Positions 1 through 64,000 of a stretch of 64,000 nucleotides of DNA are shown here, piece by piece. The notes beneath the pieces were generated by a model. The model was not told the DNA's origin. It ran no database searches and saw only the letters and a program-made list of their open reading frames with translations. The DNA lies in assembly GCA_963796055.1 (NCBI GenBank), contig CAWCKH010000004.1, positions 768,001 through 832,000 on the forward strand. Reading direction: 5' to 3'. The stretch's first letter is position 1. Each line of letters opens with the position of its first letter. The position numbers and the translations under genes were made by a program. The DNA comes from an uncultured delta proteobacterium (GTDB taxonomy: Bacteria; Myxococcota; Myxococcia; Myxococcales; Myxococcaceae).

Positions 1-1111
1 CGTTCCGGACGATGTACACGACGTCGTTGTAGTCCGGCCCCACGGAGACCGGCGCCTCCTCGGTGGTCACGATGTACGCGTGCGGATCGAGCGATCCGTC
101 GGGGTTCTTGTACGGATACACCCGGACGTGGTGCTTGCCGCCGCTGCCCGGGTCCCAGGTGTTCAGCGCGTCTTCCTGGTACACGACGTACTGCCCGATG
201 CCCTGTTTCGGGGTCTCCCAGAAGGGCCACTCGTCCCAGAAGCCGAAGGCGTTCGAGCCCGGGTCGAAGCTGAGCGCGCCCCCGTTCTCGACCGGGGGAT
301 CCAGCGCGAACGCGTTGGCCTGGGCGATGCGGAAGAGCTCGGTCCGTGACGCGTTGCCCGAGACGTACCAGCCGTTGATGCTCACCGGCTCCCAGGTCGG
401 CCCATAGGAGGCGAGCAGCTGCAACGTGACCGGGCCGTCGCCCGCCTTCACGAAGGACTGGATACCGATCTCGTCACCGGCGATGGGGACAGGCGGGAGG
501 TCCTTCTTGCTCGGGTCCGGATTCCCGGCGTTCACCGGGATGTTGTGCACGTCGAAGATCCACTGGAGCGACGGCTCGTTACTCGCCGGAATGGCGAGCC
601 CACCCAGCGGGACGTTCGTGGTCCCGCCCGAGCTGGCGGCGTCGAGCGACGCCTGCGAGACCCCGGCCGTCCCGTTGAAGCTCACGGTCAGAGTGACCGA
701 GGCGCCCGCGGCGAGGTCCATCGGAACGGTCGCGCCCGAGACCGAGAAGGCCCCCGCTCCGTTGCCCGAGACGTGCAGGCTCTGCAAGCTCACCGTGCTC
801 CCGCTCGTGTTCTGCAGGGTGAGCTGGGCCGTCTTGGCCGCGCCCGGCGTGGTGCCGATCACGATCCGATCCGGATTCGCGCTCAACGGCGACGCGGTCG
901 GCCCGCCATCGGGCGTGCCGCCATCGGGCGTGCCGCCATCGGGCGTGCCACCGTCCGGGACGCACGATGCTCCCGTGCAGCCCCCGTCCCCCGGCCCTCC
1001 GTCGGGCGGCGGATTGTTTCCACCGTCACCGCCCGTGCCTCCACCGGTGTCGCCGCAGCTCACCGCCAGCCCGAGGGCCACCACCACACCCACCATCCAC
1101 GCCCGCTTCAT
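1..1111 (-). CDS. Exported lipoprotein with PDGGT repeats and an Ig-like (choice-of-anchor-D-like) domain; 3' end lies beyond the window edge
   Basis: Not in the ORF track because no stop is in the window. The ATG at 1111 overlaps the stop of the upstream gene (ATGA). Translation MKRAWMVGVVVALGLAVSC (lipobox)...PDGGTPDGGTPDGG...AQLTLQNTSGSTVSL...DYNDVVYIVRN stays open to position 1. Confidence 0.8.
   Translation of the reverse strand, partial: MKRAWMVGVVVALGLAVSCGDTGGGTGGDGGNNPPPDGGPGDGGCTGASCVPDGGTPDGGTPDGGTPDGGPTASPLSANPDRIVIGTTPGAAKTAQLTLQNTSGSTVSLQSLHVSGNGAGAFSVSGATVPMDLAAGASVTLTVSFNGTAGVSQASLDAASSGGTTNVPLGGLAIPASNEPSLQWIFDVHNIPVNAGNPDPSKKDLPPVPIAGDEIGIQSFVKAGDGPVTLQLLASYGPTWEPVSINGWYVSGNASRTELFRIAQANAFALDPPVENGGALSFDPGSNAFGFWDEWPFWETPKQGIGQYVVYQEDALNTWDPGSGGKHHVRVYPYKNPDGSLDPHAYIVTTEEAPVSVGPDYNDVVYIVRN
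903..958. repeat. 15-bp tandem repeat (ccgccatcgggcgtg x3 plus a degenerate copy) encoding PDGGT
   Basis: Units read directly at 903-917, 918-932 and 933-947. Confidence 0.9.
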
Positions 1112-3078
1112 GGCGACCCTCCGTCAGCCGTTCCCCCGTCCGGTCGGAGCAAGATGATCGCCCCCCCGTCCGCGCCACCTTGCACCAGCTGCGCCACGTA
1201 CAGATTCCCCGTGTTCACGTCCTCGGCGATGTCCACCGGATCGCTGAGACCCGAAGCCACCTGGAGGACCCCGGTCCGGTCGATCGGCCCTCCATCCGGA
1301 GGAATGGGCAACGCGAGAATGTCGTCTCCCGCACTGTACTCGACGACGAACAGGTACCCCTTCAGCGCTCCGCCGAACGCCGGGCCCTTGCTCTCCAGCG
1401 CTCCGTCCGGCGAGCGGTTCCGGCTGAAGTCGTAGATCGAGCCCTTCCAGTTGATGTCCGGGAGCGTGCCCACCGGGTATCCGACGCCCCCGTCGAAGGG
1501 AACGACCTCGTCGGGGTCGATTCCGGCGGTCGGGTTGCCGCCGTTCAGAACGTACTGGCCCCGGGTGGGATTCGGATGGCCGTAGTAGCCGCCCTTCACC
1601 ACGTCGAAGAGGAAGTCGTCCTGGGTGGGGATGCTGAATAGCGGCGGAACCGCGGGCAGCACGCCGGGCGGAGTGCCGGGGGTGTTCGCGCCGGCCGCCG
1701 TCCCGTTTCCGGGGGCGTAGAGGTGGCCGTTGCTGTGCCAGACCAGGTCATAAGCATTGCGGATGCCCTCGCCGTAGAGCGTGACCGGCGCGCCCGGCGC
1801 GCGTGGGTCGTAGATGCCGCCATCCCACGGGGGCAGCGGGGGCCCGAGGACCGGAGGGGGGCCCGCGTCGTCTCCGCCGTCCACCCCGCCATCCACCCCG
1901 CCATCCACCCCGCCATCCGGAGGAAACTCGGGCGGCGGGGGCGGCTGGGTCTGCACGTTGATGGGCTCCGTCAGGAGGGTCAGGTCGATGCGCAAGAGGG
2001 CCGAGGACAGGAGACGCTCGCTGCGGTTGTACCAGGTGGGGTCCTGCGCTCCCGAGCCGGTGGTGCTCCCCTGGGTGACGTAGAGCGCTCCGTCCGGCCC
2101 GAAGGCGAGGCTGTTCGTCATGTGGTCCTTCGCCGAGCGGGGAAGGCCACTGACCATGTCCACCCAGGTGGCGACGAAGCCGGGCTGGAGCGGATCGATC
2201 GTCACCTTCGTGACCGTCCCGGTCCAGTCCGGCGCAGGCTGGATGTAGACCGGCGCGTTGGTGGTGACCCAGAAGACGTTCGGGTCGTCGGGCTGGAAGA
2301 CGATGCCGATCAGCGTCCGCCCCGCGAGATCGGCCCACTGCTCCTCGTTGATGAGCGACCCGTCCGGAGCCACGGTCCAGCGGCGCACGATGCCGAGCAG
2401 GTCCGTGCCGTAGAGCCTTCCGTCCGGCCCGAAGACCAGGCTGTCGATGGGCGTCCCGTTCCACACTGGCGGGTCGGTGACGTCGTAGTGGTAGCGCGGG
2501 TCGATCTTGAGGTTGGTGAAGTCGCCGGTGGAGAAGCTGCTGGTGAAGGGGATGAAGGAGTGGCCGCCCTGGTCCGTCACGCGGTCCGAGAGCTGGAAGA
2601 CATAGCCGGTGAGCGCGCCGAGGACTATGCGCGGCTGGAGCACGATCGCGTCACCGCCGCCGGTGGTGTTCACCGTGGCCTCGATCGGCATCAGGTCCGA
2701 GGCCCGGAGCAGCCGGACGTTGTCCGAGGTGAGGGTGGTCTCGTCCACGCCCTGCCCGACGTTGGGCAGGTTCACGTCGACCTTCACCGCGGTGTCACGA
2801 CCCACGAAGGTGTAGCCGTCCGGCGGGTCGATGGCCCGGACCGAGGGGTGCAGCTCTACCGGTCCGGAGTCCGGGATGCCGGAGTCGACCTCTCCTCCGT
2901 CCCCGCCGTCCGTCCCGCCGTCGGGACAGGTCACCAGGAAGCCGCACTCGACGCCGCCGTCGGGCTGCGTCCCGCCATCGGGCCCCCCGCCGCTCACCCC
3001 GTCGCTGCAGGCGACCGCCCCGACGAGGGCCGTCACCGCCGCCGCCGCCGCCACCCACCACCGCACAGCACTCCTCAT
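1108..3078 (-). CDS. Lipoprotein with a bacterial Ig-like domain and a glucose/sorbosone dehydrogenase-like beta-propeller
   Basis: Signal MRSAVRWW...GAVAC. Ig-like segment with Y-x-F-x-L...VTDQGG. GSDH-type motifs HMTNSLAFGPDGALYVTQG, GIRNAYDLVW, GGYYGHP. Start moved from 3150 to the ATG at 3078. Confidence 0.8.
   Translation of the reverse strand: MRSAVRWWVAAAAAVTALVGAVACSDGVSGGGPDGGTQPDGGVECGFLVTCPDGGTDGGDGGEVDSGIPDSGPVELHPSVRAIDPPDGYTFVGRDTAVKVDVNLPNVGQGVDETTLTSDNVRLLRASDLMPIEATVNTTGGGDAIVLQPRIVLGALTGYVFQLSDRVTDQGGHSFIPFTSSFSTGDFTNLKIDPRYHYDVTDPPVWNGTPIDSLVFGPDGRLYGTDLLGIVRRWTVAPDGSLINEEQWADLAGRTLIGIVFQPDDPNVFWVTTNAPVYIQPAPDWTGTVTKVTIDPLQPGFVATWVDMVSGLPRSAKDHMTNSLAFGPDGALYVTQGSTTGSGAQDPTWYNRSERLLSSALLRIDLTLLTEPINVQTQPPPPPEFPPDGGVDGGVDGGVDGGDDAGPPPVLGPPLPPWDGGIYDPRAPGAPVTLYGEGIRNAYDLVWHSNGHLYAPGNGTAAGANTPGTPPGVLPAVPPLFSIPTQDDFLFDVVKGGYYGHPNPTRGQYVLNGGNPTAGIDPDEVVPFDGGVGYPVGTLPDINWKGSIYDFSRNRSPDGALESKGPAFGGALKGYLFVVEYSAGDDILALPIPPDGGPIDRTGVLQVASGLSDPVDIAEDVNTGNLYVAQLVQGGADGGAIILLRPDGGTADGGSP
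1874..1920. repeat. 12-bp tandem repeat (ccgccatccacc) encoding DGGV units
   Basis: About 4 units visible. The protein reads PDGGVDGGVDGGVDGG. Confidence 0.85.
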
Positions 3079-3237
3079 GTCTGTCGTTGTCCGTCCCGCC
3101 TGCGCGCAGGCGTAGCTGCCGGCCAGGCTCCCAGGTGAAATGCGCCGCAACTTGGGGTTGGTAAGGGGGCCCGGGAACCCCCGATTGTCCGCGGTCTGTT
3201 CACCCCTGGCGGGGCAGACGCGACCCGAGGGCGATTA

Positions 3238-4776
3238 ATGTCGGGGCAGGCCATGCCCCGGTCGGTCCCCATCGAGCTGCTGAGCTTCCGGCGCACCTTC
3301 GCCCTGCTGATGGTGCTGGTGGCGGTGCCGTCGGCGGGGCTCACCGGGCTGGGGGTGGTGGCGATCCTCAACGAGCGCGCGGCGGTGGAGAAGCGCCTGG
3401 CCCTGGTGTGGCAGGACCGGCTCGACACCCTGAGCACCCGGTTCCGCCAGGCGCTGGAGGCGAGCACCGTGACCCAGGTCGACGGCGGCCTCAGGGTCAC
3501 GGCGCCCTCGGGCCAGCTTCTGTCGGGCGCGGGGTTCCGGCTGTCCCGCGACGTGCTCGAATCACCGGACTCCGACCTGGTGGCCGCGCTCACCCCGCTC
3601 CGGAGCCAGCTGGCGTTCCTCCCCGAGCGACCCAGCTTCCAGAGCATTGCCGGGCCCCAGGGGCCGTTGCTGATCGTGGCCCTCCGGACGCCCGACGGCG
3701 TGCTGGGAGCGCAGCTCTCGCAGGCTGCGCTGGAGCAGCTCCTCGCGAGCAGCGCCCAGGACCTGAAGGGCAAGGGCGAGCAGGTCCGCTTCGAGCTCAC
3801 CGCGGTGCAGCCGGCCCGACCGGGGCTGGTGGGCAAGTTCGTGGGCGGAGTGCCCGGGGCGAAGAACGCGCTGGAGGTGAGCCCGCTCGCCGAGCGGCCA
3901 CTGCCTCCGCCCCTTCAAGAATTCCAGCTGCGCGCCATGCCCGAGGCGGGCGATCCAGTCGCGTTCGCCTCGTTGCGCAACCGGCTGGTCTACGCCGGGC
4001 TGCTCGGTGCGTTCTACGCCACCCTGGTGGTGGGGGTGATCTACACCGCGCGCGCTCTCTATCTCCAGGCCCGGCTGTCCCGCCTGAAGACAGACTTCGT
4101 GAGCCTGGTGAGCCACGAGCTGCGTACCCCGCTCACCTCCATCCGGATGTTCATCGAGACCCTGGCGCTCGGCCGGGTGAAGGAGCCCCAGCAGACGCAG
4201 GAGGTGCTGGAGCTGCTCCAGAAGGAGACCGAGCGGCTCTCGGCGATGATCGAGCGGGTGCTCGACTGGGCGCGACTCGAGTCCGGGCGGCAGCGCTACC
4301 GCAAGGAGCGCCTCACCCCGAGGGAGATCATCGACGCCTCGCTCGACGCCTTCCGCGCGCAGCGGCTGGACAGCCAGGTCCAGCTCCGCTGCGAGGTGCC
4401 CGAGGCGCTCCCGGCGCTGGAGGGGGACCGCGAGGCGCTGGCGGGCGCGCTGCTCAATCTCCTCCACAACGCCTACAAGTACTCGGGCGCCGAGAAGCGC
4501 ATCGAGCTGCGGGCCGAGGTGCGGAACGGGGGGGTGGACATCCAGGTCGAGGACCACGGAGTGGGCATCGCCAAGCGTGACCGGAAGCGGGTGTTCGATC
4601 GCTTCTACCGGGTGGACAATCTCCTGACCCGCCAGACCGAGGGCTCGGGGCTCGGCCTCTCCATCAGCCGGCGCATCGTCGAGGCCCACGGGGGCAGGCT
4701 CACGCTGACCAGCGAGCTGGGCAAGGGCAGCACCTTCACCATCCACCTCCCGGCGGCGAAGGAGGCGCGGGCGTGA
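3238..4776 (+). CDS. Membrane sensor histidine kinase (HisKA + HATPase_c)
   Basis: Two TM segments. H-box [14 protein letters not shown]-box NLLHNAYKY, G1 DHGVGI, G2 GSGLGL. Alternative start at ATG 3253. Confidence 0.95.
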   Translation: MSGQAMPRSVPIELLSFRRTFALLMVLVAVPSAGLTGLGVVAILNERAAVEKRLALVWQDRLDTLSTRFRQALEASTVTQVDGGLRVTAPSGQLLSGAGFRLSRDVLESPDSDLVAALTPLRSQLAFLPERPSFQSIAGPQGPLLIVALRTPDGVLGAQLSQAALEQLLASSAQDLKGKGEQVRFELTAVQPARPGLVGKFVGGVPGAKNALEVSPLAERPLPPPLQEFQLRAMPEAGDPVAFASLRNRLVYAGLLGAFYATLVVGVIYTARALYLQARLSRLKTDFVSLVSHELRTPLTSIRMFIETLALGRVKEPQQTQEVLELLQKETERLSAMIERVLDWARLESGRQRYRKERLTPREIIDASLDAFRAQRLDSQVQLRCEVPEALPALEGDREALAGALLNLLHNAYKYSGAEKRIELRAEVRNGGVDIQVEDHGVGIAKRDRKRVFDRFYRVDNLLTRQTEGSGLGLSISRRIVEAHGGRLTLTSELGKGSTFTIHLPAAKEARA

Positions 4777-5468
4777 GCCAGGAGAAGCCGCGCGTGCTGG
4801 TGGTGGAGGACGACCTCTCCATCCTCACCGGCGTGTCGATGAACCTCCGCTTCGAGGGCTACGAGGTGCTCCAGGCCCAGGACGGGGCGCGGGGCCTGGA
4901 GATGGCGGTCCGCGAGGCGCCGGACCTCATCGTGCTCGATCTGATGATGCCCCGGCTCAACGGCTACGAGGTGCTTCGCGAGCTGCGGTCGCGCGGGGTC
5001 CGCACCCCGGTGCTGGTCCTCTCGGCGAAGGGCATGGAGCGCGACAAGGTGCTGGGCCTCGACCTGGGGGCGGACGACTACGTGGTGAAGCCGTTCGGAG
5101 TCGCCGAGCTGGTGGCCCGGGTGAAGGCGGTGCTCCGGCGGCGCTGGGGTGACGACGGCGAGGTGGTGCGCTTCGGGGACGTGGCGGTGAGCCTGGGCAC
5201 CCGGCAGGTGACGCGGGCCGAGGCCCCGGTGGACCTGACGGCGCAGGAGTTCAAGCTGCTGGCGCACCTGGTCTCGAATCCCGGACGGACCTTCTCCCGG
5301 GAGGAGCTGCTCACCGGCGCCTGGGGCATCGACTACGACGGAACCCCGCGGACAGTGGACACTTTCGTTCGCCAGCTCCGGCAGAAGCTCGAGCCCGATC
5401 CGGAGGCGCCCCGCTACATCCTGACCGCGCGGGGCCTGGGCTACCGGTTCCAGCGCCACCCAGGCTGA
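4773..5468 (+). CDS. OmpR/PhoB-family response regulator
   Basis: REC motifs VLVVEDD, LDLMMP and KPF, plus a winged-helix C-terminus (RTVDTFVRQLRQKLE, RGLGYRF). GTGA overlap with the kinase. Confidence 0.95.
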   Translation: MSQEKPRVLVVEDDLSILTGVSMNLRFEGYEVLQAQDGARGLEMAVREAPDLIVLDLMMPRLNGYEVLRELRSRGVRTPVLVLSAKGMERDKVLGLDLGADDYVVKPFGVAELVARVKAVLRRRWGDDGEVVRFGDVAVSLGTRQVTRAEAPVDLTAQEFKLLAHLVSNPGRTFSREELLTGAWGIDYDGTPRTVDTFVRQLRQKLEPDPEAPRYILTARGLGYRFQRHPG

Positions 5469-5525
5469 CGCCACCGCGGGGCGGCAGGGAAGATCCGCCC
5501 TCCGCGACCGACTCTCCCTGGGGAC

Positions 5526-6143
5526 ATGAGACCGGACCTCGCACTCCACACGGATGCCTTGACCGTCGTTCGAGCACGGTGGCACCGTCACACCATTCCG
5601 GCGCCGTCGAAGTCCCGCAGTCCAACGACAGTGGATCCCACCTTGCGGGCGGCCGTCGTCGCGCTCCGGCCCGTCCTGCTCGTCCTGGCGCGGCGGATGT
5701 GTGCGTCCGAGGCAGATGCCGCCGACGTGGTGCACGACGCCCTGGAGAGCGCGCTGCAGGCGGGCGACCGGCTGAAGGCCGTGGAAAATCTACAGGCCTG
5801 GCTGGTGACCATCCTGCACCGACGGATGATCGACCTGTTCCGCAAGCGTGAGCGCGAGCAGCTGGGCGATCCGCCCGAGGCGCCGGCGACGACGCAGGAG
5901 ATGCCGGCGGTGGACGCGCCGCGGTGGATGGAGATCGACGGCGCGCAGCTCCGGGCGGCGGTGGAGCGGCTTGAGCCCGAGTTCCGCGAGGTGTTCACCC
6001 TGCACGCCTTCGAGCGCCGCTCGTACCGGGACATCGCCGCCGCGCTCGACATTCCACAGAACACGGTCGGAACGCGCCTTCTCCGGGCGCGCCGGAAGCT
6101 CCGGGTGCTGCTGCTGGGCGGCCCGGGGGAGGTGGGGACATGA
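5526..6143 (+). CDS. ECF RNA polymerase sigma factor (sigma-70 group 4)
   Basis: Region 2 DAADVVHDAL...AWLVTILHRRMID and region 4 SYRDIAAALDIPQNTVGTRLLRAR. The true start may be GTG at 5631. Confidence 0.9.
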   Translation: MRPDLALHTDALTVVRARWHRHTIPAPSKSRSPTTVDPTLRAAVVALRPVLLVLARRMCASEADAADVVHDALESALQAGDRLKAVENLQAWLVTILHRRMIDLFRKREREQLGDPPEAPATTQEMPAVDAPRWMEIDGAQLRAAVERLEPEFREVFTLHAFERRSYRDIAAALDIPQNTVGTRLLRARRKLRVLLLGGPGEVGT

Positions 6144-9031
6144 CGCCCGAGGACCACAGCGGGGGCCCCGTGCACTGCGACCAGCTGGGGCCGTTCGTGG
6201 ACGGCGAGCTGGACGCGCAGGAGGCGGTGGCGTTCCGCCGGCACCTCCTGGTGTGCGCTCGGTGCCAGCAGGAAATGCACGGGCTGATGCAGCTGTCCGC
6301 CCTGGCCGAGCAGGCGCGGGAGCAGCGTCCGGTGGCGCAGCCCGACCTCGCGCCGGTTCTGGTGGCCGCGGCGGACCGGCGCGCCCGACCGCGCCGCGCG
6401 GCATGGGTGGGCGTGGTGGGCGCGGTGGCGCTTGCGGCGGCGGTGGTGCTGGCGCTCCGGGTCAACGCCTCCCGATCCGATCTCCCCACCCTGCTCGCCT
6501 CTCTCGATGCACGCCGGACCTCGGGGTGGCCGAGCTATGCCGGGCCCCGCGAGTACCGCCCGTACGTGGTCCAGCGTGGGACCGCTGCCTCCGCGCCCCT
6601 CAAGGGGCTGGCCCGGCTCGAGGAGGAGGGCAACTGGCAGGCGCTCGGGACGGCCGCGCTGGTACGGGGCGAGTACGCGCAAGCGCTGAGCTACCTCCAG
6701 CGCGCGCCGCGGAACGTCGCCGCGCTCAACGACCTCGGCCTCGCGCTGATGGACAGCGGAAAGCTCGAGGCGGCGCTCGAGGCCTACGACCAGGCGCGAG
6801 AGCTGGACCCGACCTTCGCGCCGGTGGAGTTCAATCGCGCTCTGGCGCTGGAGCGGCTGGGGCTGCCGCGCGCCGGGCTCGACACGATTCGCGAGGCGAG
6901 CCTTCGCGCGAAAGGGGGCTGGAAGGACGAGGCGGTCCGGATCGCATCCTCCCTGCAGTCCACGGTGGATGCGCGGACAGCCGAGTCCGCGCGGGTGGAG
7001 CAGGCCAGGGAGGCGATGCTCGAGGGACGGATGCCCGAGCCGACGCTGGTCCGGGCCGTCCCGGGGATCTTCCGTTCCCAGTTTTACGTCGCGCTGGCGC
7101 TCGCCCCGGATCGGGCCGCCGTGGAACAGCTCCTTCCCCTGGCCCGGGAGCTGGACGGGAGCTCCGGAACCGGGCGCCTCCAGCGCTGGGTGGCGGACAC
7201 CGCCGCCAGGGCCTCTTCCCGGCGCGCGCAGCTTGCCGTGCGTCTGCGGCCGCTCGTCACCCGCTCCACGCTCGAGCAGCGGCAGCCGCTCGCGGCCGAG
7301 GCCCGCGCCGCCGGGCAGGAGGACCAGCTGCTCTTCGTCCTCTCCCGCGATTTCTTCTCCCGGGAGGAGAACCCGGCGTACGCCGAGCTGGTGCAGCGCC
7401 TGCACGACCCTTACTGGGACGTGCGCCTGGTGGAGTACCACGCCTGGGTGGAGCGGAAGAGCGGGCGGCTGAGCGCGTCGGAGCGGTTCGCCCGGAGCGT
7501 GATCGACGGCCCGTGTCGTGACCCCACGCTCTCCGCGGTCTGCGCCGACACCGCGCTGGGGCTCGCCCTCACCTACGCCCATGCCGGCCGCCCAGCCGAT
7601 GCGCAGCGGGCCTTCGAGACCCTCCGCGGCCTCGCGGTGCGCGCCCCGCATCCACGGAGGGACTACGGTGTCTTGCTCCTCGCCGGCGCGAACAGCGCGG
7701 ATGCCGACCGGGTGGGGCTGGCCCGCGGCGAGTTCGACGAGGCCGCCCATCTGCCCAGCGAGACCTGCGAAGAAGCCCAGTACGGCCACATCTCGCTCGC
7801 TCAGGCGTACCTTCGCCGCGGAGATGCGGTGAGCACCCGGGCGGTGCTCGAGGCGGCCCCGCGCTGCGAGGAGGGGAACCGCCTGGAGCAAGCGGAGGTG
7901 CGGACCGATCTGGCGGTCCTCACCACCACGTCCCAGGACCGGGCGGCTGCCGTCGAGCGGATCCGGAAGGCCTCGGCGGCAGCCACGACGCCGGTCGACC
8001 GGCTGGTGCTGGACGCGCTCCGGCTGATGCTCGACGCAGAGGACGGTCGGCCGGACACGCGGGCGCGTCTTGCCGAGCTCCAGCGCGGGTCGAGGGACGT
8101 CGCCGGCGCGGAGGACCAGGTGGCGCGGGCCGGGCGGACCGTGGCGCTCCAGCTGATCCGCGAGTCCCGGTACCAGGATGCGCTCGAGGTCGCCGCGACG
8201 ATGCTCGACACCGCCGCCCCGGACCGCTGCGCCCTGGCGGTCGTGGCCGATGCTCGGCGGGTGGGGCTGGTGTGGACCACCCCGGACAGCGGCGTCCACG
8301 GCCAGGTCCGCCTCCGTTCGGACCCGGGGGCTCCTGGGGGCGATCCCACCTGCGCCGCCGTCACCGTCCTCGCCCCCACGGGGCTGCTCGATCTCGCTCG
8401 CTGGCTCCCCGCCGACCAGGCCTGGAGCCTCCGGGTGGGGCCGTCCCGGCCGGAGGGTCCGATGCGGTTCCAGGATCGGCTCCTGGTGCGCGGGGCGCTG
8501 GCCCCCGCGGACCTCGACCTGCCCCCGCTGAGCCGGGAGAGTGCCGTCCGCGCGGGTTGGAAGGTCGTGGAGGGGGCCGACGCCACTCCGTCGCGGGTGC
8601 TGGAGCAGCTGGAGAGCGCCGACCTGGTCGACTTCGAGGTGCACGGGCTGGTGGACGCCTCGGCTCCGGACGGGGCCGTCCTCGTGCTCAGTCCGGATTC
8701 GCAGGGCAACTATGCGATCTCGGCGACGGACATCCGGCAGCTGCGGCTCGCGCGCGGACCAGTGGTTCTCCTCGGGGCCTGCCGCTCCGCGACCGGCTCG
8801 CACTACAGGGATGTCACGTGGACCCTGCCCCAGGCCTTTGTTCGCGCCGGGGCTCGCGCCGTGTACGCCTCCGTGGCAGAGTTGCCCGACGATCGCGTCG
8901 GCGACTTCCTCGCCGGCGTCGCCCGGCGGCTGGAACGGGGGGTTGCACCGAGCGTGGCGCTCCGCGACGAGCGGGTCGAGTGGTTGCGGCGGGGCGAGGG
9001 CTGGGCACGGGACGTCGTGCTGTTCGACTAG
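6140..9031 (+). CDS. Anti-sigma zinc finger (zf-HC2) - TM - TPR - CHAT (caspase-like) domain protein
   Basis: N-terminal DGEL...HLLVCARC (HxxxCxxC). One TM helix (WVGVVGAVALAAAVVLAL). TPR motifs (ALNDLGLAL, FNRALALERLG). C-terminal CHAT-type His (FEVHGL) and Cys (VLLGACRS) motifs, followed by LPQAFVRAGARAV. ATGA overlap with the sigma gene. Confidence 0.85.
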   Translation: MTPEDHSGGPVHCDQLGPFVDGELDAQEAVAFRRHLLVCARCQQEMHGLMQLSALAEQAREQRPVAQPDLAPVLVAAADRRARPRRAAWVGVVGAVALAAAVVLALRVNASRSDLPTLLASLDARRTSGWPSYAGPREYRPYVVQRGTAASAPLKGLARLEEEGNWQALGTAALVRGEYAQALSYLQRAPRNVAALNDLGLALMDSGKLEAALEAYDQARELDPTFAPVEFNRALALERLGLPRAGLDTIREASLRAKGGWKDEAVRIASSLQSTVDARTAESARVEQAREAMLEGRMPEPTLVRAVPGIFRSQFYVALALAPDRAAVEQLLPLARELDGSSGTGRLQRWVADTAARASSRRAQLAVRLRPLVTRSTLEQRQPLAAEARAAGQEDQLLFVLSRDFFSREENPAYAELVQRLHDPYWDVRLVEYHAWVERKSGRLSASERFARSVIDGPCRDPTLSAVCADTALGLALTYAHAGRPADAQRAFETLRGLAVRAPHPRRDYGVLLLAGANSADADRVGLARGEFDEAAHLPSETCEEAQYGHISLAQAYLRRGDAVSTRAVLEAAPRCEEGNRLEQAEVRTDLAVLTTTSQDRAAAVERIRKASAAATTPVDRLVLDALRLMLDAEDGRPDTRARLAELQRGSRDVAGAEDQVARAGRTVALQLIRESRYQDALEVAATMLDTAAPDRCALAVVADARRVGLVWTTPDSGVHGQVRLRSDPGAPGGDPTCAAVTVLAPTGLLDLARWLPADQAWSLRVGPSRPEGPMRFQDRLLVRGALAPADLDLPPLSRESAVRAGWKVVEGADATPSRVLEQLESADLVDFEVHGLVDASAPDGAVLVLSPDSQGNYAISATDIRQLRLARGPVVLLGACRSATGSHYRDVTWTLPQAFVRAGARAVYASVAELPDDRVGDFLAGVARRLERGVAPSVALRDERVEWLRRGEGWARDVVLFD

Positions 9032-9041
9032 GGGGAAGCCG

Positions 9042-9826
9042 ATGAGAACGCATCGCTGGATCTTCGCAGTCCCGGTGGTCTGCGCGCTGACGGCCTGCCA
9101 GCACTGGGACTGGCATCAGCCGCCGCGGGGCGTGCCGGAGCAAGACGACTGCAAGCAGTACTCGGTGAAGGAGTCGATCTCGTTCTACGAGCAGTTCCTT
9201 CCGCCGCGCGGCTACTACCAGGTCTACGCCCTCGCGGAGCCGCCCGACGAGACGACGGAACCAACAAGGCTGCCCTACTCCTTCATCGTCTTCCGGGTCC
9301 GGGATGCGCGCTTCCCCGATCGGAAGGACCCGGTCGTCGAGCGCATCATCGGCCCCGTTCGCACCAAGGAGGAGTGGACGGACCTGTTCTCGGTCTTCCG
9401 CCGCTACGCCTCGTCCCCCCCGCCGGGTACTACTGCTGGCAGAACGACTGCCGGGGGAAGTACAGCCCGGCAGGTGATCCGGATCCCCGCGATCCCTACC
9501 CGCCGGAGATCCCCGACCACGCGGGGATCACGGTGCCCAGCGGACTCGGGACCACCCCCGTTCCACAAGGTGCCTATGGCCTTCGCGGTGGTCCAGCGCG
9601 GAGTCAGGGGACCGGAGGATCCGGTTTCGAGCCCGGGACCGGGGGAGCCGGATGCAACTTCGTCCCCCGCGACAAGACCGTGCTCACCGCCGAGCTTCTC
9701 GAGAAGCTCCGGGCGAGCGCCAGCCGGGTGGGCCAGGCGCTGGAGGACGTCCCGGAGGTGCCCGGTTGGCAGAAGCCTCCGCCGGTGCCTGAAGACAAGT
9801 CTGCGCAGCCGCCTGGAAGCAAGTGA
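9042..9826 (+). pseudogene. Predicted lipoprotein, Pro/Gly-rich and Cys-containing, split by a frameshift at the C7 run 9415-9421 (pseudogene or sequencing error)
   Basis: ATG 9042 gives MRTHRWIFAVPVVCALTAC (lipobox). Coding-like codon usage shifts after tcgtcccccccgccggg into the frame of ORF 9374-9826 (GYYCWQNDCRGKYSP...PPGSK*). Confidence 0.65.
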
Positions 9827-10772
9827 GTCGCGCCACGGGCTCGCCGCGCTGGCGCTCGCGGGGGCGCTCGTTCTCCTGGGCTGCACTCCTCGCCCGTGGC
9901 CCGGGGAGCGAAGGGGTCGGCTTCCCGATCTCGCTCCCCCGGCGCTGATCGCCCGGGAGCCATCCTCGGGCCACGCAGGTCTGCTCGCGGTCACCTCCGG
10001 AGAGGGGCGGCCGCAGCGCTGGACGCGGGCGGGCGCGTGGAGTCGCGGGTCGACGAGGGGAATCGCCGCGCGGATCCAGGTGACCCGACCGGCGGTGGTC
10101 GGGGAGGAGCACTCCCTCGTCGAGGTGGAGGCGCAGCTCGGCAGCGTCGCACGCCACGCCGTGGAGATCGGGATCCGGACCTCCCGCCTGGAGTACGGCG
10201 ACTCCGATCCGCACCTCTTCGTCTTCGCCTGGGTCGCCGGGCGCCGGACCTGCTACGACCGATGCGGCTGGCAGGGGGTGCCCGCCGGCGCTCGCCCGGG
10301 CGAGGACCTCGCCGGACGGATCGGGACGGAGGTCACGCTGGGCCTCGTGCTGCACGAGGGCGCGTGGTGGGCATGGATGGACTCGGAGTGGCTGGGGGCC
10401 TTTCCGCTCGACGTCTGGAACGGCGCCTTCTCCGAAGCGGATGGGCTCCAGTGGTTCGGCGAGGTATTTGCTCCCGACGCCAGGCCTCGCTCGGAGATGG
10501 GCACCGGCCTCGCTGCCACCGTACCGGGCGCGGCGACGCTCCGCGGACTGTGTCACGTGCCGTGGGATCGCTGGGCCTGCGTCGAGGAGGAGCGAACGCA
10601 GCTGCGTGCTGACGCGCCGTCGCGCTATGGCGCGGCGCTCTGGGACGACGGGACTCTGACCTACGGCGGCCCGCAGAAGCCGCCGGCGGTCACACCGCGT
10701 CCACCACCTTCGTCAGCCAGCGCAGGAACGCCTCCGGCGACAGGAAGGTCAGCGCCATCTCGCCCACGTTGA
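9823..10772 (+). CDS. Neprosin-family (glutamic prolyl endopeptidase-like) exported lipoprotein; start codon uncertain
   Basis: Signal-like LAALALAGALVLLGC. Neprosin-like motifs HSLVEV, AVEIG, DPHLFVFAW, CYDRCGW, WLGAFP, QWFGEV, EMGTG and a terminal YGGP. The GTG at 9823 (overlapping the upstream TGA) is one base out of frame with the domain. Confidence 0.75.
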
Positions 10773-11196
10773 TGCGGGTCGCCCCGCCGAGCGTCGCCGG
10801 AATGTTGGGCTGGACCGGAACGCCGTCGACCAGCGTGCCGTTGCGGCTGGCGGCGTCCACCACGTTCCAGCGGGCAATCTGCGTCGGGTCGGGGGTGAAG
10901 TAGGCGTGGAAGCGAGACACGCTGGCGTGGGGGAAGACCAGGTCGTTGTGCTCGGCGCGGCCGACGGTCACCCCGGCGCCGAACGGGTTCGCCCGGCCCT
11001 GGACCTTCTTCACCAGGAACACCACCGGGTTCTCGCGCGAGGGCGCGTGCTCGGGCGGCCTGGTCACCCAGTGCGCATCCGACAGCTCGCCTTCCCAGAC
11101 GACGAGCGGCGTCTCCAGCGCGCCCTGGAGGCCACCCTCGTCATCCACCAGACGGCGGACCCAGTCGGTGAGTGGGGCGCTGGAGGGAAGTTCCAT
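10690..11196 (-). CDS. FHA domain protein
   Basis: FHA signature VGRAEHNDL...SVSRFHA...SRNGT. Start taken as ATG 11196 (MELPSS). Confidence 0.88.
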   Translation of the reverse strand: MELPSSAPLTDWVRRLVDDEGGLQGALETPLVVWEGELSDAHWVTRPPEHAPSRENPVVFLVKKVQGRANPFGAGVTVGRAEHNDLVFPHASVSRFHAYFTPDPTQIARWNVVDAASRNGTLVDGVPVQPNIPATLGGATRINVGEMALTFLSPEAFLRWLTKVVDAV

Positions 11197-11275
11197 GACC
11201 TCTCGAGTCCGGAAGGATTCCGCACGCCACGGTGTAGGTTCAAGTTTCCGTCCGGTGGAGATATGTGGGCATCGC

Positions 11276-11512
11276 ATGTACCGGCGATACACCGTGCACC
11301 GTGACGGAGACCTCCTGGTGGAGGACCTGGGTCCGGACGGCAGGCCCCTCGACCCCGAGCCGGTGCCCCCCGAGGACCGGCTGCCGGTGGAGCTGATCCT
11401 GCTCGGGCCGGACACGGTGGACGCGCGCGCACAGCTGCTGGACCTGCTCGAGCTGGCGTTCGAGATGGAGTCCACCCCCGAGGGAGAGCGCCCGGCACCG
11501 AAGCCACGCTGA
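11276..11512 (+). CDS. Small acidic hypothetical protein (78 aa)
   Basis: ATG 11276, MYRRYTVHRDGDLLVEDL...; GC3-rich codons. Confidence 0.6.
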   Translation: MYRRYTVHRDGDLLVEDLGPDGRPLDPEPVPPEDRLPVELILLGPDTVDARAQLLDLLELAFEMESTPEGERPAPKPR

Positions 11513-11527
11513 GCGCAGACGTCCAGC

Positions 11528-12241
11528 TCAGCGGGAGGGCACCGGCGCACGCGCCTGGGCCACCACCACCATCCGGTCCGCGCCCGGCTCCCAGGGTCGG
11601 CCCTCGAAGTCGCGGTCGCGGCTGAGCGGCTCGAGCCCGGCAGCACCGAGGGCGTGGTCCACCTCCCCGGCGCTGAAGTGACGCAGCAGCAGCCGGTGGA
11701 TGTCGCCGTGCCCCTGGCGGGTGCGCCGGCTGTGGAGATGCGGGGTGAACACCGCGCGCTCGGGCTGCACGCCCTCGTGCGGGTCCACATCGTCGGGAAC
11801 GAGCCAGCGCGGCGGAGGCAGCGACAGGTCGAAGGCGAAGCTCGCCCCGGGCAGGAGGTGCTCGCGGGCGGTGAGGAAGAGCGCCTCGAGGTCGCTCCGC
11901 GTCGCCACCAGCGCCACCGCGTCGCGCGGGGCGAACACCGCGGCGAACCGCTGCGTGAGGCGAAGCGAGCGCAGGTCGGCGCGGAGCAGCTGCATCCGTC
12001 CCTGCCACTCGGGGGGAAGACCGCTCCGCGTCTCCTCGGCCCGGGCGAGCATGCGCGGGCTCGGCTCCGCGCCGGTCACCGGAACGCCACGCCGCACCAG
12101 CGCCTCGGCGAGCCGACCGTCGGCCACGCCCAGCACCAGCACCGGGCCGCCGGCCTCGGGGAGAAGCGACGCGTAGCGCGCCACCTCGCCCCGCGCTCCG
12201 CCCACCACCGTGAACGATCTCCGCCGCTCTCCACGCGCCAT
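11528..12241 (-). CDS. Class I SAM-dependent methyltransferase-like protein
   Basis: Motif I-like GPVLVLGVADGRLA, then VTGAEPSPRMLARA, ADLRSL, and REHLLPGASFAFD. Confidence 0.8.
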   Translation of the reverse strand: MARGERRRSFTVVGGARGEVARYASLLPEAGGPVLVLGVADGRLAEALVRRGVPVTGAEPSPRMLARAEETRSGLPPEWQGRMQLLRADLRSLRLTQRFAAVFAPRDAVALVATRSDLEALFLTAREHLLPGASFAFDLSLPPPRWLVPDDVDPHEGVQPERAVFTPHLHSRRTRQGHGDIHRLLLRHFSAGEVDHALGAAGLEPLSRDRDFEGRPWEPGADRMVVVAQARAPVPSR

Positions 12242-12381
12242 GTGTGCCACACAATCCCGCAGGCACCGGAGTACCACACCACCGGCCGGTCGTTGTGCGC
12301 GAGGGTGTGCCTTCCGCGCTCCACAAGTCGGGACGGACCTTTCGTTGCGTGCCGAACTCCGTAGAATGGTGGCCCCCCGCG

Positions 12382-13742
<1,361 letters not shown>

Positions 13743-13746
<4 letters not shown>

Positions 13747-15995
13747 GCCGCCGCCGCTCAGCGTTGCTCGCGGGGAGCTTCGCGCTCCTCGCGCTGGTGG
13801 CCGGAATCGCCTGGCAGACCCAGCTGCGCCGGCCCGAGCCTCGGCTCACCGAGGTGGGCCCGCGGGTGGTGAGCAACCAGACCAGCCAGCCACTGTCGCT
13901 CTACGGCCAGAACCTCCGCAGCGGCATGAGGCTGCGGCTGTCGGCCCCCTTCGATCGCACGGTGCCGTTGACGGTGGTGGATCCGGGGCACGCCTACGTC
14001 CGGCTTCCGGCGGACCTCACCCTCCCACCCGAGACCCCGCAGGTGACGGTGGTGCTCTCGGTGGAGGGCCAGCGGGCGCGGTCCGAGGTGGGGCTCACGG
14101 TGGTGAACGACGCCGCCTTCGCCGACTGGACCTTGCTGGTCCGCGCCGGCGACCTGCTGTGGGCCGCCTCGACCACCACCGACGCGCTGGCGCTGATCGA
14201 TCCGCTGAAGGGCGAGGTCACCCACTTCCCCGGAGGTGACGGACCCTCGGCCCTGGCGGGGTGGACCGAGCCCGACGGCGAGCAACGGCTGGCGGTGGCG
14301 CACGCCTGGGCACCCGAGCTGTGGATCCTCGACGCCCGCACCGGCGCCGTCCTTCGCACGCTCGCCGCGCCGGCCTACGCGACCGGGGTGGTGGTGGACG
14401 CGCGCCGGCGTCTGGCCATCGTCGCCGAGACGGCGGAGAACACGGTGCGGGCGCTCTCGCTCGAGGACGGCCGCGAGCGCTGGCGCAGCGAGGTGCTGCC
14501 CGATCCGAAGCCGCTTGCCCTGGCCGGGGACCTGGTGGTGGTGGGTAGCCAGGGCAGCGGCGAGCTGCAGACCCTGGCGCTGGACGACGGCCGGGCCACC
14601 GACTCCATCGGCCCCAGGCCGGGCACGCCCATCGTCGGCGGTCACACCGAGCCGCACGCGCGTGACGTGATGGGCGGCAAGGCGCCGCGCTCGCTGTTCT
14701 GGTCCACCCGGCTGGGGAAGCTCTTCGTCACCAGCATCGGTCCCAACATCGGCCCCAACCCCCAGCGGATGGAGGTCTCGATGAACGGCGGAGTGGGGGT
14801 GGTGGACCTCGGCACGCACCGCTTCGAGCGACATCTGGGCTTCGGCGCGGGGGTGACCGAGGGCCTGGCGCTGGACGACGATCAGGGCCGGCTCTACGTG
14901 GCGGACATCGGGCTGGGGCTGGTGCGCGCGGTGAACGCCGCGGCGCTGGCCTCCAGTGAAAGTCAGGCACGACAGGCGGAGCTGTGGAGGCTGCCCATCC
15001 TGCCTCCCCCCGATTTCCCGCTCGCCCGCGCGGCGGCGGACTACGGGGTGAACGGCCGGGCGGGCGTGGAGCTGCACTCCGGCCCCCGGGCCCTCGCGCT
15101 CTCCGCGACCGGCACCGTGCTGTACGTGCTGGACCGGTTCACCGCCACGGTGGCGATCGTCGACGGGGTGCGCACCGCGCAGCCACGGGTGGAGCGGCAA
15201 ATCACGCTCCAGCCCGGCATCGGGGCACGGGAGCGGCGGCTCGGGCAGGTGCTGTACTTCACCGACATGGGCCAGAGCGGGATGAGCTGCGACGCCTGCC
15301 ACCTCGAAGGGCACGACGAGGGCATCCTCTTCGAGAAGACCCACCCGCTGCGCATCTACCGGAGCCCCACGGTGCGCGGCACCCGCGAGACCCCGCCCTA
15401 CTTCACCCCGGCGAGCACGTTCAGCCTGGCCGAGACCTCGCGGATGGTGGGCGACCGGAACCGGTACATGAACCCGACGCTCACCGAGTCCGAGGTTCGC
15501 CAGCTCACCCTGTTCAGCGCGACGGTGACCAACCTCCCCAACCCCTACCGTGGCCCCGACGGGGCGCCGCCCGCCTCGCTCGCCCTGCCCGGAGGAGGGA
15601 CCGGCCGGCCGGCGGAGGGGAGGCGGCTCTTCGACGGCAAGGCGGACTGCGTCCGTTGCCATCCGCCCCCGCTCTTCACCACCGATCAGGAGCTGTCGAC
15701 CCGCGGCCACTTCATCGACGTGGGCACTCCGCGGGCGTTTCCGCTGCGAACCGGAGATCAGGAGATGGTCTTCCGGGGTGTGGGCGTGCCCTCGCTGGTC
15801 GGAGGCTGGGACGTGTTCCCCATGCTGACCACCGGGCTGGCGGGCTTCCGCGAGGAGAACGGCCGGGCGGTGGTCGCCGACCGCGTGCCGCTGCGGGCGA
15901 TGATCGACCGGTACTCCGCCCCGCCGCACGGGAACGCCGCGGCGCTCGACGCGCAGCAGAGGGCTGACCTGCTCGCCTATCTCCTGACGCTCTGA
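13743..15995 (+). CDS. mtsA: MtsA-like protein: N-terminal anchor, YVTN-type beta-propeller and di-heme cytochrome c domain
   Basis: GTG 13743 overlaps the activator stop. Two CxxCH motifs (SCDACH, DCVRCH). Cytochrome c peroxidase-like motifs SPTVRG..ETPPYF and DLLAYLLTL. First gene of an mts-like locus. Confidence 0.75.
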
Positions 15996-16170
15996 GACCT
16001 GCGCGCCAGCGTCCCCGTGGTGGAGGGTGCCGAGCACCGTGATCTGGCTGCCGAGCCGGGCCCGGGTGTGGAGCCGAGACCCGGACCGGGCGCCACAGCC
16101 CACGGACGCCCACCGCAGGCCCGTTCACCAACTCCACGCATTCCCGACGTTTCGCTGCTCCAGCGCGCGC

Positions 16171-16186
16171 TGGATCGCCAGTTGCT
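16171..16186 (+). promoter_or_regulatory. Putative sigma54 (-24/-12) promoter for mtsC copy 1
   Basis: TGGATCGCCAGTTGCT matches GG-N10-GC with a TTGCT -12 box. It lies 38 bp before the ATG, with a GGAG RBS in between. Confidence 0.6.
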
Positions 16187-16223
16187 AGCGACGACGAGCA
16201 AACGGCGCATCTGGAGACTTCGC

Positions 16224-17535
16224 ATGACCCGAGCTCTTGGAACGGTGGTGGTCGGCCTGGCCCTGCTCTGGGCCGTGCCATCACTCGCGCAGAACGCTGA
16301 CAACCCGGAATGTCTCGGCACCCAGTGCGGCGCGCCCAAGGAGGAGGGCGGCGGCTGCGGCTGCGGGTGTGGCTGCGGCTGCTCGGTGTGGGTGAGCTAC
16401 ACCGACGACGGCAAGACGCTGTCCTACACCGACGACGCCGACGGTGACGGCAAGTCCGACGGCTTCGACAACTGCCCCTTCGTCGCCAACCGCGACCAGG
16501 CCGACGGCGACGGTGACGGCGTGGGCAATGCCTGCGACAACTGCTCCAGCGTTGCCAATCCCGACCAGCGCGACACCGACGGCGATGGCAAGGGTGACGC
16601 CTGCGATGACGACAGCGACGGCGACGGCATCCTCAACGCCCAGGACAACTGCCCCAACATTCCCAACGCCGACCAGCTCGACACCGACCAGGATGGCAAG
16701 GGCGACGCCTGTGACGAGGACGACGACAACGACGGCGTCGCCGACGCGGCGGACCACTGCCCCCGCTACCACGATGCCAGCAACCCCGCCCACCATCGCC
16801 GGCGTGCAGTGCGTGGTGGACTCCGACAATGACGGCGTCGACGATGCCCGCGACAACTGCCCCACCGTGGCCAACGTCGACCAGAAGGACACCGACAACG
16901 ACGGCATCGGTGACGCCTGCGACAAGGACATCGACAACGACGGCGTGCTGAATGCCCAGGACAACTGCGTCAAGGACGCCAACGCCGACCAGCGCGACGA
17001 CGACGGCGACGGCGTGGGCGACGTCTGCGACCCGAGGTACTGCGTGGTCGTCGACCCGTCCAACCCCAACGCCTGCCTCGACCCCAACGCCGCCTTCGCG
17101 GTGAGCGCCGGTGGCAGCATCACCCTCAAGCGGGGTGAGGCCCTGCGGCTGCCGCTGTTCGCCAACCGCAACAACGTGGGCATCAGCTACAGCTGGACCG
17201 TCAGCGCGCGGCCCTCCGGCTCTTCGGCCGCGGTCCAGAACCCCATCGGCGTGGCCAGCGTCAGCCGTCACTGGAGCTACGCGTACCCGGACGCGGTGGG
17301 CAAGCCCATCTTCACCCCCGACGCCGAGGGCGAGTTCACCCTGCAGCTGACCGCGAAGATGGTGACCCCGGATGCGCGTTACCCCGGGGTGAGCCAGTCC
17401 ACTGCGGCGCTGACGGTGAAGGTCCAGCCGAGTGCCTCGGCCAGCGGCGGCTGCACCGCGCTGCCCTTGGGCGCTCCGGGCGTGGGTCTGGCCCTCGCCG
17501 CCCTCGGCCTCCTCGTCCGCCGCCGCCGTTCATGA
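16224..17535 (+). pseudogene. mtsC: Thrombospondin type-3 repeat MYXO-CTERM protein MtsC, copy 1, with a +1 C frameshift at 16784-16787
   Basis: Signal peptide and DNCP..N.DQ.D.DGDG.GDACD repeats, ending [28 protein letters not shown]. Alignment with the intact copy 2 shows one extra C (aaccccgcccacc vs aacccccccacc). Confidence 0.85.
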
Positions 17536-17542
17536 GCAGCAC

Positions 17543-17608
17543 GACTCCGGAGATCCGCCGGGACAACTGACTCCCCTTTCGCGCCGCGTCCCGGCGGCCT
17601 CCGAAGTC
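17543..17608 (+). other. Long hairpin in the 3' region of mtsC copy 1 (candidate structured RNA)
   Basis: ccgccgggac (17555-17564) pairs with gtcccggcgg (17588-17597). The outer stem is gactccggag/ctccgaagtc, and the loop contains ACTCCCC. Confidence 0.5.
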
Positions 17609-17609
17609 G

Positions 17610-17652
17610 ACCCGCCACGGTGAGTCCCCCGCTCCCCGTGGCGGGTTTTTTT
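17610..17652 (+). terminator. Rho-independent terminator after mtsC copy 1
   Basis: Stem cccgccacgg (17611-17620) / ccgtggcggg (17636-17645) followed by T7. Confidence 0.85.
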
Positions 17653-17777
17653 CTTCGGGGTTCGACGTGGGCGGCTGTCGCACCGAAGCGCACGAGGGCG
17701 ACGGGAAGATGATGGTGGAAAAATCCACGGGCGATCGGTGGAGCCACATCGCGGGTACACTCCGCGGTCTCCCACGC

Positions 17778-19367
17778 ATGCGCAGGCTCCTCGCTCTCGT
17801 TCTCCTCGCCTCGACCGTTGCCTGCACCGACGCCGGCGTGTACGCCCTGCAGGGAAGCGGAATCCCCGGACCGGATCGCACCGCGTTCGAGGGAGACGTC
17901 TGCGTGCCACTGGCCGCCGGCGACACCTTCCCGGTGAAGGTGCTCTTCGTGGTCGAAGGCGGGAACACCGTCCCGGTCTCGACGGTGGGGGCGATCGTCA
18001 CCAGCATCCAGAACGCGGCCCAGCGCTCGGGCACCAACGTGAAGTTCGCGCTCGCCGCGTACCACGTCACCGCCCAGGGGCTGCAGGGCAGCTTCGTGGA
18101 CGGGGTGCAGATGCTGGGGCAGCTGACGAACTACCCCGCCTTCCAGCAGGTGGGGCCGGTGAGCATGCGCAGCGCGCTCAAGCTCGCCAAGAGCATCCTC
18201 TCCGGCGACATGCAGACCGCCTGCCGGGGCTCGGTGAACCGCACCCGGTACCTGGTGATCATGATCCAGACCTCGGCGGACACCAGCTGCGACTACCCCG
18301 CGCTCAACGCCGGGCTGAGCACCGCCTGTACCGTGCTGCCCACCTCGCTGGATTGCTCCAAGTGCGAGCTCACCGAGGTGACCGGGGAGATCAAGGCGCT
18401 CGAGCAGCAGTACGGCGCGGGCCAGGTCTCGGTCCAGCCGATCTACGTCTTCGACACCCCGCCCGGGCCGGATCAGGCGGTGATCGATCAGGACACCGTC
18501 ATCTCCACCTCCGGAGGAGGGACCACTCCCCGGACCGCCAACGACCAGACGCTGGACGCGGTGCTGGGAGGAATCAGCTTCGCCTCGGTGCAGCGCGAGC
18601 TCTCCATCAAGCGCTTCTTCGCCTTCAACCGGAACGCGCTGGCCCGCGGTGGCCAGCAGCTGGTCGACTCCGACGGAGACGGGCTGGCCGACGACGAGGA
18701 GAAGACCATCGGCACCGACCCGCTGAACCCGGACACCGACGGCGACGGGCTGGGGGACGGGCTGGAACGCGCCGCGGGGCTCGATCCGCTGAAGGACGAC
18801 ATCACCGGCGTCATCCAGTGCAACCCCTTCCTCGACGACGACGCCGACCTCCTCAACGAGTGCGAGGAGCGGGTCATCGGCACCGATCCCTGCGTGGCCG
18901 ACAGCGACGGCGATGGGCTCAGCGACTTCGTCGAGGTGATGTCCCGCACCAATCCCCTCACCCCCGAGGACCTCATCGACACCGATCGCGACGGCGCCTC
19001 CAACGCCGACGAGGTCACCAGCCACACCGATCCGTTGAGCAACGACGGCGAGTACCGGGCGGACCGGGGATACGTCGTCCAGGTGAGCGACGCGGAGCCC
19101 ACCGTGGATGGCCGCGCCTGCTACCACGTGCGCGCGACCAACGTCTCGCTGGTGGCCACCCAGGCCCGGCCCGACGCGCTCGGCAACATCATCCCCGCCG
19201 GCACCAACGACATCATCCTGTACTTCCAGTCGGGCCGGTCCAACGACCCGCACGGCGTCGGCATCGCCGAGACGTTCGAGCAGCGGGTGGTCTTCTCGCC
19301 GCCCAACAACAAGAACCCGGGGGGGACGATCGGTCTGTCCCCCGAGGCCTTCGTGGTCGGACGATGA
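17778..19367 (+). CDS. mtsB: MtsB-like lipoprotein: degenerate VWA domain plus Ca-binding DxDGDG repeats
   Basis: Lipobox STVAC. FPVKVLFVVEGGNT aligns with the VWA start of its paralogs but lacks DxSxS. Contains DSDGDGL/GTDP repeats. Confidence 0.75.
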   Translation: MRRLLALVLLASTVACTDAGVYALQGSGIPGPDRTAFEGDVCVPLAAGDTFPVKVLFVVEGGNTVPVSTVGAIVTSIQNAAQRSGTNVKFALAAYHVTAQGLQGSFVDGVQMLGQLTNYPAFQQVGPVSMRSALKLAKSILSGDMQTACRGSVNRTRYLVIMIQTSADTSCDYPALNAGLSTACTVLPTSLDCSKCELTEVTGEIKALEQQYGAGQVSVQPIYVFDTPPGPDQAVIDQDTVISTSGGGTTPRTANDQTLDAVLGGISFASVQRELSIKRFFAFNRNALARGGQQLVDSDGDGLADDEEKTIGTDPLNPDTDGDGLGDGLERAAGLDPLKDDITGVIQCNPFLDDDADLLNECEERVIGTDPCVADSDGDGLSDFVEVMSRTNPLTPEDLIDTDRDGASNADEVTSHTDPLSNDGEYRADRGYVVQVSDAEPTVDGRACYHVRATNVSLVATQARPDALGNIIPAGTNDIILYFQSGRSNDPHGVGIAETFEQRVVFSPPNNKNPGGTIGLSPEAFVVGR

Positions 19368-19505
19368 CCCCGCTGATCCACCGGATCCGGAAGGGGACCA
19401 CACCCCACAGCCCCAGAGGGGGGCCGACCCCACAACCACATGGTCCGGAGTGGAACCTCTCGCACAAGTCGCCGGATCACAGCGGTTTTTTGAGACCCGG
19501 ACGAG

Positions 19506-19521
19506 CGGCGCGCCTTTTGCT
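19506..19521 (+). promoter_or_regulatory. Putative sigma54 (-24/-12) promoter for mtsC copy 2 and the downstream genes
   Basis: CGGCGCGCCTTTTGCT matches GG-N10-GC and is close to the TGGCACG-N4-TTGC consensus. It lies 38 bp before ATG 19559. Confidence 0.65.
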
Positions 19522-19558
19522 CTCTCGCTCCCTCGCTCCTGCGGAAGGGATTGGAACC

Positions 19559-20869
19559 ATGAAGAACTCACGACTGATCGGATCGCTGGTGGTCGGCCTC
19601 ACGCTCGCGTGGGCCGTGCCGGCGTTGGCGCAGAACAGTGACAACCCCGAATGTCTCGGCACCGAGTGCGGCGCGCCCAAGGAAGAGGGCGGCGGCTGTG
19701 GCTGCGGCTGCGGTTGCTCGGTGTGGGTGAGCTACACCGACGACGGCAAGACGCTGTCCTACACCGACGACGCCGATGGTGATGGCAAGTCCGACGGCTT
19801 CGACAACTGCCCCTTCGTCGCCAACCGCGACCAGGCCGACGGCGACGGTGACGGCGTGGGCAATGCCTGCGACAACTGCTCCAGCGTTGCCAATCCCGAC
19901 CAGCGCGACACCGACGGCGATGGCAAGGGTGACGCCTGCGATGACGACAGCGACGGCGACGGCATCCTCAACGCCCAGGACAACTGCCCCAACATTCCCA
20001 ACGCCGACCAGCTCGACACCGACCAGGATGGCAAGGGCGATGCCTGTGACGAGGACGACGACAACGACGGCGTCGCCGACGCGGCGGACCACTGCCCCCG
20101 CTACCACGATGCCAGCAACCCCCCCACCGTCGCCGGCGTGCAGTGCGTGGTGGACTCCGACAATGACGGCGTCGACGATGCCCGCGACAACTGCCCCACC
20201 GTGGCCAACGTCGACCAGAAGGACACCGACAACGACGGCATCGGTGACGCCTGCGACAAGGACATCGACAACGACGGCGTGCTGAATGCCCAGGACAACT
20301 GCGTCAAGGACGCCAACGCCGACCAGCGCGACGACGACGGCGACGGCGTGGGCGACGTCTGCGACCCGAAGTACTGCGTGGTTGTCGACCCGTCCAACCC
20401 CAACGCCTGCCTCGACCCCAACGCCGCCTTCGCGGTGAGCGCCGGTGGCAGCATCACCCTCAAGCGGGGTGAGGCCCTGCGGCTGCCGCTGTTCGCCAAC
20501 CGCAACAACGTGGGCATCAGCTACAGCTGGACCGTCAGCACGCGGCCCTCCGGCTCTTCAGCCGCGGTCCAGAACCCCATCGGCGTGGCCAGCGTCAGCC
20601 GTCACTGGAGCTACGCGTACCCCGACGCGGTGGGCAAGCCGACCTTCACTCCGGATTCGGATGGCGACTTCACCCTGCAGCTGACCGCGAAGATGGTGAC
20701 CCCGGATGCGCGTTACCCCGGGGTGAGCCAGTCCACCGCGGCGCTGACGGTGAAGGTCCAGCCGAGTGCCTCGGCCAGCGGCGGCTGCACCGCGCTGCCC
20801 CTGGGCGCTCCGGGCGTGGGTCTGGCCCTCGCCGCCCTCGGTCTCCTCGTCCGCCGTCGCCGGCAGTAA
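19559..20869 (+). CDS. mtsC: Thrombospondin type-3 repeat MYXO-CTERM cell-cohesion protein MtsC, copy 2 (intact)
   Basis: Signal MKNSRLIGSLVVGLTLAWAVPALA, a CGCGCGC motif, TSP3 repeats, and a MYXO-CTERM tail (GGC + TM + RRRR). Confidence 0.9.
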   Translation: MKNSRLIGSLVVGLTLAWAVPALAQNSDNPECLGTECGAPKEEGGGCGCGCGCSVWVSYTDDGKTLSYTDDADGDGKSDGFDNCPFVANRDQADGDGDGVGNACDNCSSVANPDQRDTDGDGKGDACDDDSDGDGILNAQDNCPNIPNADQLDTDQDGKGDACDEDDDNDGVADAADHCPRYHDASNPPTVAGVQCVVDSDNDGVDDARDNCPTVANVDQKDTDNDGIGDACDKDIDNDGVLNAQDNCVKDANADQRDDDGDGVGDVCDPKYCVVVDPSNPNACLDPNAAFAVSAGGSITLKRGEALRLPLFANRNNVGISYSWTVSTRPSGSSAAVQNPIGVASVSRHWSYAYPDAVGKPTFTPDSDGDFTLQLTAKMVTPDARYPGVSQSTAALTVKVQPSASASGGCTALPLGAPGVGLALAALGLLVRRRRQ

Positions 20870-20919
20870 GCCGGCTCCGGCCCCCGGGGGTTTCAGGTCA
20901 ACCCAGCGATCCGACGAAC

Positions 20920-22863
20920 GTGAACTCGAAATCCCCGTTGTTCCTCACCACGGCGAGCGCCCTGCTCGCCGTGGTGTTGTCGTCCTGTAGCGGCGCCGCG
21001 CTGGAGAAGAAGGCGACGCAGGTCAACGCGCTCGACAATCACCTGTCGGTGCGCGGCCGGGTGTGCACCGATCCTCCGGACCCCAACGGCTTCCCCGTGA
21101 AGGTGGTGATGCTGGTCGACCAGTCCGGGTCGATGTGCATCAGCGACCCGCCGGGCAGCCAAGGCGCCGCCGGGCTGTGCGAGCAGTTCGCGACCGCGGT
21201 GGGCATCCAGACCCCGGCGCGGGTCCGCGCGCTCCAGGCGCTGACCCAGCAGTTCGCGGCCCAGCCCAACGTCCAGGTGAGCATCGTCCCCTGGGACACC
21301 AACGTGAAGAACGTCTGGCCACCGGTGGCGACCGGTCAGCGCTTCGCCCGGCCCATCGGGATCGACACCTACCTCCAGAACCTCCAGGCCCAGCTGGGCA
21401 AGGGCACCGACTTCCAGGGAGCGCTGTCCTACGCCTACGGGGTCATCGCCTCGGACATCGCGGACACCAACACCAACAACCCGCAGCTGTTGCCCCGGAC
21501 GCGCTACGTGGTGGTGCTGCTCACCGACGGAACGCCGTATCCCCGCTGCTCGGCGAACGACAACCTCAGCCAGTACGCCGACCCCACCCACCCCGAGCTG
21601 ATCTGGGCGGACTCGCTGCCCGACTTCTGCAACCTGACCGACGCCGCAGGCACCGATGCGATCAACGGCTTCGTCCCCGGGACCGACCGCAACCAGAACT
21701 ACCAGATCTTCAGCTACGTCGATCAGCTGATGCAGCTGAAGCCCGCGTACAACGTGGGCGACATCCGGCTGCACACCGTGCTGCTCTTCAGCGATCAGGG
21801 CATCGCCACCTGCAATTCGATCGGGCTGCTCTGCCAGGACATCTACGGCGTGTATCCCAACACCGCTCCGGCGGATTACCCGATGGCTGCTCACCAGGTG
21901 GCCACCTGGCTGCTCCAGCAGATGGCGGCCCGGGGGAACGGCGTGTTCCAGGAGTTCCGGAACAACGACATCCAGAACCTCGGCCTGGGCGCGCTGGACT
22001 ACACCTCGCTGGCCAGCAAGAACGTGGTCAAGTCGCTCATCGTCCGCTCCCTGCGCAGCATCCCCGACGGGAACGGCCGGGCTGTGGACAGCGACGGCGA
22101 CGGGCTGAAGGACGACCAGGACCAGCCCTTCGTCAACGGCAGCAACCAGTTCATCGGCGACTCCGACGGCGACTGCTTCGACGACCACTTCGAGGTCATC
22201 CACTCCGACCTGGGCTTCACCGCCAGCAAGAAGGACGTCCGGGGCTGCGATCCGGCCTCGCCGCTGACCCGGAACTGCGTGTGCCGGGACACCGACGGTG
22301 ACGGGCTGAGCCAGTTCGCCGAGACCTACCTCAAGACCCGCGCCGCGCTGGTCGACTCGGACGGCGACGGGCTGCCCGACGGGCTGGAGGCGGTCTACGG
22401 GCTGGATCCGCTGAGCCGCAACTACAACGTCGACACCGACAACGATGGCATCGCCGACGACGAGGAGATCCGCGCCGGCACCGACCCCACCCGACCTGAC
22501 CGCAACCTGTACGACCTCGCCGCCGTGCAGTACACCACCTCGGCCGAGGTGCAGACCGACGGCAGCGTCTGCTACGACTACGTGGTGAGCAACCTCGAGC
22601 TGGTGACCCCGCCGAACGGCGTGGGCGCCGCCCAGGCGGGATACAATCTCTTCAAGGTGTGGTTCGCCGAGGCCCCGGAGAGCGCGGTGTCGTCCGACTA
22701 CGGAGTGTGGAAGGCCGCCTGCGCCTGGGCCCAGTACGACGCATCCGGCATCCGCGTGCCGGCGGGGCCTGACATCCAGGTGGACAACGCCGCCTTCCTC
22801 CCGCCCAACCTCCTGATCAGCGATCCGGACTACCTGACTCGCTGCGTGGGGACCCCACCGTGA
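20920..22863 (+). CDS. mtsD: MtsD-like VWA lipoprotein with Ca-binding DxDGDG repeats
   Basis: Lipobox LSSC, MIDAS motif DQSGS, VVLLTDG, and DSDGDGL repeats. Confidence 0.8.
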   Translation: MNSKSPLFLTTASALLAVVLSSCSGAALEKKATQVNALDNHLSVRGRVCTDPPDPNGFPVKVVMLVDQSGSMCISDPPGSQGAAGLCEQFATAVGIQTPARVRALQALTQQFAAQPNVQVSIVPWDTNVKNVWPPVATGQRFARPIGIDTYLQNLQAQLGKGTDFQGALSYAYGVIASDIADTNTNNPQLLPRTRYVVVLLTDGTPYPRCSANDNLSQYADPTHPELIWADSLPDFCNLTDAAGTDAINGFVPGTDRNQNYQIFSYVDQLMQLKPAYNVGDIRLHTVLLFSDQGIATCNSIGLLCQDIYGVYPNTAPADYPMAAHQVATWLLQQMAARGNGVFQEFRNNDIQNLGLGALDYTSLASKNVVKSLIVRSLRSIPDGNGRAVDSDGDGLKDDQDQPFVNGSNQFIGDSDGDCFDDHFEVIHSDLGFTASKKDVRGCDPASPLTRNCVCRDTDGDGLSQFAETYLKTRAALVDSDGDGLPDGLEAVYGLDPLSRNYNVDTDNDGIADDEEIRAGTDPTRPDRNLYDLAAVQYTTSAEVQTDGSVCYDYVVSNLELVTPPNGVGAAQAGYNLFKVWFAEAPESAVSSDYGVWKAACAWAQYDASGIRVPAGPDIQVDNAAFLPPNLLISDPDYLTRCVGTPP

Positions 22864-24668
22864 TCTCCCAGCGGGCGCGGCTGGTCGCCGCGGCCCTGGC
22901 GGGGATGCTCGGCCTCGGGGTCGCCTGCACGCAAAGTTACCTCTACGACGAACGCCGGCGGGACCAGCTGCCGACGGACCGGACCATCACCCTCGAGGGT
23001 CGCTTCTGCACTCTGGGGACCAACGACGTGGTCCGGCCGATCAAAATCCTCTTCGCCTTCGACGCCTCGCAGTCGATGCGGGTGAGCGATCCCAACGGCA
23101 CCCGGGCCTTCGCGGTGGTGCAGCTGCTCAACTCGCTGCCTCGCGACCCGAACATCGAGTTCAGCGTGATGCTCTTCGCCGGGAGCACCACCGCCTCGCT
23201 CACCAAGAGCGGGCTGGCGGAGTTCGAGCCGCTGCTCTCCTACACCCCGGCGGACTTCACCGCGCTCGAGGACCAGATCCTCAACTTCACCAACCCCAAC
23301 GCCAACCGCGACTCGACCGACTTCATCAAGGCGCTGTCGGAGATCTACGCCATCCTCAGCACCGACATCACCGCCAACCGCAACGCGGCGGTGGGCGCGC
23401 AGACCGACGCCCGGCCGCGGTACATCGTCATCTTCCTCTCCGACGGTCATCCCACCTTCAACCAGGACGACGAGCTCTTCCAGGGCGATGCGGTGAAGCG
23501 GATCCGCCAGCTGCGAATCCTGGTGGACGACGTGATCTTCAACACCGTCCACGTCTTCGCCCCGGTACAGCCGGTGTCCAGCATCTGCGACGTGACCGGC
23601 GACGCCGGCTGCCCGCTGCTGATCGTCAACCAGGACGCCGAGCGGCTGGAGAAGATGGCCACTCTCGGCGGAGGCAACTTCCGCGACTTCCGGAACAACG
23701 AGCAGGTCAACTTCCTCAACTTCAACATCGGGCAGACCCGGCGGGCGTACGTGCTCAAGGAGTTCGTCGCCTCCAACATGTCCGCCCCGGCCGACTCGCC
23801 GCCGGATGCCGGGGACAGCGACCGCGACGGGCTGACCGACGACGACGAGCTCGCGCTCGGGACGGACCCCAACAACCCCGACACCGATGGCGACGGCTTC
23901 GGCGACGGGGTCGAGGTCCACTTCTCCAAGCTGGGGGCGAGCTTCAACCCCCTGGGCTTCATGCTCCCCGACGGCGGCGGGCTCGATCCCGGCTGCCCGC
24001 CGGCGCTCCGCGGCGTGGACAGCGACTGCGACGGCATCAACGATTGCGACGAGCAGATCATCGGCACCAACTCGACGCTGATCGACTCGGACAGCGACGG
24101 CATGCCGGACAGCATCGAGTGGCAGCTGCAGACGCAGCCCTCGGCGCAGGACCTGGACGAGGACCCGGACAACGACGGCCTCTCCAACCGCAACGAGGTG
24201 CGGCTGCACACCAACCCCCTGCTGGCCGACACCGAGACGCTGGGCGTGAACGGCTACCGCTACGTGCTGGAGGAGGACGGCCCGGTCGACGACCAGGGCC
24301 GCCAGTGCTACCGCTTCCGGGTGGAGAACGTGTCGCTGGCGCCCACCGTGGCCTTCCGGCCCGATGGGGGCGTGGCGCTGCCGGACGGCGGCCAGCTCTT
24401 CCGGCCCGACGGGGGGCTGGTCTTCCCTGACGGAGGCATCGGGTACGGTCCGGGGTTCAACGAGATCCAGCTCTCCATCGCCATGCTCCCGGCCGACGAC
24501 CCCGCGGGCCGCACCATCCTCCGCACCTACCACACCACCGCCGCGCGCTATCCGGTGGGGGGGATCAAGCAGACGGTGGACGGCGTCATCCGCGTCGAGC
24601 CCACCGACTTCATTCCCACCTGCTACGTGCCGCCCACCGTGGACGGCGGCGTCGACGGAGGCCCCTGA
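22860..24668 (+). CDS. mtsE: MtsE-like VWA lipoprotein with Ca-binding repeats
   Basis: Lipobox GVAC, MIDAS motif DASQS, IFLSDG, DTDGDG repeats. GTGA overlap with the upstream gene. Confidence 0.75.
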   Translation: MISQRARLVAAALAGMLGLGVACTQSYLYDERRRDQLPTDRTITLEGRFCTLGTNDVVRPIKILFAFDASQSMRVSDPNGTRAFAVVQLLNSLPRDPNIEFSVMLFAGSTTASLTKSGLAEFEPLLSYTPADFTALEDQILNFTNPNANRDSTDFIKALSEIYAILSTDITANRNAAVGAQTDARPRYIVIFLSDGHPTFNQDDELFQGDAVKRIRQLRILVDDVIFNTVHVFAPVQPVSSICDVTGDAGCPLLIVNQDAERLEKMATLGGGNFRDFRNNEQVNFLNFNIGQTRRAYVLKEFVASNMSAPADSPPDAGDSDRDGLTDDDELALGTDPNNPDTDGDGFGDGVEVHFSKLGASFNPLGFMLPDGGGLDPGCPPALRGVDSDCDGINDCDEQIIGTNSTLIDSDSDGMPDSIEWQLQTQPSAQDLDEDPDNDGLSNRNEVRLHTNPLLADTETLGVNGYRYVLEEDGPVDDQGRQCYRFRVENVSLAPTVAFRPDGGVALPDGGQLFRPDGGLVFPDGGIGYGPGFNEIQLSIAMLPADDPAGRTILRTYHTTAARYPVGGIKQTVDGVIRVEPTDFIPTCYVPPTVDGGVDGGP

Positions 24669-24702
24669 GCGCTCCGGTGCCCCGGGCTTGCGAGGAGGAT
24701 CG

Positions 24703-26994
24703 ATGAGCCGTGCCGTTCCCGGCGCCCGGACGCTCTGGGCCCCGAGCTTCGTGGCTGGTCTGCTGCTGGTGGCGGCCGCCGCCGGCTGCTTCAAGGGCGA
24801 GGTGGGCGGGGCGCCCGAACCGCCGATCACCCATCCGGACCTGAACTGCAACACCGCGCAGGATGCGGCGGCGAACGCCGAGTGCCGGCTTCAGCTGGGC
24901 ACCGAGACCCAGGAGTACATCCAGCAGCCGGGGGACAAGGACTGGTGGGTGGTCAACGTGGGGACGTTGCCCCCGCGGGCCATCGTCCACGTGGTGGCCG
25001 GCTACAAGCCCGGAGCCGGGCAGGACGCGGGCAACTTCAACACCGCGGTCAACTTCCAGATCAACGTGCTCGACTCGGTCAACGGAGCGGTGTCGAGCAG
25101 CCTCGCCTCCGGGGCGGACCCGCACGGTTCCAACCCGCCCACCATGCTGGACCTGACCTTCCGCTACAGCAAGGGCAGCAACGACCTGTACATCCTGGTG
25201 CAGGACGACACCGGCAAGAAGTACGACAACCTCTCGCCTTACACGATCCGCGTGGAGGTGGTGCCCGATCCGGACTCCAACGAGCCCAACGAGACACCGG
25301 CGACCGCCACCCCCATCCCTCTGACCGCCGGGCAGGGAAGCGGGGGCGGGTTCATCGCCACGCCGGGTGACCTCGACTACTTCTCGATCGCCTCGCCCAA
25401 CCCGAACTCGGTGATGTGGATCCGCGTCGGGCAGGATCCGGCGTTCCCCTCGCCCCCGCCGCACCGCTACCGGCTGGAGTACTTTCTTCGAGATCCCGCA
25501 GGGACGGTGGTGGCCACCGACTCGTCCTCCGCCGGCTCGCTGGTCAGCCAGGCGCTGGTACAGATCGGCACCGCGCGGCTGCTCAAGTCCACGGGGACCT
25601 ACACGCTCGAGGTGCGCGGGTACGTCGATCCCAACAACCAGACCGTCATCCCGCCGGGGGACCTCAACTTCAAATACAAGGTGGAGATCATCATCGTCCC
25701 CCTTCAAGACCCGCCGGAGCCCAATGACACCATCGACGATGCCAAGGCCAAGCCCACCCCGGACCTGACCCTGGCCGGCGGGGGATCGTCCGGCACCATC
25801 TCCGGGCGGATAAGCTTCGTGCCCGATCCGGACTACTACCGGGTACGGCTCGGCGGCGCCTCGGCCGCACCCCATCTACTGCACTTCAAGGTGACGCCCT
25901 CGGCCGCGCCGGCCCGGTTCCCGCCGGTGCCGGGCATCAAGGATCGGCTGCTGCAGATCTCCACCGAGGTTCCCGCGGGCTCGCAGAGCGAGTGCGCCGC
26001 CGGTGACGCCGGGGTGTGCATCATCAGCGCGCCCCAGAGCAACTACAACTATCCGATCGCCACCAACCTCTGTCAGGCGCCCACGCCGCAGTGCCTGCAG
26101 GCGACACGGTACGAGAACCACGACGCGACACCGAAGTTCCCGAACCTCGCCAACTTCGAGGGCGTCCTCCAGGTCCCGCCGCACGCTGCGAACCAGGATT
26201 ACTTCCTCCTCTTCGAGGACGAGGGCACCAACTGGGCGGACGACACCGACTACACCATCCTCGTCGAGTGGCTGAACGAGCCCGAGCCTGCCCTGGAGGC
26301 CATCCCCGAGGCGCAGCGCCCCGCCACCATGGCCGCCGGAGCGGGCGCGACCCCGCTCAGCGGGTACCTGAGCTACGGAATCGGGGCCACCGACACCAGC
26401 CTGGGCATCGCGCCGATCACCGACGTGAAGGACTACGACGGCCGGGGCGACGACGTGGACACCTTCGCGGTGGCCGTGCCGGTGGGCGCGGTGGCCGACG
26501 CCCGCCTGTTCTTCCAGTGGCGCATCCCCTCGGCGACGTTGAACGGGGCCCCGTACGACCTGGGCATCCGCCTCGGCTTCTGCGTCCCGGACGGCGGGGT
26601 GGACTGCGCCACCGTGCAGACGCGCACCCAGAACGGCGGGAGCCAGCTGGGGCTGATCTACGAGACCGACCCGGTGACCTCGTGGTGGAACTTCGCACCT
26701 CAGGTCACTCCGCTCGAGCCGGCCTACGACCGCTCGTACTCGGGCGTCATGCCCACCGGCAACGTGCTCACCGTGCTCCGCGACTACGCCTGCGGCTGCC
26801 TGGAGCAACGGCTGGTCCCCGCCTCGGGGACGGCGACGATGTTCGTCTCGGTGTTCCCCATCAACCGCCAGACCTGGGACACCACGGTGCCCTACACGGT
26901 GGAGACGGGCTTCGGGACCTACCCGTACAGCTTCACCGCCAACGGCGGGGCGACGGTCAGCTGCCCCGCAGTCTGCAACTTCACCAAGAACTAG
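24703..26994 (+). CDS. mtsF: MtsF-like lipoprotein with repeated EPN(E/D)T / D.DY (PPC-like) modules
   Basis: Lipobox AAGC, motifs EPNETPATAT, GDLDYF, EPNDT and DPDYYRV, Cys-rich. Last gene of the mts-like run. Confidence 0.7.
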   Translation: MSRAVPGARTLWAPSFVAGLLLVAAAAGCFKGEVGGAPEPPITHPDLNCNTAQDAAANAECRLQLGTETQEYIQQPGDKDWWVVNVGTLPPRAIVHVVAGYKPGAGQDAGNFNTAVNFQINVLDSVNGAVSSSLASGADPHGSNPPTMLDLTFRYSKGSNDLYILVQDDTGKKYDNLSPYTIRVEVVPDPDSNEPNETPATATPIPLTAGQGSGGGFIATPGDLDYFSIASPNPNSVMWIRVGQDPAFPSPPPHRYRLEYFLRDPAGTVVATDSSSAGSLVSQALVQIGTARLLKSTGTYTLEVRGYVDPNNQTVIPPGDLNFKYKVEIIIVPLQDPPEPNDTIDDAKAKPTPDLTLAGGGSSGTISGRISFVPDPDYYRVRLGGASAAPHLLHFKVTPSAAPARFPPVPGIKDRLLQISTEVPAGSQSECAAGDAGVCIISAPQSNYNYPIATNLCQAPTPQCLQATRYENHDATPKFPNLANFEGVLQVPPHAANQDYFLLFEDEGTNWADDTDYTILVEWLNEPEPALEAIPEAQRPATMAAGAGATPLSGYLSYGIGATDTSLGIAPITDVKDYDGRGDDVDTFAVAVPVGAVADARLFFQWRIPSATLNGAPYDLGIRLGFCVPDGGVDCATVQTRTQNGGSQLGLIYETDPVTSWWNFAPQVTPLEPAYDRSYSGVMPTGNVLTVLRDYACGCLEQRLVPASGTATMFVSVFPINRQTWDTTVPYTVETGFGTYPYSFTANGGATVSCPAVCNFTKN

Positions 26995-27025
26995 GCCCGC
27001 CCGGTCGAAAACGGCGAGGAGAGCT

Positions 27026-27472
27026 TCAGGGAGCGACCGCCGGACCGCAGCTCACGTCCACCGTCTTGACGGGCTTGTTCTCGGCGTTGGAGTTGATGGT
27101 CAGTGTCCCGGTGATGGTCTCGCCCACGGCGGTGGGCTTGCAGGTCATGTAGATGAACGCCGTCTGGTTGGATTTCACCGTGTTGCTCTGGGTGCCGTCC
27201 GACGCCTGGATCAACGTGGTGTTCCCCAGCGTCCACCCTGGCTGGGCGTCCAGCGCATATACGCTCACCACCAGGTCCTGCTGACCCTTGTTGGTGACCT
27301 GCAGGGTCTGATTGTGCTGCTGGCCTGCGAAGATCGCCTGGTCCACGATAGAGTCGCGGTCGGTGACGATCTGCGGCTTCGGCGGCAGATCGGCGGAGCC
27401 CGAGTCACCACCGCAAGCAATTCCTGCGGCGCCGATCAGCACCGCGCAAGAGACGAGAAGACGCTTGATCAT
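27026..27472 (-). CDS. Small lipoprotein with an Ig-like (choice-of-anchor-D-like) fold
   Basis: Lipoprotein signal MIKRLLVSCAVLIGAAGIAC, then TLQVTNKGQQDLVV...GTLTINSNAEN. Confidence 0.75.
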   Translation of the reverse strand: MIKRLLVSCAVLIGAAGIACGGDSGSADLPPKPQIVTDRDSIVDQAIFAGQQHNQTLQVTNKGQQDLVVSVYALDAQPGWTLGNTTLIQASDGTQSNTVKSNQTAFIYMTCKPTAVGETITGTLTINSNAENKPVKTVDVSCGPAVAP

Positions 27473-27980
27473 GAAAAGAAGTCTACCGGCCCAGGCCAGC
27501 CCCTTCCAGAGACGAACCGCGCTCGTCGCGGGGCTGCTGGTGTGGCTTTGTGGGTGTAGCAGCGGTCGCGATGACTTCATTGGTGCGCGGGTGAAGGACA
27601 GCTGCAACGGGAGCTGGCCGGTGTGCAACCAGACCGCGAGCTGCTTCATCGGCGACCAGAGCTACATCGAGGGGCGCTTCCCCGGACAGGGGAAGATCAT
27701 CGTCCGGCTCGAGGAGCCGAGCGAGGTGAAGGTCAGCTTCTACTTCGACGACATCTCGGCGGTGGGCACCCTGACCTCCATCGTCTGGTACGAGACCGGG
27801 TGCAAGGCCAGCTCACGCGAGGACGTGGAGGGGAAGACCGTGGCCACCGAGTCGAACTCCACCGGGGTCTTCGAGCGGAGCAAGAATCTTCTCGAGAAGG
27901 ATGAGCACCTCATCTCCTTCAAGAGCGACCTCGAGGCGACCTACCTCATGAAGGTGGAGATCACCCCGACGGTTTTCTAG
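27471..27980 (+). CDS. Cys-containing hypothetical lipoprotein
   Basis: MKRSLP...LLVWLCGC lipobox followed by a GC3-rich body. Confidence 0.75.
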   Translation: MKRSLPAQASPFQRRTALVAGLLVWLCGCSSGRDDFIGARVKDSCNGSWPVCNQTASCFIGDQSYIEGRFPGQGKIIVRLEEPSEVKVSFYFDDISAVGTLTSIVWYETGCKASSREDVEGKTVATESNSTGVFERSKNLLEKDEHLISFKSDLEATYLMKVEITPTVF

Positions 27981-27984
27981 ATCT

Positions 27985-29646
27985 TCAGATCTTTCCTGAT
28001 TTCACCCGCTGCACCAGCCGGTCCGCCACCCGGTAGGCGTTGGCCATGATGGTGAGGGTGTTGGGGTTGCCGCCGCTGGTGGGCATGAAGCTGCCGTCCA
28101 CCACGTAGAGGTTGGGGACGCTGTGGGCGCGGCAGTCCCGGTCCAGGACGCTGGTGGCCGGGTCATTTCCGAAGCGGCAGGTGCCGTGCTGGAGGATGGT
28201 GGTCTCGCCGGCCTCGGTGACCCGCCACACCGCCTCCGGCTCCATCGCCTTCAGCAGATCCTCGCCGCGATCGATGAGGTAGCGGGTGACCGGGAGGTCT
28301 GCGGGGTGTCGATCGATGGTGATCGCCGCCACCGGCAGGCCGTACCGGTCCAGCACCGAGTCCTCCACGGTCACGTAGGTCCCGGCGGTGGGCAGCCACT
28401 CGGCGTAGGTCTCGAACTGCAGCACCTTGCTGTCGCGGAACACGCGGAACCGCTCCTTCAGCTCCTTGCCGAAGACCCCCTTGCCCCCCTGGGCGAGCAC
28501 GATGCCCTGGCTGATCGGAGCCGGGTGCTCCCAGAGAAAGCCGATCGCCCCGCCCTTCCTGCTCCCCAGCTTCGCCGAGGCTGGGAGGACGTAGTGGTCC
28601 GAGATGCTGCGCTGGACGAAGGGCGCCGGATCGTCCAGCCAGGGCCAGCTCTGCTTGCGCCTGGAGATGCGGAACGAGGCCCGGGACCTCCCGAATCCGC
28701 TGAACGTCAGATTCTTTCCCACCAGCCCGCTGTCGTTGGCCAGGCCCCTCGGCCAGCGGGCCGAGCGGGAGTTGAGGAGCAGCCGCGCGCTCTCCACCGC
28801 GGTGCAGGAGACGACCACGATCTTCGCCGGCTGTTCCTGAAGCACGCCGCCTTCGTCCAGGTACACCACGCTGCGGGCCCGACCGTCCGGCCCGACCTCC
28901 ACGCTGCGCGCCATGCACCCGGTCCGGAGCTCCACCTTGCCGGTGGCCAGCGCCAGGGGGATGAGCGCCGAGTGGGTGCTGGACTTCGCGCCCACCTCGC
29001 ACCCATAGCTTCCGCAGAAGGTGCAGTAGATGCACCCGGCGCGCCCCCGGTAGGGACGGCTGTTGATCGCCCGTGCGGTGGGGTACGGGTGGACGCCGAT
29101 CTTCTTCCCCGCCCGGTCGATCTCCCGGGCGATGGGGTGCTCGTCGAGCGGCGGCAGGGGGTACGGCTTCCTCCGCGGCTCGGCCCAGGGATGCGCGGTC
29201 ACCACGCCGGAGACGCCGATCTCCTCCTCCACCTGCTCGTAGTAGGGGAGCAGATCCTGGTAGCCGATGGGCCAGTCCACCACCGTCGAGCCGGCGGGCG
29301 CACCGAGCATCGACTTCATCCGGAAGTCCACCGGCTTGAGGCGGTAGAAGAACCCGCTCATGTGCACCGTGCCCCCGCCCACGCAGTTGGCGGTCCAGGC
29401 GTGGTTGGTGCGCGAGTACTTCCCGGTCTGCCCGGTCCGCCACAGGTGCGGCTCGTCCCACGGCAGGGGCATGAAGAAGTTGCGCCGGCTGATGGCGATC
29501 TCGTCGTGGGTGAAGTCGGCCTCGCTGTAGCGCGGGCCTTTCTCCAGGAGCACCACCCGGTAGCCCGCGCGCCCCAGCTGCAGCGCCATCGGAGCGCCAC
29601 CTGCACCGCTGCCCACCACCACCACGTCCACCTCGGAGAGCGCCAT
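27985..29646 (-). CDS. GMC family oxidoreductase (FAD subunit)
   Basis: FAD motif VVVGSGAGG, VGGGTVH, CIYCTFCGSYGC, QHGTCRFG, NLYVVDGSFMPT, NPNTLTI. Confidence 0.93.
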   Translation of the reverse strand: MALSEVDVVVVGSGAGGAPMALQLGRAGYRVVLLEKGPRYSEADFTHDEIAISRRNFFMPLPWDEPHLWRTGQTGKYSRTNHAWTANCVGGGTVHMSGFFYRLKPVDFRMKSMLGAPAGSTVVDWPIGYQDLLPYYEQVEEEIGVSGVVTAHPWAEPRRKPYPLPPLDEHPIAREIDRAGKKIGVHPYPTARAINSRPYRGRAGCIYCTFCGSYGCEVGAKSSTHSALIPLALATGKVELRTGCMARSVEVGPDGRARSVVYLDEGGVLQEQPAKIVVVSCTAVESARLLLNSRSARWPRGLANDSGLVGKNLTFSGFGRSRASFRISRRKQSWPWLDDPAPFVQRSISDHYVLPASAKLGSRKGGAIGFLWEHPAPISQGIVLAQGGKGVFGKELKERFRVFRDSKVLQFETYAEWLPTAGTYVTVEDSVLDRYGLPVAAITIDRHPADLPVTRYLIDRGEDLLKAMEPEAVWRVTEAGETTILQHGTCRFGNDPATSVLDRDCRAHSVPNLYVVDGSFMPTSGGNPNTLTIMANAYRVADRLVQRVKSGKI

Positions 29647-29652
29647 CGGCGG

Positions 29653-30288
29653 TCAGCCTTTCCGGGCCTGGCAGCCGTGGTGGTGCCCGGAGGGATCGGC
29701 GCAGCCCTGCCGGGCGTGGCCGAAACCAATCAGCTCCCAGCCACGCCCGCCCCTGTTGCCTCCGTGCGTCGGATCTCCGAACAGCCCTTCCATGGTCAGC
29801 CCGATGAGCACCGTCCAGTAGTGCTGCTCGCCCGAGCCGCCCGGCGAGTCCTTGAACTCGGTGAGCAGCGCGTCCTGCTCGGCGGGGGCGAGCGCGGCGA
29901 AGGGTTTCCGGTGCCGGGTCTGCGCCCGGCGCATCAATGCCTCGGTGCCGCGGACGAAGTCGTCGCGCACGTGGGCGAGCGTGGGCGTGGAGAGCGCCCG
30001 GTCGATGTACTCGGGCACCCCGAGGTCGATGGCGCCGGGCTCCTCGTCCCGGGGGCAGATCCGTTCCACCGCGGCGGCCACGGTGTCGTACTCGTCGTTG
30101 GTCAGCGAGCGGTGCGAGGTCTCGACCACCGGCCCGACCGTGGTCTCGGATTTCTTCGGCTCTGACGGCTTGCACGCCGCGTAGAGCAGCGCGGTCCCGG
30201 ACATGAAGCCCAGGTGCTCGATGAAGTGACGCCGGGTGATGTCCTCCGGACCGGTGTCCTCGGACGTGGGTGGAAGTGTCTCCGACAT
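29653..30288 (-). CDS. Gluconate 2-dehydrogenase subunit 3-family protein with a Tat-type signal
   Basis: Twin-arginine motif ITRRHFI, then ERICPRDEEPGAIDLGVPEYID, EGLFGDPTHGGNRG and GWELIGF. Confidence 0.88.
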   Translation of the reverse strand: MSETLPPTSEDTGPEDITRRHFIEHLGFMSGTALLYAACKPSEPKKSETTVGPVVETSHRSLTNDEYDTVAAAVERICPRDEEPGAIDLGVPEYIDRALSTPTLAHVRDDFVRGTEALMRRAQTRHRKPFAALAPAEQDALLTEFKDSPGGSGEQHYWTVLIGLTMEGLFGDPTHGGNRGGRGWELIGFGHARQGCADPSGHHHGCQARKG

Positions 30289-30402
30289 GCGGAGGAGTGT
30301 CCCCCGGAAAATCGACGGCTCGCAAGACGATGCGCCTGCGGGCGATGCACATCGCTCGGGTAGAATGCGAGCTCGGATCCGGGGGTGAAAGTGAAGGAAG
30401 GG

Positions 30403-31884
30403 ATGCGTCCCACATCGATGGCGCTGGCGATCGGCGCCATGGCCGGACTCGCGCTCGCCGGCTGCGGCCGGAATCTCGGCGAGCTGATCTACAATGACAG
30501 CTTGCTGTGCGGTGACCAGACCCAGGCCTGCGCGCCGGACGGCGGGCGGTTCGACATCCACATCGTCGATCGCACCACCCTCGAGGTGGCCAATCCCTCC
30601 CTCCCCACCTTCGACATGGTGGCCAAGCCCGGAACCACCACCGTCGGCTTCGCCTACGTGCTGAAGAGCCCGCGGCAGGACTCGGGAGTGATCGCCATGT
30701 ACCCCGACGCCGGCCTCGTCGACTACGACATCATGTTCCAGGAGTACGACGTCGACGCCGGCGTGGGCTCGGGCGCGCAGCGGGTGCAGACGGTGCAGCG
30801 CTTCTTCGGGGTCACCGTGGCCTACCAGGCCAACGGTTCGCCCGCGGTGGCATACCTCGGTGGACCGCCCGACTTCACCGCTGCCTTCTGGTACCAGAAC
30901 GACGCCGCGGTCTCGTACTACACCGGCGGACGGTGGGTGGAGCAGGTGGCGGCGACCGACTCGTCGCCGCCCGCCTCCGGCTCGGCGCCGAGCGACAACG
31001 GCGACGTCGTCGGCTTCTACCCGGCCCTGATCTTCGAGGGAAACAACGCGGTGCTCGCCTACCGCGACGGCCACTTCGGCAGCTCCGCCGGCACCGGTGA
31101 CTGGAACGCGGCGGATCTGGAGATGGCCATCGGCGGCCCCACGAGCTGGACGCCGGTCGCCCTGCTCCAGGCGGGGAACTCCAAGGGCGCGGGCCGAGGC
31201 GGTTACGGCGCGCACAACCGCATCATCTACGGCGCCCAGACGCTGAGCTCCGGGCTCCGCGGAGCAGCGGTGGTCTCGGATCGCGCGGGGACCGCGCCCG
31301 ACACCTTCGGCGCCGACATCGAGTTCTCCGAGCAGCAGAGCGACGGCACCTGGAAGAGCTGCGGGGCGCTACAGCCGTTGACCAGCGTGGACACCCCGAG
31401 CATCCTGGGGGCCAACGGCGCGGCGATCCTCCCCAATACCCAGGCCGGTCCGTCCATCGACTACCGGGACAACTTCGGCTACGCGGTGGCGGTCACCAAC
31501 CGGAGCGTGAACGGCGCCTTCTTCACCGCCTGCGCGGCGAACAGCGACTGTACCCAGCCCGGGAACTGGGACACCCTCGACCCGGTGTTCCAGCGCGGCA
31601 GCGGCGGCTGGTACGCCGCGGCGGCGATCTCGCCCGACGGCGACCCCTCGGTCGCGTATTACATCTGCTCCAGCCAGCCCAACCGCAACGAGGGCAACTG
31701 CACCGGGGACGACTACCTGGCGGTGGCCAACCGCGGCCTGAGCCAGGTGTGGAGCGACCACGAGGTGGTGGTGGACACCGGTCCGGTGTTCCAGACCCGC
31801 ATGGTCTTCATCGGAAACCGCCGGGTCATCGGCTACCGCAACGGCGCCAGCGGCGTGCTGCAGCTCGCGGTCGAGAAGCCATGA
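30403..31884 (+). CDS. Hypothetical lipoprotein, probable beta-propeller
   Basis: Lipobox LAGC. Repeated P(A/S)VAYY/LAYRD blade-like motifs. Confidence 0.75.
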   Translation: MRPTSMALAIGAMAGLALAGCGRNLGELIYNDSLLCGDQTQACAPDGGRFDIHIVDRTTLEVANPSLPTFDMVAKPGTTTVGFAYVLKSPRQDSGVIAMYPDAGLVDYDIMFQEYDVDAGVGSGAQRVQTVQRFFGVTVAYQANGSPAVAYLGGPPDFTAAFWYQNDAAVSYYTGGRWVEQVAATDSSPPASGSAPSDNGDVVGFYPALIFEGNNAVLAYRDGHFGSSAGTGDWNAADLEMAIGGPTSWTPVALLQAGNSKGAGRGGYGAHNRIIYGAQTLSSGLRGAAVVSDRAGTAPDTFGADIEFSEQQSDGTWKSCGALQPLTSVDTPSILGANGAAILPNTQAGPSIDYRDNFGYAVAVTNRSVNGAFFTACAANSDCTQPGNWDTLDPVFQRGSGGWYAAAAISPDGDPSVAYYICSSQPNRNEGNCTGDDYLAVANRGLSQVWSDHEVVVDTGPVFQTRMVFIGNRRVIGYRNGASGVLQLAVEKP

Positions 31885-32390
31885 CCCGGGCGTCACTGAT
31901 CCTCGTTGCCGCGCTGGCGGTGGCCGCCGCCATGGCCTGCGGCAAGGGAGACAACTCGCTCGACGGGAGCCTCTCCGAGGTCTTCGACCTGGACGTCTCC
32001 ACCGTCCACGTGCTCCGCAACGACGAGGCCCTGGTGGTGAGCTACGAGGCCAACAAGGGCCGGGACATCGACCTGGTGCTCCGCTTCACCCTGGCGCTGG
32101 ATCAGCTGGAGCTGCAGAAGGGCAAGACGGTGAAGCTCGGCGGCTACACCGACGGTGGGGTCTTGCGTGCCACCTTCCTCCACAACGCCGCCGGCGAGCC
32201 GGCGCGAGTGCTCCCCGTGGTCTCGATCGGAGAGTTCACTCTCGACAAGGGCGGCAACCCGGGCGACGACACCAGCGGAAATTTCAGCACCTCCTTCGTC
32301 AGCGACGGCACCTACGGCAGTGGACGCGCCGTGTCGGGCTCCTTCCACGCCACCGCGCTCGACGCCGGATACGGCGACTGGATCCCCTGA
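31881..32390 (+). CDS. Small lipoprotein (paralog of 40851-41384)
   Basis: Lipobox MTRASLILVAALAVAAAMAC. Shares GSL.E..DL and GR.V.G.F.A with 40851-41384. Confidence 0.8.
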   Translation: MTRASLILVAALAVAAAMACGKGDNSLDGSLSEVFDLDVSTVHVLRNDEALVVSYEANKGRDIDLVLRFTLALDQLELQKGKTVKLGGYTDGGVLRATFLHNAAGEPARVLPVVSIGEFTLDKGGNPGDDTSGNFSTSFVSDGTYGSGRAVSGSFHATALDAGYGDWIP

Positions 32391-32428
32391 CGTGAGCAGC
32401 TGTGCGCCCTGCAGAGCGCAGGTGGGAT

Positions 32429-32443
32429 TGACGAAATTCGTCA
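32429..32443. promoter_or_regulatory. Perfect palindrome TGACGAA-A-TTCGTCA, candidate operator upstream of the glt-like operon
   Basis: AT-rich 7-1-7 inverted repeat in the intergenic region. TTGACA follows at 32467-32472 and TTTACT at 32491-32496. Confidence 0.5.
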
Positions 32444-32508
32444 GGGGAATCGGGTTGCTGGATGCGTTGACAGCTCTCCACAGCGTTCGATTTACTCGCG
32501 CTCGACCC

Positions 32509-33021
32509 ATGCGAGTCCGAACTGCGCTTCGCGTCGTGGCGCTCGTGTCCACGCTCGCGGGACCGACCGTGCTGCCTCCGGCGGCGGCAGCGGCGACGTC
32601 GAAGAAGGGGGCCGCGAAGTCGTCCTCGAAGAAGTCGTCGTCGAAGAAGTCGTCGTCGAAGAGCAGCGCAGCCAAGAGCAGCAAGAGCAAGAGCAAGAGC
32701 GCTTCCACCGCCAAGGCGACGCCGGCCAAGTCCTCCACTTCCAAGTCGTCCACCTCCTCGTCGGCGAAGGCGGCCTTCGATCCGGTGGCGCCCTCCACCT
32801 CCATCCCCGCCGCTCCGGCCACTGCCTCGGCCGGCGGCCCACCTCCGCAGCGCGGCCCCACCCGCATCGACTTCGACGACCGGCTCATCCAGGGCCAGAC
32901 CAACAAGTCGGGCGCGGTGTACCTCTACGACCGGAAGGAGCTGAAGCAGCGCTCGATGATCAAGAAGCGCGAGTCCTTCCGGGAAGAGATCGTCGGCGCG
33001 GTCTACGACTCCGAGCTCTGA
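32509..33021 (+). CDS. GltF/CglF-like small exported protein with a Ser/Lys-rich low-complexity tract
   Basis: Signal peptide. The C-terminal TRIDFDDRLIQGQTNKSGAVYLYDRK...SMIKKRESFREEI resembles the CglF/GltF core. Sits directly before a GltG-like gene. Confidence 0.7.
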   Translation: MRVRTALRVVALVSTLAGPTVLPPAAAAATSKKGAAKSSSKKSSSKKSSSKSSAAKSSKSKSKSASTAKATPAKSSTSKSSTSSSAKAAFDPVAPSTSIPAAPATASAGGPPPQRGPTRIDFDDRLIQGQTNKSGAVYLYDRKELKQRSMIKKRESFREEIVGAVYDSEL

Positions 33022-33022
33022 C

Positions 33023-35230
33023 GTGAGCGGCCAACCGGCAGTGCTCCAGGTCGTCATCTTGCGCGACGGGCTCCTGGTGGGGACGGAGGTCTTCGTGCCC
33101 GGCTCGTACGTGCTGGGCAGCTCGGACGACGCCGACCTTCGCCTGGAGGACGCGGCGGTGGATCCCCACCACGCGGTCCTCTACTTCCAGAACGGCAAGG
33201 CGGCGGTGCAGGACTCGGGCTCGGTGGGCGGGCTCTACGTCAACGGCCACCAGGTCACCGCCTGCGAGATCCGCTCGGTGGACGAGGTGGTGCTCGGGCC
33301 CTTCGTGCTCAAGACCCGGGTGCTCGGACCGCGGACCACACCCAGGACCACCCCGCCGCCCGAGGTATCGGCACTGCTGGGCAGCGTGCCGCCGGCGGCC
33401 ATCCCTCAAGTTCAGCCCATCTCCGCCCCGCGCCGTGCCGCTGCGCCCCCGCCGCCGCCGGCCGAGGCGGATGCCACCGTGCCCGCCCCGTATTCGACGC
33501 GGGGCCCGGTGCCCAACGGACACACCGAGGGACCCGGGACCATGCCCTCCGCCCGCCGGCGCAAGGGCAAGGCCCCGAGGCACGACGACGAGCCGCTCGG
33601 GCCGCTGCCCTCGCCGCTGCAGTCCGAGCCGCTGCCACCGCTGGACGCTTACGAGCGGCCGGCCGCGTCGGCACGCCCCGCCCCCGAGCGGCCCTGGAGC
33701 GAACCCGCCCCGGCCTGGCCTCACCCCGCCGCGGCTCGGGCACCGGTGCCGTCGCGTCCCCCGCTCGCCCCTCCCGCCCCGCCGCCCGCGGCGCTGGCTC
33801 CGGCGCCCGTCCGCCGTCCGGCCACCGCCGCTCCGCGCCGTGCTGCCGGTGGCACCGCACGCGGACCGCGGCTGTTCCCCGTTCCCACCAAGGGTGGCCG
33901 GGGCAGACCGCGCGTCTACTTCGAGCTCTACTGGCAGAACGCCCGGCAGGTGGCCCGCAGCTTCGGGCCCACCTCGCAGAAGAAGCCCATCACCAGCGGT
34001 CTGGCCGACGTGGCGATGGTCCCCTTCTACGGCTTCACCATGCCCGAGGGCTTCCCGATCGCCGAGTCCGCGGGGCGCGGCGCCTACCGGCTCTACCTGC
34101 CGCCCAAGGCGGATCTGGAGAAGCGCCGGAGCGACGGGCGATTCCTCCCGGCCGGCGGGGGCGAGGTCGAGTCCTACGACGGCCGGAAGTGCGTCCTCTT
34201 GCAGAGCGGCAACGCGGTCGCCCTCCGCGAGGGCGACATGACCTGCTTCGTCTACGTCGCCCCCCCGCCGGCGCGGACCTTCGTCAATCCGCTCCGGGGC
34301 AAGCCCTGGTTCTTCATCTTCCTCCTCCTGGCCTTCTTCGGCCCCACCGCGTGGTGGATCCTCTTCGGACCGCAAGGGCCGGAGCTGGCGGACTTCAACG
34401 CCCGGAACCTCAACCCAGTCGCCGTGCGGCTGATGGTGCCGAAGAAGGAAGAAAAGAAGAAGGAAGAGAAGAAGCCCGAAAAGAAGGAAGAGAAGAAGGA
34501 AGAAGCGAAGAAGGAAGAGAAGAAGCCCGAAAAGAAGAAGGAGCCGGAGAAGAAGGTGGTGAAGGCTCCGCCCCCGAAGACACCGCCCCCGCCGGTGCCG
34601 CCTCCGCCTCAGCCGCCGGAGAACGTGCAGAAGGCCCTGGCCAAGGTGAGCGCGGCCGGCCCGGCGATGAAGTCGATGCTCGCGGCGATCAACAAGCTGG
34701 GGCCCGGGGGCAACGCCGCGGCCTTCAAGCTCAACGGCCTAGTGGGCAAGGGTCCGGTGGCGAGCAACGTGGGCATGCCCGGGCTGGGGGTGGGCAACGG
34801 CACCGGCGGCGGTCGCGAGCTGCTGATGGGCAGGGGCGGCGGCGGGATCGGTGCGATGGGAGCGGGCGGAGTGGGGAAAGGTCCGGTGCGCGCCAGCGTG
34901 GCGCGCGCAGCCTCCGACCGTGTGAGCTCACAGGGGCAGATCGACAAGGAAGCAGTTGCCAAGGCGATCAACTCCCACCTGGCCGAGGTCCAGCGCTGCT
35001 ACGAGTCGGCGCTGCTGAAGAATCCTGGGTTGGCCGGCAAGGTCGTGCTGGAATGGAACATCTCAACCCAGGGCAGGGTGGTGGCCTCGAAGTCCAAGAG
35101 CTCCACCCTGAAGGACAGCTCGGTCGAGGCGTGCATCCTCCGCTCGCTCAACACCTGGCAGTTCCCGCCCGCTCGAGGCCAGTCGGTGATCATCAGCTAT
35201 CCATTCATCTTCAACGCGGTGGGCTTCTGA
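33023..35230 (+). CDS. GltG/PglI-like protein: FHA - Pro-rich linker - TM - Lys/Glu-rich - TonB C-terminal-like domain
   Basis: N-terminal FHA-like region, TM WFFIFLLLAFF, and a C-terminal VQRCYESALLKNPGLAGKVVLEWNI...CILRSLNTWQFPPARG..ISYPFIF domain. Confidence 0.85.
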   Translation: MSGQPAVLQVVILRDGLLVGTEVFVPGSYVLGSSDDADLRLEDAAVDPHHAVLYFQNGKAAVQDSGSVGGLYVNGHQVTACEIRSVDEVVLGPFVLKTRVLGPRTTPRTTPPPEVSALLGSVPPAAIPQVQPISAPRRAAAPPPPPAEADATVPAPYSTRGPVPNGHTEGPGTMPSARRRKGKAPRHDDEPLGPLPSPLQSEPLPPLDAYERPAASARPAPERPWSEPAPAWPHPAAARAPVPSRPPLAPPAPPPAALAPAPVRRPATAAPRRAAGGTARGPRLFPVPTKGGRGRPRVYFELYWQNARQVARSFGPTSQKKPITSGLADVAMVPFYGFTMPEGFPIAESAGRGAYRLYLPPKADLEKRRSDGRFLPAGGGEVESYDGRKCVLLQSGNAVALREGDMTCFVYVAPPPARTFVNPLRGKPWFFIFLLLAFFGPTAWWILFGPQGPELADFNARNLNPVAVRLMVPKKEEKKKEEKKPEKKEEKKEEAKKEEKKPEKKKEPEKKVVKAPPPKTPPPPVPPPPQPPENVQKALAKVSAAGPAMKSMLAAINKLGPGGNAAAFKLNGLVGKGPVASNVGMPGLGVGNGTGGGRELLMGRGGGGIGAMGAGGVGKGPVRASVARAASDRVSSQGQIDKEAVAKAINSHLAEVQRCYESALLKNPGLAGKVVLEWNISTQGRVVASKSKSSTLKDSSVEACILRSLNTWQFPPARGQSVIISYPFIFNAVGF

Positions 35231-35288
35231 ACGAGACGGCGTCGCTCGAAGCGGGCGGCGCCGACTCCCCCACCGTTCAGGACACGAC

Positions 35289-35939
35289 TTGAAACGAACG
35301 CTCTTGCTCCTGGTGTGCCTCGCTCCCGTCCTCGCCCACGCGCAGGGCGACGAACTGGAGAACCCGGGCACGGTGCTCGCGGTGCAGGACCGGACCTACC
35401 GGATGTCCAGCGAGCTGTGGATCGGTGTGGGCATCGCGCCGCTGGACGCGTTCTACAAGGGCCTGACCGGACAGGTCGGGTACGTGTTCCACTTCAGCGA
35501 CTCGTTCGCCTGGCAGATCGGACGCGGACTGCTCTCGTACAACATCAAGTCCGGCCTGCGGAACCAGCTGGAGACGCAGTTCGGGGTGAGCCCCACCGCC
35601 TTTCCCCAGCTCAACTGGATCGTCGGCTCGGACGTGATGTGGACGCCGATCTACGGGAAGACCTCCTGGCTCAACAGCAGCGTCGGGCACTTCGAGGTGT
35701 TCGGGACGCTGGGCGGCTCGGTGGTGAACGAGCGCATCGCCGCCGACGTGGCCAGCGGCACCGGGCAGACGGTGTTCCGCCCCGCGGTTCACCTCGGGCT
35801 GGGGGCCCGGGTCTTCACCAGCAAGAGCGTCTCCTTCCGGCTCGACTTCAGCAACGAGTTCGTCATCTACAAGGGCCTGGAGTCCAACATCCTCCTCGTC
35901 CAGCTCGCGCTGGCGCTGAACTTCGGCGGAACCGAATGA
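35289..35939 (+). CDS. Outer-membrane beta-barrel protein, GltA/B/H-like
   Basis: Signal peptide, AVQDR, PLDAFYK, YVFHFSD and WTPIYGK motifs, amphipathic strands. TTG start. Confidence 0.8.
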   Translation: MKRTLLLLVCLAPVLAHAQGDELENPGTVLAVQDRTYRMSSELWIGVGIAPLDAFYKGLTGQVGYVFHFSDSFAWQIGRGLLSYNIKSGLRNQLETQFGVSPTAFPQLNWIVGSDVMWTPIYGKTSWLNSSVGHFEVFGTLGGSVVNERIAADVASGTGQTVFRPAVHLGLGARVFTSKSVSFRLDFSNEFVIYKGLESNILLVQLALALNFGGTE

Positions 35940-37600
35940 GCGTCGCCCGGATGCAGCCGGCGACCGCGGCCGCGGTTGCGCTCCTGCTCGCGCTCCCGGC
36001 CCTGGCCCAGACCCCGGCCCCTCAGTCCATGCCCCCCGCGCCCGGGAGCAAGCCGCCCGTGGCCGTTGCCCCTCCCCCGACGGCGCCGCCTCCTGCCCAG
36101 GCGCCGCGCCCGCCGGGTGCCCCTGCCCCGGCCACGCCCGCCCAGGCCCCGGCTACCGCCCCGGCGCAGCCGGGCGCACAGCCTCCGGCGCCGCAGCAGC
36201 AAGCGGGCCAGGAGCAGCCCCCGGCGAAGGTAGATCCGAAGATCTTCGACGAGGCGCTCAAGGACTATTTCGACAACAGGCAGGAGCAGGCGGCGCGCAA
36301 GCTCTACGCCTTCATCGAGTCCACCCCGCCCACCGACGAGAACTATTCCTGGGCTCAGTACTTCCTGGCCCGCTGCCTCATCGACCTGAACCTCCGCCAT
36401 GCCGGCGCGGTGTACCTGGCCAAGGTGGCCCACGAGCGGAGCAATCCTCAAGTATTGCCCAAGACGCTGGAGGCGCTGAAGGTATTGACCCTCGTGCCGC
36501 ACGACGAGGTGCTGGTCGACGAGCAGATCTTCGGCTCGCTGGACCTCGGCTTCCTCCCCGAGAGCGTCAGCGACTACGCCAACTACCAGCAGGGCCTGGT
36601 GGACCTGCGAGTGGGGAACGAACGCTGGGCCAGGACCCACTTCGTCAAGCTGGACGACGGCGGCATCGAGGCCAGCCGCGCCAAGTTCGCGCTCCTGGTC
36701 GCCCGCCTGCGGAACGCCAAGGGCGTCGTCGACGATCAGATGATCGACGACTTCCTCGAGCTGTCCAAGGACGAGAAGCTCACCATGGAGGCGCGGAACG
36801 AGGCCCGGCTGGCGGTGGCCCGGCTGCGCTACGAGAAGAAGGACTACGAGGGGGCGCTCAAGGCCTACGACCTGGTGCAGCTGCCCTCGCTGGATCCCGG
36901 CCGGGCCACCCTGTACCTGGAGGAGGCCTGGACCCGGTACAACCTCGGGCAGCTGCGGGCGACCATCGGTCTGCTCACCACCCTGGACGCTCCCAGCTTC
37001 CGGGACGAGTTCCTCCCCGACAAGTACATCCTCCGCGCCCTGGTCTACCGCGACCTCTGCCAGTACCTCCCCGCCAAGCGCGCGGCGAAGGAGCTCACCC
37101 GGCGGTTCAGCGACTCGCTGGAGGCCATTCGCGAGCGCGACGACCTGACCCAGGACTTCCGGCTCCGCCGCGCCGCCAACAGCCACGGCTCGACCAGGCG
37201 GGCAGCGAGGTTCCTCGAGTCGTTGAACCTCGAGGGCGAGAACCTGGGGCGGCACGCCGGCGGCTTCGGCGATCGCCTCTACAAGCACCTCGGCCACGTC
37301 TACGACCTGGCCCACGCCGAGGCCGAGCGCCTCTACCAGCAGAAGCTCCGGGACGCGGTGCGCGAGGAGGCTGACAAGCTGCTGCGGGCCGACGAGCAGG
37401 TGCGGCTGATGGAGTACGAGGTGGGGCTCAAGCTCTACGAGCGGGTGAAGCGCGGGGCGAAGCTGGCCCAGCCAGAGAAGGAGCTCCAGCTCACCTCCGC
37501 GCAGATCGCCTTCAAGTTCACCGGTGAGTACTGGAACGACGAGCTCCGCAGCTACCGGGTGAGCATCCCCAGCCGCTGCATCGAGGAGGGCGCCCAATGA
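35936..37600 (+). CDS. GltC-like periplasmic TPR protein
   Basis: Signal peptide, Pro-rich N-terminus, LEEAWT, and a C-terminal F.GEYWNDELRSYRV.I.SRC motif typical of GltC/NfsC-like proteins. Confidence 0.75.
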   Translation: MSVARMQPATAAAVALLLALPALAQTPAPQSMPPAPGSKPPVAVAPPPTAPPPAQAPRPPGAPAPATPAQAPATAPAQPGAQPPAPQQQAGQEQPPAKVDPKIFDEALKDYFDNRQEQAARKLYAFIESTPPTDENYSWAQYFLARCLIDLNLRHAGAVYLAKVAHERSNPQVLPKTLEALKVLTLVPHDEVLVDEQIFGSLDLGFLPESVSDYANYQQGLVDLRVGNERWARTHFVKLDDGGIEASRAKFALLVARLRNAKGVVDDQMIDDFLELSKDEKLTMEARNEARLAVARLRYEKKDYEGALKAYDLVQLPSLDPGRATLYLEEAWTRYNLGQLRATIGLLTTLDAPSFRDEFLPDKYILRALVYRDLCQYLPAKRAAKELTRRFSDSLEAIRERDDLTQDFRLRRAANSHGSTRRAARFLESLNLEGENLGRHAGGFGDRLYKHLGHVYDLAHAEAERLYQQKLRDAVREEADKLLRADEQVRLMEYEVGLKLYERVKRGAKLAQPEKELQLTSAQIAFKFTGEYWNDELRSYRVSIPSRCIEEGAQ

Positions 37601-40600
37601 CCGGTGCGCTGCTCCTGGTGCTCCTCGCCCAGGCCAACGGCCCGCTGCTCCCCACGCTGGACAAGAGCGTGAACCCGGTGGTCACCAAGCAGCGGGAGAA
37701 GACCGAGTACGTGGAGAAGCTCAAGCGGGACATCTTCAAGGTGGACCGCTCGCTCATCGAAACCGAGCGGCTGATCGCCAAGAGCCGCAACGCCCCGTAC
37801 CTGCCTGACCTACAGTTCCGACTGGCCGAGCTCTACGTGGAGAAGAGCCGGTACGTGTACTTTCTCCAGGTGGAGCAGCGCGGCGGCGACAACAAGGGCG
37901 CCATCGTCAGTCCCGAGACCAAGCTGCTGAAGCAGAAGGCGGTGCAGCTCTACAACCGTCTGCTGCGCGAGTTCCCGGACTTCCACGACGCGGACAAGGT
38001 CACCTTCTACCTGGCACACGAGATGCGTGAGCTCGGTCAGTTCGACGAGATGCTCAAGACGCTGAACGAGCTCATCGCCAAGTACCCCAAGAGCCCGCTC
38101 CGGCTCGAGTCCGAGCAGATCATCGGCGATTACTACTTCGACAAGACCGACCTGGCCGAGGCGGAGAAGCACTACCAGGAGATCCTCAAGTTCCCCCAGA
38201 GCCCGGTGCACGACCTGGCCCGCTACAAGCTGGGGTGGATCCGGGTGAACCAGCAGAAGTTCAACGACGCGGTCACCTTCTTCGAGGGCGCCGCGGGCAG
38301 CGAGCCCCTGCCCGGGGTGGACAGCCAGAAGGCGCTCAACGTCAAGCGCGAGGCGCTGCTGGACCTGGTCTACAGCTACACCGAGGCCCGGCCGGCGAAG
38401 GGGGCCCTCCCCTACTTCGAGAAGCTCTCCGACAGCCGCACCACCTACGCCCTGGCCCTGGACAAGCTGGGGAACCGCTACTTCATCAAGCAGCAGTACG
38501 AGTGGGCCATCCCCGCGCTGCGGAAGCTGATGGAGATCCAGCCCGACCCGGACCTGGACATCGAGCGGGCGGAGAAGCTCTACGACTCGCTGAAGGCCGC
38601 CAAGGGCCGGGTGCCCACCCAGCAGGAGGACATCAAGTTCCTGGTGCGCGCGGCGGTGAACGTGAAGGTCGATCCGTTCAAGGACGACGGCACCCGCCGC
38701 AAGCAGCTGGTGGAGCTGGAGGAGCTGACCCGCGATCTGGCGACCCAGCTCCAGGCGCTGGCCCAGAAGACCAACGAGACCAAGACCTATCTGCAGGCCG
38801 CCGCGGCCTACAAGGAGTACCTCTCGCTCTTCCGGCCCGAGAAGTACGTCCGGGACATCATGCACAACCGGGCCGATGCGCTCTTCGCCGCCCACGCCTA
38901 CCCCGAGGCCGCCCGGCAGTTCGAGGAGCTGGAGACCTACGAGGAGCGGGCCAGGAACGCCGGCGGAGTGGAGGCCGCCGCCTACGGCGCGCTGCTCAGC
39001 CACTTCAGCGCGCTCAAGCCGGGCGAGGTGGACAGGATCACCGCGTTCGAGGTGGCCGACGCCCGCCAGGCCCTGAAGCTCGACGGGGCGAAGTTCATCA
39101 CCAAGTACCCGCGCAACCCCAACGCCCTCACCGTCAAGTTCAACATCGCCCGCGCCTACTACGACGACGGCGAGTTCGAGCGGTCGAGCCAGCTGTTCAC
39201 CGCCTTCGCCATGGAGTACCCCACCACCAAGGACGCCCCGGTGGCCGGCAAGCTCGCCCTGGACAGCCTGCGGCAGCTGAACGACTTCAAGGGCATCGAG
39301 GAGACGACCCGGAAGTTCCTGGGCAACGGCCAGCTCCCCGCCACCTTCCTCGCCGAGGTCCGCAAGTTCCAGGGGGAGAGCAAGGGCGAGGCCCTGGGCG
39401 AGCTCGCCCTGCAGAGCTCGGCCGAGACCGGCGACGTGGTGGAGGGCCTCCTCAAGGTCGCCTCGGAGAACAAGGGCGGCGACATTGCGGAGAAGGCGCT
39501 GTACGGCGCGTTCACCGCGGCGCGGGAGAAGAAGGACTACGCCAAGGAGCGGGAGATCGGCGCCAAGCTGCTCACCGACTTCCCGAGGACCGCCTACACC
39601 TCGGACGTGCTGGCCACCATCGCCCGCCACTCCGCGGAGGCCGGGCGCTTCTCCGAGGCCGCGCAGTGGTACGAGCAGCTCGGGGCCCGCATGGGCCAGG
39701 ACGCCACCGCCTACGACGGGTGGATGGCGGCCGGCCGGCTGCGGATGGTGCTCAACGACCTGTCCGGGGCGCAGAAGGACTTCCAGTCCGCGGCCAACGT
39801 GGGCGGCAACCGCCGCGGCGAGGCCCTGGCACTGCTCGCCCAGGCCAAGCTGAAGGGGCGGGATCTGCCGGGAGCGAAGGCCGCGGCGAGCCAGGCCCTG
39901 GCGGCGGACAAGACCAACCCGCAGGCCGCGGCGGTGCTCGCCGAGGTGGCGGCGACGCAGGGCGAGCGGCCGGACGTGCTGGCCAAGACGCTGTCCCCGG
40001 TGGTCAACGCCCCGAGCAGCCAGGGCGAGGACACCGCCAAGGCGCTCTGGTACCTGGGCGAGCTGCTCTACCGGAACTTCAAGGCCATCCCCGCCGACCA
40101 GATCGACCAGAAGGTGGCCGCGCTCCAGCAGCTGCAGGGCGTGTACAACCAGGCGGCCTCGATGGGCAGCTCGGAGTGGGCGGTGGCTTCGCTGTGGAAG
40201 CTGGGCCTGTCGCTCCAGTCGCTCGCCGAGGCGGTGGAGGCCACCCCGGTGCCGCCGGGGCTGTCCGCCGCCGACGCGCAGCAGTTCAAATCGGCGGTGA
40301 AGCAGCAAGTCCAGCCCATCAAGGAGCAGGCCGACGAGGCGTTCAAGACCTGCCTCGCCCGCGCCAGCCAGCTCGAGGTCTACGCGCCCGCGGTGCTGGG
40401 CTGCCGGACGCGGAGCGAGACTGCGCGCTCGCCGCTGCCTTCGCCGCCGGCCCCGGGCAACCTCCCCACCGGGTTCGCCGAGCTGCAGAAGAAGGCCGAG
40501 GCCGCCCAGGACGCTGCCTCGCTCGAGGCTCTCGGTCTGGCGTACCTCGAGGCACGGCAGATCCCCCTGGCGCAGCTGTCGCTCGCCCGGGCCACCGAGC

Positions 40601-40854
40601 TGGGCGAGTCGCGCAGCCCGGCCCAGAACGGGCTCGGGGTGGCGCTGCTCTACCAGGGCGAGCCGATGGCCGCCCGCGCCGCCTACGCCAAGGCGCTGGA
40701 AGCGGACCCGGCCAACGAGAAGGCGCGGGCCAACCTCGCCGCGCTCCGCTGTCGGTACGGCGACCAGGATGGCGCCCGGAAGGAGCTGGCGGGGATGAAG
40801 AGCGCCTCGCTGGCAGGGTTCGACGTCGATCCCGAGTGGAGGACCTGCCGATGA
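37597..40854 (+). CDS. Large TPR protein, GltD/AgmU-like
   Basis: PDLQFRLAELYVEKS, ARYKLGW and many TPRs over 1085 aa. ATGA-coupled to the upstream gene. Confidence 0.8.
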   Translation: MTGALLLVLLAQANGPLLPTLDKSVNPVVTKQREKTEYVEKLKRDIFKVDRSLIETERLIAKSRNAPYLPDLQFRLAELYVEKSRYVYFLQVEQRGGDNKGAIVSPETKLLKQKAVQLYNRLLREFPDFHDADKVTFYLAHEMRELGQFDEMLKTLNELIAKYPKSPLRLESEQIIGDYYFDKTDLAEAEKHYQEILKFPQSPVHDLARYKLGWIRVNQQKFNDAVTFFEGAAGSEPLPGVDSQKALNVKREALLDLVYSYTEARPAKGALPYFEKLSDSRTTYALALDKLGNRYFIKQQYEWAIPALRKLMEIQPDPDLDIERAEKLYDSLKAAKGRVPTQQEDIKFLVRAAVNVKVDPFKDDGTRRKQLVELEELTRDLATQLQALAQKTNETKTYLQAAAAYKEYLSLFRPEKYVRDIMHNRADALFAAHAYPEAARQFEELETYEERARNAGGVEAAAYGALLSHFSALKPGEVDRITAFEVADARQALKLDGAKFITKYPRNPNALTVKFNIARAYYDDGEFERSSQLFTAFAMEYPTTKDAPVAGKLALDSLRQLNDFKGIEETTRKFLGNGQLPATFLAEVRKFQGESKGEALGELALQSSAETGDVVEGLLKVASENKGGDIAEKALYGAFTAAREKKDYAKEREIGAKLLTDFPRTAYTSDVLATIARHSAEAGRFSEAAQWYEQLGARMGQDATAYDGWMAAGRLRMVLNDLSGAQKDFQSAANVGGNRRGEALALLAQAKLKGRDLPGAKAAASQALAADKTNPQAAAVLAEVAATQGERPDVLAKTLSPVVNAPSSQGEDTAKALWYLGELLYRNFKAIPADQIDQKVAALQQLQGVYNQAASMGSSEWAVASLWKLGLSLQSLAEAVEATPVPPGLSAADAQQFKSAVKQQVQPIKEQADEAFKTCLARASQLEVYAPAVLGCRTRSETARSPLPSPPAPGNLPTGFAELQKKAEAAQDAASLEALGLAYLEARQIPLAQLSLARATELGESRSPAQNGLGVALLYQGEPMAARAAYAKALEADPANEKARANLAALRCRYGDQDGARKELAGMKSASLAGFDVDPEWRTCR

Positions 40855-41384
40855 AGCGCCTCGCCGTCCCCATCGTCGCGGCCGTGCTGGGGGTGGCGCT
40901 CGCCTGCGGTCCCACCAAGGTCGAGGGCAGCCTTCAAGAAATCCTCGATCTCACCTACCAGGACACCGAGCTGGGGTTCGCCGGGGGTCAGGTCGCGGTC
41001 CGCTGGACCCGTCCCAAGGGCAACGGCCGGGACACGGTGCTCGAGCTCTCGGAGAAGCTGGACGGGTTGACGGTGAGGACCGGCGACTACGTGAACCTCG
41101 CCGAGCCGCTGCCCGCCTTCGCCCTGGACGATGCGGGCATCCCCGATGGCGGCCTGCTCCCGGACGGGGGCGTCGCCAGCCAGCAGCGCGGGGTGGTGAC
41201 CCGCGACGTGTTCAACGACCCGCGCAAGAGCTTCCCCCTGCTCTCGGACGGGTTCATGGTCCTCTACGACGTGCCGCGCGACGGGGGGACGGTGAACGGG
41301 AGCTTCAGCGTGACGTTCCAGCGCTGCGTGGACTTCGGGTGCGGCCGGACGGTGTTCGGCGACTTCAAGGCGAAGGTGAAATGA
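40851..41384 (+). CDS. Small lipoprotein (paralog of 31881-32390)
   Basis: ATG 40851 gives the lipobox MKRLAVPIVAAVLGVALAC. It is the C-terminal part of track ORF 38235-41384. Confidence 0.8.
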   Translation: MKRLAVPIVAAVLGVALACGPTKVEGSLQEILDLTYQDTELGFAGGQVAVRWTRPKGNGRDTVLELSEKLDGLTVRTGDYVNLAEPLPAFALDDAGIPDGGLLPDGGVASQQRGVVTRDVFNDPRKSFPLLSDGFMVLYDVPRDGGTVNGSFSVTFQRCVDFGCGRTVFGDFKAKVK

Positions 41385-42026
41385 CCCTGCGCACGACGGC
41401 GTGGTGGTGGGCGCTCCTCCTGCTCGCGGGCTGCGGCGGCAAGTACGGCCGCACCGTGCCCGACGACATGGTGAACAAGCTCACCTACGAGGACAAGGTC
41501 GACCTGGTGGAGGCGGAGAACGATCTCTTCGTCGCCTACGACCGGGTGGACGACGCGGAGAACGAGATCCTCCGCACCCGCGATCAGAATCCGCCGGGCC
41601 AAGAGGTCCGAGTCGCTCGCCGGCAGCGAGATCGGCCAGGCCAAGGATCCGGCCACCAAGGACCTGGCGGTGCTGGCCCGCGAGGAGGCACAGGCGAGGG
41701 TGGAATACCTCCGCGCCAAGCAGGACCTCAACGTCCGCAACCGCGAGCTGGACGAGCTGAACCGCACCTGCGCCATCACCCGTTACCAGCTGGCCCGGCT
41801 CACCGCGGTGCGGAAGGTGAAGGTCCCGGGCAGCGAGCGCTACGACCCCAAGGACTTCGACCATCAAGTGAAGCAGTGCGAGGGCGAGCTGGCGGAGCGG
41901 AAGAAGGCCGCCAAGCCCGAGCGGGAGCGGATGGAGAAGGCGCGGGCCGAGTGGGAGAAGAAGCGCGACGTGGTGGCCCGGAAGAGCTTCGACGCCCGGG
42001 CCAGCCCCTTCGTGGAGAAGCTGTAG
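41381..42026 (+). pseudogene. Coiled-coil lipoprotein split by a +1 A frameshift at 41588-41589
   Basis: Lipobox MTLRTTAWWWALLLLAGC. Removing one A from cagaatc gives ...RDQIRRAKRSESLAGSEIGQAKDPATKDLAVLAREE..., in frame with ORF 41670-42026. Confidence 0.75.
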
Positions 42027-43979
42027 ATGACGGGTGCGGCCTTCCTCCCGCTGGCGCTGCTCCTCCTCGCGGCCCCGGAGACGGGCAGGCTCCGCGAGTC
42101 GGTGAAGGCCGACGAGGCCCGGCTGCGCGACTCACCCGACGACGCCGAGGCGCTCCGCCGGCTGGGGATCGCCTATCTCTCGCTGGAGGAGCCGGACCGG
42201 GCGGTGCCGCCGCTGCGCGAGCTGGCCCGCCGCCGACCCGGCCCCGAGTCCACCCTGCTCCTGGTGCGGGCGCTCCGGCTCGCCGGCGAGGCGGCCGAGG
42301 CCAAGGCGCTGCTCGACGCCGCCATCACCCAGAGCCCGTCCGACCCGGCGCTGCACGTGGAACGAGCGCTGCTGGCCCGCTCGCTGGACGACAACGAGGG
42401 AGCGGTCCGGGCCTGGACCCGGGTCACCGAGCTCCAGCCCCGGGACGCCACCGCGCACTTCAACCTCGCCGAGTCGCTGCATCGCAGCGCGCGCATCGAC
42501 GAGGCCATCGCCTCCTACCGCAAGGCGCTGGAGCTCGACCCCGGCCTCACCGTGGCCAAGGTGAACCTGGCCAAGGCGCTGGCGGAGAAGGGGCTGCTCG
42601 GAGAGGCCAAGGAGCTGCTGATCTCCGCCGCGGCCGCGGCCCCGCTCGACCCCGCCACCCACTACAACCTCGGGGTGCTGCTGCTGCGCGAGGGCAACGT
42701 GCCCGGGGCCATCGGGGCGTTCGAGCGCACCCTGCAGCTGGACCCGCACTCGGCGGAGGCGCACAACAACCTCGGCGTGGCGTTCGACTGGAAGGACGAT
42801 TTCGAGGGTGCCCGCCGCGAGTTCCTGGCCGCGACCCGGGAAGATCCCCGTTCGGCCGAGGCCTGGTTCAACCTCGGCCTGTCGTACTTCCGCACCGGCG
42901 ACAACCTCCGCGCCAACCAGGCCTTCGCCCGCGCGCAGACCATCAACCCCAGCGCCAGCGCGCCCTACATCCAGCTCGGGCAGCTGTACTTGAAGCAGGG
43001 CAAGCGTACCCAGGCGGTGGCCGCCTTCCAGAAGGCCATCGCCCTCATGGCCGAGGACCGCAAGGCCTCGCGCAGCACCGAGGCCTACCGGGGGCTGGCC
43101 ATCGCCTACGTGGGCCTGGGGCGATTCAAGGAGGCCATCGCGGTGCTGGAGAAGGCGGTGCGGGAGTTCCCGCAGGACGGGAGCGCCCGGGCCGCGCTGG
43201 CCGATGCCCATCTGGCCATGGGTGACCTCGACGGCGCCATCGCCGAGGCCGAGAAGCGCCTGCAGCTCGAGCCCACCAGCGAGGCCCGGCTGGAGCTCGC
43301 CGCGCTCTACGCCCGCAAGCGGGTGGCTGCCAAGGCCGAGCCGCTGTACCTGACGGTGCTCAAGGAGCGGCCGGAGGACATCGTCGCCGCGCTCGGCCTC
43401 GCCGACCTCTACCTGGCCAAGGGCGACTACGCCGCCGCCGAGCGGGTGCTGGGCCGGGCCAAGGACCGGCACCCCGACGACACCGCGGTGCTCTCGCGGC
43501 TGGGCGTGCTGCACAGCCGCCGCGGGCGCCCCGACCTGGCCCTGCCGGAGCTGGAGCAGCTCGTCCGACGCGACCCGACGCAGCTGGAGGCCAAGGCCGA
43601 GCTCGGCTCGCTCTACTTCCGGGGCGGCGACCCGGACACCGCGCTGAAGACGCTGAGGAGCGTGCTGGCCACCGACAGCCGCCAGCCGCTGGCCCACATG
43701 TACCTGGGGCAGGTGCTGTTCGAGCGCGGCCAGCCGGCCGAGGCGGAGAAGGCGTTCCGCGCCAGCCTGGCGGTCGACCCGACCTTCGGGGCGCCGCACT
43801 TCTACCTGGGGCAGCTCTACGAGTCGCAGGACAGAAAGAAGGACGCGCTCCGCGAGTACCGCGAGGCGGTGGCCCGGCAGGCGGACCTCACCGCCGCGGC
43901 CGAGGCGGCGAAGCGGCTCGAGGCGACGGCTCCGGGCGCGGTCCCCACCCAGGGCAGCGCCGCCCGCCCGGCGCGCTGA
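42027..43979 (+). CDS. Exported multi-TPR protein
   Basis: Signal-like N-terminus and many canonical TPRs (AHFNLAE, THYNLGV, AHNNLGV, AWFNLGL). Confidence 0.9.
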   Translation: MTGAAFLPLALLLLAAPETGRLRESVKADEARLRDSPDDAEALRRLGIAYLSLEEPDRAVPPLRELARRRPGPESTLLLVRALRLAGEAAEAKALLDAAITQSPSDPALHVERALLARSLDDNEGAVRAWTRVTELQPRDATAHFNLAESLHRSARIDEAIASYRKALELDPGLTVAKVNLAKALAEKGLLGEAKELLISAAAAAPLDPATHYNLGVLLLREGNVPGAIGAFERTLQLDPHSAEAHNNLGVAFDWKDDFEGARREFLAATREDPRSAEAWFNLGLSYFRTGDNLRANQAFARAQTINPSASAPYIQLGQLYLKQGKRTQAVAAFQKAIALMAEDRKASRSTEAYRGLAIAYVGLGRFKEAIAVLEKAVREFPQDGSARAALADAHLAMGDLDGAIAEAEKRLQLEPTSEARLELAALYARKRVAAKAEPLYLTVLKERPEDIVAALGLADLYLAKGDYAAAERVLGRAKDRHPDDTAVLSRLGVLHSRRGRPDLALPELEQLVRRDPTQLEAKAELGSLYFRGGDPDTALKTLRSVLATDSRQPLAHMYLGQVLFERGQPAEAEKAFRASLAVDPTFGAPHFYLGQLYESQDRKKDALREYREAVARQADLTAAAEAAKRLEATAPGAVPTQGSAARPAR

Positions 43980-44015
43980 TGGCCGAGACCATCCGGGTCG
44001 AGATGAGGCCGCCCC

Positions 44016-44420
44016 TCACCGCTGCGGGGCCCGCTGGTGGGCCGCCTTGCGGAACACCAGGAAGCGGAGCACCAGCAGCTGGCCGATGCTGAAGACCAGC
44101 ACGTCGGCGATCAGCTTCGCCACCACCACCGGCACGTCGAACCGGTCGGCGAGGATGCCCACCAGCGAGGCGTGGATGGACATGGCGACGAGGGTGGAGA
44201 GGATGTAGCGCACCGCCTGCCCGGCCACCGGCGTGCCGTGCGCCCGGAAGGCGAAGATCCGGTTGAGGAAGAACGCCAGGGTCGAGCCAATGGCCACGCC
44301 CGCAGCGGCGCCCACGGGCGTGGGTAGCTTGAGCAGGCGCACGCAGACCAGCAGCACACAGATGTCGACCACCGTGGCCAGCGCGCCCACCTGGAGGCTC
44401 CGCGCCGCCCAGGAACGCAT
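44016..44420 (-). CDS. GtrA-family membrane protein
   Basis: Four hydrophobic helices. VGALATVVD, FFLNRIFAFR and RFLVFR motifs. Confidence 0.85.
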   Translation of the reverse strand: MRSWAARSLQVGALATVVDICVLLVCVRLLKLPTPVGAAAGVAIGSTLAFFLNRIFAFRAHGTPVAGQAVRYILSTLVAMSIHASLVGILADRFDVPVVVAKLIADVLVFSIGQLLVLRFLVFRKAAHQRAPQR

Positions 44421-44544
44421 CACCCGCTGAACGACTGCCCGGAACGACGAGCGACCGTAGCCAATCCACCCCCGCGCGGCGCCCCCGGCCTCTCCGCTCT
44501 CGGGGATCCTCACCGCTCAGCCCCCGGGGTGCACCCCGGCCTGC

Positions 44545-45855
44545 CTACCGATGGGGTCCGCCGCCGTGACCACCGCCGCCGCCGCTCGCGTGGCCGCCCC
44601 CGCCTCCGGAGTGCACCGCGCCGCCACCGCCACCGCTCACGTGGGGGGACGACGGCGCGGAGAACCCGCGGGAGGGGGCGGAGAAGCCGCCCGGCGACGA
44701 GAAGCCCCGCGAGGGCGTGGAGAAGGTGCGCGACCCACCGAACCCGCCGGCGGAGGGGGCGGAGTAGCCGCGCGACGGGGCGGCGAAGGTCTGCGGGCCG
44801 GACGGGCCGGCGAAGGTGCGCGGGCCGCCGAAGCCCGGGGATTCCGACCGCGACTGGGGCGTCCAGTACCCGAGCGAGCGCGGCCGGGGCCCGGGCGCCG
44901 AGGGGCCGGACGGAGCCGTCGGTCTGGGGCCGGCCGGACGGGGCGCGGAGAAGCCACCGCCGGTGGAAGGAGAGGGGCTCCCCCGCCACGGGCTGGGGGT
45001 GGCGGGCGCGCGCCAGCCGCCGCCCGTCGAAGGTGCGCCCCCGGGCGTGGATGGCCGGACCACGCCGGGGAAGGGCTGGCCCGGCCGGGGGGCAAGGACG
45101 CCCGGCCCGCCGCGCGAGGGCGGAAGCACCGGCTGCACCCGGCCCGGTGGCGGGGGAGTGAAGCCCGTCACCCGCGGAACGGGGCGCCCCACCGAGTGCT
45201 CCACCTGGGTCACCGGCGGACCCGCGTACCAGCGCGCCCGCCCGTAGCTCACCGCCTGGTGCACCGGCACGGTGGCCGCGTACGCCGAGTGGATGCGGTC
45301 CACCGGGAGCCGGTAGGCCCACACGTCGTGATAGATGAAGACATTGCTCGGGACGAAGCACCAGTAGGGTCGCCAGGGCTGCACCACCACCGCGAAGCCC
45401 ACCGGGGGCAGCGGCGCCCAGCCGATGTAGCCGCCTCCGAATCGCCAGTCGACCCATGCGGGGGCCCAGACGCTTCCTGGGTACCAGACCCAGCCCCAGG
45501 ACGGCGTCAGCGCCCACCGCCCGTAGTGAAAGGGCGCCCACCCCCAAGGGTAGTCACTCTCCCAGGTCCATCCCCAGTCCGAGTAGACCCACCGGCCGCC
45601 GGTGGCGTAGGGCTGGAAATCGTCGCCCACCACGTCCGGGTCCGGGCGCCAGGCGCGTCCGTCGTTGGGTCCCTCCCCGGTGTCCACCCACTGGCCGTAG
45701 GGCGAGAGCGTCTCGTCGAAGCTGGTGACGTCGGTGTCGCCGTCCGGCTGGGGAATGGGCTCGTCCTGGGCACGGGCGGGGGCGGCGACGACGAGGAAGC
45801 CCCAGCAGAGGGCCCCCCCGAGCACCGCCAGCCATCGTGCGCGCCGCCTCACCAT
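44545..45855 (-). CDS. DUF6600-like exported protein (Trp-rich PWGWAPFHYGRW domain) with a Pro/Gly/Ser-rich tail
   Basis: LSPYGQW, FQPYATGGRW, PWGWAPFHYGRW, WAPAWV.W, and a low-complexity C-terminus. Confidence 0.8.
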   Translation of the reverse strand: MVRRRARWLAVLGGALCWGFLVVAAPARAQDEPIPQPDGDTDVTSFDETLSPYGQWVDTGEGPNDGRAWRPDPDVVGDDFQPYATGGRWVYSDWGWTWESDYPWGWAPFHYGRWALTPSWGWVWYPGSVWAPAWVDWRFGGGYIGWAPLPPVGFAVVVQPWRPYWCFVPSNVFIYHDVWAYRLPVDRIHSAYAATVPVHQAVSYGRARWYAGPPVTQVEHSVGRPVPRVTGFTPPPPGRVQPVLPPSRGGPGVLAPRPGQPFPGVVRPSTPGGAPSTGGGWRAPATPSPWRGSPSPSTGGGFSAPRPAGPRPTAPSGPSAPGPRPRSLGYWTPQSRSESPGFGGPRTFAGPSGPQTFAAPSRGYSAPSAGGFGGSRTFSTPSRGFSSPGGFSAPSRGFSAPSSPHVSGGGGGAVHSGGGGGHASGGGGGHGGGPHR

Positions 45856-45952
45856 CGGGACATCCTTCCCTGGCCCATCCGCTCCGGCAAGGAGCCGGGC
45901 GAGCCACCCTGGTGGACGCAGAACCCGTGGAACTTATTCACGGGCCGAGTGG

Positions 45953-47647
45953 CTACTCCTCCAGGAAGCTGTGCTCCCGGAAGGTGGTCTTCCCGGACTC
46001 GATGTCTGCGGTCCAGGACCTGGATTTCTTCCCGTTCACCAGGCGCACGGTGTGGGACCCGGGCGCCAGGGGGACCCGGCGGCTCCCTTCGACGTCCCCG
46101 AGGAGCTTTCCGTCCACGAAGAGCTTTCCCCAGGGCTGGACCTTCACCACCAGAAAACCCGGGACGACCGGAGGGACAGCGCGCTCCTCGGGCCGTGGGG
46201 CAGGGGTGGGCGCGCGGGCCTCGAGGGAGGGCGGAGGGGGGACCGGCATGGCCGGCGGAGTGGGCATGCCGACGGGGGGAACGGGTGGGACGGCCTCGGA
46301 GCGGGACTCGGTCCGGCCGGCGAGGAAGGCAATGCTGCCCACCCCGAGCACCACCGCCACGCCCAGGACGGCGAGGACCGCCCGGCGGCGCCGGGCGCCG
46401 AGCTCGGCGGCGAGGACCCGTATCTCCTCGGACGGGGCCTGCGTCACTACGCTCTGCCGGCCTCCCGGCGCGGTGGCCCCGGACGACTGGCGGCTGGCGG
46501 GGGTGCGGGTGGGAGCGAAGGCCTCTTCCTCGGGCGCGGGGCCGCCGCTCCCCGACGGGACCGTCTGCTGCAAGAGGCGCCCGGGCGCGTCTCGCCGGGT
46601 TTCTTGAAGTCCCGAGCTCCGTGCCGTGGGGTGCGGCCGCGAGGCGGTGGGCCCCCCGGACGGGACGAGCTGGAGCGGGACCATCGGCTCGGTGTCCTCT
46701 TCGGCGGCGGCGTCCTCCGGAAAGAGCGAGCGGATGAAGAGCCCCACGTCGGTGTCCTCGGGCGTGCGGGTGGCCCCGATGACGTAGGTGAGGAGCCGCC
46801 GCTCGAGCTCGGCCGCGTTCTGGAACCGGCGAGCCGCGTCGCGCTGGAGCGCGGTCATCACCACCTCGGCGAGCGCGGGCTCCACTGCCGGATTCAGGGA
46901 CGACGGCGGGGCGATCTCCCGCTCCTGCACCGCGCGGAGCACCGCCACGTCGCTGTCGCCGTCGAACAGGCGGGCGCCGGTGAGCAGCTCCCACAGGGTG
47001 ATACCGAGGGCGAAGAGGTCGGTCCGGGCGTCCACCGGCTCGCCACGCGCCTGCTCCGGCGCCATGTAGGCGAACTTGCCCTTGAGCATCCCCGCGGTGC
47101 TGGCGCGGTTGCTGGCCTTGGCGATGCCGAAGTCGGTCAGCTTCACCGCGCCCTCGTAGGAGACGAGGACGTTGTGCGGGGTGACGTCGCGGTGCACCAG
47201 GCCCAGCGACTGTCCGTGCTCGGTGAGCCGGTGGGCGTAGGCCAGCCCACGCGCGACCTCGAGGGAGATCTGGGCCGCGAGCACCGGGGGAAAGGGTCGG
47301 GCGAGGAGGCGCGCGCGACGGTGGAGCTCGGCCAGCGACTTCCCCCGGACGTACTCCATGGCCAGGTAGTAGCTGTCCTCGTGCCGGTCGAAATCGAAGA
47401 TGTGGACCACGTTGGCGTGGTTCAGCCGGGAGGCCACCCGGGCCTCGGCGATGAACATCTGGACGAAGCTCGGATCGTCGGCCAGCGCCGAGCGGATCCG
47501 CTTGATGACCACCTGCTTCTCGAAGCCCTCCGGCCCGTGGGACTGGGCGAGGAAGATCTCCGCCATCCCGCCCTCGGCGAGCTTCCTGCGGATGACGTAC
47601 CGGCCGACCGGGGTGCCAGGGGCGAGGGACACGAGAGGCCTCGGCAC
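45953..47647 (-). CDS. Membrane-anchored Ser/Thr protein kinase with a C-terminal PEGA-like domain
   Basis: LAEGGMAEIF, VIKRI, HRDVTPHN, DFGIAK, YMAPEQ, a TM helix, and a C-terminal VQPWGKLFVDG...GSHTVRL. Start GTG 47647 or 47632. Confidence 0.92.
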   Translation of the reverse strand: MPRPLVSLAPGTPVGRYVIRRKLAEGGMAEIFLAQSHGPEGFEKQVVIKRIRSALADDPSFVQMFIAEARVASRLNHANVVHIFDFDRHEDSYYLAMEYVRGKSLAELHRRARLLARPFPPVLAAQISLEVARGLAYAHRLTEHGQSLGLVHRDVTPHNVLVSYEGAVKLTDFGIAKASNRASTAGMLKGKFAYMAPEQARGEPVDARTDLFALGITLWELLTGARLFDGDSDVAVLRAVQEREIAPPSSLNPAVEPALAEVVMTALQRDAARRFQNAAELERRLLTYVIGATRTPEDTDVGLFIRSLFPEDAAAEEDTEPMVPLQLVPSGGPTASRPHPTARSSGLQETRRDAPGRLLQQTVPSGSGGPAPEEEAFAPTRTPASRQSSGATAPGGRQSVVTQAPSEEIRVLAAELGARRRRAVLAVLGVAVVLGVGSIAFLAGRTESRSEAVPPVPPVGMPTPPAMPVPPPPSLEARAPTPAPRPEERAVPPVVPGFLVVKVQPWGKLFVDGKLLGDVEGSRRVPLAPGSHTVRLVNGKKSRSWTADIESGKTTFREHSFLEE

Positions 47648-47667
47648 ACTAACCCGGGCCGCGTTCC

Positions 47668-48306
47668 TCAGTCTCGCCCGCCCCGGCCCGGCTCGTCCGC
47701 GGGGCGGCGGTGCTTCCTTCGGGTCAGCATCTGGACGGTGGCGGTGTAGAGCTGCTCCTCGGTGTAGACGCGCCGTGAACGCCCCTGGGCGTGGGTGGCC
47801 GGCGGGCGCTCGAGCCAGGCGAGGATGCGCACCGGACCGTGGTGGGCGAACGGGCCCATCACCTCGGGCGGGCACTGTCGCAGGTAGCGGCGGAGCACCG
47901 GGCGGAAGGAGCGAGAGAACTTGCCACCCAGCCGGGCGTGGCGCCGCGAGGGGTCCAGGGTGCCGTCGAAGGCGGGGCTCACGTGGTACAGCTCGTGGAG
48001 GAGGGTCTCGATGCGCTGCACGGGCCGTGCGTCGCGGAAGAAGAGCGGCCGCAGGGTCACGCAGTAGAGCATCCGCCGTCCGTCGATCCGCACCACCGGC
48101 TTGCGCGACCCGGAGTGGTCGCGACTCTTCCCCCGGGCGAAGGCCAGGGGCTTCACCGAGCCGCGGGATGCCCGGCGCGCCTCGCCGGCCACCACCAGCA
48201 CCTTGGTCGGGACGAGGTGGGCGAACTCCGGCGAGCGCTCCGCGAGGTCGCGCATCAGGGCGCGGATGGCGCGGTTGAGATTGAGGGGCCTCGAGGAGAG
48301 GGGCAC
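47668..48306 (-). CDS. Putative HEXXH metallopeptidase
   Basis: TLLHELYHV zincin motif in a basic protein. Confidence 0.7.
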   Translation of the reverse strand: MPLSSRPLNLNRAIRALMRDLAERSPEFAHLVPTKVLVVAGEARRASRGSVKPLAFARGKSRDHSGSRKPVVRIDGRRMLYCVTLRPLFFRDARPVQRIETLLHELYHVSPAFDGTLDPSRRHARLGGKFSRSFRPVLRRYLRQCPPEVMGPFAHHGPVRILAWLERPPATHAQGRSRRVYTEEQLYTATVQMLTRRKHRRPADEPGRGGRD

Positions 48307-48345
48307 GCCGCAGGCTGGATGCTACAAGAAGTCCCCCGGTGACGC

Positions 48346-49047
48346 GTGACGGTGTTCCTCCTCGGACAGGATCCTGAGTCCTTTCCCCCACCCGAGCGGG
48401 CGGACCGCTCGGGGCTTCTGGCCATCGGCGGCGACCTCACGCCGGCGCGCCTGCTGGCCGGCTACCGGCGGGGCATCTTCCCCTGGTACTCCGAGGGGCA
48501 GCCCATCCTCTGGCACTCGCCCGACCCGCGCTTCGTGCTGCTCCCCGCGCACCTCCACGTGCCGCGAAGTCTGGACAAGGTGCTGCGGCGGAGGGCGTAC
48601 GAGATCCGCGCCGACACCGCGTTCGCCGAGGTGCTGCGCGCCTGCGCGGAGGCGCCCCGACCCGGGCAGGACGGGACGTGGATCACCCGGGAGATGGACC
48701 GCGCCTACCTGGCGCTGCATCGGCTGGGGCACGCCCACTCGGTGGAGGCCTGGAAGGACGGCACGCTGGTGGGAGGCCTGTACGGCGTGGCGCTGGGGCG
48801 GGTCTTCTTCGGCGAGAGCATGTTCGCCACCAGCCCCGATGCCTCCAAGGCGGCGTTCGCCACCATGGCCCGGGCCCTGTTCGATGGGGGCTGCCTGCTC
48901 ATCGACTGTCAGGTGGAGACCGAGCACCTGGCGCGGTTCGGCGCGGCCGACATCTCCCGTCGGCGCTTCCTGCAGCTGCTGGGGCCGGCGGTCGGCGGAG
49001 GCCCGCCCCTGCATCCGGTGTTCGCCTCGCTGGGGGGCCCGCGTTGA
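48346..49047 (+). CDS. aat: Leucyl/phenylalanyl-tRNA--protein transferase
   Basis: GLLAIGGDL, YRRGIFPW, WHSPDPR, AHSVEAW, FFGESMF, DASK, IDCQ. Confidence 0.96.
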   Translation: MTVFLLGQDPESFPPPERADRSGLLAIGGDLTPARLLAGYRRGIFPWYSEGQPILWHSPDPRFVLLPAHLHVPRSLDKVLRRRAYEIRADTAFAEVLRACAEAPRPGQDGTWITREMDRAYLALHRLGHAHSVEAWKDGTLVGGLYGVALGRVFFGESMFATSPDASKAAFATMARALFDGGCLLIDCQVETEHLARFGAADISRRRFLQLLGPAVGGGPPLHPVFASLGGPR

Positions 49048-49445
49048 CTCCCTCTCCCCCCAGGGCCGCCGCCCGCTGGCTGGTGCTCGGCGTGCTCGCG
49101 CTGGCCGTGGTGATGGCGTTCGGCGTCCGCGGGCTGCTCGCGGCCAGGGTGGTGCAATCCCGGGCAGTGGCGATGATCCGAGCCGGGAGCTTCGCCCAGG
49201 CCCTCGACGAGGCGGACCTCCGGCTCTCGCGTGAACCGGACGACCCGCACCTCCGCGAGGTGGCGGTGCTCGCCGCGCGCTCGCACGTGGAGGCCCTGCT
49301 GGAGCGCAAGACTCCGGTGGCAGACGTGGCAGCGTGGCTCGAGGACCAGCTCGCCCGGCGGCCGTACCTTCGGCCCGCCCTCGCCGGTCGCCTGGCCGAG
49401 CTGCAGGCAGAGGCGAGGCGCAGTGCCCGGCCCGAAAAAAACTAG
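49044..49445 (+). CDS. Hypothetical membrane-anchored protein
   Basis: TTG 49044 overlaps the aat stop. N-terminal TM (WLVLGVLALAVVMAF) followed by a helical region. Confidence 0.6.
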   Translation: MTPSPPRAAARWLVLGVLALAVVMAFGVRGLLAARVVQSRAVAMIRAGSFAQALDEADLRLSREPDDPHLREVAVLAARSHVEALLERKTPVADVAAWLEDQLARRPYLRPALAGRLAELQAEARRSARPEKN

Positions 49446-49532
49446 GCGCATCGGGGGAATGGGGGGAATGATTCCCGCAGCCTCGAGGTTTCAGAGGCTG
49501 GGCTGCTGGATCTCCCCCCGGTTCAGCGCCCG

Positions 49533-49580
49533 CCGGTCTGAGCCGCCGGCCTTCGGGCCGCGGCTCGCCGGTTTTTTTTT
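49533..49580 (+). terminator. Rho-independent terminator (cUUCGg hairpin plus T9)
   Basis: gagccg-c-cggcc TTCG ggccg-cggctc followed by ttttttttt. Confidence 0.85.
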
Positions 49581-49581
49581 G

Positions 49582-49851
49582 CTACCAGCCGGGGACCTCG
49601 CTGTCGCGCACGTGGCCGAGCGCCCTGCGCACGCGGTCTTCGAGCTTCTCCGGATCGAGCACCACCTTGCCGTCGTGCACCGCCCGGATGGCAGGCACCG
49701 GGATGGCGATGTCACCGGCGTTCTCGATGTAGATGATGAGCGTGGGTTGGGAGCCGCTCCGCAGCTCGCGGACGGCGCCGATCGGATCCGTGCCCTCGGC
49801 GGTGTAGACCTGATCCCCGAGGCGGATGGCGGCGTAGTCGGGCGTGGGCAT
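49582..49851 (-). CDS. Small PRC-barrel-like hypothetical protein
   Basis: IRLGDQVYTAEG...IGAVRE...ENAGDIAIPVPAIRAVHDGKVVL. Confidence 0.7.
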   Translation of the reverse strand: MPTPDYAAIRLGDQVYTAEGTDPIGAVRELRSGSQPTLIIYIENAGDIAIPVPAIRAVHDGKVVLDPEKLEDRVRRALGHVRDSEVPGW

Positions 49852-49931
49852 GGTGGGGGAAAGTACCACCTGCCCGGCAGCCGAGGGGCATCGGCAGATC
49901 CTTTCCAGGGCGGTCCCGTTCAAGGCGAACG

Positions 49932-52139
49932 ATGCGTCCGCTCCAACGGCTGCTCCCTCGCGATCCCCGCCTGCTGCAGATCGCGTTCCTGGCCAGCTTC
50001 CTGGTGCTCGGGGTGGCCTTCCTCGGGCTGCAGCTCGAGCCCTGGATGCCGCCGTTGCTGCTGGCCTCCACCTGTGCCGTCCAGTGGACCTGCGAGCGGG
50101 TGCTGCGGCTGCCCTCGAGCGGGTTCCGCTCTCCGCTCATCACCGGGCTGGGCCTGTCCCTGCTGCTCCGGACCGACGCGTTCTGGGTGCCGCCGCTCGC
50201 CGCGGCCATCGGCATCGGGGCCAAGTACCTGGTCCGGGTGCGCGGCAAGCACGTCTTCAATCCCGGGATGCTCGGGCTGACCAGCTGCATCCTCCTCACC
50301 GGCCACGCCTGGTGCTCGCCGAGCCAGTGGGGCGAGGGCATGGCGCTGCTGGCCTGGTTCTCGGTGCTGGGCCTGGCGGTGGTCTCCCGGAGCTTCCGCA
50401 CCGACGTGAGCCTGGCGTTCCTGTGCAGCTGGGTGCTGTTGAAGCTGGGGCGGGTGCTGTGGCTCGGGCAGCGGCCGGCGGTGCTCGGCCACCAGCTGCT
50501 GGTGGGGAGCCTCATCCTCTTCACCTTCTTCATGATCTCCGACCCGAAGACCACGCCTGACCGCCAGTCGGCGCGCATCGGCTGGGGCGTGGCGGTGGCG
50601 GTGCTGGCCTTCGTGCTGCAGCACCAGGCCTGGGTGATGAACGCGCCGGTCTGGGCGCTGTTGCTCCTCTCGCCACTGGTGCCGCTGCTCGACCGGCTCT
50701 TCCCCGCTTCCCGCTTCACCTGGCCCTCCGGCCAGTCCTCACCACAAGGAGTCCTCGCCGTGCCTGCCCCCGCCCTCCGTCGTGTCGCCCCGTTGCTCGT
50801 CCTGCCGCTGCTGTTGCTCCTGCACCCCGCGCCCGCCTGGGCGTTTTGTGGATTTTACGTGGGCAAGGCCGACACCCAGCTGTTCAACGACTCGTCCCAG
50901 GTGGCGCTGGTGCGCGATGGTGACCGCACCGTGCTCACCATGAGCAACGACTACCGCGGGCCGCTCACCGAGTTCGCGCTGGTGGTCCCGGTCCCCACGG
51001 TGCTGGAGCGCGAGCAGATCCACGTGGGCGACCGCAAGCTGCTCGAGCACCTCGACGCGTACTCCGCGCCGCGTCTGGTCGAGTACTTCGACCCCGACCC
51101 CTGCATGCGCTACTACCCGATGTCGAAGGCTGCAGGTGCCCCGGCGATGGACATGGCACAGCGCTCGAACTTCGAGAGGAAGAAGGACGAGGCGCTGGGG
51201 GTCAAGGTCGAGGCCCAGTACAGCGTGGGCGAGTACGACATCCTCATCCTCGGGGCGAAGCAGTCCGAGGGGCTCGAGACCTGGCTCCGGGAGAACGGCT
51301 ACCGCATCCCGGCGAAGGCCGCCGCCGCGCTCCAGCCGTACATCCGCCAGGACATGAAGTTCTTCGTGGCCAAGGTGAACCTCGAGGCGCAGCGCAACAG
51401 CGGGGTGCAGTACCTCCGCCCGCTGCAGATCGCCTACGAGTCGAAGAAGTTCATGCTCCCCATCCGGCTGGGGATGGCCAACGCCGCCGGGCCGCAGGAC
51501 CTCATCGTGTACGCGCTGACGCGCCGCGGCCGGGTGGAGTCGACCAACTACCGCACCACCCGCATCCCCTCCGACGTGAACATCCCGCTGTTCGTGAAGA
51601 GCGACTTCGGCAAGTTCTATCAGGACGCCTTCGCCCGCTCGGTGGACAAGGAGGACCGCCGGGCGGTCTTCACCGAGTACGTCTGGGACATGGGCTGGTG
51701 CGACCCGTGCGCCGCGCAGCCGCTGAGCCGCCAGGAGCTGCGGCAGCTGGGCGTCTTCTGGCTGGACGACGGCCAGTCCGACTCACTCGGGCCGGCGTTC
51801 CGCCGCGGACCGGTGGGCGGGCCGGTGAATGTCCTCCTCACCCGTCTCCACGTCCGCTACGACGGGGCGCACTTCCCCGAAGATCTCGTGTTCCAGGAGA
51901 CGTCCGACCGGAGCAACTTCCAGGGCCGCTACATCCTCCAGCACCCCTTCCAGGGGGCCTCGGAGTGCAGCGCCATGGACGACTACCGTGAGCGGCTGCG
52001 CGAGAGGCGGAGCAAGGAGGCCGAGACCCTGGCCTCGCTCACCGGCTGGTCGATGCAGGACATCAAGAAGAAGATGGGCCACGACGGCTCGGACGTGAAG
52101 AACCCCCGCCCGTGGTACCGCCGCCTCTGGGCCGAGTAG
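49932..52139 (+). CDS. In-frame fusion ORF: RnfD/NqrB-like membrane domain plus a DUF2330 exported protein (the latter probably with its own GTG start at 50760)
   Basis: N-half has DPR, KHVFNP and FFMISDPKTTP. AAGGAG at 50746-50751 precedes GTG 50760, a signal peptide and AFCGFYV...YSAPRLVEY...CDPC. Confidence 0.8.
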   Translation: MRPLQRLLPRDPRLLQIAFLASFLVLGVAFLGLQLEPWMPPLLLASTCAVQWTCERVLRLPSSGFRSPLITGLGLSLLLRTDAFWVPPLAAAIGIGAKYLVRVRGKHVFNPGMLGLTSCILLTGHAWCSPSQWGEGMALLAWFSVLGLAVVSRSFRTDVSLAFLCSWVLLKLGRVLWLGQRPAVLGHQLLVGSLILFTFFMISDPKTTPDRQSARIGWGVAVAVLAFVLQHQAWVMNAPVWALLLLSPLVPLLDRLFPASRFTWPSGQSSPQGVLAVPAPALRRVAPLLVLPLLLLLHPAPAWAFCGFYVGKADTQLFNDSSQVALVRDGDRTVLTMSNDYRGPLTEFALVVPVPTVLEREQIHVGDRKLLEHLDAYSAPRLVEYFDPDPCMRYYPMSKAAGAPAMDMAQRSNFERKKDEALGVKVEAQYSVGEYDILILGAKQSEGLETWLRENGYRIPAKAAAALQPYIRQDMKFFVAKVNLEAQRNSGVQYLRPLQIAYESKKFMLPIRLGMANAAGPQDLIVYALTRRGRVESTNYRTTRIPSDVNIPLFVKSDFGKFYQDAFARSVDKEDRRAVFTEYVWDMGWCDPCAAQPLSRQELRQLGVFWLDDGQSDSLGPAFRRGPVGGPVNVLLTRLHVRYDGAHFPEDLVFQETSDRSNFQGRYILQHPFQGASECSAMDDYRERLRERRSKEAETLASLTGWSMQDIKKKMGHDGSDVKNPRPWYRRLWAE

Positions 52140-52596
52140 CCGTCAGCCCATGGCGTAGCGACGCGCCGACGCAGCGTTCCATCTCCGAGGTGCCGCCGAG
52201 CGGGTCGACCGGCCGGAGCTCATACCTGGGACCTGCAGGCTCGAGTCGGTCGACCAGGACATCGAACGTGGGTGCTCGTCGCGTTCCCGAGCCGTGGTCG
52301 CAAGCCATCGGCAGCGGGTGAGTCGTGGCCCCGCGGCCGCAAGGTCGCATGACGCCGGCTGCCGGGCACGCCGAGGGCCGCACCCCTCAGCTAGGGAGCG
52401 CCCCCTGATCTTGGATCCGGGCGGTCGGCCGTTCGCGCCGCGGCTCAGCGGCTCGTGGGAGAGGCGGACGCGCTGGGGCTCCGGCACGGTGCTCTTCCCG
52501 GCGGCCTGCGCGACCCTCGGCGCTCCGGCGTGTCGCGGGTGGTTCCGGCGTGCGGCGAGTGGCTCGGGCGGTCGTGGCTGGTTCCCACATGCAAGC

Positions 52597-52754
52597 CGGA
52601 ACCTTTTTCGGACGGTCGCCGGCGGAGGGGGGGTCGCCATGTCGTCCAAGGCGTCCGATTCGGGTTCCCAAGTTGCACGAGAGAGCCCATCCGCGACCTG
52701 TTTCCTGGCGGAGCGTGACCCCCCTGCCCGGGAGACCGTCCGAAAAAGGTTCCG
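52597..52754. repeat. Non-coding element bounded by a perfect 21-bp inverted repeat
   Basis: cggaacctttttcggacggtc (52597-52617) and gaccgtccgaaaaaggttccg (52734-52754). The arms extend imperfectly inward (ggggggtc / gacccccc). Confidence 0.85.
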
Positions 52755-53022
52755 ATGTGAAACTTGGGGACCCGCGCGTCCCCGAAAAGGTTCCAATTCA
52801 ATCCCGAGCCGGACGCTCCCCGACAACCCGCCAACCTGACGAGGTCGAGGCCAGGGCCGGAGTGACCGAGCGGCCCGGTCCTGTCCTGACCGGCTCCCGT
52901 CCAGAGCCAGGGCACCGCATCCGGGTCGGCGCGAAGGGTGAGCCCGCCCTAGCCTCGTCACGCGAGCCTAGCCGGCTCGAGCTCACACGGCTGGCTCGCC
53001 GCCGCAGGGTGGCCCCGGCGTC

Positions 53023-53391
53023 TCAGGCCACCGCGCCGTGGGCGTGCCGCTCGACGAGGCTGTACAGGTACCCGGGGACCGCTGGCCGGCGGACGTGCTC
53101 CACCACCGTGTCGTCGGTGAGCCCGTCCTCCTGCGCGTCGTGCAGCAGGAGCAGCTGCACGTCCAGGTCGCCGCGGGCGCGGAGCGCGTCCATCACCCGG
53201 GCTCGGGAGCGACGGGCGAAGTCGAGCACCACGAAGAGCCGGGTCCGGGTGGGGAGCAGAGCGAGGATCTCCAGCGCCTCGTGCGCGGTCGACGCGAGAT
53301 GGAAGGGAACGTCGTCCCAGTCCAGACGCTCCGCGAGCTCCTGGCGCGTCTCGGCGTTTTCGGATGCCACCAGCACCACGTCTTGCTTCAC
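53023..53391 (-). CDS. Degenerate receiver-like domain protein
   Basis: VVLVASEN...ASTAHEALEIL...VVLDF...RRP follows the REC fold but lacks the canonical acidic pair and Lys. GTG start 53391. Confidence 0.55.
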   Translation of the reverse strand: MKQDVVLVASENAETRQELAERLDWDDVPFHLASTAHEALEILALLPTRTRLFVVLDFARRSRARVMDALRARGDLDVQLLLLHDAQEDGLTDDTVVEHVRRPAVPGYLYSLVERHAHGAVA

Positions 53392-53657
53392 CGGCTCACC
53401 CCCAATGCGTTGCAAACCGAGAAAAGCGGTGCGGGTCGTACCATGTGCTGCTCCCGGCGCTCCACACCCAAAGTGCACGGCGTTCGTCGGTCAGGGACCG
53501 CGCATCCCCGCGATTCGCCATGGTGGTCGCGGCCGACCCTCGGGTCGACTCCGCCGCCAGCGGAAACGAGGACACAAAGAGCCACCGGTCCCTCCCGGAG
53601 CGCCCAGGCGACGACCCCGCGCCCGACACCACGGACGCGCCCGGGAGCGCTCCGGAT

Positions 53658-54230
53658 CTACAGAACCCCGCTGAGGAGCACGCGGTGGATGCAGCTCGGA
53701 TCCTGCTCGCCGAGGCTCCACAGCGCCATGGTGGTCATCCGGAACGTGGGCGAGGGCACCAGAGCACGGGCGCCGGCGGCGACCTCGAGCTCGGCCTCGG
53801 GCGGCACCCGGCCGATCACCGCGTGCGGCGTGGCCTGGTAGACGTCGGGCGCGAGCTTGAGCCCGAACTCGACCAGCCGATCCTGAAGGATGAGCAGCGA
53901 GGTCGCCATCTCGTCGTCCGGCGCGAGGTAGACGTAGCGGGTCTGGGGGAAGCGGCGGAGGCCGACGAAGCGGCCGATGATCGGCCCGGTCTCCTCGCCC
54001 ACTGCATCGAGCACCCGACGCACCTCGGCGAGGTCCTGAGGCGGGAGCGGGCCCACCGAGCCGATGCCCACCGGGACCTTCTGGCTGGTCCGGCTGACGA
54101 TGCGCCGGACGGCGAGCACCTCGCTGCGCACCGGCTCGGGCACCTCGATGACCACCCAGAGCTCGGGCGCACGCGCGGCGCGAAGTGGCACGGGCCGTGG
54201 CTCGGGGCCGGGGCGATGATCCTCTCCCAT
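53658..54230 (-). CDS. 2H-phosphoesterase (LigT-like) fold protein with degenerate catalytic motifs
   Basis: RFPQTRYVYLAP...LQDRL...PHAVIGR. The second HxT-like motif is altered and the first has no His. Confidence 0.55.
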   Translation of the reverse strand: MGEDHRPGPEPRPVPLRAARAPELWVVIEVPEPVRSEVLAVRRIVSRTSQKVPVGIGSVGPLPPQDLAEVRRVLDAVGEETGPIIGRFVGLRRFPQTRYVYLAPDDEMATSLLILQDRLVEFGLKLAPDVYQATPHAVIGRVPPEAELEVAAGARALVPSPTFRMTTMALWSLGEQDPSCIHRVLLSGVL

Positions 54231-54382
54231 CAGCGGCTCCGGACCGGGCGAGGGGGGAGCGCCGGGTGGCCGCGGGGCGCGCGCAGGCGGTGAACGCGGA
54301 CCTCGGAATGGGGAACCGTGACGCCTCTCCTCGTCGAGCGAGGTACCACGGGGGGGTGACGCCGTCGGGACCCGGTCCGCGG

Positions 54383-54960
54383 TCAGTCGACGCGCTTCCA
54401 GACCAGGTCCCAGGACTCCCGCCGCTCGACGAATCCGATGACGCGGCCCGCTGCATCGCGCTGGAAGAAGCGGCGCGTCCGGGGTTCGCCGGGCACGAAG
54501 AACACGTCGGGCGACTCGAGACGGAGCGGCTTGACGGGCCGTCCGGGCGTTCCGCCGGTGAGACCCTCCGCCTCGCAGCGGACGACGTAGGTGAGGTCGA
54601 TCCGGTACCGCGAATGAATCAGGGCGCCGTGAAACGTCTCGTCCTCCTCGGCGACGTAGGTGGTGACCGCGGTGTCGCCGAGCACGGTCACCTCGAACCG
54701 GGTGGGATGGAGCGAGCCGCTCACCCCCGGCGGGAGAGGACGCACGCTCTGCAGCATCGCCTTCCTGTCCAGCACCTCGCCCTGCTCGTCCACGATGCGG
54801 GCCCGGTCATCGAGCTCCTGCTCCCACCCGGAGCGATCGCCCCGGGTGATGGCGTCGAGCAGCCGCTCGGTCTTGCCGCGGAGGAGCGCGGCCACGTCCG
54901 CGGTCGGAGCCCCTGCGCCGCCGAGGACCAGGGCCAGCGGGGCAGCAAGCAGCGCCAGGC

Positions 54961-54964
<4 letters not shown>
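54383..54964 (-). CDS. Exported NTF2-like (DUF4440) protein with a C-terminal beta domain, apparently internally deleted
   Basis: GTG 54964 and a signal peptide. NTF2-like LLDAITRGDR..W...DEQG..LDRKAML...GDTAV. C-terminal DVFFVPGEPRTRRFFQRD. Confidence 0.65.
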
Positions 54965-56213
<1,249 letters not shown>

Positions 56214-56220
<7 letters not shown>

Positions 56221-57287
56221 TGAGGAGAGGATCGCGTCCGGAACGCCATCACCGCAAGTGGTGGGCCACCGGGCTCAGGCGGCGGTCTGCAGGGGGACGT
56301 GGCCGCTTCGCCCACCTCACCCGACCTCGGGGTGGCGGTACAGAAATCCGACAGATCCGGCGGCAGCGGGGACGCGAAGCGGAGGCGGGCGCCGGTGGCC
56401 GGGTGCGGAAAATCGAGCCGGGCGGCGTGGAGGGCATGCCGGGGCAGGCGCAGGCGAGCCCAGGCCTCGGGTTCGAGGCACCGCCTGCTGAAGCGGTCGA
56501 AGTAGCCCGGGTCCGGGCCGTAGATCTTGTCCCCCACCAGCGGAAAGCCGGCCTCGCGGGCGTGGATGCGAATCTGGTGCTGCCGCCCGGTCTCGGGAAA
56601 GCAGCGCAGGAGCGCGAACCGGGCGCCGTCGCGGACGAATCGGCGCTCGACCACGAAGCGGGTACGAGCGGGCTTTCCGGCCCGGACGTCGATGCGGACC
56701 GCGATGCGCACCTCCGGGGTGCCCTCGGCGATCGGGGCATCGACCGCGAAGCCGTCGGGCGGGTGGCCCTCCACCACCGCCAGGTACTCCTTGTGGACGT
56801 CGCCGGACTGGAAGGCGCGCATCAGGGCCCGCGAGGCCGCGGCGCCGCGGCCGCAGACCAGCAGCCCGGACGTCTCGCGGTCGAGCCGGTGCGCCGGGTC
56901 TGCCCGGAGCGCGGGCCCGTGCTTGCGCGCGAGCAACTTCACCAGCGTGTTGTGGTGGTAGCGGGCGGTGGGGTGGATCGGCAGCCCCGCAGGCTTCTCC
57001 AGCACCAGGAGGCTGTCGTCGAGGTACCGCTCGACGATCTCCTCGGGCACGTCGGGCTCGGCCTGCGCCCGCCGCCGGAGGGTGAAGGTGAGCCCGGCGT
57101 GCACCCGGGTGCTCGGCTTCAGCGGCCGATCCGCCACCAGGCTTCGCTCGAGGATGCGCTGGACCCGGGTGCGCGAGAGGCGGCGGATCTTCTCGCAGAG
57201 GTACCGGTCCAGCCGCCAGCCGGCGTAGTTGGGCTCGACGGTGAAGGTCACGTCGACGAAGCCGGGCTCCGGAGAAGGGCCGTGCAT
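56214..57287 (-). CDS. RluA-family pseudouridine synthase with an S4-like N-terminus
   Basis: RLDRYL, KPAGLPIHP, HRLDRETSG (catalytic Asp), TGRQHQIRIH, PLVGDKIYG, ALHA. Start ATG 57287. Confidence 0.93.
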
Positions 57288-57467
57288 GTCCTGAGCGGTC
57301 CTGCTTAGCGGGCCACGGGGCTCGGGTTCAACCGGGGTGCACCGGAGGAGCTCTGTGCAGTGCCGCACGCACGCTGTGTCGCCCGTCGAACCCTGTCCAG
57401 TGTTGGGCCAATGGCCCCCGTCCAGGCGGACGTGGGCGCCGGGGGCGAGCTGCCTTACCTCGACCAC

Positions 57468-57822
57468 GTGACGGACGGCACGGACACGCGGAGGAATGGC
57501 AAGAAGACGGTGCTCCTCGTCGAGGACGACGCCGACGTCCGGGAGGCGGTGGAGCAGATCCTCGCCGACGAGGGCTTCGAGGTCATCGCCGCGCCCGATG
57601 GCGGCGTTCTGCACCATCATCCTCGACGTGCTGATGCCGGGGGTGGACGGGGCCGAGTTCCTCGCCCGGGCACGGGAGCGGCTCCGGACGATCCCGGTGC
57701 TGCTCTTCTCCGCCAGCCGCCTCCCGGGGCACCTCCGCGACGATCCACAGATCAAGGACCTCATCCCGAAGCCGGTGGAGGTGGAGGTGCTGCTGGAGAA
57801 GATCCGCGCCCACTGCGGCTGA
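57468..57822 (+). pseudogene. Single-domain response regulator broken by a deletion/frameshift near 57600
   Basis: KTVLLVEDDADVREAVEQILADEGFEVIAAPDG is in one frame and TIILDVLMPGVDG...LFSAS...PKP in another. The intervening EAL helix is missing. Confidence 0.75.
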
Positions 57823-57930
57823 GCGGCTCGGCGGGGATCCGCACCCGGAACAGCGCGCCACCGCCCGGCCCGTTCAGCGCGACGATGGAGCCGCCGTGGC
57901 GCTCGAGGATGGAGCGGCTGAGCCACCGGA
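57820..57930 (-). pseudogene. Orphan C-terminal fragment of a histidine kinase HATPase domain
   Basis: The minus strand reads WLSRSILERHGGSIVALNGPGGGALFRVRIP with no upstream kinase sequence. Confidence 0.65.
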
Positions 57931-57969
57931 TGGATAGGGCCCCGGAGCCGATCCGGGAACCCCACCACC

Positions 57970-58065
57970 GCGGCCGCCCTGACTACTCGACTGCGGCCGC
58001 CCTGACCTCGCCGACTATGGCGCCCGCGAGCCCCTGACCCGGACCCCGGCTGCGGCCGCCCTGAC
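57970..58065. repeat. Direct repeats of gcggccgccctgac (3 exact copies plus 1 degenerate)
   Basis: Exact copies at 57970-57983, 57993-58006 and 58052-58065. Degenerate gcgagcccctgac near 58026-58038. Confidence 0.8.
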
Positions 58066-61000
58066 CTAGCGGTGCAGCCAGTTCCGGAGCGTGGCCAGGA
58101 GCTGGTCGGTGTTGACCGGCTTGGCCAGGTAGTCCGAGGCGCCCGCGTCGAGGCACTTCTCCCGGTCGCCCTTCATCGCCTTGGCGGTGAGCGCGACGAT
58201 GGGCAGGCGGCGGAACGCCTGCTCGCGGCGGATGACCCCGATGGTCTGGAAGCCGTCCATCTCCGGCATCATGATGTCCATCAGCACCACCGCGACGTCG
58301 GGGGTGGATTCCAGCATCGAGATGGCCTCGCGGCCGGTCTGGGCGGTCAGCACGTCCATCCCGTGCCGCTCGAGCACGCTCCCCAGGGCGAAGATGTTCC
58401 GCACGTCGTCGTCCACCACCAGGACCTTTCGCCCGCGCAGGTCCTCGTCCGAGCGGTGCAGCTTCTCCAGCATCTTCTGCTTGTGGGGCGGAAGGTCCGA
58501 CACCACCCGGTGGAGGAAGATGGCGGTCTCGTCCAGGAGGCGCTCCGGCGACTCCACGCCCTTGAGCACCACGGTGCGGGCCAGCTCTTGCAGCTGCCGG
58601 TCCTCGTCCTGGGTCAGCTCGCGGCCGGTGAAGACCACCACCGGGAGGTCGGGCAAGGTGCCCCGGTCGCGGATCCGCGCCAGCACCTCGAACCCCGAGA
58701 TGTCGGGCAGCCGAAGGTCGAGCACCATGCAGTCCACCCGCTCCTGGTCGAGGATCTCCATCGCCCGCGCCCCGGTGCCGGCGGTGAGGATGTCGATGTC
58801 GTCGTGTTCCAGCAGCTCCTGGATGCTGGTGCGCTCCAGGTCGTTGTCCTCGACGATGAGCAGCCTCCGCCGCCGCGGGGTGGTGTACTCGCGCAACTTC
58901 TCGATGGCCGAGGCGAGCCCCTCGGTGGTGGCGGGCTTGGTGACGAAGGAGAAGGCCCCGCGCGACAGGCCGTGTTGCCGGTTCTCGTCCAGGGTCACCA
59001 TCTGCACCGGGATGTGACGGAGCGCCACGTCCTGCTTCATGTGGCTGAGCACCGTCCACCCCAGCATGTCGGGGAGGAACACGTCGAGCGAGACGGCGTG
59101 GGGCTTGAACTCCCGGGCGAGCTCCAGCGCCTCGGTTCCCCGGGAGGCGATCAGTACCTTGAACCCCTGGTCGCGGGCGAGGTCCGCCAGCACCCGGGCG
59201 TAATGCGGGTCGTCCTCCACCACCAGCAGGGTGAGGTCCCCCGGCTGGAGATCGGCCCGGTCGTCCGGCACCGGCTCCGGAGTGGAGGACTCGACCACCC
59301 GCACCGGCGAGGTCGCCCGCTCCACCAGTGCCGAGCGCGCCGGCTCGCGGAGCGAGCTGGACGGACCCACGTAACGGACCGGCAGGTAGAGAGTGAAGGT
59401 GCTGCCCATCCCCGGCGTGCTCCGCAGCTGGATCTCGCCGCCGAGGAGATTCGACAGCTCGCGGCTGATGGCCAGACCGAGCCCGGTCCCGCCGTACTTC
59501 CGCGCGGTGCCGGCGTCGGCCTGCTGGAAGGCCTCGAAGATGATCTTCTGCTTCTCGGGGGCGATGCCGATACCGGTGTCCGAGACCTCGAAGGCCACCA
59601 CCAGCGGCGACTGATCGAGCACCGGGTGCTCGCTGGACCAGCGGCCCTTCGCCGCGCTCACCTTGAGGTGCACCCCGCCGTGCTCGGTAAACTTGAAGGC
59701 GTTGGAGAGGAGGTTCTTAAGGACCTGCTGCAGGCGCTTCTGGTCGGTGAAGAGGCTGCGGCCCAGCTCCGGATCCAGCGAGACCTCGAAGGAGAGCCCG
59801 CGGGTCTCGGCGTCGTGGCGGAACGGCCGGGCCACGGTGTCGAGCAGGTTGCTGAAGTAGACGTCCGCCGGCTCCACCGTCACCGTACCGGACTCGATCT
59901 TCGACAGGTCGAGGATGTCGGAGATGAGGTTGAGGAGGTCGGTGCCGGCGCTGTGGATGGTCCGAGCGAAATCCACCTGCTTGGCGGTGAGGTTCTGCTC
60001 GGGGTTCTCCGCCAGCTGCTGGCCGAGGATGAGGATGGAGTTGAGCGGCGTCCGTAGCTCGTGCGACATGTTGGCCAGGAACTCGGACTTGTACTTGGAG
60101 GTGAGGGCCAGCTCCTCCGCCTTGTCCTCGAGGGCCCGGCGGGCCTGCTCGATCTGCTGGTTCTTCCGCTCCACCTCGGCGTTCTGGTCCGCCAGCTGCT
60201 GGGCCTTCTGCGCCAGCTGCTCGTTGGTCTGCTGCAGCTCCTTCTGCTGCGCCTGCAGCTCGGCAGCGAGCTTCTGCGACTGCTCGAGCAGCGACTCGGT
60301 CTTCATCGTCGCCTCGATGCTGTTGAGGACGATGCCGATCGAGGTGGTGAGCTGATCGAGGAAGGCCAGATGCGAGGCGGTGTACGGGCTGAGCGAGGCC
60401 AGCTCGATGACCGCCTTCACCTCGCCCTCGAACAAGACGGGCAGCACGATGACGTTCCTGGGCAGGGCGATGAACAGGCCCGAGCCGACCCGGGTGGTGT
60501 CCGGTGGCAGGTCGGTGATCAGCATTCGCCGCTTCTCCACCGCGCACTGGCCGACGAGGCCCTCGCCGAAGTGGAAGCTGCCGGGATGCCCTGCCTGCCC
60601 GTCGTCGGCATAGGAGGCCAGCAGGCGGAGCGAGGGGGTCTCGCCCACCTCCACGTCGGTGGTCCGGTAGATGACGCCCTGCTGGGCGGTGATCAGCGGC
60701 GCCAGCTCGGAGAGGAGCAGCTGGCCCACCCGGGTCAGGTCCCGCTGGCCCTGGAGCATGCCGGTGAACCGGGCGAGGTTGGACTTCAGCCAATCCTGCT
60801 CGGTGTTCCGCTCGGTGGTGAGCCGGAGGTTCACGATCATGGTGTTGATGTTGTCCTTCAGCTCGGCCACCTCCCCGCGGGCGTCGACCTGGACGGACCG
60901 GGTCAGGTCGCCCTTGGTGACCGCCGTCGCCACTTCGGCGATGGCACGCACCTGGGTGGTGAGGTTCGCCGCCAGGAGGTTCACGTTCCCGGTGAGGTGC

Positions 61001-64000
61001 TTCCAGGTGCCGGCCGCGCCGGGCACGTTCGCTTGACCGCCGAGGCGGCCCTCCACGCCGACCTCGCGGGCCACCGTGGTCACCTGCTCGGCGAAGGTGG
61101 CCAGGGTGCTGGTCATGTTGTTGATGGTATCGGCCAGCGCTGCGACCTCGCCCTTCGACTTGACGGTGAGGTTCTGCTTCAGGTCTCCGTTGGCCACCGC
61201 GGTGACGACCTTGGCGATGCCCCGCACCTGCTCGGTGAGGTTGGCGGCCATGACGTTCACCGTGTCGGTGAGGTCCTTCCACGTCCCGGCGACGCCCGGG
61301 ACCTGCGCCTGGCCACCGAGCTTGCCGTCGGTGCCCACCTCGCGCGCCACCCGCGTCACCTCGGCGGCGAAGGCGTTCAGCTGGTCGACCATGGTGTTGA
61401 TGGTCTCCTTCAGCTGGAGGATCTCGCCCTTCACGTCGACGGTGATCTTCTTGCTGAGGTCGCCGCGGGCCACCGCGGTGGTCACCTCGGCGATGTTCCG
61501 CACCTGGGTGGTGAGGTTCCCGGCGAGGAGGTTCACGTTGTCGGTGAGGTCCTTCCAGGTGCCCGCCGCACCGGGCACGTTGGCCTGACCGCCGAGGCGT
61601 CCCTCGGTGCCCACCTCGCGGGCCACCCGCGTCACCTCGCCGGCGAAGGAGCGGAGCTGCTCCACCATGGTGTTCAGGGTCTCCTTGAGCACCAGGAGCT
61701 CGCCGCGGACGTCGACGGTGATCTTCTTGGAGAGGTCGCCGCTGGCGATGGCGGTGGCCACCTCGGCGATGTTCCGCACCTGGGCGGTGAGGTTCTTCGC
61801 CATGAGGTTCACGTTGTCGGTGAGGTCCTTCCAGGTGCCGGCCACCCCCGGGACCTCCGCCTGGCCGCCCAGCTTCCCCTCGGTGCCCACGTCACGGGCC
61901 ACGCGGGTGACCTCGGAGGCGAAGGCGTTGAGCTGGTCCACCATGGTGTTGATGGTGTTCTTCAGCTCGAGGATCTCGCCCTTCACGTCGACGGTGATCT
62001 TCCGGGAGAGGTCGCCCCGGGCCACCGCGGTGGTCACCTCGGCGATGTTCCGCACCTGGGCGGTGAGGTTCCCGGCCATGAAGTTCACGCTGTCGGTGAG
62101 CGCCTTCCAGGTTCCGGCGACGCCCGGAACCTGCGCCTGTCCGCCCAGACGTCCCTCGGTGCCCACCTCGCGGGCCACCCGGGTCACCTCGCCGGCGAAG
62201 GCGTTCAGCTGGTCGACCATGGTGTTGATGGTCTCCTTGAGCTGGAGGATCTCGCCCCGGACGTCGACGGTGATCTTCCGCGAGAGGTCACCACCGGCGA
62301 TGGCGGTGGCCACCTCGGCGATGTTCCGCACCTGGCCGGTGAGGTTTGCGGCCATGGAGTTCACCGAGTCGGTGAGGTCCTTCCAGGTCCCGCCCACGCC
62401 GGGGACCTCGGCCTGGCCCCCGAGCTTTCCGTCGGTGCCCACCTCGCGGGCGACTCGAGTGACCTCGGCGGCGAAGGCGTTCAGCTGGTCCACCATGATG
62501 TTCATGGTGTTCTTCAGCTCGAGGATCTCTCCCTTCACGTCGACGGTGATCTTCTTGCTGAGGTCGCCCCGGGCGACGGCCGTGGCCACCTCGGCGATGT
62601 TCCGCACCTGGCCGGTGAGGTTGCTGGCCATGGAGTTCACCGAGTCGGTGAGGTCCTTCCAGGTGCCAGCCACCCCGCGGACCACCGCCTGACCGCCGAG
62701 CTTCCCCTCGGTGCCCACCTCGCGGGCGACTCGGGTCACCTCGCCGGCGAAGGCGTTCAGCTGGTCCACCATGGTGTTGATGGTCTGCTTCAGCTGGAGG
62801 ATCTCCCCCGAGACGTCGACGGTGATCTTCTTGGAGAGGTCTCCGTTGGCGATGGCCGTCGCCACGTCGGCGATGTTCCGCACCTGGCCGGTCAGGTTGG
62901 CGGCCATGAAGTTCACGCTGTCGGTGAGATCCTTCCAGGTACCGCCCACGCCCGGCACCTGCGCCTGTCCGCCGAGGCGTCCCTCGGTGCCCACCTCCCG
63001 CGCCACCCGGGTCACCTCGCCGGCGAAGGCGTTGAGCTGGTCGACCATGGTGTTGATGGTCTCCTTCAGCTGGAGGATCTCGCCCGAGACGTTCACCGTG
63101 ATCTTCCGCGACAGGTCGCCGCTGGCGATCGCCGTGGACACCTCGGCGATGTTCCGCACCTGGGCGGTGAGGTTCGACGCCATGAAGTTCACGTTGTCGG
63201 TGAGGTCCTTCCAGGTGCCCGCCACCCCCGGCACCTGTGCCTGACCGCCCAGCTTCCCCTCGGTGCCCACCTCGCGCGCCACCCGGGTCACCTCGGAGGC
63301 GAAGGCGTTGAGCTGGTCCACCATGGTGTTGATGGTGTCCTTGAGCTCGAGGATCTCCCCGCGCACGTCCACGGTGATCTTCCGTGACAGGTCGCCGCGG
63401 GCCACCGCGGTGGTCACCTGGGCGATGTTGCGAACTTGATCGGTGAGGTTGCCGCACATCGCGTTCACCGAGTCGGTGAGGTCCTTCCAGGTGCCGCCCA
63501 CGCCGGGCACGATGGCCTGACCGCCGAGCCGTCCCTCGGTACCGACCTCGCGGGCCACGCGGGTCACCTCCGAGGCGAAGGACCGGAGCTGGTCCACCAT
63601 GGTGTTGATGGCCTCCTTGAGCTGGAGGATCTCGCCGCGCACGTCCACGGTGATCTTCTTGGAGAGGTCGCCCGAGGCCACGGCGATGGTCACCTCGGAG
63701 ATGTTGCGGACCTGGGCGGTGAGGTTCGAGGCCATGTAGTTCACGGACTCGGTGAGGTCCTTCCACACGCCGCTCACGTCCGGCACGTCGGCCTGGCCAC
63801 CCAGCTTTCCGTCGGTGCCCACCTCGCGGGCCACCCGGGTCACCTCGGAGGTGAACACGCCGAGCTGCTTGATCATCGAGTTGACGATGGTGGCCGAGCG
63901 GAGGAACTCGCCCTGCAGGGGCCGGCCGTCCACGTCCAGCCGCATGGTCTGGGAGAGGTTGCCCTGGGCCACCGCGGCCAGGGCACGGGTCACCTCGGTG
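58066..64000 (-). CDS. Giant poly-HAMP hybrid histidine kinase (HAMP array - GAF - HisKA - HATPase - 3 REC); 5' end lies outside the window
   Basis: 11 visible units of about 92 aa ([26 protein letters not shown]). H-box [29 protein letters not shown], and three receiver domains. Confidence 0.95.

Follow-up and report, generated by a model that had tools for sequence, protein, structure and literature searches.

Four co-oriented genes on the plus strand of the window, by which we mean the whole 64,000-nt stretch of DNA analysed here, form a cassette. By homology, genes 1 and 2 are an ECF sigma factor and a full-length homologue of the Myxococcus xanthus anti-sigma factor DdvA; genes 3 and 4 are lipoproteins, the second with a neprosin-like peptidase domain. 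Tree and identity comparisons indicate that the outer domain of the anti-sigma factor, the lipoprotein and the neprosin-like peptidase move together, as a single unit, among related soil bacteria. A sequence-only reading of this DNA had taken the module to be uncharacterised. This does not hold for the first two genes, which have DdvA/DdvS as a known relative, but allelic exchange of a fixed four-gene cassette was absent from print as far as found, the accessible parts of the published DdvA work included.

A DdvA-like sigma and anti-sigma pair

The ECF sigma factor (5526..6143, plus strand, 205 aa from ATG) was recognised by Pfam Sigma70_r2 and r4_2 and by TIGR02937, and was 74-90% identical among same-genus loci. 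An alternative start is GTG 5631. The gene lies directly upstream of the anti-sigma ORF (6140-9031, 963 aa), overlapping its start by 4 nt (Pfam, NCBIfam). The conserved part of the anti-sigma gene (6140..6457, plus strand) encodes a cytoplasmic zinc domain, a basic tail and a single TM helix. The zinc domain matched zf-HC2 at residues 14-43 (Pfam, E 3e-7) and the N-terminal DdvA structure 8RLZ (E 5e-7), and its CHCC site C13/H35/C39/C42 aligns with C6/H28/C32/C35 of DdvA. Residues 1-62 were 80-91% identical within the genus. Hydropathy revealed one hydrophobic helix, residues 88-106, after RRARPRR (KD 2.5; next best 1.3), and a single-TM topology with the large domain outside the membrane is predicted.

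The remaining, variable part of the gene (6458..9031, plus strand) encodes the periplasmic linker, scaffold, TPR and CHAT regions. The CHAT domain was found at residues 808-950 (Pfam, E 6e-18), and TPRs were also detected. Its dyad, His835 (FEVHG, codon 8642-8644) and Cys881 (GACR, codon 8780-8782), was invariant in 29/29 aligned homologues, down to 25% identity. The protein matched DdvA 8ROT over residues 12-962 (phmmer, E about 4e-41), and a model of the periplasmic part (pLDDT 84) matched 8RW5/8ROT in Foldseek (E 4e-34, TM 0.68-0.75). The zinc finger, the single TM helix and the TPR-CHAT region with a His/Cys dyad, all called earlier from the letters alone, were thereby confirmed.

As in DdvS/DdvA, an ECF sigma gene is followed by a CHCC-ZASD/TM/scaffold/TPR/CHAT anti-sigma factor of ~970-990 aa, collinear throughout (PMC11506125, PMC6061681). 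Both systems have the His-Cys dyad and RseP available, an RseP gene having been found in this genome, and in both loci a small gene and a peptidase follow. The two differ in sequence, with about 25% identity in structural alignment, and in their promoter-like motifs (GAAG-n16-CGAC here, GTAA-n16-CGT in the DdvA system). The downstream genes here encode lipoproteins, and the peptidase is neprosin-like, whereas that of DdvA is C25. For DdvA, the accessible text describes neither allelic block exchange, seen here, nor any function of the small gene, such as is proposed here. Craspase Csx29 and separase share the TPR-CHAT fold (Foldseek E about 1e-7), but they are cytoplasmic, gated by RNA or securin, and act on a separate substrate, and their matches were far weaker than that of DdvA.

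The ZASD-TM-TPR-CHAT design of DdvA has a cryo-EM structure, and its RseP dependence was shown (PMC11506125). For DdvA only, it was shown that the zinc domain sequesters the sigma factor and that RseP cleaves once the periplasmic part is gone (PMC11506125). The proposal of the sequence-only reading that a periplasmic CHAT domain cleaves its own chain and releases the sigma factor fits this architecture and mechanism, but it is not new, since autoproteolysis in trans is a published hypothesis for DdvA (PMC11506125). The DdvA dyad is in a resting state and lacks a three-helix motif, and no autoproteolysis of DdvA was observed (PMC11506125). Such an incomplete active site would also suit a CHAT domain acting as a binding scaffold rather than as the site-1 protease, with another periplasmic enzyme, possibly gene 4, cutting first. 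Peptidases, exported or other, do adjoin several loci (the neprosin-like one in this locus, M24 in L082, L098 and L112, C25 in L083), but many DdvA-like loci have no neighbouring peptidase, and the invariance of the dyad argues against a mere scaffold. We regard this explanation as very unlikely.

No CBASS or CRISPR genes were seen by inspection of the genes called in C4:722-840 kb, and the 98.5% complete genome gave no match to a SMODS-family CBASS cyclase or to Cas1; the earlier impression that no cas genes lie nearby was correct. Within that scope, the locus lacks the flanking, sigma-controlled CBASS or CRISPR genes of a ddvA defence-island orthologue. DdvA-like pairs without CRISPR/CBASS are already published: Table S7 of the DdvA study carries 117 'No flanking' CBASS/CRISPR comments in a sheet of 149 rows (PMC11506125).

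An ECF-type promoter-like motif, GGGAAGAT-N14-CGAC(T), is located at 5487..5514 (plus strand), 11 nt before the sigma ATG. Both boxes were invariant and the spacer variable in 11/11 aligned upstream regions. With a matrix built from the sites of 20 relatives, it was the second-best site of the genome (29.3 bits). The same motif precedes an orphan ECF sigma factor in 4/5 relatives, and that sigma factor may be the actual reader of the motif. No defence genes were among those pointed to by the genome-wide matches. A possible sigmaA-like promoter, TTGACC-18 nt-CACCGT (5559..5588, plus strand), lies within the 5' portion of the sigma ORF in its long form; its TTGACC box was invariant in 11/11 regions, and the second box differs in some.

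Two lipoprotein genes downstream

Gene 3 (9042..9826, plus strand) encodes a lipoprotein of ~260 aa when intact, delimited from the separate genes of relatives. In the assembly, 9042-10772 is a single open frame of 576 aa, but its codon bias changes twice, around 9420 and around 9840. One base of gene 3 is missing at 9421/9422, where two ~93%-identical contigs from one study carry an extra G, and the close relative P0021 has an intact 260-aa gene 3. The missing base is probably an assembly error; alternatively, gene 3 may be genuinely broken in this strain. A genuine gene 3-gene 4 fusion was rejected, as relatives keep two separate lipoprotein genes, and so was a programmed frameshift, the relative frame differing among relatives (+1, -1, 0). 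A second frameshift at the gene 4 start was likewise discarded, because the short-read contigs agree with the junction, two of them crossing it without gap or mismatch.

Gene 3 had no Pfam or NCBIfam match and belongs to no known family. The model of its relative in L002 (pLDDT 60) shows a 3-strand sheet, a helix, a Cys pair and a Pro-rich segment. Searches for similar folds with the gene 3 model turned up nothing clear (lowest Foldseek E 0.67; highest VIA Z 4.4), and the ESM Atlas returned unnamed clusters only (best score 0.88). Some Pro positions are nearly invariant, and a PxxPxxP segment is conserved. Complex prediction for the L002 periplasmic domain with its own gene 3 product scored 0.00, the fold of the partner being uncertain.

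Gene 4 (9813..10772, plus strand) encodes a lipoprotein in which the neprosin-like peptidase domain of the sequence-only reading was verified (Pfam Neprosin, a glutamic peptidase family, E 1.5e-12; profile against neprosin structures 7ZU8 and 7ZVB, E 2e-20). Since the junction is confirmed, the gene has no ATG, GTG or TTG start ahead of the lipobox, and its start is probably CTG 9813. Gene 4 shares catalytic-domain homology with neprosin and keeps both catalytic Glu residues (PMC9343461), the counterparts of neprosin E188 and E297, with codons at 10164 and 10461; they were invariant in 8/8 aligned gene 4 sequences. It differs from neprosin in being a bacterial lipoprotein, with no match to the activation pro-domain, and in carrying Glu at Q173 and losing W175, a position that is variable. 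Both Q173 and W175 are essential in neprosin (PMC9343461), and Pro specificity of gene 4 is therefore only putative. The 3' end of gene 4 is overlapped by a convergent FHA gene (10690..11196, minus strand; Pfam FHA).

Block exchange in the genus and partners beyond it

Sigma factor, anti-sigma factor, lipoprotein and neprosin-like peptidase were kept in 15/15 complete same-genus loci, counted as distinct loci reaching past gene 4. The four-gene module called before stands, in a fixed order and with the downstream genes co-occurring with the sigma-CHAT pair, although the assembly itself shows genes 3 and 4 as one frame. All periplasmic parts sorted into six types (at least six versions). Between types, identity was 22-43% for the TPR part, 17-31% for gene 3 and 29-45% for neprosin, compared with 85-95% (HK), 87-96% (RR) and 80-97% (FHA) in the conserved flanks.

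In 13 loci, the periplasmic, CHAT and neprosin trees were mutually compatible (AU p 0.10-0.90) and rejected the backbone tree (p <= 2e-6). The backbone, and the right flank on its own, rejected the cassette trees. This flank, which borders the exchanged block, is the conserved FHA gene; it was 82-91% identical within the genus, and its tree follows the backbone. Against the nearest relative, L007, identity falls inside the TM helix, which marks the breakpoint. HK was 95% and TPR 29% identical, and fourfold sites were 70-81% identical in the flanks and 24-58% in the cassette. Another exported TPR-CHAT protein and a gliding TPR protein in the L007 genome were 84% and 94% identical, and these controls rejected generally fast evolution of exported TPR-CHAT proteins. 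Because the types are exchanged as a block with the outer part of the anti-sigma factor, the lipoprotein is likely its matched trigger partner. Diverged alleles cannot recombine internally, however, so linkage alone predicts congruent trees.

In a second genus (large-genome Myxococcaceae), a downstream lipoprotein was present in 20/20 loci. It came in two types that paralleled those of the TPR part, and one exchange was clear; this comparison omits four rows (sigma of L177; flanks of L168, L169 and L175). Elsewhere, 54 usable DdvA-like loci were read by eye. A co-oriented gene of 117-255 aa lay behind 41, a shorter ORF behind 6 and none behind 7. Pro clusters, defined as 4 or more Pro in 8 residues, occurred in 26/27 gene-3 proteins and 28/40 outside partners, against 7/86 and 10/82 in controls. 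The ddvA-type small proteins (L083, L109) had no signal peptide as called. With signal peptides removed, similarity between gene 3 and other-genus partners was weak (hhalign 11%, score 26; shuffle maximum 14.6), in a stepwise chain with 11% between gene 3 and group a, 18% between groups a and c, and 92% between c and the ddvA type. An earlier 91% hhalign match to outside partners came largely from signal peptides and was dropped. All gene 3 sequences against five outside partners gave no hhalign match, and the direct comparison with the ddvA-type small proteins was negative, distant gene 3 relatives being under-sampled. Of 60 stretches from outside this genus, none yielded a neprosin-like gene (0/60), which means that it is not a general part of DdvA-like loci.

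The periplasmic domain could instead sense foreign proteins of phage, prey or competitors, its diversity being the product of an arms race; outputs or linked passengers would then be the role of genes 3 and 4. Foreign-protein sensing has been put forward as the signal model of DdvA (PMC11506125), linkage would account for the tree congruence, and neprosin is confined to one genus in the sample. Yet the small Pro-rich gene recurs directly behind those 41 DdvA-like genes, whose genomic settings differ, and its type goes with that of the TPR part in two genera; neither the SMODS and Cas1 searches of the genome nor the motif matches led to defence genes. We therefore consider foreign sensing unlikely, if less so than the other alternatives.

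A co-encoded partner as candidate signal

The reading we favour, with even confidence for and against, is a DdvA-family switch whose TPR-CHAT part recognises the co-encoded lipoprotein or its Pro-rich piece in an allele-matched, agr-like manner, with a small autoregulated regulon. Gene 3 would bind the periplasmic domain. Specificity would come from the variable sheet domain of gene 3, acting through the variable TPRs, and its PxxPxxP segment would contact the better-conserved CHAT core. Gene 4 might trim or free the Pro-rich segment. Once activated, CHAT would cleave the linker in trans, RseP cleavage would release the sigma factor, and the latter would transcribe its own operon, the orphan ECF sigma factor and a Ser/Thr kinase. 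The ligand role of gene 3 is inferred from co-occurrence, co-typing and block exchange, which lend indirect support to the earlier suggestion that the downstream proteins supply or process a ligand. Delivery by outer membrane exchange is not claimed, TraA not being established because the genome had only one weak Myxo_Cys_RPT match.

Gene 3 could also be an inhibitor or guarded bait, a securin-like lock on the CHAT site; the switch would fire when this lock is lost, cleaved or mislocalised. Such a lock would require the same allele matching, and the nearly invariant Pro positions could act as a pseudo-substrate. However, purified DdvA-DdvS is already in the resting state (PMC11506125), and deletion of MXAN_7287-7284 with DdvA expressed left the regulon off, the small gene possibly lying outside the deletion (PMC6061681). 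A lock therefore seems improbable, and ligand recognition is retained as the preferred reading.

The layout resembles Staphylococcus agr and Bacillus ComQXP, in which processing enzyme, signal precursor and sensor part co-vary between conserved flanks (PMC3673130, PMC4408185); as in agr, positive autoregulation is likely and the cytoplasmic output conserved (PMC3673130, PMC4408185). There is no homology, and the analogy is one of function only: the receptor here is an anti-sigma factor with a protease domain, and the candidate signal a folded lipoprotein. Sensor, lipoprotein and peptidase genes, in their putative roles, co-vary in a pherotype-like pattern, and the layout suggests self/non-self or envelope-surveillance signalling. 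More tentatively, and on balance doubtfully, DdvA-family anti-sigma factors in general may be polymorphic receptors for a co-encoded, allele-matched Pro-rich lipoprotein. On that view the small gene behind them would be the missing signal, and myxobacteria would owe to exchangeable cassettes a pherotype-like self/non-self system whose reader is a periplasmic caspase-fold protease, with neprosin-like processing in this genus.

The signal that inactivates DdvA is the stated open question of the DdvA papers (PMC11506125, PMC6061681), and any test of CHAT self-cleavage depends on it. With matched and mismatched natural receptor-lipoprotein pairs, now available in two genera, partners can be swapped directly as a test. 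Should the partner prove to be the ligand, the cassette would represent kin- or self-signalling built around a caspase-like protease of the periplasm, and a bacterial neprosin-like enzyme would have gained a setting.

The operon and its published core

Gene 1 (5526-6143) encodes an ECF sigma factor, and gene 2 (6140-9031) a 963-aa protein with zf-HC2, TPR and CHAT domains, a single TM helix at residues 88-106 and a His835/Cys881 dyad, bearing out the fusion proposed in the sequence-only reading. The host genome comprises 5.53 Mb in 7 contigs. DdvA, the anti-sigma factor of Myxococcus xanthus, aligned to gene 2 residues 12-962 (E 3.7e-41), and the predicted model (pLDDT 84) matched the DdvA structures 8RW5/8ROT at E 4e-34. 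Set beside the dyad, a non-catalytic CHAT domain is quite improbable.

The core of the finding is already known, because the same anti-sigma design in DdvA, experimental cleavage of truncated DdvA by RseP, a proposal of CHAT autoproteolysis in trans and, in the accessible part of Table S7, numerous DdvA-like pairs with neither CBASS nor CRISPR have been published (PMC11506125). The same paper states that the DdvA signal is unknown and names the gene after ddvA merely 'a protein of unknown function'; a term search of its main text and two supplementary files found neither 'lipoprotein' nor 'neprosin'. The sequence-only reading was aware of no characterisation of the four-gene module, and a literature search covering few subscription journals turned up no account of this form, of the family of partner genes or of exchanged cassettes. 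RseP is encoded in the genome, in which SMODS and Cas1 had no match.

The window assembly reads 9042-10772 as one frame, where relatives encode two lipoproteins. The lipoprotein and neprosin-like parts of the predicted four genes were recovered, separate in relatives and in a single frame in this assembly. Gene 3 lacks a single base at 9421/9422. Two contigs of close relatives, both belonging to a single study, have an additional G there, and the 260-aa relative P0021 is an intact counterpart. No same-strain contig bridging 9421/9422 was found; two contigs confirm the gene 3/gene 4 junction. An assembly error is more likely than a true mutation because of frame breaks against the comparison genome G010 (differences flagged in 10 of 194 orthologue pairs, clear internal breaks in 4-5) and the scarcity of long G/C runs, those of 8 bases being about four times as frequent in 300 kb of G010.

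Gene 4, the sole neprosin match in the genome, keeps both catalytic Glu residues; relative to neprosin as described in the accessible part of PMC9343461, Q173 is replaced by Glu, and W175 and the pro-domain are absent. At several loci gene 4 has no ATG/GTG/TTG start. Its frame has GTA overlapping the gene 3 TAG stop at L002:7981, L006:10817 and L007:10637, and CTG at window 9813 and L004:7896, hinting at non-canonical initiation that may be coupled to gene 3.

A cassette exchanged within the genus

Two locus sets (12 and 25) gave, after removal of duplicates, 15 distinct loci extending past gene 4, the window included. The lipoprotein and neprosin-like genes accompany the sigma/anti-sigma pair at all 15, with shared flanks on either side. 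Sigma, zinc domain and flanking genes were 71-97% identical among loci; between types, identity was 22-43% for the TPR region, 17-31% for gene 3 and 29-45% for gene 4. The 26 anti-sigma sequences formed six types at a 60% cut.

Trees were tested on 13 loci, leaving out L012 (frameshifts) and L059 (flanks missing). The periplasmic, CHAT and neprosin trees were mutually compatible and all rejected the backbone tree; conversely, the cassette trees were rejected by the backbone and by the right-hand FHA gene alone. Type D was spread over two backbone clades and type A over three. In L007, the window's nearest backbone relative, the kinase was 95% identical vs 29% for the TPRs. Fourfold-site identity between the two fell from 70-81% to 24-58%. 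The drop begins within the TM helix. Taken together, these patterns point to old alleles relocated by recombination, beyond mere fast change. As controls from the same genome, a second exported TPR-CHAT protein was 84% identical and a gliding TPR protein 94%. Against G010, 194 of 237 genes had a DNA-level match (median 91%, first percentile 72%), a selection biased to conserved genes.

Linkage alone can explain the congruence of the cassette trees. A periplasmic domain sensing a foreign signal, with genes 3 and 4 as passengers, is possible, if rather unlikely.

From 13581 to 44000 the window holds a cluster of exported and TPR proteins, including a cytochrome c/beta-propeller protein, Cys-rich GCGC proteins, and FHA and TPR gliding-like genes.

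Partner genes beyond the genus

A class-wide tally over 301 genomes, the unpublished G119 included, found DdvA-like proteins in 113; none of the conclusions depends on G119. Among 60 stretches from other genera, none carried a neprosin-like gene around the DdvA-like match. In 54, the sequence following a complete DdvA-like gene could be read; scored by eye, 41 had a co-oriented gene of 117-255 aa, six a shorter, mostly Pro-rich ORF (followed in two by an M24 peptidase lipoprotein) and seven no partner gene. Pro clusters were enriched in partner proteins relative to controls (40 of 41 outside partners scored). Several outside partners share homology with one another and with the ddvA-type small protein (hhalign probability 92-94%); the possible link of gene 3 to them was weak.

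Behind some DdvA-like loci, at L098:466-648, L112 (~3880-3700, minus strand) and L082, comes a Pro-motif ORF of 60 aa and after it a lipoprotein of the M24 peptidase type; in L098 the unit DPPPEENN is repeated. The pair resembles a peptide precursor and a peptidase placed where the partner gene would otherwise lie. In one 8 Mb genome (G028, L069-L076), at least nine genes are DdvA-like, and their neighbours differ.

A second genus has a paralogous site where the lipoprotein was present at 20/20 loci, its two types tracking the TPR types. Between L159 and L163/L174, identity was 93-94% in the flank, 88-91% in sigma, 52-54% in the TPRs and 24-25% in the partner. For 16 of the 20 loci, periplasmic and partner data rejected the backbone tree (AU p <= 2e-6; 5000 replicates, fewer than the program advises). 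The species are kin, so this evidence amounts to one swap.

Promoter-like motif and a candidate signalling route

The motif GGGAAGAT-N14-CGAC lies upstream of sigma in 11/11 aligned loci. At its 5' end the sigma ORF has an extension of 35 codons (5526-5630) that is open in 11/11 loci; the DNA-level conservation of this extension is promoter-like, and two sigma starts are possible. A matrix built from the sites of 20 relatives gave two strong matches in the genome, the own operon and an orphan ECF sigma; weaker ones include a Ser/Thr kinase. The orphan-sigma site recurred in 4/5 relatives and the kinase site in 1/5. The orphan sigma (G000:C4:728787-729453, outside the window) has no adjoining anti-sigma and the best motif match of the genome upstream. 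The 907-aa kinase (G000:C4:834341-837122, minus strand, just beyond the window) has a weaker copy upstream, with an exact copy in G006. Tandem repeat units (VRAAAAKVRVKGSSG in one translated frame) lie behind a response-regulator gene at G000:C4 ~730800-731100, outside the window.

We give about an even chance to an allele-matched ligand model, whose steps are all inferred beyond the gene content and its exchange. The gene 3 lipoprotein, perhaps after trimming by the neprosin-like enzyme, would engage the TPR-CHAT domain; the engaged CHAT would cut the linker, RseP would then free sigma, and the operon would amplify itself. That the partner lipoprotein instead inhibits is distinctly unlikely. 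In layout, the cassette parallels the agr hypervariable region (PMC3673130) and the ComQXP polymorphism (PMC4408185), as far as the accessible parts of both papers describe them.
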